Below are positions 1-10,708 of a stretch of DNA of 10,708 nt, one piece after another (positions within the stretch are counted from its first letter, which is position 1; every line of letters starts with the position of its first letter). The position numbers were made by a program, and so were the translations under genes. Source of the DNA: a virus (taxonomy: Duplodnaviria > Heunggongvirae > Uroviricota > Caudoviricetes). A model generated the notes under the pieces. It ran no database searches, was not told the DNA's origin, and worked only from the letters and a program-made list of their open reading frames with translations. The stretch lies in IMG/VR virus record IMGVR_UViG_2585427768_000002, positions 1 to 10,708 of that record. The stretch is one strand, 5' to 3'.

Positions 1-82
1 CTGGCAACATTAACAGGCGTTCCATTGCTGGAATTGCACGTTCCGCCACCTCACGCAGTGCCTGGTAATTAATTTCGCTCAC
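1..82 (-). CDS. hypothetical prophage protein, N-terminal fragment (gene continues beyond window start); paralog of the next gene
   Basis: Reverse complement of 1..82 reads GTG AGC GAA ATT AAT TAC CAG... = MSEINYQALREVAERAIPAMERLLMLP. SD AAGGAGG lies 6 nt upstream of the GTG at 82..80. The GTG overlaps the TGA stop of the upstream gene (GTGA). N-terminus resembles that of the 79..759 gene (MSKIDYQELREAAEQ). Confidence 0.5.
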   Translation of the reverse strand, partial: MSEINYQALREVAERAIPAMERLLMLP

Positions 83-759
83 TGATTGCCTCCTTTGCGA
101 AGCTGGGCAGCAAAGTCAACTAACCACTCAGTCATTTCAACCTTCCCTACCAGGTCTGAACCAGGGTGCATACAGCAATCACTCTGCGCCGCTTTGAAAT
201 CCTTACACTCATATTCTTGGGCCACCAGATTTTTTGCAGCTTCTATAGCAGCATCCACCCCCTGCGCCCGGACTTCAGCCAGGAAAGCATCAGTGGTTGG
301 CGTTTCAGGTATCTGTCTCCTCATCCGTTCTATTGCATGATTGAACCCGAAGTCTTCCGCGAGAGATACGTCATCCATATTGTCATTGTCATCCTCAATA
401 TCCCGTGATTTTGGAATTGCAGACTTTATTCCCGCATTCTCAGCAGCCAGCGCCGCGCACTTGGCCTCAAGAGCGGCAACCACTTCCTGATGGTCTTTGT
501 ACTTAACGTATGAGCCGGAGATGTCATCACCTTCGGTGTTTAGCCATGCGTCATTGCAATTCACTGCGTAGGTTCTGATGCTGATGCTCTCCCGCCCCTG
601 ACAGACGCCAGGCCAGTCAATAAAGTATCCGCAATGCCTACCCTCAGACGTGCGCGCAGGATAAATGCCGTTATGACCCGGCAAAATATATGCTACCCAT
701 TCATCTTGCGTTGCCTGTTCCGCCGCCTCGCGCAGTTCTTGATAGTCAATCTTGCTCAC
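79..759 (-). CDS. hypothetical prophage protein (about 226 aa), coiled-coil-like central region
   Basis: ORF track lists 79..792, but the ATG at 792 has no SD and overlaps the upstream gene. GTG at 759..757 is preceded by AAGGAGG (6 nt spacing) and overlaps the upstream TGA stop as GTGA, so I set the start there. C-terminus ends ...LRKGGNQ. Confidence 0.6.
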   Translation of the reverse strand: MSKIDYQELREAAEQATQDEWVAYILPGHNGIYPARTSEGRHCGYFIDWPGVCQGRESISIRTYAVNCNDAWLNTEGDDISGSYVKYKDHQEVVAALEAKCAALAAENAGIKSAIPKSRDIEDDNDNMDDVSLAEDFGFNHAIERMRRQIPETPTTDAFLAEVRAQGVDAAIEAAKNLVAQEYECKDFKAAQSDCCMHPGSDLVGKVEMTEWLVDFAAQLRKGGNQ

Positions 760-1106
760 TGGTTGCCTCCTTTGCGAATCTGTTCCGCCCATTCTTCTAG
801 GGATTTCTCCGCATATTCACCGGACAGGCCATCAATCGGGTGTGGTTCATTAGCCAACTCTTCTTTCGCTGACAGAATCATGCGTGTAACGTCGAAAACT
901 TCACGTAAAGACTTATTGATAAATCCGTGATTGAAAGCCGCAGCAAGACGGCTTGCGGTATAGTTAATACCCTCGTTGCGAGCCTCAGCACGTACTTCAT
1001 CGAATTTACGCACCAGATACTCAGCATTTGTTTCATTCACTTTCAGATCTCGTGGTACACATTTCCCGCGAAGAAACCCTTCCATTTCGAAAACATTCAT
1101 GCGCAT
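756..1106 (-). CDS. hypothetical prophage protein (116 aa)
   Basis: Complete ORF. SD GGAG (plus-strand CTCC at 1115-1118) sits 8 nt upstream of ATG 1106..1104. C-terminus ...IRKGGNQ matches the C-terminus of the downstream paralog. Its stop overlaps the next gene's GTG start. Confidence 0.6.
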   Translation of the reverse strand: MRMNVFEMEGFLRGKCVPRDLKVNETNAEYLVRKFDEVRAEARNEGINYTASRLAAAFNHGFINKSLREVFDVTRMILSAKEELANEPHPIDGLSGEYAEKSLEEWAEQIRKGGNQ

Positions 1107-1143
1107 TTGCGTAACTCCGATAACTCGTTAAAACGTTCCATAA

Positions 1144-1341
1144 ACATCCCGTAACCGGATCCGCGATCTGGACAACTATAACAAGGCGCTGTTTGACGCC
1201 CTGACCCACGCGGGTGTGTGGGAAGACGACAGTCAGGTGAAAAGAATGCTGGTGGAGTGGGGACCGGTTATCCCGGAGGGGAAGGTCGAGATCACTATCA
1301 GTAAGTACGAAAAAGCGAGTTGCAAATTAGCAACTCGGTAA
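1144..1341 (+). pseudogene. rusA: rusA (Holliday junction resolvase) 3' remnant, N-terminally truncated
   Basis: Frame from 1144 to TAA at 1339-1341 translates TSRNRIRDLDNYNKALFDALTHAGVWEDDSQVKRMLVEWGPVIPEGKVEITISKYEK... This matches the recalled RusA C-terminal catalytic region (RDLDN...DALT.AG.W.DD.QV). No start codon or N-terminal half is present; a stop lies at 1141-1143 and the minus-strand gene 756..1106 occupies the upstream space. Confidence 0.55.
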
Positions 1342-1386
1342 CGGAATTGAGCAACACCCTAAATTTGGGTATTACCTCGTTAAAGA

Positions 1387-1406
1387 TACTGTATTTATGA
1401 ACAGTG
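1387..1406. promoter_or_regulatory. LexA-box-like palindrome (candidate SOS operator) upstream of the KilA-N gene
   Basis: Sequence taCTGTatttatgaACAGtg at 1387-1406 has the CTGT-N8-ACAG architecture with an AT-rich spacer, like the E. coli SOS box consensus TACTGTATATATATACAGTA. A possible -35 TTGATA (1412-1417) and -10 TAAGTT (1435-1440) lie just downstream. Confidence 0.45.
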
Positions 1407-1503
1407 TATCCTTGATAACTATTAAAAATCGCAGTAAGTTCATCCTGCATCAACGAAAAGGGAGTGCAGTCCCGCTCGTGGATAAAAATTTGTGGAGAAA
1501 CCA

Positions 1504-2319
1504 ATGAATCAGTTGCTTGTAATTGATGGCGTTTCTGTGCGCCAGTACTTCGAATCTAACTACTGTCTTAACGACCTTCAGAAAGCTGCTCTTCTTGCCG
1601 CTGGTGAGAATCGCTCCTCCCGTTCGCTGGAAGTTCACGAGTTTATGCGTCGTCCTGAAACGAAGGCTCTTGTGGAATTATTGGAAGAAGAAACTACGGG
1701 AGATTCCCGTAGTATTCCTGTCATCACCATTCAGGGGCGCAATGGTGGGACGTATGTCTGTAAAGAGCTGGTCTATGCATATGCAATGTGGATCAGCCCG
1801 GCATTCAGCTTAAAAGTGATACGTACTTTTGATGCGCTTCATAATTCATCACCAGAAGAAACCACATCCGACAAAATTAAATCCGGGGTCATTCTGCTTG
1901 AATCAGCAGCAAAGACTCTAAATCTGTCAAACTCCTCGAAACTTGGTGCATACCAGAAATTATCAAAGGTAGCTGGTCTTCCTGAACTTATGCCGATCTA
2001 TGCCATTGATGCACCTGCTGATGCGCCAGATGGTTCAAGCCGCCCTACGCTGTCGCTGAGTGCACTGCTGAAGCAGTATGGTATCCGCCTGACGGCTAAT
2101 CAGGCATATCACCAGATGGCGAAGCTGGGGATCGTTGAACAACGCGAACGATACAGCCGTACCGCGATTAACAACATCAAAAAATTCTGGTCGCTGACCG
2201 CGAAAGGCTGCATGTTCGGCAAGAACATCACCAGTCCTGCAAATCCGCGCGAGACGCAGCCGCATTTCTTCGAATCCCGATTTCCTGAGCTGTTAAAGCT
2301 GCTCGATACCGTTCATTGA
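1504..2319 (+). CDS. KilA-N domain protein (phage antirepressor/Roi-like DNA-binding protein)
   Basis: ORF track 1492..2319 begins at a GTG. ATG at 1504 has SD GGAG 7 nt upstream, so I set the start there. N-terminal region GRNGGTYVCKELVYAYAMWISPAFSLKVIRTFD matches the KilA-N core motif (G-T-[WY]-V-x-x-x-L-x-x-x-[YF]-A-x-W-[IL]-S-P-x-F) as recalled. Confidence 0.7.
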   Translation: MNQLLVIDGVSVRQYFESNYCLNDLQKAALLAAGENRSSRSLEVHEFMRRPETKALVELLEEETTGDSRSIPVITIQGRNGGTYVCKELVYAYAMWISPAFSLKVIRTFDALHNSSPEETTSDKIKSGVILLESAAKTLNLSNSSKLGAYQKLSKVAGLPELMPIYAIDAPADAPDGSSRPTLSLSALLKQYGIRLTANQAYHQMAKLGIVEQRERYSRTAINNIKKFWSLTAKGCMFGKNITSPANPRETQPHFFESRFPELLKLLDTVH

Positions 2320-2326
2320 GGTGACT

Positions 2327-3316
2327 GTGAGAGCACTACTGACCCCTGAAATTGCCCCGCGTATGGGGATCGTATTGTTCAGGCCAGGTTCAGAGCTGAT
2401 GCCCCTGTTTATGCAGGGGCGTGTCCTGCTGGAGCCTGAGCCGGAGCGTTATTCATCTTTCGCCAGTGGTGCCGTTCCGGCGGCATCACAACCGCTGGCG
2501 GATGATCCTGCCGTTCGGGCCGTGTTCCGCCATGAGGCAGTGATCCGTCGTGCTGGTGGCGTGGAATGTCTTGAAAGCTGGTTACTTCGTGAAAAAGGCT
2601 GCCAGTGGCCTCATTCCGGATGGCACAGCGAGAACATGACCACAATGCGACACGCTCCGGGTGCAATCCGTCTGTGCTGGCACTGCGATAACCAGCTGCG
2701 CGATCAGTTCACGGAACGGCTGGAATCAATGGCAACGGATAACTGTGCCCGCTGGGTGTTGTCTGTTGTGCGTCGGGATCTCGGTTTTGATGACAGTCAC
2801 GTTGTGACAATGCCGGAACTGTGCTGGTGGCTGATTCGTAATGACCTGGCGGATGCCTTACCGGAAAGTGCAGCCCGTAAGGCACTGAGATTACCGAAGC
2901 CTGTTGTGCCGTCTGTCACCCGGGAAAGTGACCTTGTGCCTTCGGTTCCTGCCACCAGCATCATCCAGGATAAAGCGAAAAAGGTGCTGGCGCTGAAAGT
3001 GGATCCGGAGTCGCCGGAGTCTTTTATGTTACGCCCCAAACGTCGCCGCTGGGTTAATGAAAAGTACACGCGCTGGGTTAAGACGCAGCCGTGTGCATGT
3101 TGTGGAAAGCCTGCTGATGATCCCCACCATCTGATAGGCCACGGTCAGGGGGGAATGGGTACAAAAGCGCATGATCTCTTTGTGTTGCCTTTGTGCAGAA
3201 AGCATCACGACGAGCTGCATGCGGATACCGTGGCATTTGAAGAGAAGTATGGCTCCCAGCTGGAGTTGATATTTCGTTTTATCGATCGTGCGCTGGCAAT
3301 TGGTGTGCTGGCCTGA
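2327..3316 (+). CDS. DUF968-like prophage protein with C-terminal HNH-like His/Cys motif (YdfU-like)
   Basis: ORF track 2321..3316. GTG at 2327 is 5 nt after SD GAGG (2318-2321), so it is the likelier start; 2321 remains possible. C-terminus CACCGKPADDPHHLIGHGQGGMGTKAHDLFVLPLCRKHHDELH is HNH-like. A second Cys/His cluster (CQWPH...CWHCDN) lies mid-protein. Family assignment is from memory of E. coli prophage DUF968 proteins. Confidence 0.65.
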   Translation: MRALLTPEIAPRMGIVLFRPGSELMPLFMQGRVLLEPEPERYSSFASGAVPAASQPLADDPAVRAVFRHEAVIRRAGGVECLESWLLREKGCQWPHSGWHSENMTTMRHAPGAIRLCWHCDNQLRDQFTERLESMATDNCARWVLSVVRRDLGFDDSHVVTMPELCWWLIRNDLADALPESAARKALRLPKPVVPSVTRESDLVPSVPATSIIQDKAKKVLALKVDPESPESFMLRPKRRRWVNEKYTRWVKTQPCACCGKPADDPHHLIGHGQGGMGTKAHDLFVLPLCRKHHDELHADTVAFEEKYGSQLELIFRFIDRALAIGVLA

Positions 3317-3333
3317 TTTTGTGGAGAAAGTTG

Positions 3334-3690
3334 ATGCGTGATATGTATGAAGTAATGGATCGTTGGGGAGCTTGGGCTGCTTCAGACAATAGCGGAGTGG
3401 ACTGGCAGCCGATAGCGGCTGGTTTCAAGGGACTTTTACCTCATGGCAAAAAGTCACGGATTCAGTGTGATGATGACGAAGGCATCATGATAGACAGTTG
3501 TGTGGCTCGGTTGAGAAGGTATAAACCAGAGGAATATGAGCTCATCATCGCCCACTTTGTTATCGGTATCTCATTACGTACTATTGCGAAGAAGAGAAAA
3601 TGCTCTGATGGCACAATTAGGAAGGAACTGCAAACTGCAATGGGGTTTGTTGACGGCTGTTTAGCAATGTTAGCTTATAGTATGGCATAA
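3334..3690 (+). CDS. late-gene antiterminator Q, short QuuD/phage-82-like type
   Basis: ATG at 3334 has SD GGAG 7 nt upstream (track start 3319 is a TTG). Protein MRDMYEVMDRWGAWAASDNSGVDWQPIAAGFKGL... resembles the short (about 120-130 aa) Q antiterminators of DLP12-type prophages as recalled. Position after the nin-region genes and before the tRNA/late region fits. Confidence 0.75.
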   Translation: MRDMYEVMDRWGAWAASDNSGVDWQPIAAGFKGLLPHGKKSRIQCDDDEGIMIDSCVARLRRYKPEEYELIIAHFVIGISLRTIAKKRKCSDGTIRKELQTAMGFVDGCLAMLAYSMA

Positions 3691-4884
3691 AAAATAAAAT
3701 AGATTTACTGCCGATTTTTCAAAAAAGACTGGGAACTGTTTATATCCAACGTAAATAAGGCCTCCATAAAACATGGCTGATGCGAGATATTTAACAGTTC
3801 TCATCCTTTTTTTAGCTTTATCAATCAAACCTGTAATGCTACTCTTAATACTATCTGCATTATCTTTGATTTCTTTATTTTCTTCAAACTTTAAATACTT
3901 ATCGAAAGCGGACTCCACTCGAGAACGTAAGTTGTCGAATGTTTCATTGAATATCTCAATAGAAATGTAATTGACTTTTTTTATCATCCAAAGTCCTGCG
4001 ATAATCAATATTGCTTCGGTTGTTTCATTAGCCTTCACTAAGCCACCAGCAGCTATTAATGCACCGGGAATAGTCAATGCTTTTGTCTGATTAGATGATA
4101 TGAATTCGTTAATTTTACTCGTGAACTCAAGATTTTTCTCATCGAGTTCGTTAAGAATTTTATTTACAGAAAACCTCTTTGTGTAAATCTCATATAGTTC
4201 ATCATATTTTTTCCTGACGAGTTCAGTAGAGTTAAGCAAGTCAAAGAAATTGAACGTACCATTTGCTTTAAATACTTCGTTTATGGCTGAGCGTATAACG
4301 AGCTTGCGCTCGCTTTTGTGTAAATCATTGATTTTTATTGTGTCGAGAAGCTCCTTTATAATTTCATATTTAAGAGACGAGTTCGATAAGCGATTAATCT
4401 CGCTATATTGTAAAAAATGCGTGAGTTCGACTGTATAACTTTTGTCTTCATTGGTGAAAAATAAGACAGAGCAGTCACTGTTATGATGATCAGCAATTAA
4501 TGAAAGGATATCTTTCCACATAAAGAAAATATGGATTTTTTCGATGCTTTCATTCTTAGAAGTAGGGAGTATTAACGGCGTTCCGATGATATAATTTTTC
4601 GGAAGAGCGTTTTGGGTGTTTACTCTAGACCAAAAAGACTCAACATTCTCATAAATTATAGCGTCATCCCAAGATGAAGCTTGGCGATCTAGCCAAATTT
4701 CATTATTTTCGATGCAGGTTGTTGCCTTTTTATAACCTATAGATTGTAACAGTCTAATTATTTCAGAACTATTTACAATAACAATGCTTTCTTCAAGACT
4801 TATGACAGTGTAGTAGCCCTCAACTCTGCTTGAGGCTCCGTTAATAATCTGCGCTAATCTTGATAAGTCATCAGCAATTGTCAT
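3670..4884 (-). CDS. hypothetical membrane-associated protein (404 aa): soluble N-terminal domain plus C-terminal hydrophobic helices; candidate effector of a two-gene module
   Basis: Complete ORF. ATG at 4884..4882 lies 2 nt after the stop of the upstream gene (TAA-TA-ATG), indicating translational coupling. Hydrophobic segments at about aa 268-303 (ALTIPGALIAAGGLV...AILIIAGLWMI) and about aa 365-400 (YLASAMFYGGLIYVGY...). Very AT-rich, with AGA and ATA codons. No family recognised. Confidence 0.75.
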   Translation of the reverse strand: MTIADDLSRLAQIINGASSRVEGYYTVISLEESIVIVNSSEIIRLLQSIGYKKATTCIENNEIWLDRQASSWDDAIIYENVESFWSRVNTQNALPKNYIIGTPLILPTSKNESIEKIHIFFMWKDILSLIADHHNSDCSVLFFTNEDKSYTVELTHFLQYSEINRLSNSSLKYEIIKELLDTIKINDLHKSERKLVIRSAINEVFKANGTFNFFDLLNSTELVRKKYDELYEIYTKRFSVNKILNELDEKNLEFTSKINEFISSNQTKALTIPGALIAAGGLVKANETTEAILIIAGLWMIKKVNYISIEIFNETFDNLRSRVESAFDKYLKFEENKEIKDNADSIKSSITGLIDKAKKRMRTVKYLASAMFYGGLIYVGYKQFPVFFEKSAVNLFYFLCHTIS

Positions 4885-4886
4885 TA

Positions 4887-6062
4887 TTAGCTGTCTCTAT
4901 ATCTTTTGAGTTCATCATAATTTGCCTGACTCAATTTTATCACAATTTCGCATTTGTTGTCAGTGAGAATTACAGGCTTATTTGACTTTTCGTCTCCAAT
5001 AGCTCCACGCATTATTTTCAACTTAAAATTATTGTCGTTATCTGCCACTTCAATTGTAAGCGCGCTTTCAGCTGCTTTAGGAGTTGGTTCAAATTGAGGG
5101 TCAATCTGGAAACCATTAAGATTAACAAAATCGACAAACGTTCCCTTACATTTGTGTGAATCAGTCAGGCATGAGTCAATTATTTTTGAAATATCCTCTA
5201 TCTTAACGGACTTATTTCCGTGTTTATCTTTTGATTTTTTTTCCAGTAAGGATTTAACTTCATTGTCAATAGTATCACGCAGTACACGACCGAGTGAGTT
5301 TTTACTAGCAAAAATATCTATAGCACTGAATAATTGCTGAATGCTTCTTTTATTGTCCGAATCATGTCGGCAACCTAATGAGTCTTTGAAAAAATCGCTT
5401 TTAGATTTACCTTGCAAGAAATGTACATATGAGTCACCCTTGTTTTCTGGATAACTGGCTTCGAATAAAGTTAAATCGAACATCGCAGCCTGCCGTAAGG
5501 CATCGGTATTAATTGGATTTAATCTTGTTGGGGTCAACTTATCCGAATCAAAGTCATAGGCGCTTTGTTTATCAACCATTACGATTAGAAGTTTCCCCAA
5601 ATCCTCTGGTTCGGTAGACTTATAGTGGATGAAAACAACGCTCCCCCCCTGAAGTTGGGCAACTCTCGATTCGTTATTAGCATTATGTTTAAGCTTCTCT
5701 ATTATAGCTCTAGATAAATCAATGAATTCATTATTTTTATTAATGTATTTTTTTAGGATCGTAGGAATGGATGAAGGGTTGTGATCTGAGTCTAGGAAGT
5801 TATGAAATTTGTTTTTTCGGCTAAATTTTTTCTCAATTCTGGTTATGAATTCAGATGTGACTTCATTTTTTAGATCCCAAACTTCACCTAATCGATAATC
5901 AAATGCTCTTGAATCATTTTTTTCAAGATTTGCTGTTACAGCACCAATAGGAAAGTACGATTGTTTGCCCAGCACTACAACATGAGGCGTGGCACCGCAT
6001 TTATCGCAAGCTACAGTTGGGTCGTCAAGAACATTGCCACATTCTAAACAAGTTATATCCAT
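4887..6062 (-). CDS. zinc-ribbon protein with NdpA/YejK-like (NA37 family) nucleoid-associated domain (391 aa)
   Basis: Complete ORF. ATG at 6062..6060 with SD GGGA about 7 nt upstream. N-terminal C5-x2-C8-x10-C19-x2-C22 zinc ribbon. Residues 139-147 GGSVVFIHY, 212-220 YVHFLQGKS and SDFFKDSLG align with recalled YejK motifs ([31 protein letters not shown]). AT-rich. Confidence 0.8.
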   Translation of the reverse strand: MDITCLECGNVLDDPTVACDKCGATPHVVVLGKQSYFPIGAVTANLEKNDSRAFDYRLGEVWDLKNEVTSEFITRIEKKFSRKNKFHNFLDSDHNPSSIPTILKKYINKNNEFIDLSRAIIEKLKHNANNESRVAQLQGGSVVFIHYKSTEPEDLGKLLIVMVDKQSAYDFDSDKLTPTRLNPINTDALRQAAMFDLTLFEASYPENKGDSYVHFLQGKSKSDFFKDSLGCRHDSDNKRSIQQLFSAIDIFASKNSLGRVLRDTIDNEVKSLLEKKSKDKHGNKSVKIEDISKIIDSCLTDSHKCKGTFVDFVNLNGFQIDPQFEPTPKAAESALTIEVADNDNNFKLKIMRGAIGDEKSNKPVILTDNKCEIVIKLSQANYDELKRYRDS

Positions 6063-6087
6063 TATATATCCCGAATTATAAGAATGA

Positions 6088-6115
6088 ATTTTTATGTGGC
6101 TGAAAATTCTATCAA
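6088..6115 (-). promoter_or_regulatory. candidate sigma70 promoter for the minus-strand two-gene operon
   Basis: On the minus strand: TTGATA (plus coords 6115..6110), 16-nt spacer, AAAAAT (6093..6088). A TATAAT hexamer (6080..6075) lies directly before the SD. Hexamers identified by eye only. Confidence 0.25.
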
Positions 6116-6182
6116 AACACTAACGCGTACGCAAAAAGTATTGTATTGTGTTAAGAGTGGTTACTTCGCCACACAACTTAAC

Positions 6183-6204
6183 CCCGCCACTGAGCGGGTT
6201 TTTT
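6183..6204 (+). terminator. intrinsic terminator-like hairpin (plus strand)
   Basis: Stem CCCGC (6183-6187) / GCGGG (6194-6198), 6-nt loop, followed by TTTTTT (6199-6204). No plus-strand gene lies immediately upstream. Confidence 0.5.
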
Positions 6205-6254
6205 GTACCTGTAAACTTGGTGCAGTACAGTAAACACGCTGGTGGTCGTGAATA

Positions 6255-10708: not shown

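Follow-up and report, generated by a model that had tools for sequence, protein, structure and literature searches.

A conserved gene-boundary island in a defective lambda-like prophage of E. coli, probably serving both translational coupling and cassette exchange

The stretch of DNA analysed here, called the window (10,708 nt, IMG/VR virus record IMGVR_UViG_2585427768_000002), carries at positions 1–1106 three genes of a defective lambda-like E. coli prophage. The operon is of the leftward early accessory type ('ea' or exo-xis). Two of its gene boundaries hold copies of one conserved island of ~75 nt, and we suggest that this island probably has two jobs, namely the translational coupling of adjoining genes and the provision of short homology for the in-register exchange of gene cassettes. 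The island comprises the codons of a C-terminal tail ...A-A-Q-L/I-R-K-G-G-N-Q, the Shine–Dalgarno (SD) sequence AAGGAGG, a 6-nt spacer, the overlap GTGA and ~14 leader codons, the leader reading M-S-K/E-I-D/N-Y-Q-x-L-R-E-x-A-E. Ribosomes would initiate at the GTG either by termination–reinitiation, after finishing the preceding gene, or by SD-driven initiation, drawn directly to the strong SD. Being near-identical between unrelated gene bodies, the island could also offer homology for general or Red/RecT/Erf-type recombination, and crossing-over within it could swap, remove or duplicate gene bodies in register, with frame and coupling kept.

All three genes lie on the minus strand. Gene C (756..1106) codes for 116 aa, starts with ATG and ends ...WAEQIRKGGNQ-TGA. 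Gene B (79..759) codes for 226 aa from the GTG at 759–757 and ends ...FAAQLRKGGNQ-TGA (81–79). Gene A (1..82) starts with the GTG at 82–80 and runs off the window edge, so that only the 27 codons of its 5' end are included. Upstream of gene C, and overlapping its start by 10 nt, a 3' remnant of yfdR (5'-deoxynucleotidase; 1097..1153, minus strand) is left; the gene is otherwise deleted in the window, and in intact relatives yfdR is the gene upstream of gene C.

Genes A and B are Ead/Ea22-like. Gene B matches the Pfam family Ead_Ea22 (PF13935 / IPR025153) with 97.3 bits (E 1.5e-27, profile positions 1–138 on residues 2–163) and the fragment of gene A with its 27 codons still reaches 34.7 bits, the gathering cut-off being 27 bits. 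Gene B also matches phrog_368 over its full length. With respect to the Ea22 architecture, gene B has the N-terminal segment in common with lambda Ea22, and the Pfam profile covers its residues 2–163. Gene C, for which no Pfam match was found, is composed differently: its residues 1–42 align in a profile match with positions 1–42 of phrog_583, PGAP labels an identical copy of the gene 'YfdS family', and for residues 36–116 the match is to the C-terminal module of two Ea22-type families, phrog_614 and phrog_368, where gene B hits the same profile region. In the comparison with two other sequences (L122 and L123) homology breaks at ~995–1001, at the seam between the YfdS and the Ea22-type parts. 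Judged by these matches, gene C is a hybrid that combines an N-terminus of YfdS type with a C-terminal module of Ea22 type, and not a full paralogue. Searches of NCBIfam gave nothing but noise below threshold, the PDB held no meaningful sequence match to genes B and C, the C-terminal domain of lambda Ea22 included, and none of the PADLOC defence models matched either gene.

The first-pass annotation of this region had described tandem paralogous genes with a repeated junction and had compared their N-terminal motif with Ea22-like proteins. The comparison is confirmed by the Pfam scores of genes A and B, and the motif is indeed present in both (VSKIDYQELREAAEQ in gene B, VSEINYQALREVAER in gene A). 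The gene layout had to be amended as to strand and to the truncation of gene A. As for the paralogy, it holds between A and B via the N-terminal leader, and between B and C via the C-terminal module; the latter is seen in its full width at the profile level only, BLASTP finding just the last 32 aa in common.

Direct reading bears out the junction itself. Positions 103..76 (minus strand, gcttcgcaaaggaggcaatcagtgagcg) and 780..753 (minus strand, gattcgcaaaggaggcaaccagtgagca) are identical at 25 of 28 nucleotides, and both upstream genes end in RKGGNQ. In the whole window there are exactly two copies of the 22-mer GCAAAGGAGGCAAYCAGTGAGC (77–98 and 754–775, both on the minus strand), and 200 dinucleotide-preserving shuffles gave 0 matches to it. 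The repeat is longer than the 28 nt reported at first, extending ungapped over 89 nt with 76% identity (34–122 against 711–799). Its two direct copies lie 677 nt apart and bracket gene B. In the copy between genes C and B (711..799, minus strand) the tail codons are followed by AAGGAGG at 772–766, the spacer CAACCA, GTGA at 759–756 and the leader codons; the copy between genes B and A (34..122, minus strand) has the same order with AAGGAGG at 95–89, the spacer CAATCA and GTGA at 82–79. The GTG of gene B (759–757) overlaps the TGA of gene C (758–756), and the GTG of gene A (82–80) overlaps the TGA of gene B (81–79). At both joints the upstream gene's codons for Lys-Gly-Gly spell the SD, which is a perfect 7-nt complement of the 3' end of 16S rRNA and stands 6 nt from the GTG. 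All features expected of a coupled overlap are found here (same strand, overlapping stop and start, SD 5–9 nt upstream inside the upstream ORF), and from them we infer translational coupling at the GTGA joints.

Nothing else was recognised at the junctions: inverted repeats are absent, promoter and terminator scans found no signals there, the Rfam search with window positions 1–1106 gave no match, and the predicted RNA structures, with z-scores of +0.84 and −1.39, are neither significant nor common to both copies. These scores also bear on the idea that the joint is a recoding site, where AAGGAGG would promote slippage into the −1 frame at CAG-TGA, so that C is fused to B and B to A as polyproteins. 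Such a shift at CAG/TGA would put the ribosome on the GTG and into the downstream frame, and SD-like elements stimulate frameshifting in prfB and dnaX. However, the joints have no slippery sequence (neither AAC-CAG nor AAT-CAG allows re-pairing after a −1 step), a stimulatory RNA structure is not predicted either, and the 6-nt distance between SD and GTG is the spacing of an initiation site. We consider recoding extremely improbable. The more general possibility of a programmed −1/+1 frameshift site was rejected as well, as there is neither a re-pairing option nor a stable downstream structure.

The reading of the joints depends on the GTG codons being the true starts. For gene A the GTG at 82 is the first possible start, because the frame is closed by a TGA at 118–116 and contains no ATG, GTG or TTG between this stop and the GTG. 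For gene B an alternative ATG exists at 790..792 (minus strand), inside gene C. Starting there, gene B would have 237 aa (MGGTDSQRRQPV...) and a 37-nt overlap with gene C, and the GTGA would be incidental. This ATG opens the longest ORF (79..792), and ATG is commoner as a start codon. Nevertheless it has no SD ahead of it and is not used by PGAP, which annotates the GTG in the RefSeq record NZ_CP069093 of E. coli TOE17 (L001); the Pfam profile begins at residue 2, the Ser right after the GTG; and gene A, with the same joint, is without an alternative start. In gene-B-like genes behind other upstream genes (L090, L102, L116, L119) an in-frame TAG stands nine codons before the GTG, so that the ATG at 792 owes its existence solely to gene C being the adjoining gene in the window. 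More broadly, of 114 distinct contexts, 78 offer no start codon ahead of the GTG. A collection of 50 Ea22-type N-termini gathered by protein motif in 45 viral contigs, along with the two of the window itself, has without exception a GTG overlapping a TGA and a GGAGG 6 nt upstream; 8 of them follow a different upstream tail, the four gene-B-like genes just named being among these. The ea22 genes of lambda and 933W start likewise (GTGAGCGAAATTAA...), overlapping the TGA of an upstream orf73-type ORF, and for lambda this GTG is the reference annotation. The ATG was judged not to be the start and has in our view very little chance of being the right one, and the GTG starts proposed in the first-pass annotation are supported.

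The junction recurs widely. The exact 20-mer AAAGGAGGCAAYCAGTGAGC matches at least 120 contigs in IMG/VR, and together with scans for variants at least 154 junctions in at least 140 contigs were collected. Contigs with two copies number 6 of 140 among the matches listed, so that the tandem bracketing seen in the window is uncommon. Because the contigs were retrieved with the exact 20-mer, the invariance of the core (−14 to +5) is given by construction, and the flanks and the scans for synonymous variants are the informative part. Over 108 distinct contexts among the matches listed, column conservation is high only between about −30 and +45 around the GTG and falls to the background level beyond. 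The 60-mer centred on the joint is present in 855 of 5426 complete E. coli genomes, at up to six places per genome. In a scan of species-representative genomes the exact 20-mer was confined to Escherichia apart from one phage-like contaminant contig and three chance 20-mers in unrelated high-GC or other MAGs; it lends no support to a spread beyond this genus.

The genes that meet at this junction are diverse. Clustering of the gene bodies at 70% identity gave at least 22 upstream and at least 25 downstream clusters in at least 66 combinations. Among the matches listed, 13 upstream clusters are joined to two or more downstream partners and 8 downstream clusters to two or more upstream partners, one of them to 15, and 18 downstream genes are not Ea22-like. 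The same tail, SD, spacer and start are borne by upstream proteins that are unrelated to each other (clusters U3, U4 and U5). Comparing 6555 pairs of distinct contexts among the matches listed, we found 86 pairs with an identity of 97% or more over the 200 nt upstream and with unrelated sequence (<45%) downstream, 122 pairs with the reverse pattern and 28 pairs in which both flanks are at least 97% identical; the comparison was ungapped, whereby some distant homology is scored as unrelated, and the contexts are not phylogenetically independent. The C/B joint of the window follows the same pattern: its upstream flank alone is common to at least ten contigs (one, L030, at 100%), its downstream flank alone to one contig (L011, 100%) among the matches listed, and no contig among these has both flanks. 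Homology of two complete E. coli genomes (L123 and L124) to the window ends at 781/782, which is the upstream edge of the island, and many other BLAST matches in E. coli genomes end at 772–778 or at 754–756.

In other words, a conserved island lies at a gene boundary with flanks that are non-homologous across phages, as in lambdoid mosaic boundaries. From this pattern of breakpoints recombination within the island can be inferred. Red recombineering works with homologies of a few tens of nucleotides. General and phage recombinases act on short and diverged homology (PMC3945230). In the checks proposed with the first-pass annotation, the junction was found in other prophages, and one-sided breaks of homology lie at it. 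The modular character that had been ascribed to the junction finds support in the 66 combinations of flanks and in the one-sided breaks of homology, and that the junction itself causes the shuffling is the part which we can put forward only as probable.

The island could alternatively be a mere by-product of tandem Ea22-type paralogues, whose conserved peptides and need for an SD would keep the repeat similar, with the gene bodies being joined by illegitimate recombination anywhere, followed by selection for intact genes (Hendrix model), and with no contribution of the island to the exchange. Leader and tail do have the signature of purifying selection, with invariant residues and synonymous codon changes; the N-terminal segment of lambda Ea22 is a recognised part of the protein (PMC10834534); and illegitimate recombination is an accepted alternative model of mosaicism (PMC3945230). 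This explanation fits less well with an identical nucleotide sequence of tail, SD, spacer and start on the unrelated upstream proteins of U3, U4 and U5 and in front of downstream genes that are not Ea22-like. Nor would the need for an SD account for a fixed spacer CAAYCA or fixed Asn-Gln codons. In addition, 208 context pairs among the matches listed agree to at least 97% on one flank and are unrelated on the other, the switch falling inside the island, and this is what crossing-over in shared homology predicts. We regard the by-product explanation as unlikely, albeit with a real chance of being right, and favour recombination within the island.

The variation inside the island suggests how it is kept. 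In the leader the residues I4, Y6, L9, R10 and A13 are invariant or nearly so with codons that vary synonymously, and for the tail Ala codons at −9 and −10 all four codons are used; judged by these substitutions, leader and tail peptides are under selection at the protein level. The Gly codon of the SD core was found as the synonymous GGB in one viral contig as against at least 120 with GGA, though in loci selected by pattern the invariance of GGA is fixed by the search pattern and is no evidence. For the second Gly codon, which the SD core does not include, variants occur in 13 contigs, and AAG as the Lys codon occurs in 2. These counts, which are phylogenetically non-independent, are indicative of RNA-level selection on the SD core. 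Spacer and Asn-Gln codons are identical on unrelated proteins, which neither protein-level nor RNA-level selection explains well and which points to common descent by recombination. The island would then be kept by protein-level selection in leader and tail and by RNA-level selection in the SD, and would be spread by recombination.

One could go further and regard the island as a maintained in-frame adaptor, that is as part of an open cassette-exchange locus with gene bodies bracketed by ...AAQLRKGGNQ, GTGA and MSKIDYQALREAAE.... Co-resident prophages would swap bodies by Red/RecT/Erf-type recombinases with frame and expression retained, functionally analogous to an integron but driven by short homology. 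We think this rather improbable as an account of the island. A corollary of the adaptor idea suggests that the C-terminal tails of Ea22 proteins are imposed largely by the ribosome-binding site of the next gene, and this would concern not only RKGGNQ but also the K/R-G-E tail that is common in Ea22 proteins and has been noted as of 'unknown significance' (PMC7093339). At the nucleotide level the latter tail reads AAAGGAGAGTGA in lambda and AGAGGTGAGTAATG in 933W, in both cases an SD-like sequence with overlapping stop and start. In 933W an unannotated ORF of ~50 codons begins at the ATG of this overlap. In lambda the ORF behind the GTG has only 5 codons, and the lambda motif may be a relic. 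The principle seen at the RKGGNQ joints probably accounts for the K/R-G-E tail too, and this small point may be new.

A site for a dedicated site-specific recombinase, as in an integron-like cassette system, would also produce an outcome resembling the assortment of cassettes seen here. Tracts of homology end at various places over ~75 nt and not at one point, and the junction has no inverted repeat, no attC-like structure and no significant folding. Nor is there a dedicated recombinase beside the array; nearby only the integrase and excisionase of the prophage are found, at the attachment end. A structured site with its own adjacent recombinase, which such a system would need, is lacking on both counts, and we hold this explanation to be scarcely credible.

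The position of the array in two relatives (L001 and L124) agrees with that of the Ea22 family, whose genes stand in the leftward early operon with recombination genes on one side and xis/int on the other. In the intact E. coli TOE17 prophage (L001) the genes run leftward as int, xis ... Ea22-like, Ea22-like (gene B), gene C, yfdR, yfdQ, yfdP, repressor, and in the other relative (L124) the array lies downstream of genes for a Rad52-family protein, ssb and an anti-RecBCD protein. According to the annotation of several genomes the neighbouring genes of the operon overlap by 4 nt throughout, and the GTGA joint is accordingly the house style of the operon. The homology of the window to the TOE17 prophage ends at 1153. 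From 1152 on, the window matches the nin/Q/late region of this type of prophage at 100% identity, the match beginning within the final third of rusA. As read from this junction, the window carries an internal deletion (break at 1152/1153) that has removed the immunity and replication region; the joint of this deletion was found in none of the 5426 complete E. coli genomes. With the pL side deleted, the array is left without its normal upstream promoter region, and genes A–C may not be expressed at all in this prophage. As a separate observation, Salmonella phage records match positions 1–306 of the window.

Several elements of this picture are already known: stop/start coupling, homology-driven mosaicism, the mosaicism of ea22 and the GTG start of lambda ea22. 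Genes of the ea22 type have a common N-terminal segment and unrelated C-terminal domains (PMC10834534, PMC7093339), and in lambda Ea22 a central coiled coil stands between a short N-terminal segment and a C-terminal domain that is variable (PMC10834534). A full-text search of the literature found KGGNQ only in unrelated papers and no description of such a protein tail in phages or of an RKGGNQ joint. Our results bear on the old debate whether lambdoid mosaicism arises via limited homology or via illegitimate recombination, as a single 75-nt island is associated with at least 66 combinations of genes and the flanks switch sharply and in a recent-looking way (at least 97% identity on one side only). 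As the 27-residue leader alone passes the Pfam threshold for Ead_Ea22, labels such as 'ead/Ea22-like' may group unrelated gene bodies. The junction is a clear but ordinary case of the coupling and swapping of small genes in lambda-like phages. It leaves the current understanding as it stands and is not surprising, and it should be of use to those working on exo-xis/ea regions or on phage mosaicism.

Among known systems, integron gene cassettes resemble the array in being small promoterless genes in one orientation under a common promoter; they differ in having attC sites, an integron integrase and a fixed crossover point, and the array is not a member of this group. Also close are the ea22 genes of lambda and 933W, where likewise a GTG overlaps the upstream TGA and the SD lies inside the last codons of the upstream gene. 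Lambda Ea22 belongs to the same Pfam family, and its leader is identical to that of gene B at 14 of 21 residues. On the other hand, gene B is unrelated to it past residue 21 (BLASTP), the upstream partner and its tail (...KQRGSK) are different, lambda has a single ea22 gene and not a tandem array, and classical Ea22 proteins end in K/R-G-E in place of RKGGNQ. With stop/start overlap coupling (ATGA, GTGA, TAATG) the joints share the 4-nt overlap, the embedded SD at optimal spacing and the operon-wide occurrence; there is no difference in principle, and what stands out here is the same SD-bearing tail on unrelated upstream proteins. Finally, short conserved boundary or linker sequences have been described where modules of lambdoid phages meet (Clark et al. 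2001 for HK620; Martinsohn 2008; both as cited in PMC3945230). As far as they are presented there, these linkers have in common with our island a short stretch of identity at a gene boundary, unrelated modules around it and a proposed role of limited homology, whereas the island described here is coding on both sides and carries translation-initiation signals.

The classical Ea22 proteins end in a conserved K/R-G-E motif, which has been described as being of 'significance unknown' (PMC7093339). At the nucleotide level this tail reads AAAGGAGAGTGA in lambda (positions 1048–1060 of our lambda sequence L147) and AGAGGTGAGTAATG in phage 933W (positions 4100–4115 of L149), and both sequences consist of a Shine–Dalgarno-like sequence together with an overlapping stop/start. 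The 933W stop/start opens an unannotated reading frame of ∼50 codons.

The N-terminal leader bears on how proteins are assigned to the Ea22 family. The fragment of gene A that lies within the window (1–82) encodes only the 27-residue leader and yet scores 34.7 bits against the Pfam family Ead_Ea22, for which the gathering score is 27. Lambda Ea22 and the product of gene B have only 21 residues in common. Thus, the portable leader alone can earn a protein the Ead_Ea22 family label. Gene C is a fusion of a YfdS-type N-terminus (981–1106) and an Ea22-type C-terminal module (756–1001) with the seam at ∼995–1001. Relatives have other DNA here, either replacing the seam or inserted at it, namely 256 nt in L122 and 659 nt with three small genes in L123.

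Next to gene C the 3′ remnant of yfdR (− strand) directly adjoins a RusA fragment (+ strand) corresponding to positions 79–123 of the 124 positions of Pfam RusA (joint region 1097–1341, break at 1152/1153). The sequences flanking the break are each 100% identical to the same prophage type, in different genomes, and the joint itself was found in none of the 5426 complete E. coli genomes searched. The break appears to mark an internal deletion that removed the immunity/replication region.

Between the antiterminator gene Q and the tRNAs two cargo genes are located on the − strand (3670–6062). One product, of 404 amino acids, has no match in Pfam or PADLOC, and the other is a 391-residue NA37 (YejK-like nucleoid-associated) protein with a cysteine-rich stretch at its N-terminus. 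In a recent PGAP annotation an identical copy of the pair is named 'anti-phage protein' and 'nucleoid-associated anti-phage protein'.

At the far end of the window, the 100% identity to O104:H4-type and NCCP genomes stops at position 10539, and the last 169 nt (10540–10708) are unlike these genomes. A 1374-nt contig from a metagenome-assembled genome labelled 'uncultured Sutterella sp.' (CAJKAP010000027.1) shares 99% identity with E. coli prophage DNA and is probably a binning contaminant.

The region 7403–10102 comprises three tRNA genes (CAT, Arg-TCG, and Arg-TCT; the CAT tRNA is assigned to Met by ARAGORN and to Ile by PGAP), followed by the STnc100 sRNA (7728–7918) and by an esterase of the NanS-p type with the domains DUF1737/SASA/DUF6645. 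Stx phages have the same layout; however, in the window the stx genes between the tRNAs and the esterase are absent.

Follow-up and report, generated by a model that had tools for sequence, protein, structure and literature searches.

A rusA remnant in a lambdoid prophage as the probable scar of a deletion ending at a recurrent TA breakpoint

The truncated rusA gene in the window (the whole 10,708-nucleotide stretch of phage DNA analyzed here) is very probably the scar of one illegitimate deletion of about 8.0 kb whose rusA end lies at a recurrent TA site. The deletion would have joined a TA in yfdR, a minus-strand gene of the early-left operon, to the TA between codons 69 and 70 of rusA, a plus-strand gene of the early-right operon. 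The rusA end of the deletion is non-random: at least 24 different deletions in other E. coli prophages, running leftward or rightward, also end at this one TA. As a remnant it is unexceptional, a kind of pseudogene already annotated by RefSeq; the recurrent breakpoint is the part worth following, and no description of the TA breakpoint or hotspot was found in the published literature. The features of the window are collected in Table 1.

Table 1. Features of the window on either side of the deletion joint
Feature	Position	Strand	Basis or remark
Ead/Ea22-like early-left gene	79..792	-	Pfam PF13935, E=1.8e-27
Intact 116-aa early-left gene	756..1106	-	RefSeq: hypothetical or 'YfdS family phage-associated'
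yfdR' remnant: last 18 codons YGMFMERFNELSELRKCA and stop of the 178-aa 5'-deoxynucleotidase YfdR	1097..1153	-	YfdR C-terminus identity
Deletion joint, TA common to both parents	1152..1153		Alignment, BLAST end-points, junction listings
rusA remnant, 62 codons and stop, without start codon	1153..1341	+	Pfam, tblastn, 1Q8R alignment
Residual 41-aa ORF, GTG start	1216..1341	+	Without D74/D76 equivalents
Chi sequence GCTGGTGG inside the rusA remnant, 96 bp right of the joint	1249..1256	+	Read from sequence
KilA-N domain regulator gene, first intact gene right of the scar	1492..2319	+	Pfam PF04383, PHROG 129
DUF968 / HNH-endonuclease-like gene	2321..3316	+	PF06147, E=1.9e-81; PHROG 96 'HNH endonuclease', E=2e-176
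Antiterminator Q gene	3319..3690	+	Pfam PF06530
Two genes between Q and the late region (404-aa and 391-aa proteins)	3670-6062	-	PHROG 5023, PHROG 3767
AraC-family regulator, 237 aa	6661-7374	+	Pfam
tRNA cluster: tRNA-Met(CAT), tRNA-Arg(TCG), tRNA-Arg(TCT)	7403-7652	+	ARAGORN
Esterase, 653 aa, DUF1737, SASA and DUF6645 domains	8141-10102	+	Pfam

Codons 70–131 of a 131-residue RusA occupy positions 1153–1338 of the plus strand, and the stop codon follows at 1339–1341. The 65-residue stretch translated from 1144 matches the RusA profile PF05866 (E=1.4e-11; 45.5 bits against a cut-off of 22.8), although only positions 78–123 of the 124 in the profile, its final third, are covered. When the full-length RusA of PhiR49_1 was compared with the window by tblastn, as an earlier note on this DNA had proposed, residues 70–131 aligned at 1153–1338 with 100% identity, whereas residues 1–69 were absent from the window in all frames; the N-terminal half of rusA also had no match to the window at the DNA level. 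The claim of that note that rusA is truncated at its 5' end and lacks a start is thereby borne out, 62 codons are retained where it had estimated roughly 55–65 residues, and no frame of the window conceals a full-length gene. The frame of the remnant, read from 1060 to 1341, translates as ...ITR-stop-NVP-stop-TSRNRIRDLDNYNKALFDALTHAGVWEDDSQVKRMLVEWGPVIPEGKVEITISKYEKASCKLATR-stop, with the upstream stops at 1129–1131 and 1141–1143. From 1152 onward, the DNA is 99.8–100% identical to the intact rusA of PhiR49_1, SfIV, and E. coli NCCP15648.

The remnant can be aligned with residues 67–116 of the E. coli (DLP12) RusA structure 1Q8R, to which it is homologous. In this alignment, D74, D76, and D95 of the 131-residue homologue fall on chain residues 70, 72, and 91, and the equivalents of D70, D72, and D91, which we take from the RusA literature to be the catalytic aspartates of the E. 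coli enzyme, are all present. The acidic catalytic cluster is thus kept, as had been claimed. Compared with functional rusA genes, however, the remnant holds 62 of 131 codons and is without a start codon, the N-terminal half, or a promoter-like site, none having been found at window positions 900–1600. It therefore matches the family profile and retains the aspartate equivalents but does not form a complete ORF of about 120–131 residues with a start. The first in-frame start is a GTG at 1216, and the short ORF that it opens is probably functionless. Because the N-terminal half and the expression signals are missing, resolvase activity would not be expected, and we regard the remnant as a pseudogene rather than a resolvase gene.

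Two further aspects of the rusA region may be recorded here. The Chi sequence within the remnant is oriented such that it would be read by RecBCD arriving from the right. The 3' tail of rusA occurs in two forms: the window shares ...EKASCKLATR with PhiR49_1 and NCCP15648, and most other copies end in ...EKPAGAAA or ...EKTAGAAA; the region of alternative tails corresponds to about 1317–1341 of the window and is seen also in loci L003 and L138. The tail found in the window contains an 11-nt hairpin (CGAGTTGCAAA/TTAGCAACTCG) that is terminator-like on the minus strand and is followed by a 150-bp spacer, which is missing with the other tail form.

The position of the joint is given consistently by several comparisons. 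A BLAST search of window positions 700–1700 against phages split cleanly at query position 451/453: the right part (1152–1700) is 99.8% identical to SfIV and PhiR49_1, both of which have an intact rusA, and the left part, ending at 1150–1153, corresponds to int-proximal early-left DNA of lambdoid phages, Stx phages among them. In a comparison with 5426 complete E. coli genomes, homology on the left runs as far as 1153 and that on the right sets in at 1152 (a 254/253 split with a 2-bp overlap). In the alignment, the window tracks yfdR to ...CATCCCGTA and rusA from TAACCGGATCC...; with a slash marking the joint, the parents read ...CCCGTA/GGC in yfdR and ...CCGGATA/ACCGG in rusA, and the homology between them at the joint is the 2-bp TA only. 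On the left, the 18 residues encoded by the minus strand at 1097–1153 are identical to the C terminus of an intact YfdR (locus L166), and the neighboring 116-residue early-left gene lies directly downstream of intact yfdR in all 10 of the 10 places returned by an exact protein look-up. The span of 1144–1341 assigned earlier to the remnant thus contains a real remnant, but rusA begins only at 1152/1153, and the codons at 1144–1152 are antisense of yfdR. The breakpoint had been predicted to lie at 1107–1145; alignment with intact rusA places it 7 bp further right. Nor is the N-terminal half of rusA replaced by the start of the minus-strand block, as had been supposed, because that block is itself truncated.

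The early-left arm also carries a repeat of about 26–45 bp, GCTCACTG(A/G)TTGCCTCCTTTGCGAA, at positions 61–105 and 741–790, which are the ends of successive minus-strand early-left genes. The sequence ...RKGGNQ forms the C terminus of two early-left proteins, and the N-termini encoded by the downstream genes are similar. The repeat looks like a linker between tandem Ea22-type modules.

Comparison with intact relatives identifies the event as an internal deletion, because the left arm sits about 8 kb upstream of rusA, in the same orientation, in these prophages. In NCCP15648 (L165), window positions 998–1153 (98.7% identity) and 1152 onward are separated by 8,011 bp and share one orientation. 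In AR_0013 (L005), in which the left flank is 100% identical to that of the window, the distance between the two TAs is 8,310 bp. Window positions 1152–10539 are 99.98–100% identical to the prophage beside yecN/DUF72 in NCCP15648, FORC_043, O104:H4 2009EL strains, and others, and rusA is intact in the NCCP15648, FORC_043, and O104:H4 2009EL-type prophages. The flanks of the joint are thus collinear with intact prophages, and both yfdR (18 codons left) and rusA (62 codons left) are cut. Against this reading, no prophage combining the left and right alleles of the window was found among the complete genomes.

The earlier note had viewed the joint as a recombination or insertion breakpoint and as a sign of nin-region mosaicism. 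It is a recombination breakpoint, but a foreign minus-strand block inserted into rusA, or exchanged as a mosaic nin-region module, is a very improbable source for it. Such an origin would accommodate the observation that the two flanks are nearest to different prophage alleles, the left being 100% identical to the AR_0013 type and the right 100% identical to the NCCP15648 type; mosaicism is, moreover, general among lambdoid prophages. However, the left block (yfdR, the 116-residue gene, and ea22) is what prophages of this kind ordinarily carry as their early-left arm, yfdR is truncated at the joint, and the window has neither a second junction nor a displaced N-terminal half of rusA. A 2-bp overlap is also not what homologous exchange leaves, and the collinearity with L165 and L005 contradicts both insertion and exchange.

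The lost interval contains the rest of yfdR, yfdQ, a yfdP-like gene, an XRE/cI-like repressor gene, a cro-like gene, ymfL, and rha. It also contains an O-like replication gene, yfdN/perC, a Dam-type methylase gene, a lexA-like gene, and rusA codons 1–69. With repressor, cro, and replication genes among the losses, the prophage is defective, and the element would no longer be repressible, inducible, or able to replicate. Since the interval spans the 5' parts of both early operons, both are without their 5' ends, and the two remaining blocks of early genes, Q included, have probably lost their promoters. Judged by the gene order in L165, the early promoter that would have served the KilA-N, DUF968/HNH, and Q genes is probably gone.

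The 404-residue and 391-residue proteins encoded between Q and the late region are named 'anti-phage protein' and 'nucleoid-associated anti-phage protein' in some RefSeq records; the 391-residue protein belongs to the NA37 nucleoid-associated family, the 404-residue protein has no Pfam match, and PADLOC gave no match for either gene. The two genes are convergent, and that for the 404-residue protein shares 21 bp at its 3' end with the 3' end of Q. The first tRNA of the cluster (CAT) is called tRNA-Ile in the RefSeq annotation of an identical prophage, presumably reflecting a lysidine-modified CAT anticodon. The AraC-family regulator and esterase genes are 100% identical to those of the EAEC/O104:H4-type prophage. 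The last 169 bp of the window (10540–10708) have no match to the NCCP15648-type prophage, which marks a further mosaic boundary near the DUF1378/DUF826 genes.

DLP12, Rac, and Qin are cryptic lambdoid prophages made by internal deletions. The prophage of the window resembles these 'grounded' elements in having lost its immunity and replication modules while keeping nin-region genes, Q, and lysis and accessory genes. It differs from them in that both end-points of its deletion are known at base resolution, one being recurrent.

The evidence for recurrence comes from scans for joints at the same rusA position. We count 24 distinct junction types at the rusA TA: nine in which the C-terminal half is kept, six in which the N-terminal half is kept (both at the DNA level), and nine more seen as fusion proteins; the scans see only the allele with ...TAACCGGATCCGCG..., hotspot frequencies are allele-specific, and where junction types share a partner site, some could stem from a single event that recombination has spread. 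The pattern 'non-A + TAACCGGATCCGCGATCTGGAC', which finds joints that keep the C-terminal half, returned nine loci with six left partners in IMG/VR, with further copies in metagenomes. The mirror pattern, ...TTTCCTCCGGATA followed by non-A, returned seven IMG/VR loci with six right partners. Five of these are positions inside the KilA-N gene, the lysis region, a J-like tail gene, a tail-fibre gene, and an IS66-like element that is truncated; the sixth is of unknown origin. A scan of genome contigs gave no match. Among proteins, the 62-residue remnant was found in 12 fusions whose junction falls immediately before N70; the partner is new in nine of these, and the intact partner genes have the TA at the join in 12 of 12. 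Over all junction types, the intact partner sequence has a TA at the join in each of the 21 recoverable cases among the 24. Two metagenome loci retrieved in the scans (L150 and L151) were rejected as junctions: they belong to an IS481-like transposase gene of a GC-rich organism and share 23 nt with rusA because both encode the peptide LNRIRDLD.

Neighboring positions of rusA do not behave in this way. Control scans 18 bp upstream, 27 bp downstream, and one base to the left gave 0 matches each, and the 20 matches to a control 10 bp downstream were all one synonymous SNP and included no junctions. The sequence beyond the TA is never retained, as GGATAA followed by foreign DNA and foreign DNA followed by ATAACC were both absent. 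Of 120 loci sampled without bias by way of the rusA 3' end, 109 were intact, a few were internal slippage variants, and the one true junction lay at the hotspot TA, with GGATA shared with a lexA-like gene. The rusA TA thus combines a single base-precise end-point and many unrelated partners with an excess over neighboring positions. Non-hotspot joints exist as a minority: among fusion proteins of the same allele, 12 of 16 are joined at N70 and four elsewhere. In P0008, P0036, and P0057, short deletions fuse the neighboring lexA-like gene to rusA at about RusA residues 31, 80, and 87. From the counts of places matched by whole rusA and by each of its halves in the 5426 complete genomes (2974, 2932, and 2947), we estimate roughly 2905 intact copies, about 27 remnants with only the C-terminal half, and about 42 with only the N-terminal half.

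All identifiable partners lie in their natural prophage orientation, and no locus carrying both rusA halves was found; the events are therefore deletions extending leftward or rightward from the TA rather than insertions or inversions. It is highly improbable that these junctions are not independent and that a few ancestral truncations have been reshuffled by homologous recombination with no hotspot involved. Some identical joints are indeed shared (L012/L013, L015/L017, L016/L147/L149, and L139/L141/L145), and these are probably single inherited events. Homologous recombination, however, cannot create a new partner abutting the same base, whereas 24 partners abut the TA, both halves of rusA occur as remnants, and the control positions yielded no junctions.

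The yfdR–TA–rusA joint of the window is itself found once more, in one of the 5426 complete genomes, HCM-25C-3, which carries it in a prophage at thrW. Over 160 nt on each side of the joint, the window has one set of intact alleles and HCM-25C-3 another, the differences including SNPs at positions −21, −30, and +80 relative to the joint. With differences this close (21 bp away on the left side, 80 bp on the right), the two copies are accounted for more readily by two independent events that used the same two TAs than by one event followed by recombination. RefSeq lists the HCM-25C-3 gene (ACZ5XB_RS18380) as a RusA pseudogene 'missing N-terminus', and this gene and a second partial RusA pseudogene, AC9VTE_RS20065 of AB56, have the same rusA truncation point as the window, in other prophage backgrounds and with other flanking alleles. 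AB56 and ETEC4073, both complete genomes, differ from the window in that their left partners are inside the O-like gene (...GGGTAAC/CGG in ETEC4073 and, 127 bp further on, ...CAGTTA/ACCGG in AB56). That the joint of the window is an artefact of assembly or sequencing, either a chimeric contig or a frameshift hiding a full-length rusA, deserves almost no credence: although window positions 900–1400 are matched over 80% or more of their length in none of the 5426 complete genomes, the same joint is present in HCM-25C-3 (98.3% identity over 121 bp), 2-bp overlaps are not used by assemblers for joining contigs, the N-terminal half of rusA is in no frame, and many analogous joints exist in independent assemblies.

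The hotspot TA is the center of CCGG-A-TA-A-CCGG (CCGGATAACCGG), which occurs once in the 41-kb NCCP15648 locus; the variant alleles GGACAACC and GGATAACAGG were seen among haplotypes. The partner TAs have flanks (±6 nt) of 67% GC compared with 48% for 1528 prophage TAs (Mann–Whitney, p=4e-8). They are enriched in G at −2 (13 of 21), G at −1 (11 of 21), and C at −4 (11 of 21), amounting to a weak C-N-G-G-TA, and a few share more with the rusA site, namely TAAC, TAACCG, GGATA, or TA-CCGG with one base skipped.

The site could form a local hairpin, TCCGG/ATAA/CCGGA, with a 5-bp stem that is weak (z = −1.4). In addition, a 10-nt inverted copy, CCGGTTATCC, of the core GGATAACCGG lies 105 nt downstream at window positions 1264–1273 (in L001, the two are at 2998–3007 and 3113–3122), and the complementarity between core and copy reaches about 17 nt with one bulge. 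A hairpin or cruciform was rejected as the cause of the recurrence, given the unremarkable stem and the absence of compensatory changes or covariation between core and inverted copy across 26 haplotypes. In one fusion protein, P0053, the RusA part ends in ...WGPV, at the TA of the inverted copy.

Mechanistically, a break at the rusA site might leave TA on both 3' ends, as a 2-nt staggered cut would, and each end might then be joined to, or primed at, a distant TA by microhomology with deletion of the intervening DNA. These two steps are put forward together and tentatively, as the most likely of the schemes considered, though one that falls short of probable. The observations behind it are the fixed, base-precise end, the TA in both parents, the restriction to deletions, and the GC-rich partners. 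It is also conceivable, though on balance unlikely, that the TA in CCGGATAACCGG is the cleavage site of a sequence-directed DNA-breaking activity that has repeatedly grounded lambdoid prophages. Such an activity could come from the phage, from the host, or from a competing element. A phage-encoded example could be the DUF968/HNH protein, for which no sequence relative was found in the PDB; encoded two genes downstream of rusA, it is a candidate breaker by proximity only.

Illegitimate-recombination hotspots with one fixed end are classically rolling-circle origin nick sites and strong gyrase cleavage sites. The rusA site is like these hotspots in having one base-precise end, one variable end, and very short homology at the joins. 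It is unlike them in that neither a replication origin nor a nick-site consensus nor the 4-bp stagger typical of gyrase suits it, the overlap being exactly the 2-bp TA. To our knowledge, a 2-bp TA overlap with these flanks is also not accounted for by RusA cleavage at 5'-CC, Din-invertase crossover sites, lox/FRT/dif, IS630 (CTAG) or IS30 targets, or REP/RAYT, any more than by the 4-bp stagger of gyrase or by rolling-circle nick sites.

A doubtful but serious alternative to breakage is template switching, in which a nascent strand with ...GG(N)TA at its end comes off its template and primes again at a similar sequence, the rusA site being a favored pause or landing site by virtue of its small hairpin or of a bound protein. 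This would suit the microhomology, which always includes TA and is sometimes longer (TAAC, TAACCG, or GGATA) or continues past a 1-nt bulge (TA-CCGG). It would likewise suit the left flanks of the partners, which resemble that of the hotspot at −4 (C), −2 (G), and −1 (G), and the finding of deletions without inversions. However, the jumps of 0.3 to about 30 kb are far for slippage, the hairpin is unremarkable, and the preference for this TA over some 1500 others in the prophage is left unexplained.

We consider it rather improbable that the joints were made by a TA-specific transposase or serine-recombinase-like enzyme that cuts the pseudo-palindrome and pseudo-sites with a 2-bp stagger and rejoins them conservatively, or that they stem from a vanished TA-duplicating element whose excision produced flanking deletions. 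An enzyme of this kind would account for a crossover that is base-precise at a palindromic dinucleotide, with TA at 21 of 21 recoverable joins, and for the use of both halves of the site as ends. The roughly symmetric, GC-rich partner consensus around TA and the TAs in yfdR and in the C terminus of the O-like gene, each of which seems to have been used twice independently, point in the same direction. Yet neither the more than 130 loci inspected nor the targeted scans showed a mobile element at the site, no candidate recombinase was found, and the partner sites have no long common motif. Inversions were also not seen, although the palindromic core should allow them, and the only IS beside a joint, the IS66-like element of FORC_031, is itself truncated by the deletion.

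Insertion sequences were considered separately and rejected. Scans with GGATAAD and GGATAB for an IS at the site gave one SNP allele (L138), six deletion joints, and no element followed by the downstream C-terminal half. No IS lies near the joint in the window. The IS66-like element beside the FORC_031 joint is 5'-truncated and hence a partner of the deletion rather than its cause. In the complete E. coli genome FORC_031 (L139, 4001–6976) and in L141 and L145, the N-terminal half of rusA is joined at the same TA to the interior of this IS66-family element, which is without its left end. Beyond the element lie an integrase gene truncated at its 5' end and an AVAST type 2 (avs2) gene.

Taken alone, the rusA remnant shows merely that the prophage is defective. 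With the repressor, replication genes, and early promoters lost, the remaining genes, including Q, lysis, tRNA, AraC-type regulator, esterase, and putative anti-phage genes, are now fixed chromosomal cargo. The decay of prophages is commonly seen as a matter of random deletions; here, two dozen independent deletions end at one dinucleotide of a conserved phage gene, which implies that a specific DNA-breaking or strand-switching process acts on a widespread family of E. coli prophages. If TA-directed breaking is correct, it would constitute a site-specific route to the grounding of prophages, as opposed to random decay. Identification of the activity, if achieved, would account for one path to prophage domestication and would provide a defined 12-bp site at which to study microhomology-mediated joining in E. 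coli.

Follow-up and report, generated by a model that had tools for sequence, protein, structure and literature searches.

A LexA-type SOS box at a predicted promoter ahead of kilA-N–DUF968–Q, inside a deletion derivative of a lambda-like prophage

Introduction

How a defective prophage that has lost its immunity region may still sense DNA damage is the question raised by a 20-bp palindrome in a 10,708-nucleotide stretch of tailed-phage DNA (IMG/VR record IMGVR_UViG_2585427768_000002; the whole stretch is hereafter called the window), which represents the nin/late-regulatory part of a lambda-like prophage. A preliminary description, made from the letters of this DNA, took the palindrome at 1387-1406 for a LexA box of the form CTGT-N8-ACAG with about 16/20 matches to the consensus, situated about 100 bp before a KilA-N gene and beside promoter-like hexamers. 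It regarded that gene as antirepressor-like, suggested that its SOS control would link DNA damage to prophage induction independently of repressor autocleavage, and proposed heterology-index scoring and a survey of homologous prophages as checks. No study of this site was found in the papers searched. In lambda, the CI repressor is inactivated by RecA-stimulated self-cleavage, a design that makes an antirepressor unnecessary. The locus therefore asks whether the palindrome is a LexA operator, which genes it would govern and what such control would serve.

Results

Direct reading of the window gives the 20-mer at 1387-1406 as exactly tactgtatttatgaacagtg. It agrees with the LexA consensus TACTGTATATATATACAGTA at 16 of 20 positions, with both the CTGT and the ACAG half-sites perfect, and its left arm TACTGTAT is a perfect match to the consensus, which bears out the architecture and the degree of match given in the preliminary description. 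The exact motif CTGT-N8-ACAG occurs once in the 10.7-kb window, at this very place; with one mismatch allowed, six matches are found vs 3.2 expected in the window, and since this number is near expectation, it is the exact site alone that is remarkable. A heterology index (HI) was calculated by a Lewis-type formula, the sum of ln[(n_consensus+0.5)/(n_observed+0.5)], using a matrix of our own built from 18 E. coli LexA boxes (Table 4 of PMC3009722). On this scale, which differs from the original Lewis matrix and yields values not interchangeable with published ones, the box scores 7.82 in the forward and 5.59 in the reverse orientation, inside the range of the 18 known E. coli boxes (leave-one-out HI 0.6-12.8, median ~7.6). 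Exact convolution with the base composition of the window gives expectations of 0.01 sites per window at HI <=7.8 and of 0.001 at HI <=5.6, none of 2000 dinucleotide shuffles of the spacer reached the score of the box, and the box is the best LexA-like site of the whole window. A variant with a terminal A, found in Shigella phage SfIV and strain AZ187, has HI values of 5.70 and 4.49. On every measure available from the sequence, it is confirmed that the palindrome is not due to chance.

The box lies in a 162-bp non-coding spacer bordered by a truncated rusA on one side and by the kilA-N–DUF968/HNH–Q operon on the other, and its end is 97 nt from the ATG of kilA-N (1504), in good agreement with the distance first reported. 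The promoter-like hexamers were recovered as well (Table 1): the pair TTGATA-17-TAAGTT is the top one in 1300-1520 on either strand with a score of 11.4 by a simple PWM, by which 22 sites on both strands of the whole window score at least 10. The start predicted from this pair is near 1447, which places the box at about -60 to -41 with its centre at about -50.5, and 5 bp separate the end of the box from the -35 hexamer. A stricter promoter scan of 1150-1650 called no promoter, because TAAGTT matches the -10 consensus at 3/6 positions. Promoter pairs at the same distance relative to the ATG occur in other spacer families, and on the minus strand of 1300-1520 no well-scoring promoter was found with the simple PWM. 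Strongly LexA-dependent genes usually have the box over the -10 or the +1 (PMC8072944). A weak alternative pair in the window, TTGGGT-16-TACTGT, would place the box in this classical position, over the -10 and the +1.

Table 1. Features of the window around the LexA-type box and boxes detected in related spacers (HI, heterology index from our own matrix; spacer boxes of relatives carry no window coordinates)
Feature	Position	Strand	Details
rusA 3' remnant	1150..1341	+	stop codon 1339-1341; deletion junction about 1150-1153
Terminator-like hairpin and T-run	1316..1337	-	works for leftward transcription only
Weak alternative promoter TTGGGT-16-TACTGT	1365..1392	+	PWM 6.5; -10 is the left arm of the box
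LexA-type SOS box TACTGTATTTATGAACAGTG	1387..1406	.	consensus match and heterology index
Predicted sigma-70 promoter of the kilA-N operon	1412..1440	+	-35 TTGATA 1412-1417, 17-nt spacer, -10 TAAGTT 1435-1440
Leader hairpin GGGA[GTGCAG]TCCC	1460..1473	+	5' of the ribosome-binding site GGAG 1494-1497
KilA-N domain protein, 271 aa	1504..2319	+	PF04383 E 1.3e-15, residues 10-114
DUF968/HNH-like protein, 331 aa	2321..3316	+	PF06147 E 1.9e-81, HNHc_6; PHROG 96 'HNH endonuclease'
Late-gene antiterminator Q, 123 aa	3319..3690	+	PF06530 E 3.2e-47
Edwardsiella spacer box GGCTGTTTTAATATCCAGTA			HI 5.7
Erwinia spacer box GATTGTATATTTATACAGTC			HI 7.7; relative at 9.1
L298, L401, L308 spacer boxes			HI 8.6-11.3 (L298 8.6)
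Serratia-like L314, L017, L307 spacer boxes			HI 9.7-12.2 (L314 9.7)
L322 spacer box AACTGTTCAAACATACAGGT			HI 9.9

Between the predicted start and the ribosome-binding site the leader can form a short hairpin. Nearly all relatives have, 20-45 nt upstream of the start codon of kilA-N, a hairpin with a (G/T)TGCAG loop; a per-sequence listing of hairpins shows that the stems differ between relatives yet still pair, and in relatives with a 19-nt junction the hairpin sits within the 3' end of rusA. RNAalifold applied to 20 leaders predicted no pairs, as the register of the hairpin loop varies by lineage, and an Rfam search of 1250-1560 returned two chance-level matches only, with no family assigned. 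The terminator-like hairpin at 1316-1337 lies in the 5' segment of the spacer, which is specific to E. coli/Shigella; terminator-like matches amount to 2 in 500 bp vs 0.6 expected, which is not significant. Two further candidates in this region were rejected: a minus-strand ORF (1298-1504, 68 aa, TTG start) is frameshifted by a common 11-bp deletion variant of the spacer, and the TGT...ACA core read as a CRP site fits the half-sites TGTGA/TCACA poorly, as judged by eye.

Of 5426 complete E. coli genomes, 186 carry the exact spacer, with the O104:H4 outbreak lineage among them; it is also found in Shigella phage SfIV, in Escherichia phage PhiR49_1 and in about 100 IMG/VR contigs. Strains with the spacer include O104:H4 C227-11/2011C-3493 and ECOR13 (PhiR49_1). 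When the exact 19-mer was searched for in IMG/VR, 100 of its 105 contexts were this same spacer and the other five were unrelated. Throughout the 186 genomes and about 100 contigs the box is unchanged except at position 20, where the replacement of G by A in SfIV and AZ187, the sole polymorphism of the box, is a change towards the consensus. The invariance of the box within E. coli says little, given that the whole spacer is 90-100% identical. More distant relatives are of greater value here, and the comparison covered 80 genome loci and about 240 viral loci whose KilA-N homologues are 40-85% identical. The rusA/kilA-N junction exists in two forms, a short one of 16-19 nt (SfII, Stx2a_1447, mEp460, Proteus), in which there is no box, and a long spacer of 70-162 nt. 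Among 23 distinct long spacers, a LexA-like box is present with HI <=8 in 3, <=10 in 7 and <=12.3 in 11, vs 0.003, 0.01 and 0.12 expected from dinucleotide shuffles; the 23 are not all independent and fall into about five or six sequence families, which do not align to each other outside the leader hairpin. The -10 of a promoter-like pair ends 53-66 nt before the ATG in 7 of the 14 long spacers scanned. In most of the other families the box overlaps the predicted -10, the classical position of a repressor, and in L322 it is found immediately before the -35, like the box of the window.

Conservation of the box at the same regulatory position in relatives is thus observed in long spacers (HI <=10 in 7/23) and is not universal, since none of the 16-19-nt junctions has a box and the long spacers of Kluyvera and Raoultella have the promoter pair with the box absent. 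In L129/L352, whose kilA-N product is 74% identical and whose spacer is homologous and roughly 50% diverged, the corresponding site TGGTGGATAA (HI 11.2) has its right half ATGAACAGTG intact and its left half drifted. As short-junction relatives and some promoter-bearing spacers are devoid of a box, LexA control would be optional for the operon. Our reading of these spacers is that an autonomous promoter before kilA-N is probably an optional trait of this phage family, and that such a promoter appears to have been put repeatedly under a LexA-type operator, the sequence and the position of which seem to have turned over between lineages.

The kilA-N product, which PHROG 129 labels 'transcriptional regulator', shows no second Pfam domain and no ANT/KilAC (PF03374), Tum, DinI or other antirepressor signature. 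The ANT/KilAC domain underlies most 'antirepressor' annotations, and the claim that the downstream gene is antirepressor-like was not supported, the KilA-N domain being the only one recognised. The protein has no match in NCBIfam, and its sole match among PDB sequences is one carboxypeptidase chain with an E value of 0.12, which is not meaningful. The three genes are tightly packed, with 1 nt between the kilA-N stop and DUF968 and 2 nt between the DUF968 stop and Q, and no convincing terminator was found on the + strand of 1504-3690. Further downstream, the late region of the window comprises tRNAs, a NanS-p-type esterase and lysis genes.

The left border of this arrangement is a deletion. Window 1152-1600 corresponds to 9001-9449 of an intact relative, L007, inside rusA (L007 8795-9190), and window 998-1153 corresponds to L007 835-990, in the leftward early operon; as these two matches lie in separated regions of L007, the window is a ~8-kb deletion derivative. 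From 1152 to 10539 it is 100% identical to a prophage of O104:H4-type strains. In L007 the gene order is CI-type repressor, cro, ymfL, Rha, replication genes, PerC, Dam, a 108-aa 'LexA family protein' and rusA, followed by the 162-bp spacer, kilA-N, DUF968 and Q. Deleted from the window are consequently the repressor, cro, the replication genes, dam, the LexA-like gene and the first half of rusA. A search for the junction itself in the 5426 complete E. coli genomes, in the phage collection and in the IMG/VR loci examined gave no match.

The 108-aa protein, encoded two genes upstream of the box in intact relatives (L007 8472-8798), has a complete LexA DNA-binding domain (PF01726, E 2.9e-19; TIGR00498 positions 1-91) and no S24 cleavage domain. 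It is 43% identical to residues 1-86 of E. coli LexA and keeps the recognition helix RSxNAAxEHL (S39, N41, A42, E45, H46) as well as the wing RGI, which we take, from the LexA-DNA structure 3JSO, to be the base-contact elements. Among the relatives compared, the phage LexA-like gene and the box showed no association in their co-occurrence.

Discussion

We propose, with a probability of roughly 0.55, that the box truly serves as a LexA-type operator for an internal promoter from which kilA-N, DUF968 and Q would be transcribed. The LexA-box reading is supported by the score, by the non-coding site next to a promoter-like pair and by the recurrence of boxes in unrelated spacers of other genera. 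In an undamaged cell, host LexA would occupy about -60 to -41, touching the -35, and would keep the promoter down; upon DNA damage, RecA-stimulated cleavage of LexA would free the promoter, and KilA-N, DUF968 and the antiterminator Q would be transcribed without the phage early promoter PR. LexA binding, activity of the promoter, repression from -41/-60 and co-transcription through Q are all predicted here from the sequence. In intact relatives the box would be a second SOS input beside the self-cleavage of CI. In the window, as the immunity and replication regions are deleted, the box is the sole recognisable control ahead of Q and hence of the late region. According to the gene order, any LexA-gated transcript would run into Q, by which the SOS response would feed directly into late-gene antitermination. 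Counting against the proposal are the position of the box upstream of the -35 and not over the -10 or +1, the predicted nature of the promoter with its 3/6 match at the -10 and its negative stricter scan, and the many box-less relatives together with the decayed left half in L129/L352.

The preliminary description had gone in another direction, with LexA controlling an antirepressor: the KilA-N protein would bind the prophage repressor after damage and inactivate it, so that induction would take place without repressor cleavage. The box is real and adjoins a promoter-like pair, LexA-controlled antirepressor operons outside the immunity region are found in lambda-like Salmonella prophages (PMC3121763), and the protein could act in trans on a co-resident prophage. 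However, KilA-N is its only domain, with no similarity to ANT/KilAC, Tum or DinI, and its length of 271 aa greatly exceeds that of the small Gifsy antirepressors. The repressor of L007 combines an HTH with a Peptidase_S24 domain and shows the Ala-Gly site (SASAGNG) and the Ser/Lys motifs GDSM and KRL, and by this lambda-CI-type design the intact relatives are built for RecA-stimulated self-cleavage, which is at odds with the suggested independence from repressor autocleavage. In the window there is no repressor gene, and as the whole immunity region was lost in the ~8-kb deletion, there is nothing in cis to antagonise. In most members of the family the gene has no box and is just transcribed together with rusA, and the operon ends in Q, which suggests another consequence of SOS control. 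With no recognisable antirepressor and a cognate repressor that is not of the non-cleavable type, the antirepressor reading fails in two defining features and we consider it very unlikely. Another view is that LexA may bind without any regulatory consequence, the box being a relic or a passenger of the E. coli-specific 5' part of the spacer. It would account for the location of the box in the lineage-specific 5' extension 1342-1411 and not in the core common to other spacers, for its position outside the core promoter, for the working of the operon without a box in many relatives and for the half-decayed homologous site of L129/L352. Yet chance would give at most 0.01 sites of this quality per window, boxes turn up again between rusA and kilA-N in families of unrelated sequence (7/23 vs 0.01 expected), which is difficult to account for unless selection acted, and the sole polymorphism of the box moves towards the consensus; a mere relic is, in our judgement, unlikely. 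A further alternative is a short leftward transcript controlled by the box, running from in or near the box to the minus-strand terminator 1337-1316. The hairpin and T-run there work for the leftward direction only, and the right arm of the box would supply the -10 of a weak minus-strand pair, TTATCA-19-TACAGT, but this pair scores poorly (6.3) and has a 19-nt spacer, two terminator-like matches per 500 bp vs 0.6 expected are not significant, the arrangement is absent from the other box-bearing spacers and no Rfam match was obtained. Such a transcript is extremely improbable.

A different ligand for the box deserves to be weighed at this point, the uncleavable 108-aa phage protein, which could (also) target it, either activating from beside the -35 or re-repressing late in infection. 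The protein has a full LexA DNA-binding domain without S24, with recognition helix and wing kept, and is encoded by the box carriers SfIV, O104:H4 type, 2013C-3342 and AZ187; a box abutting the -35 is odd for a repressor and normal for an activator, and GIL01 gp6 is a precedent, as it binds a palindrome at -43.5 and so activates a late promoter (PMC6182141). The gene is, however, deleted from the window, equally common in box-less relatives (SfII, Stx2a_1447, mEp460) and did not turn up in the flanking DNA retrieved for the Erwinia or Serratia boxes; moreover, the centre of the box is at about -50.5 and not at -41.5 or -43.5, and the boxes of other genera overlap the -10, the position of a repressor. 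We regard binding by this protein as possible and yet doubtful. It may be extended into a LexA circuit run by the phage, in which host LexA would silence kilA-N–DUF968–Q, damage would turn on Q even in a repressor-less remnant, and the uncleavable LexA domain of the intact phages would then take over the boxes, including a second, stronger one inside cI of the O104:H4-type relative (L007 4017-4036), to activate or to re-silence; this combination is speculative and distinctly unlikely.

Should LexA gate the promoter as proposed, DNA damage would be signalled to Q and the late region without passing through the CI/PR/N cascade. The late region is where Shiga-toxin phages carry stx. If true, the proposal bears on the way in which defective prophages still respond to SOS-triggering antibiotics and on the timing of late expression in prophages of the SfIV/O104:H4 family. 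The interest of the site would rise if expression of Q proved to be SOS-driven or if the phage LexA-like protein proved to use the box, and the 108-aa protein would be a candidate modulator of the SOS regulon.

Comparison with known systems

Compared with the chromosomal boxes of E. coli, the box of the window has the same 20-bp architecture as those of recA, dinB and dinG, with an HI in the middle of their range, and the dinG and recN boxes resemble several of the relatives' spacer boxes in having one imperfect half. Unlike the chromosomal boxes, it ends 5 bp before the predicted -35 and does not cover the -10 or the start. Tum of coliphage 186 and AntC of phage N15 are proven antirepressors encoded by LexA-repressed genes. 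In these phages, as is predicted here, a host LexA operator on a phage promoter ties DNA damage to phage genes; the protein encoded downstream of the present box, in contrast, has no similarity to Tum or AntC, nor to ANT/KilAC.

In GIL01, the phage protein gp6, a truncated homologue of LexA with 44% identity to the LexA of its host, activates a late promoter that host LexA represses (PMC6182141). Like GIL01, the present phage family encodes a LexA DNA-binding domain without a cleavage domain, about 43-44% identical to host LexA, and, like in the P3 promoter of GIL01, a palindrome is situated beside the -35 of a (here predicted) promoter leading to late-gene expression. GIL01 differs in being a Gram-positive tectivirus that lacks a dedicated repressor. 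The palindrome used by gp6 (GaCACAC GTGTGaC), centred at -43.5, is no LexA box, whereas the window has a canonical E. coli SOS box centred near -50 and lacks the phage LexA-like gene.

The closest parallel is provided by the Gifsy prophages, in which a LexA box and promoter located 1.3 kb downstream of the replication genes drive an internal operon, and the repressors of which are not cleaved and depend on LexA-controlled antirepressors (PMC3121763). The prophage studied here is, like Gifsy-1/-2/-3 (dinI–gfoA/gftA–irsA), lambda-like with a LexA box and a promoter of its own (here predicted) in the rightward early region; in both, the box follows the replication genes and is not part of the immunity region, and the SOS response reaches, or here would reach, phage genes while bypassing the main repressor. 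The payloads differ, DinI and a small antirepressor in Gifsy as opposed to KilA-N, DUF968/HNH and Q here, and so do the repressors, which are uncleaved in Gifsy and of the cleavable CI type in the intact relatives of the window. A terminator precedes the Gifsy box, unlike the box of the window, which no rightward terminator precedes, and the control demonstrated genetically in Gifsy is predicted here. LexA-controlled internal prophage operons were thus already known, with Gifsy as the nearest case; what appears to be new is a putative SOS box placed before kilA-N–Q.

The leader hairpin upstream of kilA-N

In nearly all relatives a hairpin is found 20-45 nt 5' of the kilA-N ATG. Its loop, (G/T)TGCAG, is conserved, and the stems differ by lineage yet still pair, including GGGA/TCCC, GGCGG/CCGCC, TCGG/CCGA and GTTACGGTC/GACCGTAAC; the hairpins of Proteus and Morganella have stems CGTGAT/GTCACG and GCGCAGT/GCTGCGC, with loops GTACG or ATACG. 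The relatives with 19-nt rusA/kilA-N junctions also have the hairpin, there within the 3' end of rusA. No U-tract follows it on the 3' side, and it has no match among the Rfam families. It appears to be a leader element, of RNA (or DNA), that has gone unrecognised. A further hairpin, terminator-like and on the minus strand, overlaps the final rusA codons, and both it and the candidate SOS box at 1387-1406 lie in the part of the spacer that is specific to E. coli and Shigella.

Positions of the features in the window and in the loci of fetched relatives (L handles; L007 is the intact O104:H4-type relative); HI, heterology index on our own matrix of 18 published E. coli boxes, lower being nearer to consensus and not comparable with published values
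Feature	Location	Strand	Remarks
Terminator-like hairpin and T-run	window 1316-1337	minus	functional for leftward transcription only
Leader hairpin	window 1460-1473		equivalent positions in L004, L009, L013, L017, L032, L035, L038, L129, L130, L142, L147 and others
Second LexA-type box, TACTGTTTTTACATACAGTA	L007 4017-4036 (NZ_CM167690.1; outside the window)		HI 2.1/4.8
Weaker LexA-like site, AAGTGGATGTTTATCCAGCA	window 7038-7057		HI 9.6-10.0 in both orientations
Further strong LexA-type boxes	L010 6156-6175; L018 5951-5970; L066 1594-1613; L084 4824-4843; L037 5460-5479		HI 1.4-5.3
Gene for LexA-like protein	L007 8472-8798; L001 5472-5798; L002/L003 794-1120; L004-L006 972-1298		
Gene for LexA-like protein	L029 1241-1435		downstream of kilA-N
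Two-gene anti-phage module	window 3670-4884 and 4887-6062	minus	NCBIfam
Three tRNA genes	window 7403-7652		anticodon CAT, Arg-TCG, Arg-TCT
DUF1737/SASA/DUF6645 esterase	window 8141-10102		3' of the tRNA genes

LexA-like boxes and a LexA-like protein in related prophages

In the fetched prophage regions (481 kb) nine sites score at or below 8 on our index, against about 0.45 expected. The second box of the intact relative is stronger than the box of the window, belongs to a 24-bp palindrome and lies inside the coding sequence of a CI-type repressor, at the HTH-S24 linker, where it might mark an internal promoter, an antisense promoter or a roadblock. A Kluyvera locus and a Rosenbergiella locus share one identical box, TACTGTAAAAATAAACAGTG, in each case some 3 kb downstream of kilA-N. 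The weaker site of the window falls inside an AraC-family gene (6661-7374) and is shared with the intact relative.

A phage protein of 108 amino acids is made up of the DNA-binding domain of LexA and lacks the cleavage domain; it shares 43% identity with residues 1-86 of E. coli LexA, and the recognition helix is conserved. Prophages of the SfII/SfIV/Stx type widely carry its gene in their nin region, and no functional study of the protein was found. This gene is among those lost from the window, together with the repressor, cro, the replication genes and dam, through a deletion of about 8 kb relative to the O104:H4-type prophage, which fuses the early-left region (the end of yfdR) to mid-rusA at about 1150-1153. 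Searches of the complete E. coli genomes (5426), of the phage collection and of the examined IMG/VR loci did not recover this junction.

The region downstream of Q

The anti-phage module is an insertion that separates Q from the late region. It runs convergently to Q, with a 21-nt overlap at the 3' end of Q. Its NCBIfam matches are DS1_2_antiphage (E 2.8e-112) and the nucleoid-associated anti-phage protein DS1_1 (E 2.1e-135; Pfam NA37). Among the tRNAs, the one with the CAT anticodon is assigned to Met by ARAGORN and to Ile by RefSeq. While the late region of Shiga-toxin phages has stx genes and the window has none, the layout of the window, tRNA genes and then the esterase, is that of the Shiga-toxin phage late region.

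Follow-up and report, generated by a model that had tools for sequence, protein, structure and literature searches.

We asked what is encoded by the two-gene operon abutting the antiterminator gene Q in the window, the whole 10,708-nucleotide stretch of viral DNA analysed here (IMG/VR record IMGVR_UViG_2585427768_000002, positions 1 to 10,708), and whether it is, as originally predicted from the letters alone, an undescribed defence or exclusion module. The features of the locus are collected in Table 1, in which the upstream gene is termed DS-1A and the downstream gene DS-1B.

Table 1. Features of the operon and of its borders in window coordinates
Feature	Position	Strand	Basis
Antiterminator Q gene, left border of the slot	3334..3690	plus	RefSeq CDS of the 99.98%-identical locus
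DS-1B ORF, predicted membrane-anchored effector	3670..4884	minus	404 aa, complete; NF053869, PHROG 5023, WP_000150292.1
DS-1B C-terminal hydrophobic segment(s), residues 366-404	3673..3789	minus	Uncharged stretches
DS-1B hydrophobic helix-break-helix, residues 269-301	3982..4080	minus	Uncharged stretches
Most conserved DS-1B block, residues 226-284, juxtamembrane helix into first hydrophobic segment	4033..4209	minus	
DS-1B acidic N-terminal alpha/beta domain, residues 1-165	4390..4884	minus	Charge, model secondary structure
DS-1A/DS-1B intergenic spacer, TA, 2 nt	4885..4886	minus	Read from junction sequence
DS-1A ORF, YejK/NA37-fold paralog with N-terminal zinc ribbon	4887..6062	minus	391 aa, complete; NF053868, Pfam NA37, AF2/Foldseek
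DS-1A YejK-like two-domain clamp body with both beta-hairpin arms, about residues 36-382	4917..5957	minus	Model secondary structure
DS-1A Cys4 zinc-ribbon codons (C5, C8, C19, C22)	5997..6050	minus	CxxC-x10-CxxC in translation
Operon upstream region, cassette-specific	6063..6106	minus	Differs from SfII and Stx2a_1447, which align from about 6107
Conserved late-region stretch, right border of the slot	6107..6205	plus	Near-invariant in window, SfII and Stx2a_1447

Layout and identity of the operon

Coordinates and junction sequence (...GAC AGC TAA TA ATG ACA..., that is, stop, 2-nt spacer, start) agreed with the original prediction of two complete minus-strand ORFs lying 2 nt apart. Translational coupling across this spacer is probable, and in remote relatives the stop and start codons of the paired genes often overlap. 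Given a length of about 400 codons each in 35%-GC DNA, together with strong family matches for both, the ORFs are not products of chance. The predicted AT-richness is genuine, with a GC content of 0.349 across 3670-6062 versus 0.502 on each flank, but the contrast first proposed (18-35% against 55-60%) was exaggerated; by 300-nt windows, GC ranged from 0.33 to 0.40 within the operon and from about 0.43 to 0.60 outside it. The region upstream of DS-1A presumably holds the operon promoter and ribosome-binding site, and the minus strand has a sigma-70-like hexamer pair, a match to consensus only, at 6115..6088.

Profile searches assigned both proteins to families that already carry an anti-phage name. 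DS-1A scored 451.4 bits against the NCBIfam equivalog NF053868 (DS1_1_antiphage; cut-off 330, profile positions 3-369 of 369, 2e-135) and DS-1B 375.2 bits against NF053869 (DS1_2_antiphage; cut-off 315, positions 1-337 of 337, 3e-112), and both matched PHROGs (2e-112 and 2e-158, the latter being DS-1B against PHROG 5023). DS-1A is identical over all 391 residues to WP_000355468.1, the cloned DS-1 protein, and DS-1B equals WP_000150292.1 across all 399 residues displayed in the DefensePredictor supplement. Both accessions are annotated under a single megablast match (H7; 100% identity, with blastn giving 99.98% to the window over 9.4 kb), and newer RefSeq annotations name the proteins "nucleoid-associated anti-phage protein" and "anti-phage protein".

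DS-1 carries the working identifier D390 in the DefensePredictor study (Science 2026, PMC13092281, Tables S6/S7/S8/S11). It has the same proteins, gene order and 2,393-bp unit length as the window operon, and we detected no sequence-level difference between the two. The source strains differ: the published system comes from contig NZ_RRVY01000002.1, whereas the window shares 99.98% identity with a prophage in strain NCCP 13905; it also matches O104:H4-type strains at 99.9-100%. Neither protein matched any PADLOC-DB 2.0 (2023) family at E <= 1; DS-1 was described after that release.

Collectively, these matches make it virtually certain that the cargo of this lambdoid prophage is DS-1, a two-gene anti-phage system with experimental validation. 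The proposal that it is undescribed and belongs to no named system is refuted by these two dedicated profiles and the shared RefSeq accessions, the original prediction having itself stated that matching a named system would overturn its novelty. Its proposal of a defence module was borne out. The identical two-gene unit, cloned under its native promoter on a low-copy plasmid and thus outside the prophage, is active in E. coli MG1655 and protected this host from several phages, a result flagged as replicated (PMC13092281).

Two conserved partners: a clamp-like protein and a predicted membrane protein

The NdpA/YejK-like domain first recognised in the upstream protein, for which Pfam and Foldseek searches had been proposed as checks, was recovered by both. 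Pfam NA37/PF04245 covers residues 64-376 of DS-1A (1.2e-23), and YejK (PDB 9BE2) was the sole significant structural match to its AF2 model (pLDDT 85.6; E 3.9e-14), with a profile-versus-PDB search also reaching YejK (2.1e-19). The fold of DS-1A is that of the YejK DNA clamp. YejK itself forms its clamp as a dimer, with a basic pore of 30 A, and its DNA binding is non-specific. In the DS-1A model, the strands and hairpin of the N-domain (E140-196) are retained, as are the strands and helix of the C-domain (E336-375, H379-386), elements that correspond to the YejK dimerisation arms (PMC11229321).

Despite this shared two-domain architecture, identity to YejK is only about 18%. At the pore, K219 of DS-1A occupies the position of YejK R173, where 42 of 44 relatives have K or R; YejK R176 lies in a deletion of 3 residues, and the residue opposite YejK K177 is S220. 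The C-domain pore residues are not kept, R276/R280/K284 being replaced by P328/E332/T336. Housekeeping YejK/NdpA was considered as the identity of DS-1A and ruled out, the protein scoring 81.4 bits against the YejK equivalog NF001557, short of the 341-bit cut-off; it shares the YejK fold as a paralog. Unlike YejK, DS-1A is prophage-encoded, shares an operon with an effector and has an extra N-terminal zinc ribbon.

This ribbon, the other domain claimed at the outset, is likewise real but does not define the family. Pfam zinc-ribbon models matched it below threshold only (E 0.07-0.28), and model confidence in the region is low (pLDDT about 60); the published HHpred table relates DS-1A residues 3-26 to NinF/Zn_Beta_Ribbon with 86% probability (PMC13092281). 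All four cysteines are kept in 21 of 44 DS-1A relatives, the ribbon being present in the enterobacterial branch and missing from the Pseudomonas-type branch.

DS-1B has no relative by sequence in Pfam, PADLOC or PDB; its AF2 model reached a pLDDT of 84.3. Its N-terminal domain, a candidate docking or "DNA-mimic" domain, has a net charge of -9 and a pI of 4.8, and in 43 of 44 relatives the segment corresponding to residues 1-268 carries a net negative charge. Within the most conserved block, Y227, S239, N241, K242, E246, K257, Q266, K268, A269, P273, A275 and A278 are invariant across 44 sequences reaching down to 22% identity. The predicted C-terminal hydrophobic helices were found by charge and hydropathy as uncharged stretches at 269-283, 291-301, 366-381 and 391-404, although hydropathy in the E. 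coli protein is borderline (top 19-residue Kyte-Doolittle average 1.56). The first two stretches (15 and 11 residues) coincide with the region where model confidence is lowest (pLDDT 58-67), and distant relatives have longer ones there, of 15 plus 16-29 residues. In many relatives the counterpart of the C-terminal stretch spans 20-31 residues. Conservation of the acidic N-domain and of three hydrophobic segments extends across the family.

The two genes also travel together. In 12/12 loci from other species, the gene immediately upstream of the DS-1B homolog encodes a DS-1A homolog, and the same pairing and order recur in 4/4 remote relatives, which answers positively the question of co-occurrence raised with the prediction. 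The DS-1B family comprises 777 representatives at 50% identity. Around DS-1 relatives, prophage and defence genes are mixed, a ParE toxin gene and AbiEii/DarT-type neighbours among them.

How DS-1 might protect the cell

Protection by DS-1 is strong but uneven. Table S7 gives -log(EOP) values of 7.6 for Bas1, 2.7 for Bas26, 1.7 for Bas3, 1.7 for T3, 1.0 for T5 and 0.92 for T7, and has no T4 entry for DS-1; the system is absent among those dissected in Fig. 5 of the same paper (PMC13092281). Bas1 and Bas3 are both Drexlerviridae, and the gap between their values suggests a trigger narrower than generic genome degradation. T7 and T3 degrade the host genome. T1 and T5 are also named as host-genome-degrading phages, in the PANGU preprint (bioRxiv 10.64898/2026.04.06.716658).

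The closest precedent is type II PANGU, described in that preprint of April 2026. Its nucleoid protein leaves degraded host DNA, engages a membrane effector and aborts infection, both genes being required; Pag2A binds the N-terminal acidic, DNA-mimicking (DMK) domain of Pag2B with a KD of 19 nM, Pag2A-GFP departs the nucleoid upon T4 infection, and growth curves point to abortive infection (bioRxiv 10.64898/2026.04.06.716658). Neither gene is toxic alone, while a DNA-binding-dead nucleoid protein together with the effector is, and the membrane effect of type II "remains to be determined" (bioRxiv 10.64898/2026.04.06.716658). Like DS-1, the type II system PANGU^Ecu is an anti-phage bicistron from E. 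coli with the YejK-like nucleoid protein encoded first. Pag2B, by its architecture as described, resembles DS-1B in combining an acidic N-terminal domain with a C-terminal membrane region. Type II is delimited by an NA37 protein in a two-gene operon with a gap below 40 bp, which in DS-1 is 2 nt, and by a C-terminal transmembrane region in the partner, which DS-1B has on hydropathy alone (borderline in E. coli).

Type I PANGU (Pag1A plus the GRel toxSAS Pag1B) has the same kind of sensor as DS-1A, an NA37 clamp dimer, coupled to a soluble alarmone synthetase rather than a predicted membrane protein. In Pag1A, basic pore residues K200/R203/K204 bind DNA, and release from degraded DNA licenses the effector (bioRxiv 10.64898/2026.04.06.716658). 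Of this triad, DS-1A keeps one residue by position (K219), next to which stands K221.

By analogy with type II PANGU, a YejK-like ring-clamp dimer of DS-1A would sit non-specifically on chromosomal DNA. Phages that destroy the host chromosome would remove this substrate, and the freed DS-1A would bind the acidic N-terminal domain of membrane-anchored DS-1B. DS-1B could then use its conserved juxtamembrane/transmembrane block to damage or depolarise the inner membrane, and the infected cell would stop ahead of phage release. We infer every step of this sequence, from DNA binding through release on genome degradation and DS-1A-DS-1B binding to the membrane effect and abortive infection, from the PANGU analogy. 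That DS-1 follows the type II model is, in our estimate, an evenly balanced proposition, and when its secure identity is folded in, identity and PANGU-like mechanism together become rather probable. The original idea of a nucleic-acid-binding sensor coupled to a membrane effector in abortive infection coincides with the model published for this architecturally equivalent system (bioRxiv 10.64898/2026.04.06.716658).

Against the analogy stand the replaced C-domain pore residues, the borderline hydropathy of DS-1B and the phage spectra. The two PANGU systems studied act on T4, with T1 and T5 resistant (bioRxiv 10.64898/2026.04.06.716658), whereas DS-1 is strongest on the T1-like Bas1 and acts on T5-like and T7-like phages. 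PANGU^Ecu was expressed as an IPTG-induced synthetic operon, in contrast to the native promoter and low-copy plasmid used for DS-1, and the term zinc ribbon has 0 occurrences in the preprint (bioRxiv 10.64898/2026.04.06.716658). Alternatively, DS-1A might recognise a phage-specific molecule and then activate DS-1B independently of host-genome degradation; candidates are free ends or unusual structures of injected linear DNA in the clamp, or a phage protein on the zinc ribbon. Such recognition would fit the uneven protection within one phage family and the missing T4 entry, T4 being a phage that degrades host DNA and triggers PANGU. The absence of the YejK C-domain pore residues points the same way, and gain of the ribbon by the enterobacterial branch is compatible with an added recognition input. 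However, the ribbon is dispensable at family level while the gene pair is kept everywhere, conservation extends to the clamp body and to position K/R219, and the sole experimental precedent for NA37-based defence points to release from host DNA. We regard direct recognition as unlikely, though it is the most serious competitor of the PANGU-like model.

Two further schemes assign DS-1B a different role, and both are improbable. A toxic membrane protein DS-1B could be restrained by DS-1A in the manner of a toxin-antitoxin pair, phage shut-off of host transcription or translation depleting DS-1A. The tightly coupled operon with its conserved gene order and the toxin-type genes near relatives would suit this, and membrane-protein effectors are often toxic. 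Yet the PANGU nucleoid protein is an activator, not an antitoxin, with the toxicity pattern described above, and there is no indication that DS-1A is unstable. Slightly less probable again is superinfection exclusion, which the original prediction had offered as an option: DS-1B in the inner membrane would block phage DNA entry, DS-1A would serve as regulator or cofactor, and infected cells would survive. A prophage-encoded gene pair in a moron-type slot with a predicted membrane-associated product is what such a system might look like, but the affected phages differ in receptor (LptD is the suggested terminal receptor for Bas01, FhuA serves T5, and BtuB most Markadamsvirinae), a DNA-clamp partner is unexpected for an entry block, and type II PANGU behaves as abortive infection.

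Least probable of all is that DS-1A chiefly silences or organises prophage or host DNA, in the way of other NA37 paralogs borne on mobile elements, with phage resistance as a by-product. YejK-family proteins are nucleoid proteins, and the ICE-borne NA37 paralog NdpA2 is described as belonging to a transcriptional triad controlling PAPI-1 transfer (PMC8565334). However, strict pairing with a DS-1B-type protein, kept over large evolutionary distances, speaks for a machine of two parts, the neighbourhoods are rich in defence genes, and up to 7.6 logs of protection were obtained outside the prophage, with a low-copy clone under the native promoter. The PANGU-like sensor-effector model remains our preferred reading.

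The cargo slot beside Q

The Q and DS-1B genes are convergent and their 3' ends overlap by 21 nt, so that the operon abuts Q as predicted. To its far side lie tRNAs (7403-7652), an esterase gene (8141-10102) and, beyond these, lysis genes. Alignment with SfII and Stx2a_1447 revealed a swap-in cassette at about 3665-6105, Q homology to both stopping near window position 3660, which upholds the earlier notion of a cargo site. The conserved late-region stretch, located upstream of the holin gene in SfII, ends, by terminator scan, in a hairpin resembling an intrinsic terminator (6183-6198, with a T-run). Its fold (-18.2 kcal/mol) is not significant on structure alone, since z = -1.35. The stretch would be the late promoter/terminator region.

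A survey of this slot yielded observations in their own right. The conserved late-region stretch was found in 2,243 of 5,426 complete E. coli genomes, and every prophage sampled carried a different cargo upstream of it, adjoining Q. Minus-strand cassettes occupied seven of the eight slots examined (the window included), the remaining one holding a plus-strand gene. Most proteins of these cassettes match nothing in current defence catalogues.

The same slot in Shigella phage SfII holds the PADLOC candidate PDC-M53, also a minus-strand two-gene cassette, one partner of which is a small hydrophobic protein. Its proteins are unrelated to those of DS-1, and PDC-M53 is a computational candidate only.

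That a defence operon was correctly picked from raw sequence supports the approach behind the original prediction. As DS-1 is published, modelled by curated HMMs and named in RefSeq, the finding brings no new biology; what proves more useful is the slot, a by-product of the analysis. We tentatively suggest that DS-1 forms a branch distinct from PANGU^Ecu, responding to another cue (T1-, T5- and T7-like phages, not T4), possibly through its zinc ribbon, and that it is perhaps also one of many interchangeable, mostly minus-strand and mostly uncharacterised cassettes in a Q/late-promoter hotspot of lambdoid prophages. If this is true, many new defence systems could be drawn from the hotspot, a source as yet unexploited.

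Identity and published activity of the operon

The two-gene operon in the window is DS-1, an anti-phage system already known from publication, experimental validation and annotation. Both proteins exceeded the cut-offs of NCBIfam equivalog models: the 391-aa protein (DS-1A) scored 451 bits against NF053868, 'DS1_1_antiphage, nucleoid-associated anti-phage protein' (cut-off 330), and the 404-aa protein (DS-1B) scored 375 bits against NF053869, 'DS1_2_antiphage' (cut-off 315). The DS name originates in the DefensePredictor study (bioRxiv Jan 2025; Science 2026, PMC13092281), whose supplementary tables carry DS-1 as D390, a 2,393-bp unit at 220602-222994 of NZ_RRVY01000002.1 that encodes WP_000355468.1 (391 aa, YejK/NA37 at residues 42-382) and WP_000150292.1 (404 aa). 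The window's 391-aa translation is identical to published DS-1A, and its 404-aa translation is identical to published DS-1B at all 399 residues given. Both accessions are annotated under the megablast match with 100% identity, and newer RefSeq labels read 'nucleoid-associated anti-phage protein' and 'anti-phage protein'. Given the NCBIfam models and this identity with the D390 proteins, the original prediction of an undescribed module does not hold; the functional guess made there, a defence system pairing a sensor with a membrane effector, was right. PHROGs 3767 and 5023 match DS-1A (2e-112) and DS-1B (2e-158), respectively. PADLOC-DB 2.0 returned zero matches for either protein because that library dates from 2023, not because the system is novel.

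Both ORFs are complete and the junction between them reads TAA-TA-ATG, confirming the predicted minus-strand operon. The pair is AT-rich, as had been noted by eye, with a smaller contrast than estimated: GC is 0.349 for the ORF pair versus 0.502 on each flank, and sliding 300-nt windows give 0.33-0.40 within the operon and about 0.43-0.60 outside. Of 5,426 complete E. coli genomes, 106 contain the full operon, O104:H4 strains among them; it is absent from all 50,697 deposited phage genomes, in which megablast matched the flanks only and tblastn with DS-1B came back empty.

In the published assays, MG1655 carried each cloned unit, under its native promoter, on a low-copy plasmid and was exposed to 24 phages (PMC13092281). 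The D390 entries available from Table S7 give -log(EOP) values of 7.6 for Bas1, 2.7 for Bas26, 1.7 for both Bas3 and T3, 1.0 for T5 and 0.92 for T7, with small plaques only for SECphi27; the 26 mentions of D390 in that table include no T4 row (PMC13092281). Bas01 is a T1-like member of the Drexlerviridae and Bas26 a T5-like member of the Markadamsvirinae. The study counts the YejK domain among those newly linked to defence and reports no mechanistic work on DS-1 (PMC13092281).

A conserved gene pair and its two proteins

Scanning genomes with the DS-1B profile recovered 12 loci in different gammaproteobacterial species, one truncated by a contig end and one degraded in appearance. A DS-1A homolog lies directly upstream on the same strand in all 12, at identities down to 27-35%. 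An exhaustive profile search among 50%-identity representatives returned 777 DS-1B relatives at E <= 1e-3 and 369 at E <= 1e-10; the four remote relatives on usable contigs (P0301, P0322, P0265 and P0307) all have an NA37 gene immediately upstream, with overlapping stop and start codons in most. Co-occurrence of the pair, which had been proposed as a check, thus held in 12/12 loci and 4/4 remote relatives. Neighbours of the 12 loci are of phage type (integrases, Q plus DUF968, RecT/YqaJ, Dam, a minor tail protein) and of defence type (Septu-like PtuA/PDC-M01A ATPases, AbiEii, DarT, NERD, PIN, type II methylases), the neighbourhood expected for mobile defence cargo.

Two copies of the pair are unusual. 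In Photorhabdus viridis (L013 5651-6948), the DS-1A homolog can be detected over residues 5-125 only, and the DS-1B homolog is broken across two frames; this is probably a pseudogenised copy. A complete DS-1-like pair, with 38-48% identity to the enterobacterial proteins, lies on a very short (2.6-kb) contig binned as a Lactobacillales MAG (L003). Since all other close relatives are from Gammaproteobacteria, a binning error seems likelier here than a Gram-positive host.

The NdpA/YejK-like domain predicted in DS-1A was borne out by Pfam NA37 (1.2e-23) and by structure. The AF2 model (pLDDT 85.6, pTM 0.80) has E. coli YejK (9BE2) as its sole significant PDB match (Foldseek E 3.9e-14, probability 1.00), and the DS-1A family profile also recovered 9BE2 from sequence (2.1e-19); a Foldseek search of BFVD viral structures gave none at E <= 0.001. 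YejK has two domains, and its two extended beta-arms form a dimeric clamp that encloses an electropositive pore of 30 A; its DNA binding shows no sequence preference and is lost in R173A/R176A/K177A and R276A/R280A/K284A mutants (PMC11229321). The DS-1A model keeps the strands and helix matching both arms. Residue mapping, read from the HMMER alignment to the 9BE2 chain (+3 numbering offset), places DS-1A K219 at YejK R173 (K or R in 42/44 relatives) and S220 at K177, with the adjacent K221 being K in 28/44, and YejK R176 falls within a three-residue segment missing from DS-1A. The C-domain triad corresponds to P328, E332 and T336; the P328 position is R in 17/44 relatives, mainly in a Pseudomonas-type branch. 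On this mapping of the pore residues, and with a YejK equivalog score of only 81 bits where the cut-off is 341, DS-1A is by sequence distinct from YejK itself; DNA binding by DS-1A is plausible. The zinc ribbon stood up in part: an N-terminal CxxC-x10-CxxC motif is real, with all four cysteines present in only 21/44 relatives and weak AF2 support over the motif (pLDDT about 60).

DS-1B has no sequence relatives in Pfam, PADLOC or, by profile search, the PDB; Pfam matches to SWIB, CdvA and UPF0184 (E 0.09-0.6) were dismissed as noise. Its AF2 model (pLDDT 84.3) comprises an alpha/beta domain at about residues 1-165, a helical region, and very long helices at 220-269, 288-331 and 337-383. The sequence tells more than the model. 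Residues 1-165 carry a net charge of -9 (pI 4.8); in 43/44 relatives the N-terminal two-thirds has a net negative charge, and the C-terminal third is mostly net positive. Conserved uncharged segments lie at 269-283, 291-301 and 366-381 (plus 391-404), extending to 16-29 and 20-31 residues in distant relatives. The most conserved block, residues 226-284, is a helix leading into the first hydrophobic segment, with invariant positions including S239, N241, K242, E246, K257, Q266, K268 and P273 in sequences down to 22% identity. We infer that this juxtamembrane/TM1 block is the effector's functional core; the poorly conserved acidic domain would be a partner-specific docking surface.

Relation of DS-1 to type II PANGU

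PANGU is a defence based on nucleoid-associated proteins (NAPs), described in an April 2026 preprint, whose type II couples Pag2A, which is YejK-like, to the transmembrane effector Pag2B, with an acidic 'DNA-mimicking' domain at its N-terminus and a TM region at its C-terminus (10.64898/2026.04.06.716658). The example system, PANGU^Ecu, needs both genes, neither being toxic alone; Pag2A binds the acidic domain of Pag2B with a KD of 19 nM, Pag2A-GFP departs the nucleoid during T4 infection, and growth curves point to abortive infection (10.64898/2026.04.06.716658). In type I PANGU, DNA is threaded through the pore of a NAP dimer that binds only long DNA, the effector fills and collapses this pore, and the pair is toxic when the NAP is DNA-binding-dead (10.64898/2026.04.06.716658).

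In architecture, DS-1 resembles type II PANGU: the NA37 gene comes first, the gap is 2 nt, and DS-1B has an acidic N-terminal domain and C-terminal hydrophobic segments. This architectural fit favours the same mechanism for DS-1. DS-1A would be parked on the chromosome and released when an infecting phage destroys it; freed DS-1A would be captured by the acidic domain of DS-1B, which would then compromise the membrane via its conserved juxtamembrane/TM block. We regard such a mechanism as about evenly balanced between right and wrong, the steps beyond fold and architecture being conjectural.

Against simple equivalence, the PANGU systems studied did not stop T1 or T5 (10.64898/2026.04.06.716658), whereas DS-1, in the available entries, is strongest on a T1-like phage and acts on T5-like phages, with no T4 entry there; in the same entries, two Drexlerviridae differ by 6 logs in protection. 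The zinc ribbon present in DS-1A is also unmentioned in the PANGU preprint (10.64898/2026.04.06.716658). The rivals to a PANGU-like mechanism are direct sensing, TA-like control, entry exclusion and a regulatory nucleoid protein.

An exchangeable slot between Q and the late region

By blastn, the window is 99.98% identical to an E. coli NCCP 13905 prophage over 9.4 kb, a match limited to window 1152-10539; window 1-1151 and 10540-10708 are not colinear with it, a sign of mosaic exchange both in the early region and past the esterase. With Q placed from the annotation of that prophage, the 3' ends of Q and the 404-aa gene overlap convergently. Since the cassettes of Shigella phage SfII and the Stx2a-converting phage Stx2a_1447 end a few to about 20 nt past Q without overlap, insertion of DS-1 may have replaced the last codons of Q.

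Features of the window and of the compared cargo slots
Feature	Sequence	Position	Strand	Content or basis
Q gene	window	3334-3690		annotation of NCCP 13905 prophage record
Q/DS-1B convergent 3' overlap	window	3670-3690		21 nt
DS-1B ORF	window	3670..4884	-	complete, 404 aa
DS-1A ORF	window	4887..6062	-	complete, 391 aa
65-aa ORF, then HTH regulator	window	downstream		NCCP 13905 record
Three tRNAs	window	7403-7652		downstream
SASA/NanS-type esterase	window	8141-10102		downstream
Lysis genes		downstream, past esterase		NCCP 13905 record
Slot	window	3660-6107	-	DS-1
Slot	SfII (L014)	838-2500	-	PADLOC candidate system PDC-M53
SfII_49/50	SfII (L014)	841-2455		annotated 'hypothetical', between Q and holin
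Slot	Stx2a_1447 (L015)	1381-3000	-	pair, 179 + 343 aa
Genes 23/24	Stx2a_1447 (L015)	1402-2965	-	uncharacterised pair
Slot	E. coli prophage L025	2079-3600	-	own cassette, 2-3 hypothetical genes
Slot	E. coli prophage L026	2098-3600	-	own cassette, 2-3 hypothetical genes
Slot	E. coli prophage L027	1422-3600	-	own cassette, 2-3 hypothetical genes
Slot	E. coli prophage L029	2522-3600	-	own cassette, 2-3 hypothetical genes
Slot	fifth E. coli prophage, L028	2547-3600	+	CPBP intramembrane protease
CPBP-family protease gene	E. coli strain 272 (L028)	2698-3516	+	in place of DS-1

Window 6329-10102 follows the layout of Stx phages (small ORF, regulator, three tRNAs, NanS-type SASA esterase), with stx genes absent between the tRNAs and the esterase. 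The first tRNA is called Met(CAT) by ARAGORN and tRNA-Ile in RefSeq, as expected for an ileZ-type lysidine tRNA.

Alignment with SfII and Stx2a_1447 revealed that Q homology stops near window 3660 and restarts at about 6107 with a stretch of about 100 bp that is nearly invariant and closes with a terminator-like hairpin at 6183-6198 (fold energy alone not significant, z = -1.35). The stretch immediately precedes the holin gene in SfII and presumably represents the late promoter/terminator region. Late transcription running antisense through DS-1 was considered and dropped, because this conserved late-region stretch lies beyond the cassette; the two appear divergent.

The interval between the end of Q and the conserved stretch is an exchangeable cargo hotspot: no two of the eight prophages examined share an insert, and seven of the inserts are minus-strand cassettes with 2-3 genes. 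Recognisable cargo among defence models was limited to DS-1 and the SfII system, and proteins of the other cassettes had zero matches in PADLOC 2.0 or NCBIfam 20. Among the 5,426 complete E. coli genomes, 2,243 contain the conserved stretch, at 3,222 places in total, and 106 contain DS-1. A non-exhaustive literature search found nothing specific on a Q-adjacent defence hotspot in lambdoid phages.

Three of the inserts merit individual mention. SfII_49/50 match PDC-M53 A (2e-32) and B (3e-54), an assignment absent from the GenBank annotation. Stx2a_1447 genes 23/24 lie about 2 kb upstream of the tRNAs and stx2A; the smaller protein has weak membrane-protein matches, and neither matched a defence model. 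The protease insert of strain 272 is followed by a late region in the window's gene order (HTH regulator, three tRNAs, esterase); CPBP/Abi-type proteins are linked to immunity functions.

With the operon identified as DS-1, the remaining value of this locus lies in how DS-1 works, how it relates to type II PANGU, and the cargo slot adjacent to Q.

Follow-up and report, generated by a model that had tools for sequence, protein, structure and literature searches.

DS-1 anti-phage cassette overlapping the antiterminator gene Q ahead of a putative late promoter block in an O104:H4-type lambdoid prophage

Here we report the anatomy of the locus at which the antiterminator gene Q of a lambdoid prophage meets a defence cassette on the opposite strand. 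The window, i.e. the whole stretch of DNA that was analysed, comprises 10,708 bp (IMG/VR record IMGVR_UViG_2585427768_000002, positions 1 to 10,708). The main features are given below, with the basis of each assignment in brackets.

3334–3690, plus strand: antiterminator Q of the Q21/933W family, 118 aa (PF06530, PGAP, allele alignment)
3670–3690, both strands: 21-bp convergent overlap of Q and the second DS-1 gene (ORFs, PGAP calls)
3673–3690, plus strand: Q tail AYSMA and stop codon, made of cassette DNA; the opposite strand encodes the DS-1 end LCHTIS (allele alignment)
3670–4884, minus strand: second DS-1 gene, 404 aa, identical to WP_000150292.1 (NF053869, RefSeq)
4887–6062, minus strand: first DS-1 gene, 391 aa, YejK/NA37-like nucleoid-associated protein, identical to WP_000355468.1 (PF04245, NF053868)
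3673–6119, minus strand: DS-1 cassette, about 2.45 kb, about 34% GC (composition, alignment-based boundaries)
6088–6115, minus strand: candidate DS-1 promoter with -35 TTGATA (6115–6110), a 16-nt spacer and AAAAAT (6093–6088) (consensus scan)
6120–6204, plus strand: conserved late-promoter block of about 85 bp (homology to 933W 20666–20748; right border of every cargo type)
6120–6125, plus strand: -35-like CTAACG (alignment)
6144–6149, plus strand: -10-like TATTGT (alignment)
6150–6161, plus strand: invariant GTTAAGAGTGGT (alignment across cargo types)
6183–6198 and 6199–6204, plus strand: terminator hairpin with five GC pairs, followed by T6 (terminator scan)

The plus-strand open reading frame spans 3319/3334 to 3690, and the probable start codon of Q is the ATG at 3334, which is preceded by GGAG and yields a protein of 118 aa. 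The product matched Pfam PF06530 with an E value of 3.2e-47 and 159.8 bits (cutoff 26) over profile positions 1–115 of 118, and gave a weak phmmer match to the Q21 structures 6P18 and 6JNX (E 1.3e-3, residues 8–86) that indicates a distant relationship. Alignment with other alleles placed the end of the conserved core at codon 113 (Leu113, TTA, 3670–3672), with a common C-terminus ...GF[IV][DE]GC[LI]x[MI]L that ends at residue 113. Among 116 representatives of Q clusters (83–92% identity, several genera) there were 59 different tails, with a length of 0–8 aa except for one of 21 aa, and the commonest form of Q stops exactly at residue 113. Tails of at most two residues made up 56%, as against about 20% expected for a random walk to the next stop codon in a rough test on non-independent sequences. 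An AlphaFold model of Q is all-helical with a moderate mean pLDDT of 68.9, but its last helix (residues 92–117) is confident, so that the tail merely extends this helix. Judged by its divergence, Q is evidently under purifying selection, since nucleotide divergence far exceeds protein divergence (e.g. 76% nucleotide versus 89% protein identity for the Q of locus L058).

The two minus-strand genes form the cargo. The product of the first gene matched Pfam PF04245 (E 1e-23), and the two proteins matched the NCBIfam equivalogs DS1_1 and DS1_2 (NF053868, 451 bits, cutoff 330; NF053869, 375 bits, cutoff 315). In the supplement of the DefensePredictor study, WP_000355468.1 and WP_000150292.1 are listed as DS-1, a replicated defence system with the working ID D390, and a plasmid clone of DS-1 that includes its native promoter region is described as protective (PMC13092281). 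Because both the equivalog models and the RefSeq accessions point to DS-1, the cargo is a known and validated two-gene defence system; its activity at this particular locus is predicted from the identity of the proteins. Both proteins are identical by RefSeq accession to those of the published system and are encoded in the same order, and the main text of that study, as searched here, contains no discussion of DS-1 adjoining Q or of an overlap (PMC13092281). Neither DS-1 protein was matched by PADLOC (2023), whereas NCBIfam matched both. The G + C content between 3650 and 6150 is about 34%, compared with about 50% in the flanks.

Q (3334–3690) and the 404-aa gene (4884–3670) share the 21 bp from 3670 to 3690. 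The stop codon of Q is the TAA at 3688–3690, and that of the minus-strand gene is the reverse complement of the TTA at 3670–3672. Such a convergent overlap had been proposed in an initial annotation of this DNA, and both the reading frames and RefSeq, which calls the same pair of genes, bear it out: in an E. coli chromosome that is 100% identical (L003), the NCBI PGAP annotation gives Q at 5035–5391 and an anti-phage protein at 5371–6585, likewise with a 21-bp overlap. The junction was found at an identity of at least 99% in 106 records from 105 of 5,426 complete E. coli genomes, among them O104:H4 strains. As also claimed, the two stop codons leave no space for a terminator, which is unusual compared with the eleven other cargo types in which a hairpin is present. 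The terminator scan and folding detected no terminator-like hairpin within or beside the overlap on either strand, the minus-strand RNA past the DS-1 stop did not fold better than shuffled sequences (z +1.18), and neither the junction nor the promoter block matched any RNA family in Rfam.

The left edge of the cassette lies at the terminus of Q, as the initial annotation had it, and can be placed to the codon. Q alleles that are followed by other cargo align through codon 113 and are unrelated beyond it, which puts the junction 18 bp inside the annotated Q reading frame. The stop codon of the second DS-1 gene is the reverse complement of the Leu113 codon of Q. Where codon 113 is CTT (L031 and Raoultella L086), the DS-1 protein continues for three codons into the Q core and ends in ...KHC, which results in 407 aa and an overlap of 30 bp. 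Since the tail of Q is encoded by cassette DNA and the stop of DS-1 by the Q core, each gene borrows its end from the DNA of the other. The left breakpoint thus falls at Q codon 113/114, and alignment with insert-free phages, namely Stx2_EH2201 (L001, whose Q has 57% identity) and 933W (whose Q belongs to a different subfamily), gave the putative pR'/qut block at 6120–6204. An empty site was not found in relatives with the same Q clade. The locus of P0183, a Q whose tail is long and looks native, was considered as an empty site and discarded, as a plus-strand Bro-N gene lies between this Q and the block.

The right edge is formed by the conserved block at 6120–6204. Its counterpart in 933W (20666–20748) is annotated as a 'putative' pR', qut and terminator and overlaps the last bases of Q; the two sequences have in common the invariant AAGAGTGGT core, the hairpin and the T-run. 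Homology and position support an assignment of the block as a pR'/qut/tR' module, the 933W features themselves being labelled putative. In the insert-free Stx2_EH2201, homology to 6127–6562 of the window begins 16 bp past the stop codon of Q. The right border is sharp in all cargo types, with unrelated sequence ending at (C)TAACGCGTACGCAAAA and the conserved block after it. The spacer of the putative pR' is 18 nt long; its weak -35 and -10 hexamers were placed by alignment, and a consensus scan for sigma-70 promoters did not call pR'. An invariant ACGCGTACGCAAAA occupies the position expected for a Q binding element between -35 and -10 and is a candidate by position. The repeat TGAGCA, the Q binding element of phage 21, is absent from the block, as would be anticipated given how distant the two Q proteins are. 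In L004, some 225 bp separate the block from the holin gene that follows it, and in L086 and L089 the block is flanked by DS-1 on one side and the holin gene on the other. The claim that the qut site and late promoter do not directly follow Q thus stands, the block that matches the pR'/qut/terminator of 933W being located about 2.43 kb past the Q stop codon.

The slot between Q and the block holds other cargo elsewhere. In a sample of 80 IMG/VR contigs whose Q is at least 87% identical, the interval from Q to the block always measures 1.4–3.8 kb; it falls into 12 size classes and has a G + C content of 0.30–0.40. At least 12 different low-GC modules are present, and nearly all of their genes are on the minus strand. 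Minus-strand cargo in this slot was also found in the genomes of phages mEp460 and PhiR40_1. The contents of the slot in individual loci are as follows:

L071: DS-8-like/PDC-S60 protein of 1,050 aa
L043: PDC-S42
L055: PDC-M53A
L037: GmrSD_N protein and C5 methylase
L040: a further NA37 protein together with a RelA_SpoT-domain protein
L074, L058, L053, L005 and L073: no Pfam, NCBIfam or PADLOC match for the largest protein, the sole one searched
L004: match to TIGR04255 only, a family that is uncharacterised

The modules of L074, L058, L053, L005 and L073 are, by their position, candidates for new defence systems. The module of L040 (7387–9464), which occurs also in L035 and L056, combines an NA37 (YejK-like) protein with RelA_SpoT in the same slot and suggests that NA37 proteins are a reusable part with interchangeable partners. 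In L037 (7001–7369; the GmrSD_N/C5 methylase type), the cargo joins Q at an earlier point, after ...GCL, and Q is a 122-aa form with the unrelated tail SFFIYYNDLSSM. In L093 (3001–4803), the tail of a Q with 83% identity is long and looks native (GVTLEMD...), and it is followed by a different promoter-like sequence; a plus-strand Bro-N gene stands ahead of the conserved block, so that plus-strand cargo occurs in the slot as well.

The DS-1 cassette is 99–100% identical across phage backgrounds that are otherwise unalignable. In L030, identity rises from 88–91% to 99–100% within Q at about position 3534, and no alignment is possible ahead of Q or past about 6200; the corresponding rise in L033 is at about 3634. 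The breakpoints in unrelated backgrounds are located inside Q and just past the putative tR'. No meaningful target-site duplications or terminal inverted repeats were found at the edges of the cassette, and transposition was rejected on these grounds. The simplest reading is that cassettes would be swapped by homologous recombination in the conserved flanks, i.e. in Q and the promoter block. We regard it as highly probable that the overlap marks the left border of an exchangeable defence cassette, which occupies a recombination hotspot between Q and pR' of an O104:H4-type lambdoid prophage.

Diverged lineages of DS-1 were gathered from a protein database and by look-ups of contigs; a search of the second DS-1 protein against species-representative genomes gave no match. 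A convergent overlap with Q is present in Raoultella (30 bp), a Logan assembly contig (33 bp) and Klebsiella sp. (21 bp), whose DS-1 homologues have 71–90% protein identity and adjoin differing early regions. In Pectobacterium, a homologue of 41% identity does not adjoin Q. The overlap of 21–33 bp in the Raoultella, Klebsiella and Logan lineages indicates that it is ancestral to the Q-linked lineage of DS-1. An ancestral overlap unrelated to cargo would have spoken against the reading of the initial annotation; the overlap is ancestral among DS-1 carriers yet tied to the DS-1 cargo, and that reading is therefore not refuted. Across these lineages, Q ends in AYSMA, AQCMA, AEGMTYVIQ or PLYLT, and the second DS-1 protein in CHTIS, CHTLSKHC, CHTFS or SEIKW. 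Because both tails vary freely, a function of the overlap at the level of its sequence is disfavoured. The seam itself is an ordinary, tolerated junction of a known defence system, and the overlap in all likelihood arose because the junction is so tight and has been tolerated, rather than being a selected device.

The TTGATA of the candidate DS-1 promoter does not vary among five diverged lineages of DS-1. Only four bases separate it from the -35-like hexamer of the putative pR', which would place the two promoters back to back. Here and in other cargo types, -35-like hexamers on the minus strand (TTGATA, TTGTAT, TTTATA and similar) lie at an almost constant distance of 4–8 nt from the -35-like hexamer of pR', and the gap is an A-rich tract, which points to a shared divergent-promoter layout. 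At the other end of the cargo, ten other cargo types have a GC hairpin with A- and T-runs in the gap of 12–39 bp after Q, and L053 has such a hairpin in a gap of 206 bp; the hairpin is absent from DS-1 and from the overlapping L073 type. These hairpins, which were located in L058, L055, L074, L005, L004, L034, L043, L040, L035 and L053, look like bidirectional terminators that may travel with each cassette. Between 3670 and 1713, no terminator-like site was detected on the minus strand. The RNA antisense to Q is rich in C and poor in G (C/G of 1.0–3.5, exceeding 1.3 in 10 of 11 windows of this RNA), so that Rho is likely to be what stops its synthesis. From the activity of DS-1 with its native promoter region, the conserved TTGATA and the stretch free of terminators between 3670 and 1713, we infer convergent transcription into Q, and read-through of the DS-1 transcript into Q is plausible on these features of the sequence. 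In the lysogen, DS-1 would be transcribed leftward from its own promoter, and the transcript, having no intrinsic terminator, would extend antisense into Q until stopped by Rho. Upon induction, rightward early transcription would cross DS-1 in antisense orientation up to the tR' hairpin (6183–6204). The 118-aa Q encoded at 3334–3690 would still be functional and would reach pR' via the cytoplasm, over a distance of about 2.4 kb on the DNA.

Other readings were weighed as well. The overlap could be an artefact of sequencing or annotation, with one of the reading frames truly ending sooner; the NCBIfam model of the second DS-1 protein spans only residues 46–378 of 404, so that the last 26 residues lie outside the conserved core. 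The C-terminus is upheld, however, by the identity of the sequence (at least 99%) in 105 complete genomes, by independent gene calls that concur, and by full-length homologues of 404–407 aa that retain the C-terminal ...FYFLCHTIS(KHC); neither reading frame has an earlier in-frame stop codon, and a premature end of the kind that the initial annotation had allowed for is scarcely credible. Alternatively, the insertion may have crippled Q or parted it from its promoter and left a prophage defective in late expression, in which case the arrangement would represent decay. The core of Q is about 13 C-terminal residues shorter than in an insert-free relative (113 aa versus 126 aa in L001), the six C-terminal residues of Q21 contact RNA polymerase, and the window has no stx, which is present in related Stx phages. 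Yet the 113-aa core is the commonest form in more than 100 cluster representatives from several genera (83–92% identity), Q has diverged far more in nucleotide than in protein sequence, the pR' block is intact and conserved, phages mEp460 and PhiR40_1 have the same layout, and the last helix of Q is modelled confidently to residue 117 in a model of moderate overall quality. We consider decay very unlikely.

Somewhat more weight is due to the possibility that the overlap, lacking a terminator, has been selected as a regulatory device: antisense transcription in the lysogen would damp leaky expression of Q, and after induction, strong transcription running rightward through Q would collide with that of DS-1 and silence it, thereby sparing the phage's own development. 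DS-1 lineages with as little as 71% protein identity retain the overlap without a terminator, and the persistence of the overlap through four diverged lineages could signal selection rather than neutrality. Moreover, ten other cargo types have the apparent bidirectional terminator 12–39 bp after Q (L053 in its 206-bp gap), DS-1 works from its own promoter without induction, and the region from 3670 to 1713 has no minus-strand terminator-like site. There is also an analogy with lambda, in which the CII-activated promoter paQ lies inside Q and yields, in the lysogenic pathway, an RNA antisense to Q that controls it, although paQ is a dedicated promoter, whereas the antisense RNA predicted here would be read-through from a cargo operon. 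Against such a device speak the free variation of the overlap in sequence and length (21, 30 and 33 bp) and of both protein tails, the C-rich antisense RNA, a probable target of Rho that may terminate prematurely, and the overlap of the unrelated cargo type L073 with Q, which fits tight junctions that arise by chance; on balance, we view a regulatory device as a rather unlikely, tentative option. A still broader proposal holds that the seam between Q and pR' in Q21-family lambdoid prophages of this clade is a dedicated defence hotspot, that convergence is functional (cargo on in the lysogen, off upon induction), that the terminator-less cargo transcript is an anti-Q RNA that stabilises lysogeny, and that the modules of L074, L058, L053, L005 and L073 are new defence systems; taken together, this seems to us improbable. 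A tolerated by-product at the seam of a swappable cassette remains the preferred reading.

Like other lambdoid phages, the prophage combines a Q of the Q21/933W family with a homologous promoter/qut/terminator block in the order Q-pR'-qut-tR'. The promoter of lambda, phage 21 and 933W comes straight after Q or overlaps its end, whereas here 2.45 kb of opposite-strand cargo intervenes. Phage 21 differs furthermore in the length of its Q21 (162 aa, versus a core of 113 aa here) and in its TGAGCA repeat, from which the candidate Q binding element of the window departs. In DLP12 and PA-2, the interval that separates Q from the lysis genes contains the porin genes nmpC and lc, as it contains stx in Stx phages, and DS-1 is likewise accessory cargo in the interval from Q to lysis. 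The stx genes, however, are located downstream of pR'/tR' in late orientation, whereas DS-1 lies between Q and pR' on the opposite strand. DS-1 also resembles the morons of lambdoid phages, a concept that reportedly goes back to Juhala and Hendrix, in being an autonomous unit of deviant composition (G + C content of 0.34 versus about 0.5 in the flanks) with a candidate promoter of its own, inserted between elements that are adjacent in relatives (L001, 933W). Classic morons end in their own terminator, whereas DS-1 has none and overlaps its neighbour. Known defence hotspots likewise have conserved flanks and many alternative cargoes, including defence genes, with fast turnover (PMC9122126; PMC13586616). 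They belong to another phage group, whereas the slot described here lies between a regulator gene and the promoter that it controls; furthermore, its cargo is nearly always convergent on Q, and its border cuts the end of Q and rewrites the tail. No description of a defence hotspot between Q and pR' was found in the searchable literature, although an earlier one may exist.

This study adds the precise anatomy of the seam, a relocated putative late promoter and a rich cargo slot between Q and pR' to what is known of DS-1, which had already been described. It gives a base-level account of how a validated defence system rides a prophage of the outbreak lineage E. coli O104:H4, and the near-identical cassette in unrelated backgrounds, with breakpoints in conserved flanks, suggests a mode of spread. 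On the left the point where the Q core stops, and on the right CTAACGCGTACGCAAAA...GTTAAGAGTGGT, provide a handle for cargo searches, and with about half of the sampled cargo types lacking a match in the defence libraries, this handle could harvest candidate defence genes. The Q genotype and the interval from Q to stx are used for predicting the toxin output of Shiga-toxin phages; that the late promoter may lie kilobases past Q, behind opposite-strand cargo, matters for the interpretation of such Q/stx genotypes.

The region downstream of the block resembles that of Stx phages, with the same tRNA trio, a nanS-like esterase and DUF1378. Downstream of the putative pR'/tR' and in late orientation, the plus strand encodes a TrmB-like winged-helix protein of 65 aa (6329–6526) and an AraC-family regulator of 237 aa (6661–7374) with YdeO and GadX as its best matches and its own promoter-like site at 6598–6625; the TrmB-like/AraC pair is present also in phage phiSTEC1575-Stx2k, upstream of stx2k. 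Three tRNA genes follow on the plus strand (7403–7652), with the anticodon CAT and with Arg-TCG and Arg-TCT. The CAT tRNA is called Met by ARAGORN and Ile (ileZ) in the RefSeq and 933W annotations, and the set matches the ileZ-argN-argO trio of Stx phages, yet stx is absent downstream. The slot that stx occupies in Stx phages, which is bounded here by the tRNA genes and by the nanS-like esterase, contains a strong match to the STnc100 sRNA family (RF02076, 140 bits; 7728–7918, plus strand). A protein of 653 aa with DUF1737, SASA esterase and DUF6645 domains is encoded at 8141–10102 (plus strand) and resembles L0105 of 933W, a YjhS-like protein that comes after stx2 in that phage, whereas toxin genes are absent upstream of it here.

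Follow-up and report, generated by a model that had tools for sequence, protein, structure and literature searches.

What is the role of a YejK-like gene that is carried by a prophage and followed by a gene for a putative membrane protein? This question is raised by a stretch of viral DNA of 10,708 nucleotides (IMG/VR record IMGVR_UViG_2585427768_000002; the whole stretch is called the window below), in which an open reading frame at 4887..6062 on the minus strand, with an ATG start, encodes a protein of 391 amino acids. An earlier note, made from the letters alone, had read this protein as a putative zinc ribbon fused to an NA37 (YejK-like) domain and had called its coupling to a membrane protein on a prophage unusual. 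We found that the two genes are almost certainly the DS-1 anti-phage system of E. coli prophages, and this identity is near certain because the sequence of the first protein, DS-1A, is the same as that of a published accession (100% identical to WP_000355468.1, as printed in Table S8 of PMC13092281). DS-1A scored 451.4 bits against the NCBIfam equivalog NF053868 (DS1_1_antiphage; cutoff 330) and 376.6 bits against phrog_3767, the latter covering residues 36-390. The partner gene, DS-1B, lies at 3670..4884 on the minus strand, starts 2 nt past the DS-1A stop and encodes 404 amino acids (WP_000150292.1). It scored 375.2 bits against NF053869 (DS1_2_antiphage; cutoff 315) and 528.7 bits against phrog_5023. 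DS-1B agrees with WP_000150292.1 across the portion printed in PMC13092281, and RefSeq gives this accession to DNA identical to the DS-1B gene; newer RefSeq records name DS-1A "nucleoid-associated anti-phage protein." DS-1 is TU D390 (a working id) of DeWeirdt, Mahoney & Laub (Science 2026, PMC13092281), who flagged it as "defensive TRUE, replicated TRUE"; the proteins and the gene order in the window are the same, with no sequence difference. The pair is thus already known, being published, validated by experiment and covered by NCBIfam models, and the word "unusual" has been overtaken.

Cloned in MG1655, DS-1 lowered the plating of Bas1 by ~10^7.6-fold, and the published -log EOP values were 7.6 for Bas1, 2.7 for Bas26, 1.7 for Bas3, 1.7 for T3, 1.0 for T5, and 0.9 for T7, a T4 row being absent for DS-1 (Table S7, PMC13092281). 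Bas1 and Bas3 belong to one family, yet their restriction differs by ~10^6. This points to a phage-specific trigger or inhibitor that acts in addition to any generic cue. That study is confined to the defence phenotype and to [quoted passage not shown] (PMC13092281). There, the zinc module is represented solely by the HHpred entry for NinF in Table S5 (86% probability for DS-1A to NinF) and is otherwise undiscussed, as are the architecture of DS-1B, the prophage slot convergent with Q, and the mechanism. Because DS-1 mutants are absent from its tables, we can only infer that both genes are needed. Neither DS-1A nor DS-1B was matched by PADLOC-DB 2023, but this library predates DS-1, so the null result is not counter-evidence to defence.

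The body of DS-1A (residues ~36-390; 4893..5957, minus strand) is a two-domain NA37/YejK-like fold according to Pfam, PHROG, Foldseek, and the AF2 model. The NA37 assignment of the earlier note had relied on YejK motifs, and it was borne out by both profile and structure. Pfam PF04245 (NA37) matched residues 64-376 on profile positions 27-318 of 325 with 84.5 bits (cutoff 24.6, E 1.2e-23). When the PDB was searched by sequence, YejK (9be2) was the sole match to DS-1A (E 1.2e-9 with the single sequence), and the family profile found 9be2 at E 2.4e-20. The AF2 model, of the monomer, had a pLDDT of 86 (body mostly 85-96) and a pTM of 0.79; in a Foldseek search of the PDB with this model, 9be2 was the sole match below 1e-3 (E 3.7e-14, probability 1.00), the next one having an E of 0.06. 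The global TM-score of DS-1A against 9be2 was only 0.41-0.47, and therefore the placement of the domains relative to each other differs or is uncertain. No significant match was returned by a structure search of BFVD.

In the phmmer alignment with E. coli YejK (chain 9be2_A), the blocks named in the earlier note lined up as expected: GGSVVFIHY (residues 139-147) paired with GGFVLFCHY, and YVHFLQGKSKSDFFKDSLG (residues 212-230) paired with its YejK counterpart. Residue 64 of DS-1A stood opposite residue 34 of the YejK chain, which agrees with the offset of ~30 residues claimed before. DS-1A and E. coli YejK (9BE2; NAR 2024, PMC11229321) share the two-domain fold, the core motifs GG..F.HY and F..G...DFF..LG, and ~19% identity. 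The basic pore patch of the YejK N-domain is kept in part (G218-K219-S220-K221 and the invariant K226), but the 3-residue stretch that holds R176 of the patch R173/R176/K177 is missing from DS-1A. The pore residues of the YejK C-domain, R276/R280/K284, are not conserved and stand opposite P328/E332/T336, with K329 adjacent. DS-1A also differs from YejK in that it has an extra N-terminal four-Cys module of ~30 residues, travels on prophages as a mobile gene, and always has DS-1B as its partner. With 81.4 bits it failed the housekeeping YejK equivalog NF001557 (cutoff 341). DS-1A is a paralogous, mobile branch and not yejK. As a YejK-type protein, it would be expected to dimerise and clamp double-stranded DNA without sequence specificity.

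The N-terminal module (residues 1-26; 5985..6062, minus strand) contains C5, C8, C19, and C22, exactly as the earlier note had stated. Their spacing, C5-x2-C8-x10-C19-x2-C22, gives two Cys knuckles with a short spacer. The motif is beyond chance: of 200,000 shuffles that preserved composition, 17 had it within the first 70 residues. Among 42 distinct full-length homologues, 39 retain each of the four Cys, with variable residues in between. Two forms of the module were found, CxxC-x10/11-CxxC (22 homologues) and CxxC-x9/10-CxC (17 homologues). It is conserved in nearly all versions of the Enterobacterales, Morganellaceae, and Alteromonadales type; the Pseudomonas versions have an acidic tail instead and keep the partner gene. 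The reading as a zinc ribbon stood as to the conserved four-Cys module and fell short as to the curated Pfam thresholds: the best model was Zn_Ribbon_1 (13.4 bits vs. 25), followed by DZR (12.6 vs. 27.3) and Zn_ribbon_3 (11.2 vs. 27). Short modules frequently miss curated HMM thresholds. The AF2 pLDDT was 54-65 for the module and <50 for the linker (residues 27-31). We read it as a flexibly tethered module at the N-terminus, with putative zinc binding.

The partner had been described as a membrane protein, and its C-terminal part fits this description. No Pfam model matched DS-1B or two of its distant homologues. Its N-terminal alpha/beta domain (residues 1-219; 4228..4884, minus strand), predicted to be cytoplasmic and given its secondary structure by an AF2 model at pLDDT 85-94, is the least conserved stretch of the DS-1B alignment. 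This domain is mildly acidic (net charge -7, pI 5.3, and 13% D+E over residues 1-225), and in its homologues the net charge is consistently negative without being extreme (-4 to -16). The conserved C-terminal module (residues 220-404; 3673..4227, minus strand) is supported by invariant columns, hydropathy, and transmembrane (TM) annotation. It consists of a long helix with the invariant block FSVNK...TSKINE...QTKALTIPGA, followed by hydrophobic helices at residues 269-283, 291-301, and 366-381 (15, 11, and 16 residues). The C-terminal half is all-helical in the AF2 model, the Kyte-Doolittle hydropathy peaks at 1.56 at residue 291, and residues 269-404 were annotated as a TM region by DeWeirdt et al. 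(Table S8, PMC13092281). The module is thus predicted to be helical, hydrophobic, and membrane-inserting; constitutive insertion is not certain because the hydrophobic stretches are short. A profile search with this module matched 472 representative clusters, and nearly all of the full-length matches listed (~370-530 aa) carry it from residue ~200-270.

The pairing of the two genes is conserved. In each of the 66 intact loci, DS-1A is followed by DS-1B on the same strand, and the gap between them is -44 to +17 nt; these loci hold 37 different A sequences and range from Enterobacterales to Pseudomonas and Alteromonadales. Homology of the Pseudomonas partner to DS-1B was seen with hhalign (E 3e-58). 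Among the loci examined, no copy of the zinc-ribbon-NA37 protein was found in a housekeeping setting without a partner. The prophage context that the earlier note assumed is also evident. The window carries DUF968/HNH, KilA-N, and Ead/Ea22 genes as well as the gene for the antiterminator Q (3319..3690, plus strand; PF06530, 159.8 bits), and holin, lysozyme, and terminase genes lie downstream in RefSeq. Q converges on DS-1B with a 21-nt overlap (3670-3690), and this convergent junction, with stops no more than ~30 nt apart, recurred in 42 of the 73 related loci, some of them with versions only ~41% identical. The DS-1 operon being convergent with Q, early read-through transcription during prophage induction would therefore run antisense to it. 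The pair is AT-rich (35% GC vs. 50%). DS-1 is probably an AT-rich cargo operon (moron) of lambdoid prophages, placed between Q and the late/lysis region. A sigma-70-like promoter candidate, TTGATA-16-AAAAAT (6088..6115, minus strand; 9/12 matches in a consensus scan), lies upstream of DS-1A; this assignment is weak because sites in the region were no more numerous than in shuffles.

DS-1 occurs in ~2% of complete E. coli genomes (106/5,426), many of them from human stool or cattle, and the pair was seen in prophages, IMG/VR contigs, and 6 plasmid records. The P. aeruginosa pair adjoins a filamentous prophage, and the pair on a metagenome contig adjoins a T6SS lipase and a Dam-like methylase, and in neither place is a Q or lysis neighbourhood recognisable. 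We dropped the idea of the pair residing in sequenced, isolated Stx phages because no DNA or protein match was obtained among the INPHARED phage genomes. A match from a "Lactobacillales MAG" (L010), considered as a sign of spread across phyla, is instead a probable binning contaminant; its contig is 2.6 kb long, and the match is ~38% identical to enterobacterial versions.

How, then, might DS-1 act? According to a recent preprint, PANGU operons, which combine a YejK-like protein with a transmembrane effector, sense phage-induced genome degradation (bioRxiv 10.64898/2026.04.06.716658, April 2026). In these operons, defence needs both genes, infection makes the nucleoid protein move off the nucleoid and bind the N-terminal domain of the effector (Kd 19 nM), and the phenotype is abortive; none of the single-gene constructs is toxic, and the nucleoid protein is an activator, in type I of a partner that is a catalytic toxin (bioRxiv 10.64898/2026.04.06.716658). 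By architecture and description, and not by the sequences of Pag2A and Pag2B, DS-1 resembles type II PANGU (the nucleoid protein Pag2A and the TM effector Pag2B): both are two-gene operons with a YejK-like nucleoid protein and a partner composed of a soluble N-terminal domain and a predicted C-terminal TM region, both have an anti-phage function in E. coli, and the 2 nt between the DS-1 genes fall within the <40 bp by which type II operons are defined. The phages restricted by DS-1 are T5-like, T7/T3, and T1-like. T7 and T3 are host-DNA degraders. T1 and T5 also degrade host DNA (bioRxiv 10.64898/2026.04.06.716658).

A PANGU-like mechanism for DS-1 seems to us evenly balanced between holding and not. 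Following that analogy, DS-1A would reside on the chromosome of the uninfected cell, and a phage that destroys or remodels host DNA would free it. Freed DS-1A would bind the cytoplasmic domain of DS-1B, which would then damage the inner membrane, and the infected cell would no longer support phage growth (abortive infection). The whole account, with the DS-1 operon, the DNA clamp, and a PANGU-like abortive mechanism, is the one that we consider rather probable. The replacement of the C-domain pore residues of YejK by P328/E332/T336 speaks against such a mechanism, and the differing phage spectra caution against assuming the same trigger: PANGU-Ecu blocks T4 and not T1 or T5, whereas DS-1 blocks T1-like, T5-like, and T7/T3 phages, so that the two are near-complementary. 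Moreover, the N-domain of Pag2B ("DMK") is a strongly acidic DNA mimic, while that of DS-1B is only mildly acidic and no obvious mimic of this kind, and the PANGU preprint does not mention zinc, whereas DS-1A has the four-Cys module. At least two further E. coli "nucleoid-associated protein" clusters (WP_120130707.1 and WP_097733593.1) are predicted to be defensive, and PANGU-Ecu may therefore be one of them. In a profile search with the DS-1A alignment, the matches listed up to the candidate cap stayed within the DS-1A family.

The roles of the two proteins could also be reversed, which we consider unlikely. DS-1B would then be a membrane sensor of genome injection or of an early phage protein, and DS-1A the effector, a clamp on incoming or replicating phage DNA that stops its replication or transcription while the cell survives; DNA ends or ssDNA would be recognised with the help of the zinc ribbon. 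Within the pair it is indeed the N-domain of DS-1B that varies most, as is usual for sensors, next to a highly conserved C-terminal module; phage specificity is strong within one family (10^7.6 for Bas1 vs. 10^1.7 for Bas3), and one proposal has the clamp of YejK acting as a roadblock to topoisomerases. However, it is the nucleoid protein that relocates on infection and binds its partner in both PANGU types, a conserved hydrophobic helical module is typical of suicide effectors, and DS-1A has no enzymatic domain. Another arrangement of the same two genes, a toxin-antitoxin system in which DS-1B is a membrane toxin set free from the labile antitoxin DS-1A once the phage shuts off host expression, appears very improbable. 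The tight operon with nearly overlapping stop and start and the hydrophobic C-terminus of DS-1B would suit it, and many abortive-infection systems work in this way, but the analogous single-gene constructs of PANGU are non-toxic, the nucleoid protein there activates rather than neutralises, and no known antitoxin resembles a two-domain DNA clamp of 391 aa.

It is very unlikely that DS-1A is mainly a nucleoid protein of the prophage, with the regulation or silencing of prophage or host genes as its task, that DS-1B is a lysogenic-conversion or superinfection-exclusion membrane protein, and that defence is a by-product. The model for such a role is NdpA2 of the P. aeruginosa PAPI-1 ICE, likewise an NA37-family protein on a mobile element and, by its description, on which our comparison with DS-1A is based, a transcriptional co-regulator of ICE transfer (PMC8565334). 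NdpA2 is not known to have a TM partner or a defence role. A regulatory function would accord with where the pair lies, converging with Q at a regulatory hot spot whose place in lambdoid prophages is fixed, and with its low GC content, like that of H-NS-controlled morons. Yet with only these two genes on a plasmid, in the prophage-free context of MG1655, protection against unrelated lytic phages was up to ~10^7-fold. The pair is also found away from any recognisable Q/lysis neighbourhood (P. aeruginosa and the metagenome contig), and its score against the YejK equivalog is far under the cutoff (81 vs. 341).

Returning to DS-1A as sensor and DS-1B as effector, the four-Cys module may make DS-1A a sensor that is gated or triggered differently from the PANGU proteins, and DS-1 would then be a distinct variant of nucleoid-protein immunity instead of a plain type II PANGU system; we put this forward tentatively, as a rather unlikely idea. 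The module could serve to latch the clamp at its weak N-domain gate or to open that gate, could respond to a cue specific to the phage (a protein, DNA ends, or ssDNA), or could dock onto DS-1B. If so, gating by the module could explain why DS-1 restricts T1-, T5-, and T7-like phages and apparently not T4, and thus why its spectrum is the reverse of that of PANGU-Ecu.

A reader working from raw sequence alone had picked out a real defence gene pair. To what was published, the present analysis adds the conservation of the pair (66/66), of the four Cys (39/42), and of the Q slot (42/73), as well as the near-complementary spectrum relative to PANGU-Ecu. The zinc module, the fixed architecture of DS-1B, and the Q-convergent slot, so far unaddressed in the literature consulted, may offer handles on how the sensor is tuned. 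That nucleoid-associated proteins serve as infection sensors is a very recent idea, and DS-1 would be a naturally prophage-borne example of it, with a phage spectrum unlike those of the PANGU systems studied so far.

The two adjacent minus-strand genes DS-1A (4887..6062; ATG start, 391-aa ORF) and DS-1B (3670..4884; 404-aa ORF, its start 2 nt past the DS-1A stop) are almost certainly the published Escherichia coli anti-phage system DS-1. DS-1A scored 451 bits on the NCBIfam model NF053868 "DS1_1_antiphage, nucleoid-associated anti-phage protein" (cutoff 330), and DS-1B 375 bits on NF053869 "DS1_2_antiphage" (cutoff 315). The name comes from DeWeirdt, Mahoney & Laub ("DefensePredictor", Science 2026; PMC13092281), where the DS-1 transcription unit D390, comprising WP_000355468.1 ("nucleoid-associated protein") and WP_000150292.1 ("hypothetical protein"), was flagged as defensive (Table S6), and where its sequences were given and the system was marked as replicated (Table S8). 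DS-1A is identical to WP_000355468.1 across all 391 residues. Housekeeping yejK was ruled out as its identity, because DS-1A reached just 81 bits on the YejK equivalog model, far under the cutoff of 341. Neither protein was recognised by PADLOC-DB 2023; in PHROGs, DS-1A belongs to phrog_3767 "nucleoid associated protein", with a match starting at residue 36, past the cysteine module, and DS-1B to phrog_5023, whose function is unassigned there. The fusion of a zinc ribbon to an NA37 domain, which the earlier note had proposed, is thus correct yet already known, since the identical pair has been validated, published, modelled in NCBIfam and named in recent RefSeq. The HHpred table of the original study assigns residues 42-382 to NA37 and residues 3-26 to a NinF-like zinc beta-ribbon (86% probability); its main text mentions only "a YejK nucleoid-associated domain", newly validated in defence, and DS-1 is not among the systems that were dissected there with mutants (PMC13092281).

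The NA37/YejK-like body was apparent in both sequence and structure comparisons. Pfam PF04245 (NA37) matched residues 64-376 of DS-1A with 84.5 bits (gathering cutoff 24.6, E 1.2e-23), and the sole PDB sequence match was E. coli YejK 9be2_A (E 1.2e-9 with the single sequence, 2.4e-20 with the family profile). The YejK motifs given in the earlier note proved accurate in this alignment: GGSVVFIHY (residues 139-147) pairs with GGFVLFCHY and YVHFLQGKSKSDFFKDSLG (212-230) with the second YejK block, with an offset of ~30 residues. Foldseek with an AlphaFold2 model built from 27 homologues (pLDDT 86, pTM 0.79) likewise gave no significant PDB neighbour other than YejK (E 3.7e-14; next E 0.06).

The N-terminal cysteines of DS-1A were found as claimed, at C5, C8, C19 and C22, and no zinc-ribbon Pfam model exceeded its threshold on this protein (best 13.4 bits vs. 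25). The four-cysteine pattern is far from chance: 17 of 200,000 shuffles of DS-1A had it within their first 70 residues, and 39 of 42 distinct full-length homologues retain it although the residues between the cysteines vary. Two flavours were distinguished, CxxC-x10/11-CxxC (22 of the 42) and CxxC-x9/10-CxC (17; Proteus, Morganella, Pantoea and Phytobacter types). In the model, the low confidence of the cysteine segment (pLDDT 54-65) and of linker residues 27-31 (below 50) is consistent with a small metal-dependent module on a flexible tether. The three versions without the module were two from Pseudomonas and one from a short MAG contig. Both Pseudomonas proteins start with an acidic tail in its place, for example MNDLVADQDYDDVDDQND in P. 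aeruginosa, where the tail is very acidic (net -10 over the first 35 residues); the zinc-less P. aeruginosa protein still has a DS-1B homologue next to it (hhalign probability 100%, E 3e-58). This persistence of the pair marks A+B as the core, with the zinc module a widespread clade-specific accessory. A tentative and rather unlikely proposal is that the putative module alters what triggers the DS-1A sensor or how it is gated. The P. aeruginosa pair (related loci L002-L004, about 6001-8422) directly adjoins a Pf-like filamentous prophage (Zot, DUF2523).

The claim that the nucleoid protein is coupled to a membrane protein agrees with the published prediction of transmembrane (TM) segments at partner residues 269-404 (PMC13092281) and with softer hydropathy evidence. 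The uncharged hydrophobic stretches of DS-1B are short (269-283, 291-301 and 366-381; Kyte-Doolittle maximum 1.56). Its structure model (pLDDT 85, pTM 0.63) contains an alpha/beta domain at ~residues 1-210, the most variable region of the family; long helices then span 220-268, 271-284, 288-331, 337-383 and 385-403. The most conserved block, KKYDELYEIYTKRFSVNKILNELDEKNLEFTSKINEFISSNQTKALTIPGALIA, is a helix running into the first hydrophobic segment. A speculative possibility is that DS-1B enters the membrane solely upon activation, in the manner of alpha-helical pore formers. Structure searches with DS-1B returned generic helical-bundle matches only. A profile of the C-terminal module found 472 clusters (E 1e-3 or better) among 1.84 billion representative proteins, and the few named distant members were gammaproteobacterial (Vibrio, Pokkaliibacter). 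Among the 150 matches listed, full-length proteins (~370-530 aa, one of 615) bear the module from ~residue 200-270, while shorter ones look like fragments; hence, the module is not shuffled among differing N-terminal partners.

The best-supported mechanism for DS-1, to which we give about an even chance, is suggested by analogy with PANGU, systems that pair a YejK-like nucleoid protein with an effector (April 2026; bioRxiv 10.64898/2026.04.06.716658). This preprint provides a mechanistic framework for systems of a nucleoid protein and a TM protein. In type I PANGU, the nucleoid protein holds long dsDNA via pore lysines/arginines, leaves the nucleoid once T4 nucleases degrade the chromosome, and then activates a toxSAS effector by binding to the acidic "DMK" domain of that effector; a DNA-binding-dead mutant co-expressed with the effector is toxic. 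Type II PANGU consists of Pag2A and Pag2B, an effector in which a DMK domain forms the N-terminal part and a TM domain the C-terminal part. Its defence requires both genes and is abortive, Pag2A-GFP moves upon T4 infection, and Pag2A binds DMK with a Kd of 19 nM; the activation mode of the TM effector is unexplained in the preprint (bioRxiv 10.64898/2026.04.06.716658). By this description, DS-1 has the architecture of type II PANGU, and this shared architecture makes PANGU-like sensing by the nucleoid protein, with DS-1B as TM effector, the best-supported reading; DS-1 would act in this way.

Nevertheless, DS-1 is not simply filed as type II PANGU, for several reasons. The N-terminal domain of DS-1B has only mild acidity (net -7, pI 5.3). 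The tested C-domain DNA-binding residues of YejK are not conserved in DS-1A, and the N-domain patch is partly kept (K219, K221 and K226). The phage spectra also differ. In E. coli MG1655, DS-1 gave -log10 EOP values of 7.6 for Bas1 (no plaques), 2.7 for Bas26, 1.7 for Bas3, 1.7 for T3, 1.0 for T5 and 0.9 for T7, and about 0 for SECphi27, with smaller plaques; its rows include none for T4, RB69, lambda or others (Table S7; PMC13092281). Bas01-13 belong to the Drexlerviridae (T1-like), and Bas26, a T5-like phage, to the Markadamsvirinae (PMC8594841). PANGU-Ff and PANGU-Ecu restrict T4, not T1 or T5 (bioRxiv 10.64898/2026.04.06.716658), so the spectrum of PANGU-Ecu is nearly complementary to that of DS-1, which restricts T1-like/T5-like phages with no T4 effect recorded (no T4 row). 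At least two further clusters from E. coli that are labelled "nucleoid-associated protein" are predicted to be defensive (Table S10; PMC13092281), and PANGU-Ecu could be either of these. Other arrangements were weighed against the PANGU-like mechanism. The roles might be reversed, so that DS-1B would be the sensor, located at the envelope, and DS-1A would clamp onto phage DNA, which we consider unlikely. Less probable still is an NdpA2-type prophage regulatory nucleoid protein with defence as a by-product, and a toxin-antitoxin pair seems the most improbable of all.

In the window, the pair (35% GC vs. about 50% in the flanks) is transcribed opposite to the flanking prophage genes. On its left lie a KilA-N domain protein (1492-2319, +), DUF968/HNH and antiterminator Q (3319-3690, +; PF06530), and the 3' ends of Q and DS-1B overlap convergently by 21 nt (3670-3690). 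The KilA-N protein has a weak local match to the PADLOC candidate PDC-S22 (36 bits, E 7.6e-10), probably through a shared KilA-N-type domain only. Farther left, overlapping minus-strand ORFs (79-792 and 756-1106; PHROG families 368 and 614, one Ead/Ea22-like, PF13935) have near-identical C-terminal tails (...QLRKGGNQ/...QIRKGGNQ) and look like tandem paralogues. Right of the pair, in the intergenic region 6063-6330 and ~120 nt beyond the DS-1A start, there is a strong intrinsic-terminator-like hairpin (6183-6198, +; CCCGC...GCGGG then T6), which may be the terminator of the short late-promoter transcript (tR'-like), separated from Q by the 2.4-kb insertion. A 65-aa ORF (6329-6526, +; phrog_331, function unassigned) and a 237-aa AraC-family HTH regulator (6661-7374, +; phrog_1450) fill the space from the pair to the tRNAs; they accompany the pair in several IMG/VR loci (L028, L031, L032 and L040). 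The three tRNA genes (7403-7652) have anticodons CAT (Met by ARAGORN, Ile in the RefSeq annotation), Arg-TCG and Arg-TCT. The cluster resembles ileZ-argN-argO, the tRNA genes found upstream of stx in Stx phages; here the cluster is not followed by stx. Next come a full-length STnc100 sRNA (7728-7918, +; Rfam RF02076, 140 bits, gathering score 47) and a 653-aa esterase (8141-10102, +; DUF1737, SASA of the sialate O-acetylesterase type, and DUF6645), named "SASA family carbohydrate esterase" in RefSeq and a typical lambdoid/Stx-prophage cargo gene. The same locus in RefSeq continues to holin, lysozyme, Rz-like and terminase genes.

The 2.4-kb pair was present at ≥99% identity in 106 of 5,426 complete E. 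coli genomes, adjoining Q in all copies, and in 6 plasmid records; it was absent from isolated phage genomes at the DNA and protein level. The E. coli records name the protein "nucleoid-associated protein" (older) or, in one newer record, "nucleoid-associated anti-phage protein". Word-indexed searches gave 110 DS-1A relatives (30-100% identity; Enterobacterales, Pseudomonas, Oceanimonas, Vibrio and Vogesella) and 69 DS-1B relatives, often on shared contigs. Loci were collected by DS-1B similarity (73; 12 from genomes, 61 from IMG/VR) and from a RefSeq record plus DS-1A homologues (8 further, L001-L008), and every ORF was scored with profiles for both families. In the 66 loci with both genes intact (37 distinct A sequences), A always comes first on the same strand, and B starts -44 to +17 nt after it; the others are truncated contigs or visibly decayed copies. 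Split or truncated genes were seen in prophage copies L024, L038, L040, L050 and L078-L080; examples are A proteins of 237-287 aa, B proteins of 189-244 aa and gaps of 300-1300 nt, a sign that some lineages have undergone decay or insertions.

Among the 73 loci that extend 400 nt or more past B, 42 have the stop of B within ~30 nt of a convergent Q stop; these include Enterobacter, Pseudescherichia and Kosakonia-type versions with DS-1B only ~41% identical, on prophages with different terminases. This recurrence makes the Q-to-late-region position a conserved moron slot. In the literature examined, the cysteine conservation with its two flavours and Pseudomonas acidic-tail replacement, the fixed DS-1B family architecture, the conserved Q-convergent insertion slot and the near-complementary spectra of DS-1 and PANGU-Ecu appear to be undescribed, and they are incremental additions to a known system. 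Given the tail-to-tail junction of Q and DS-1B, early read-through during prophage induction would run antisense through the defence operon.
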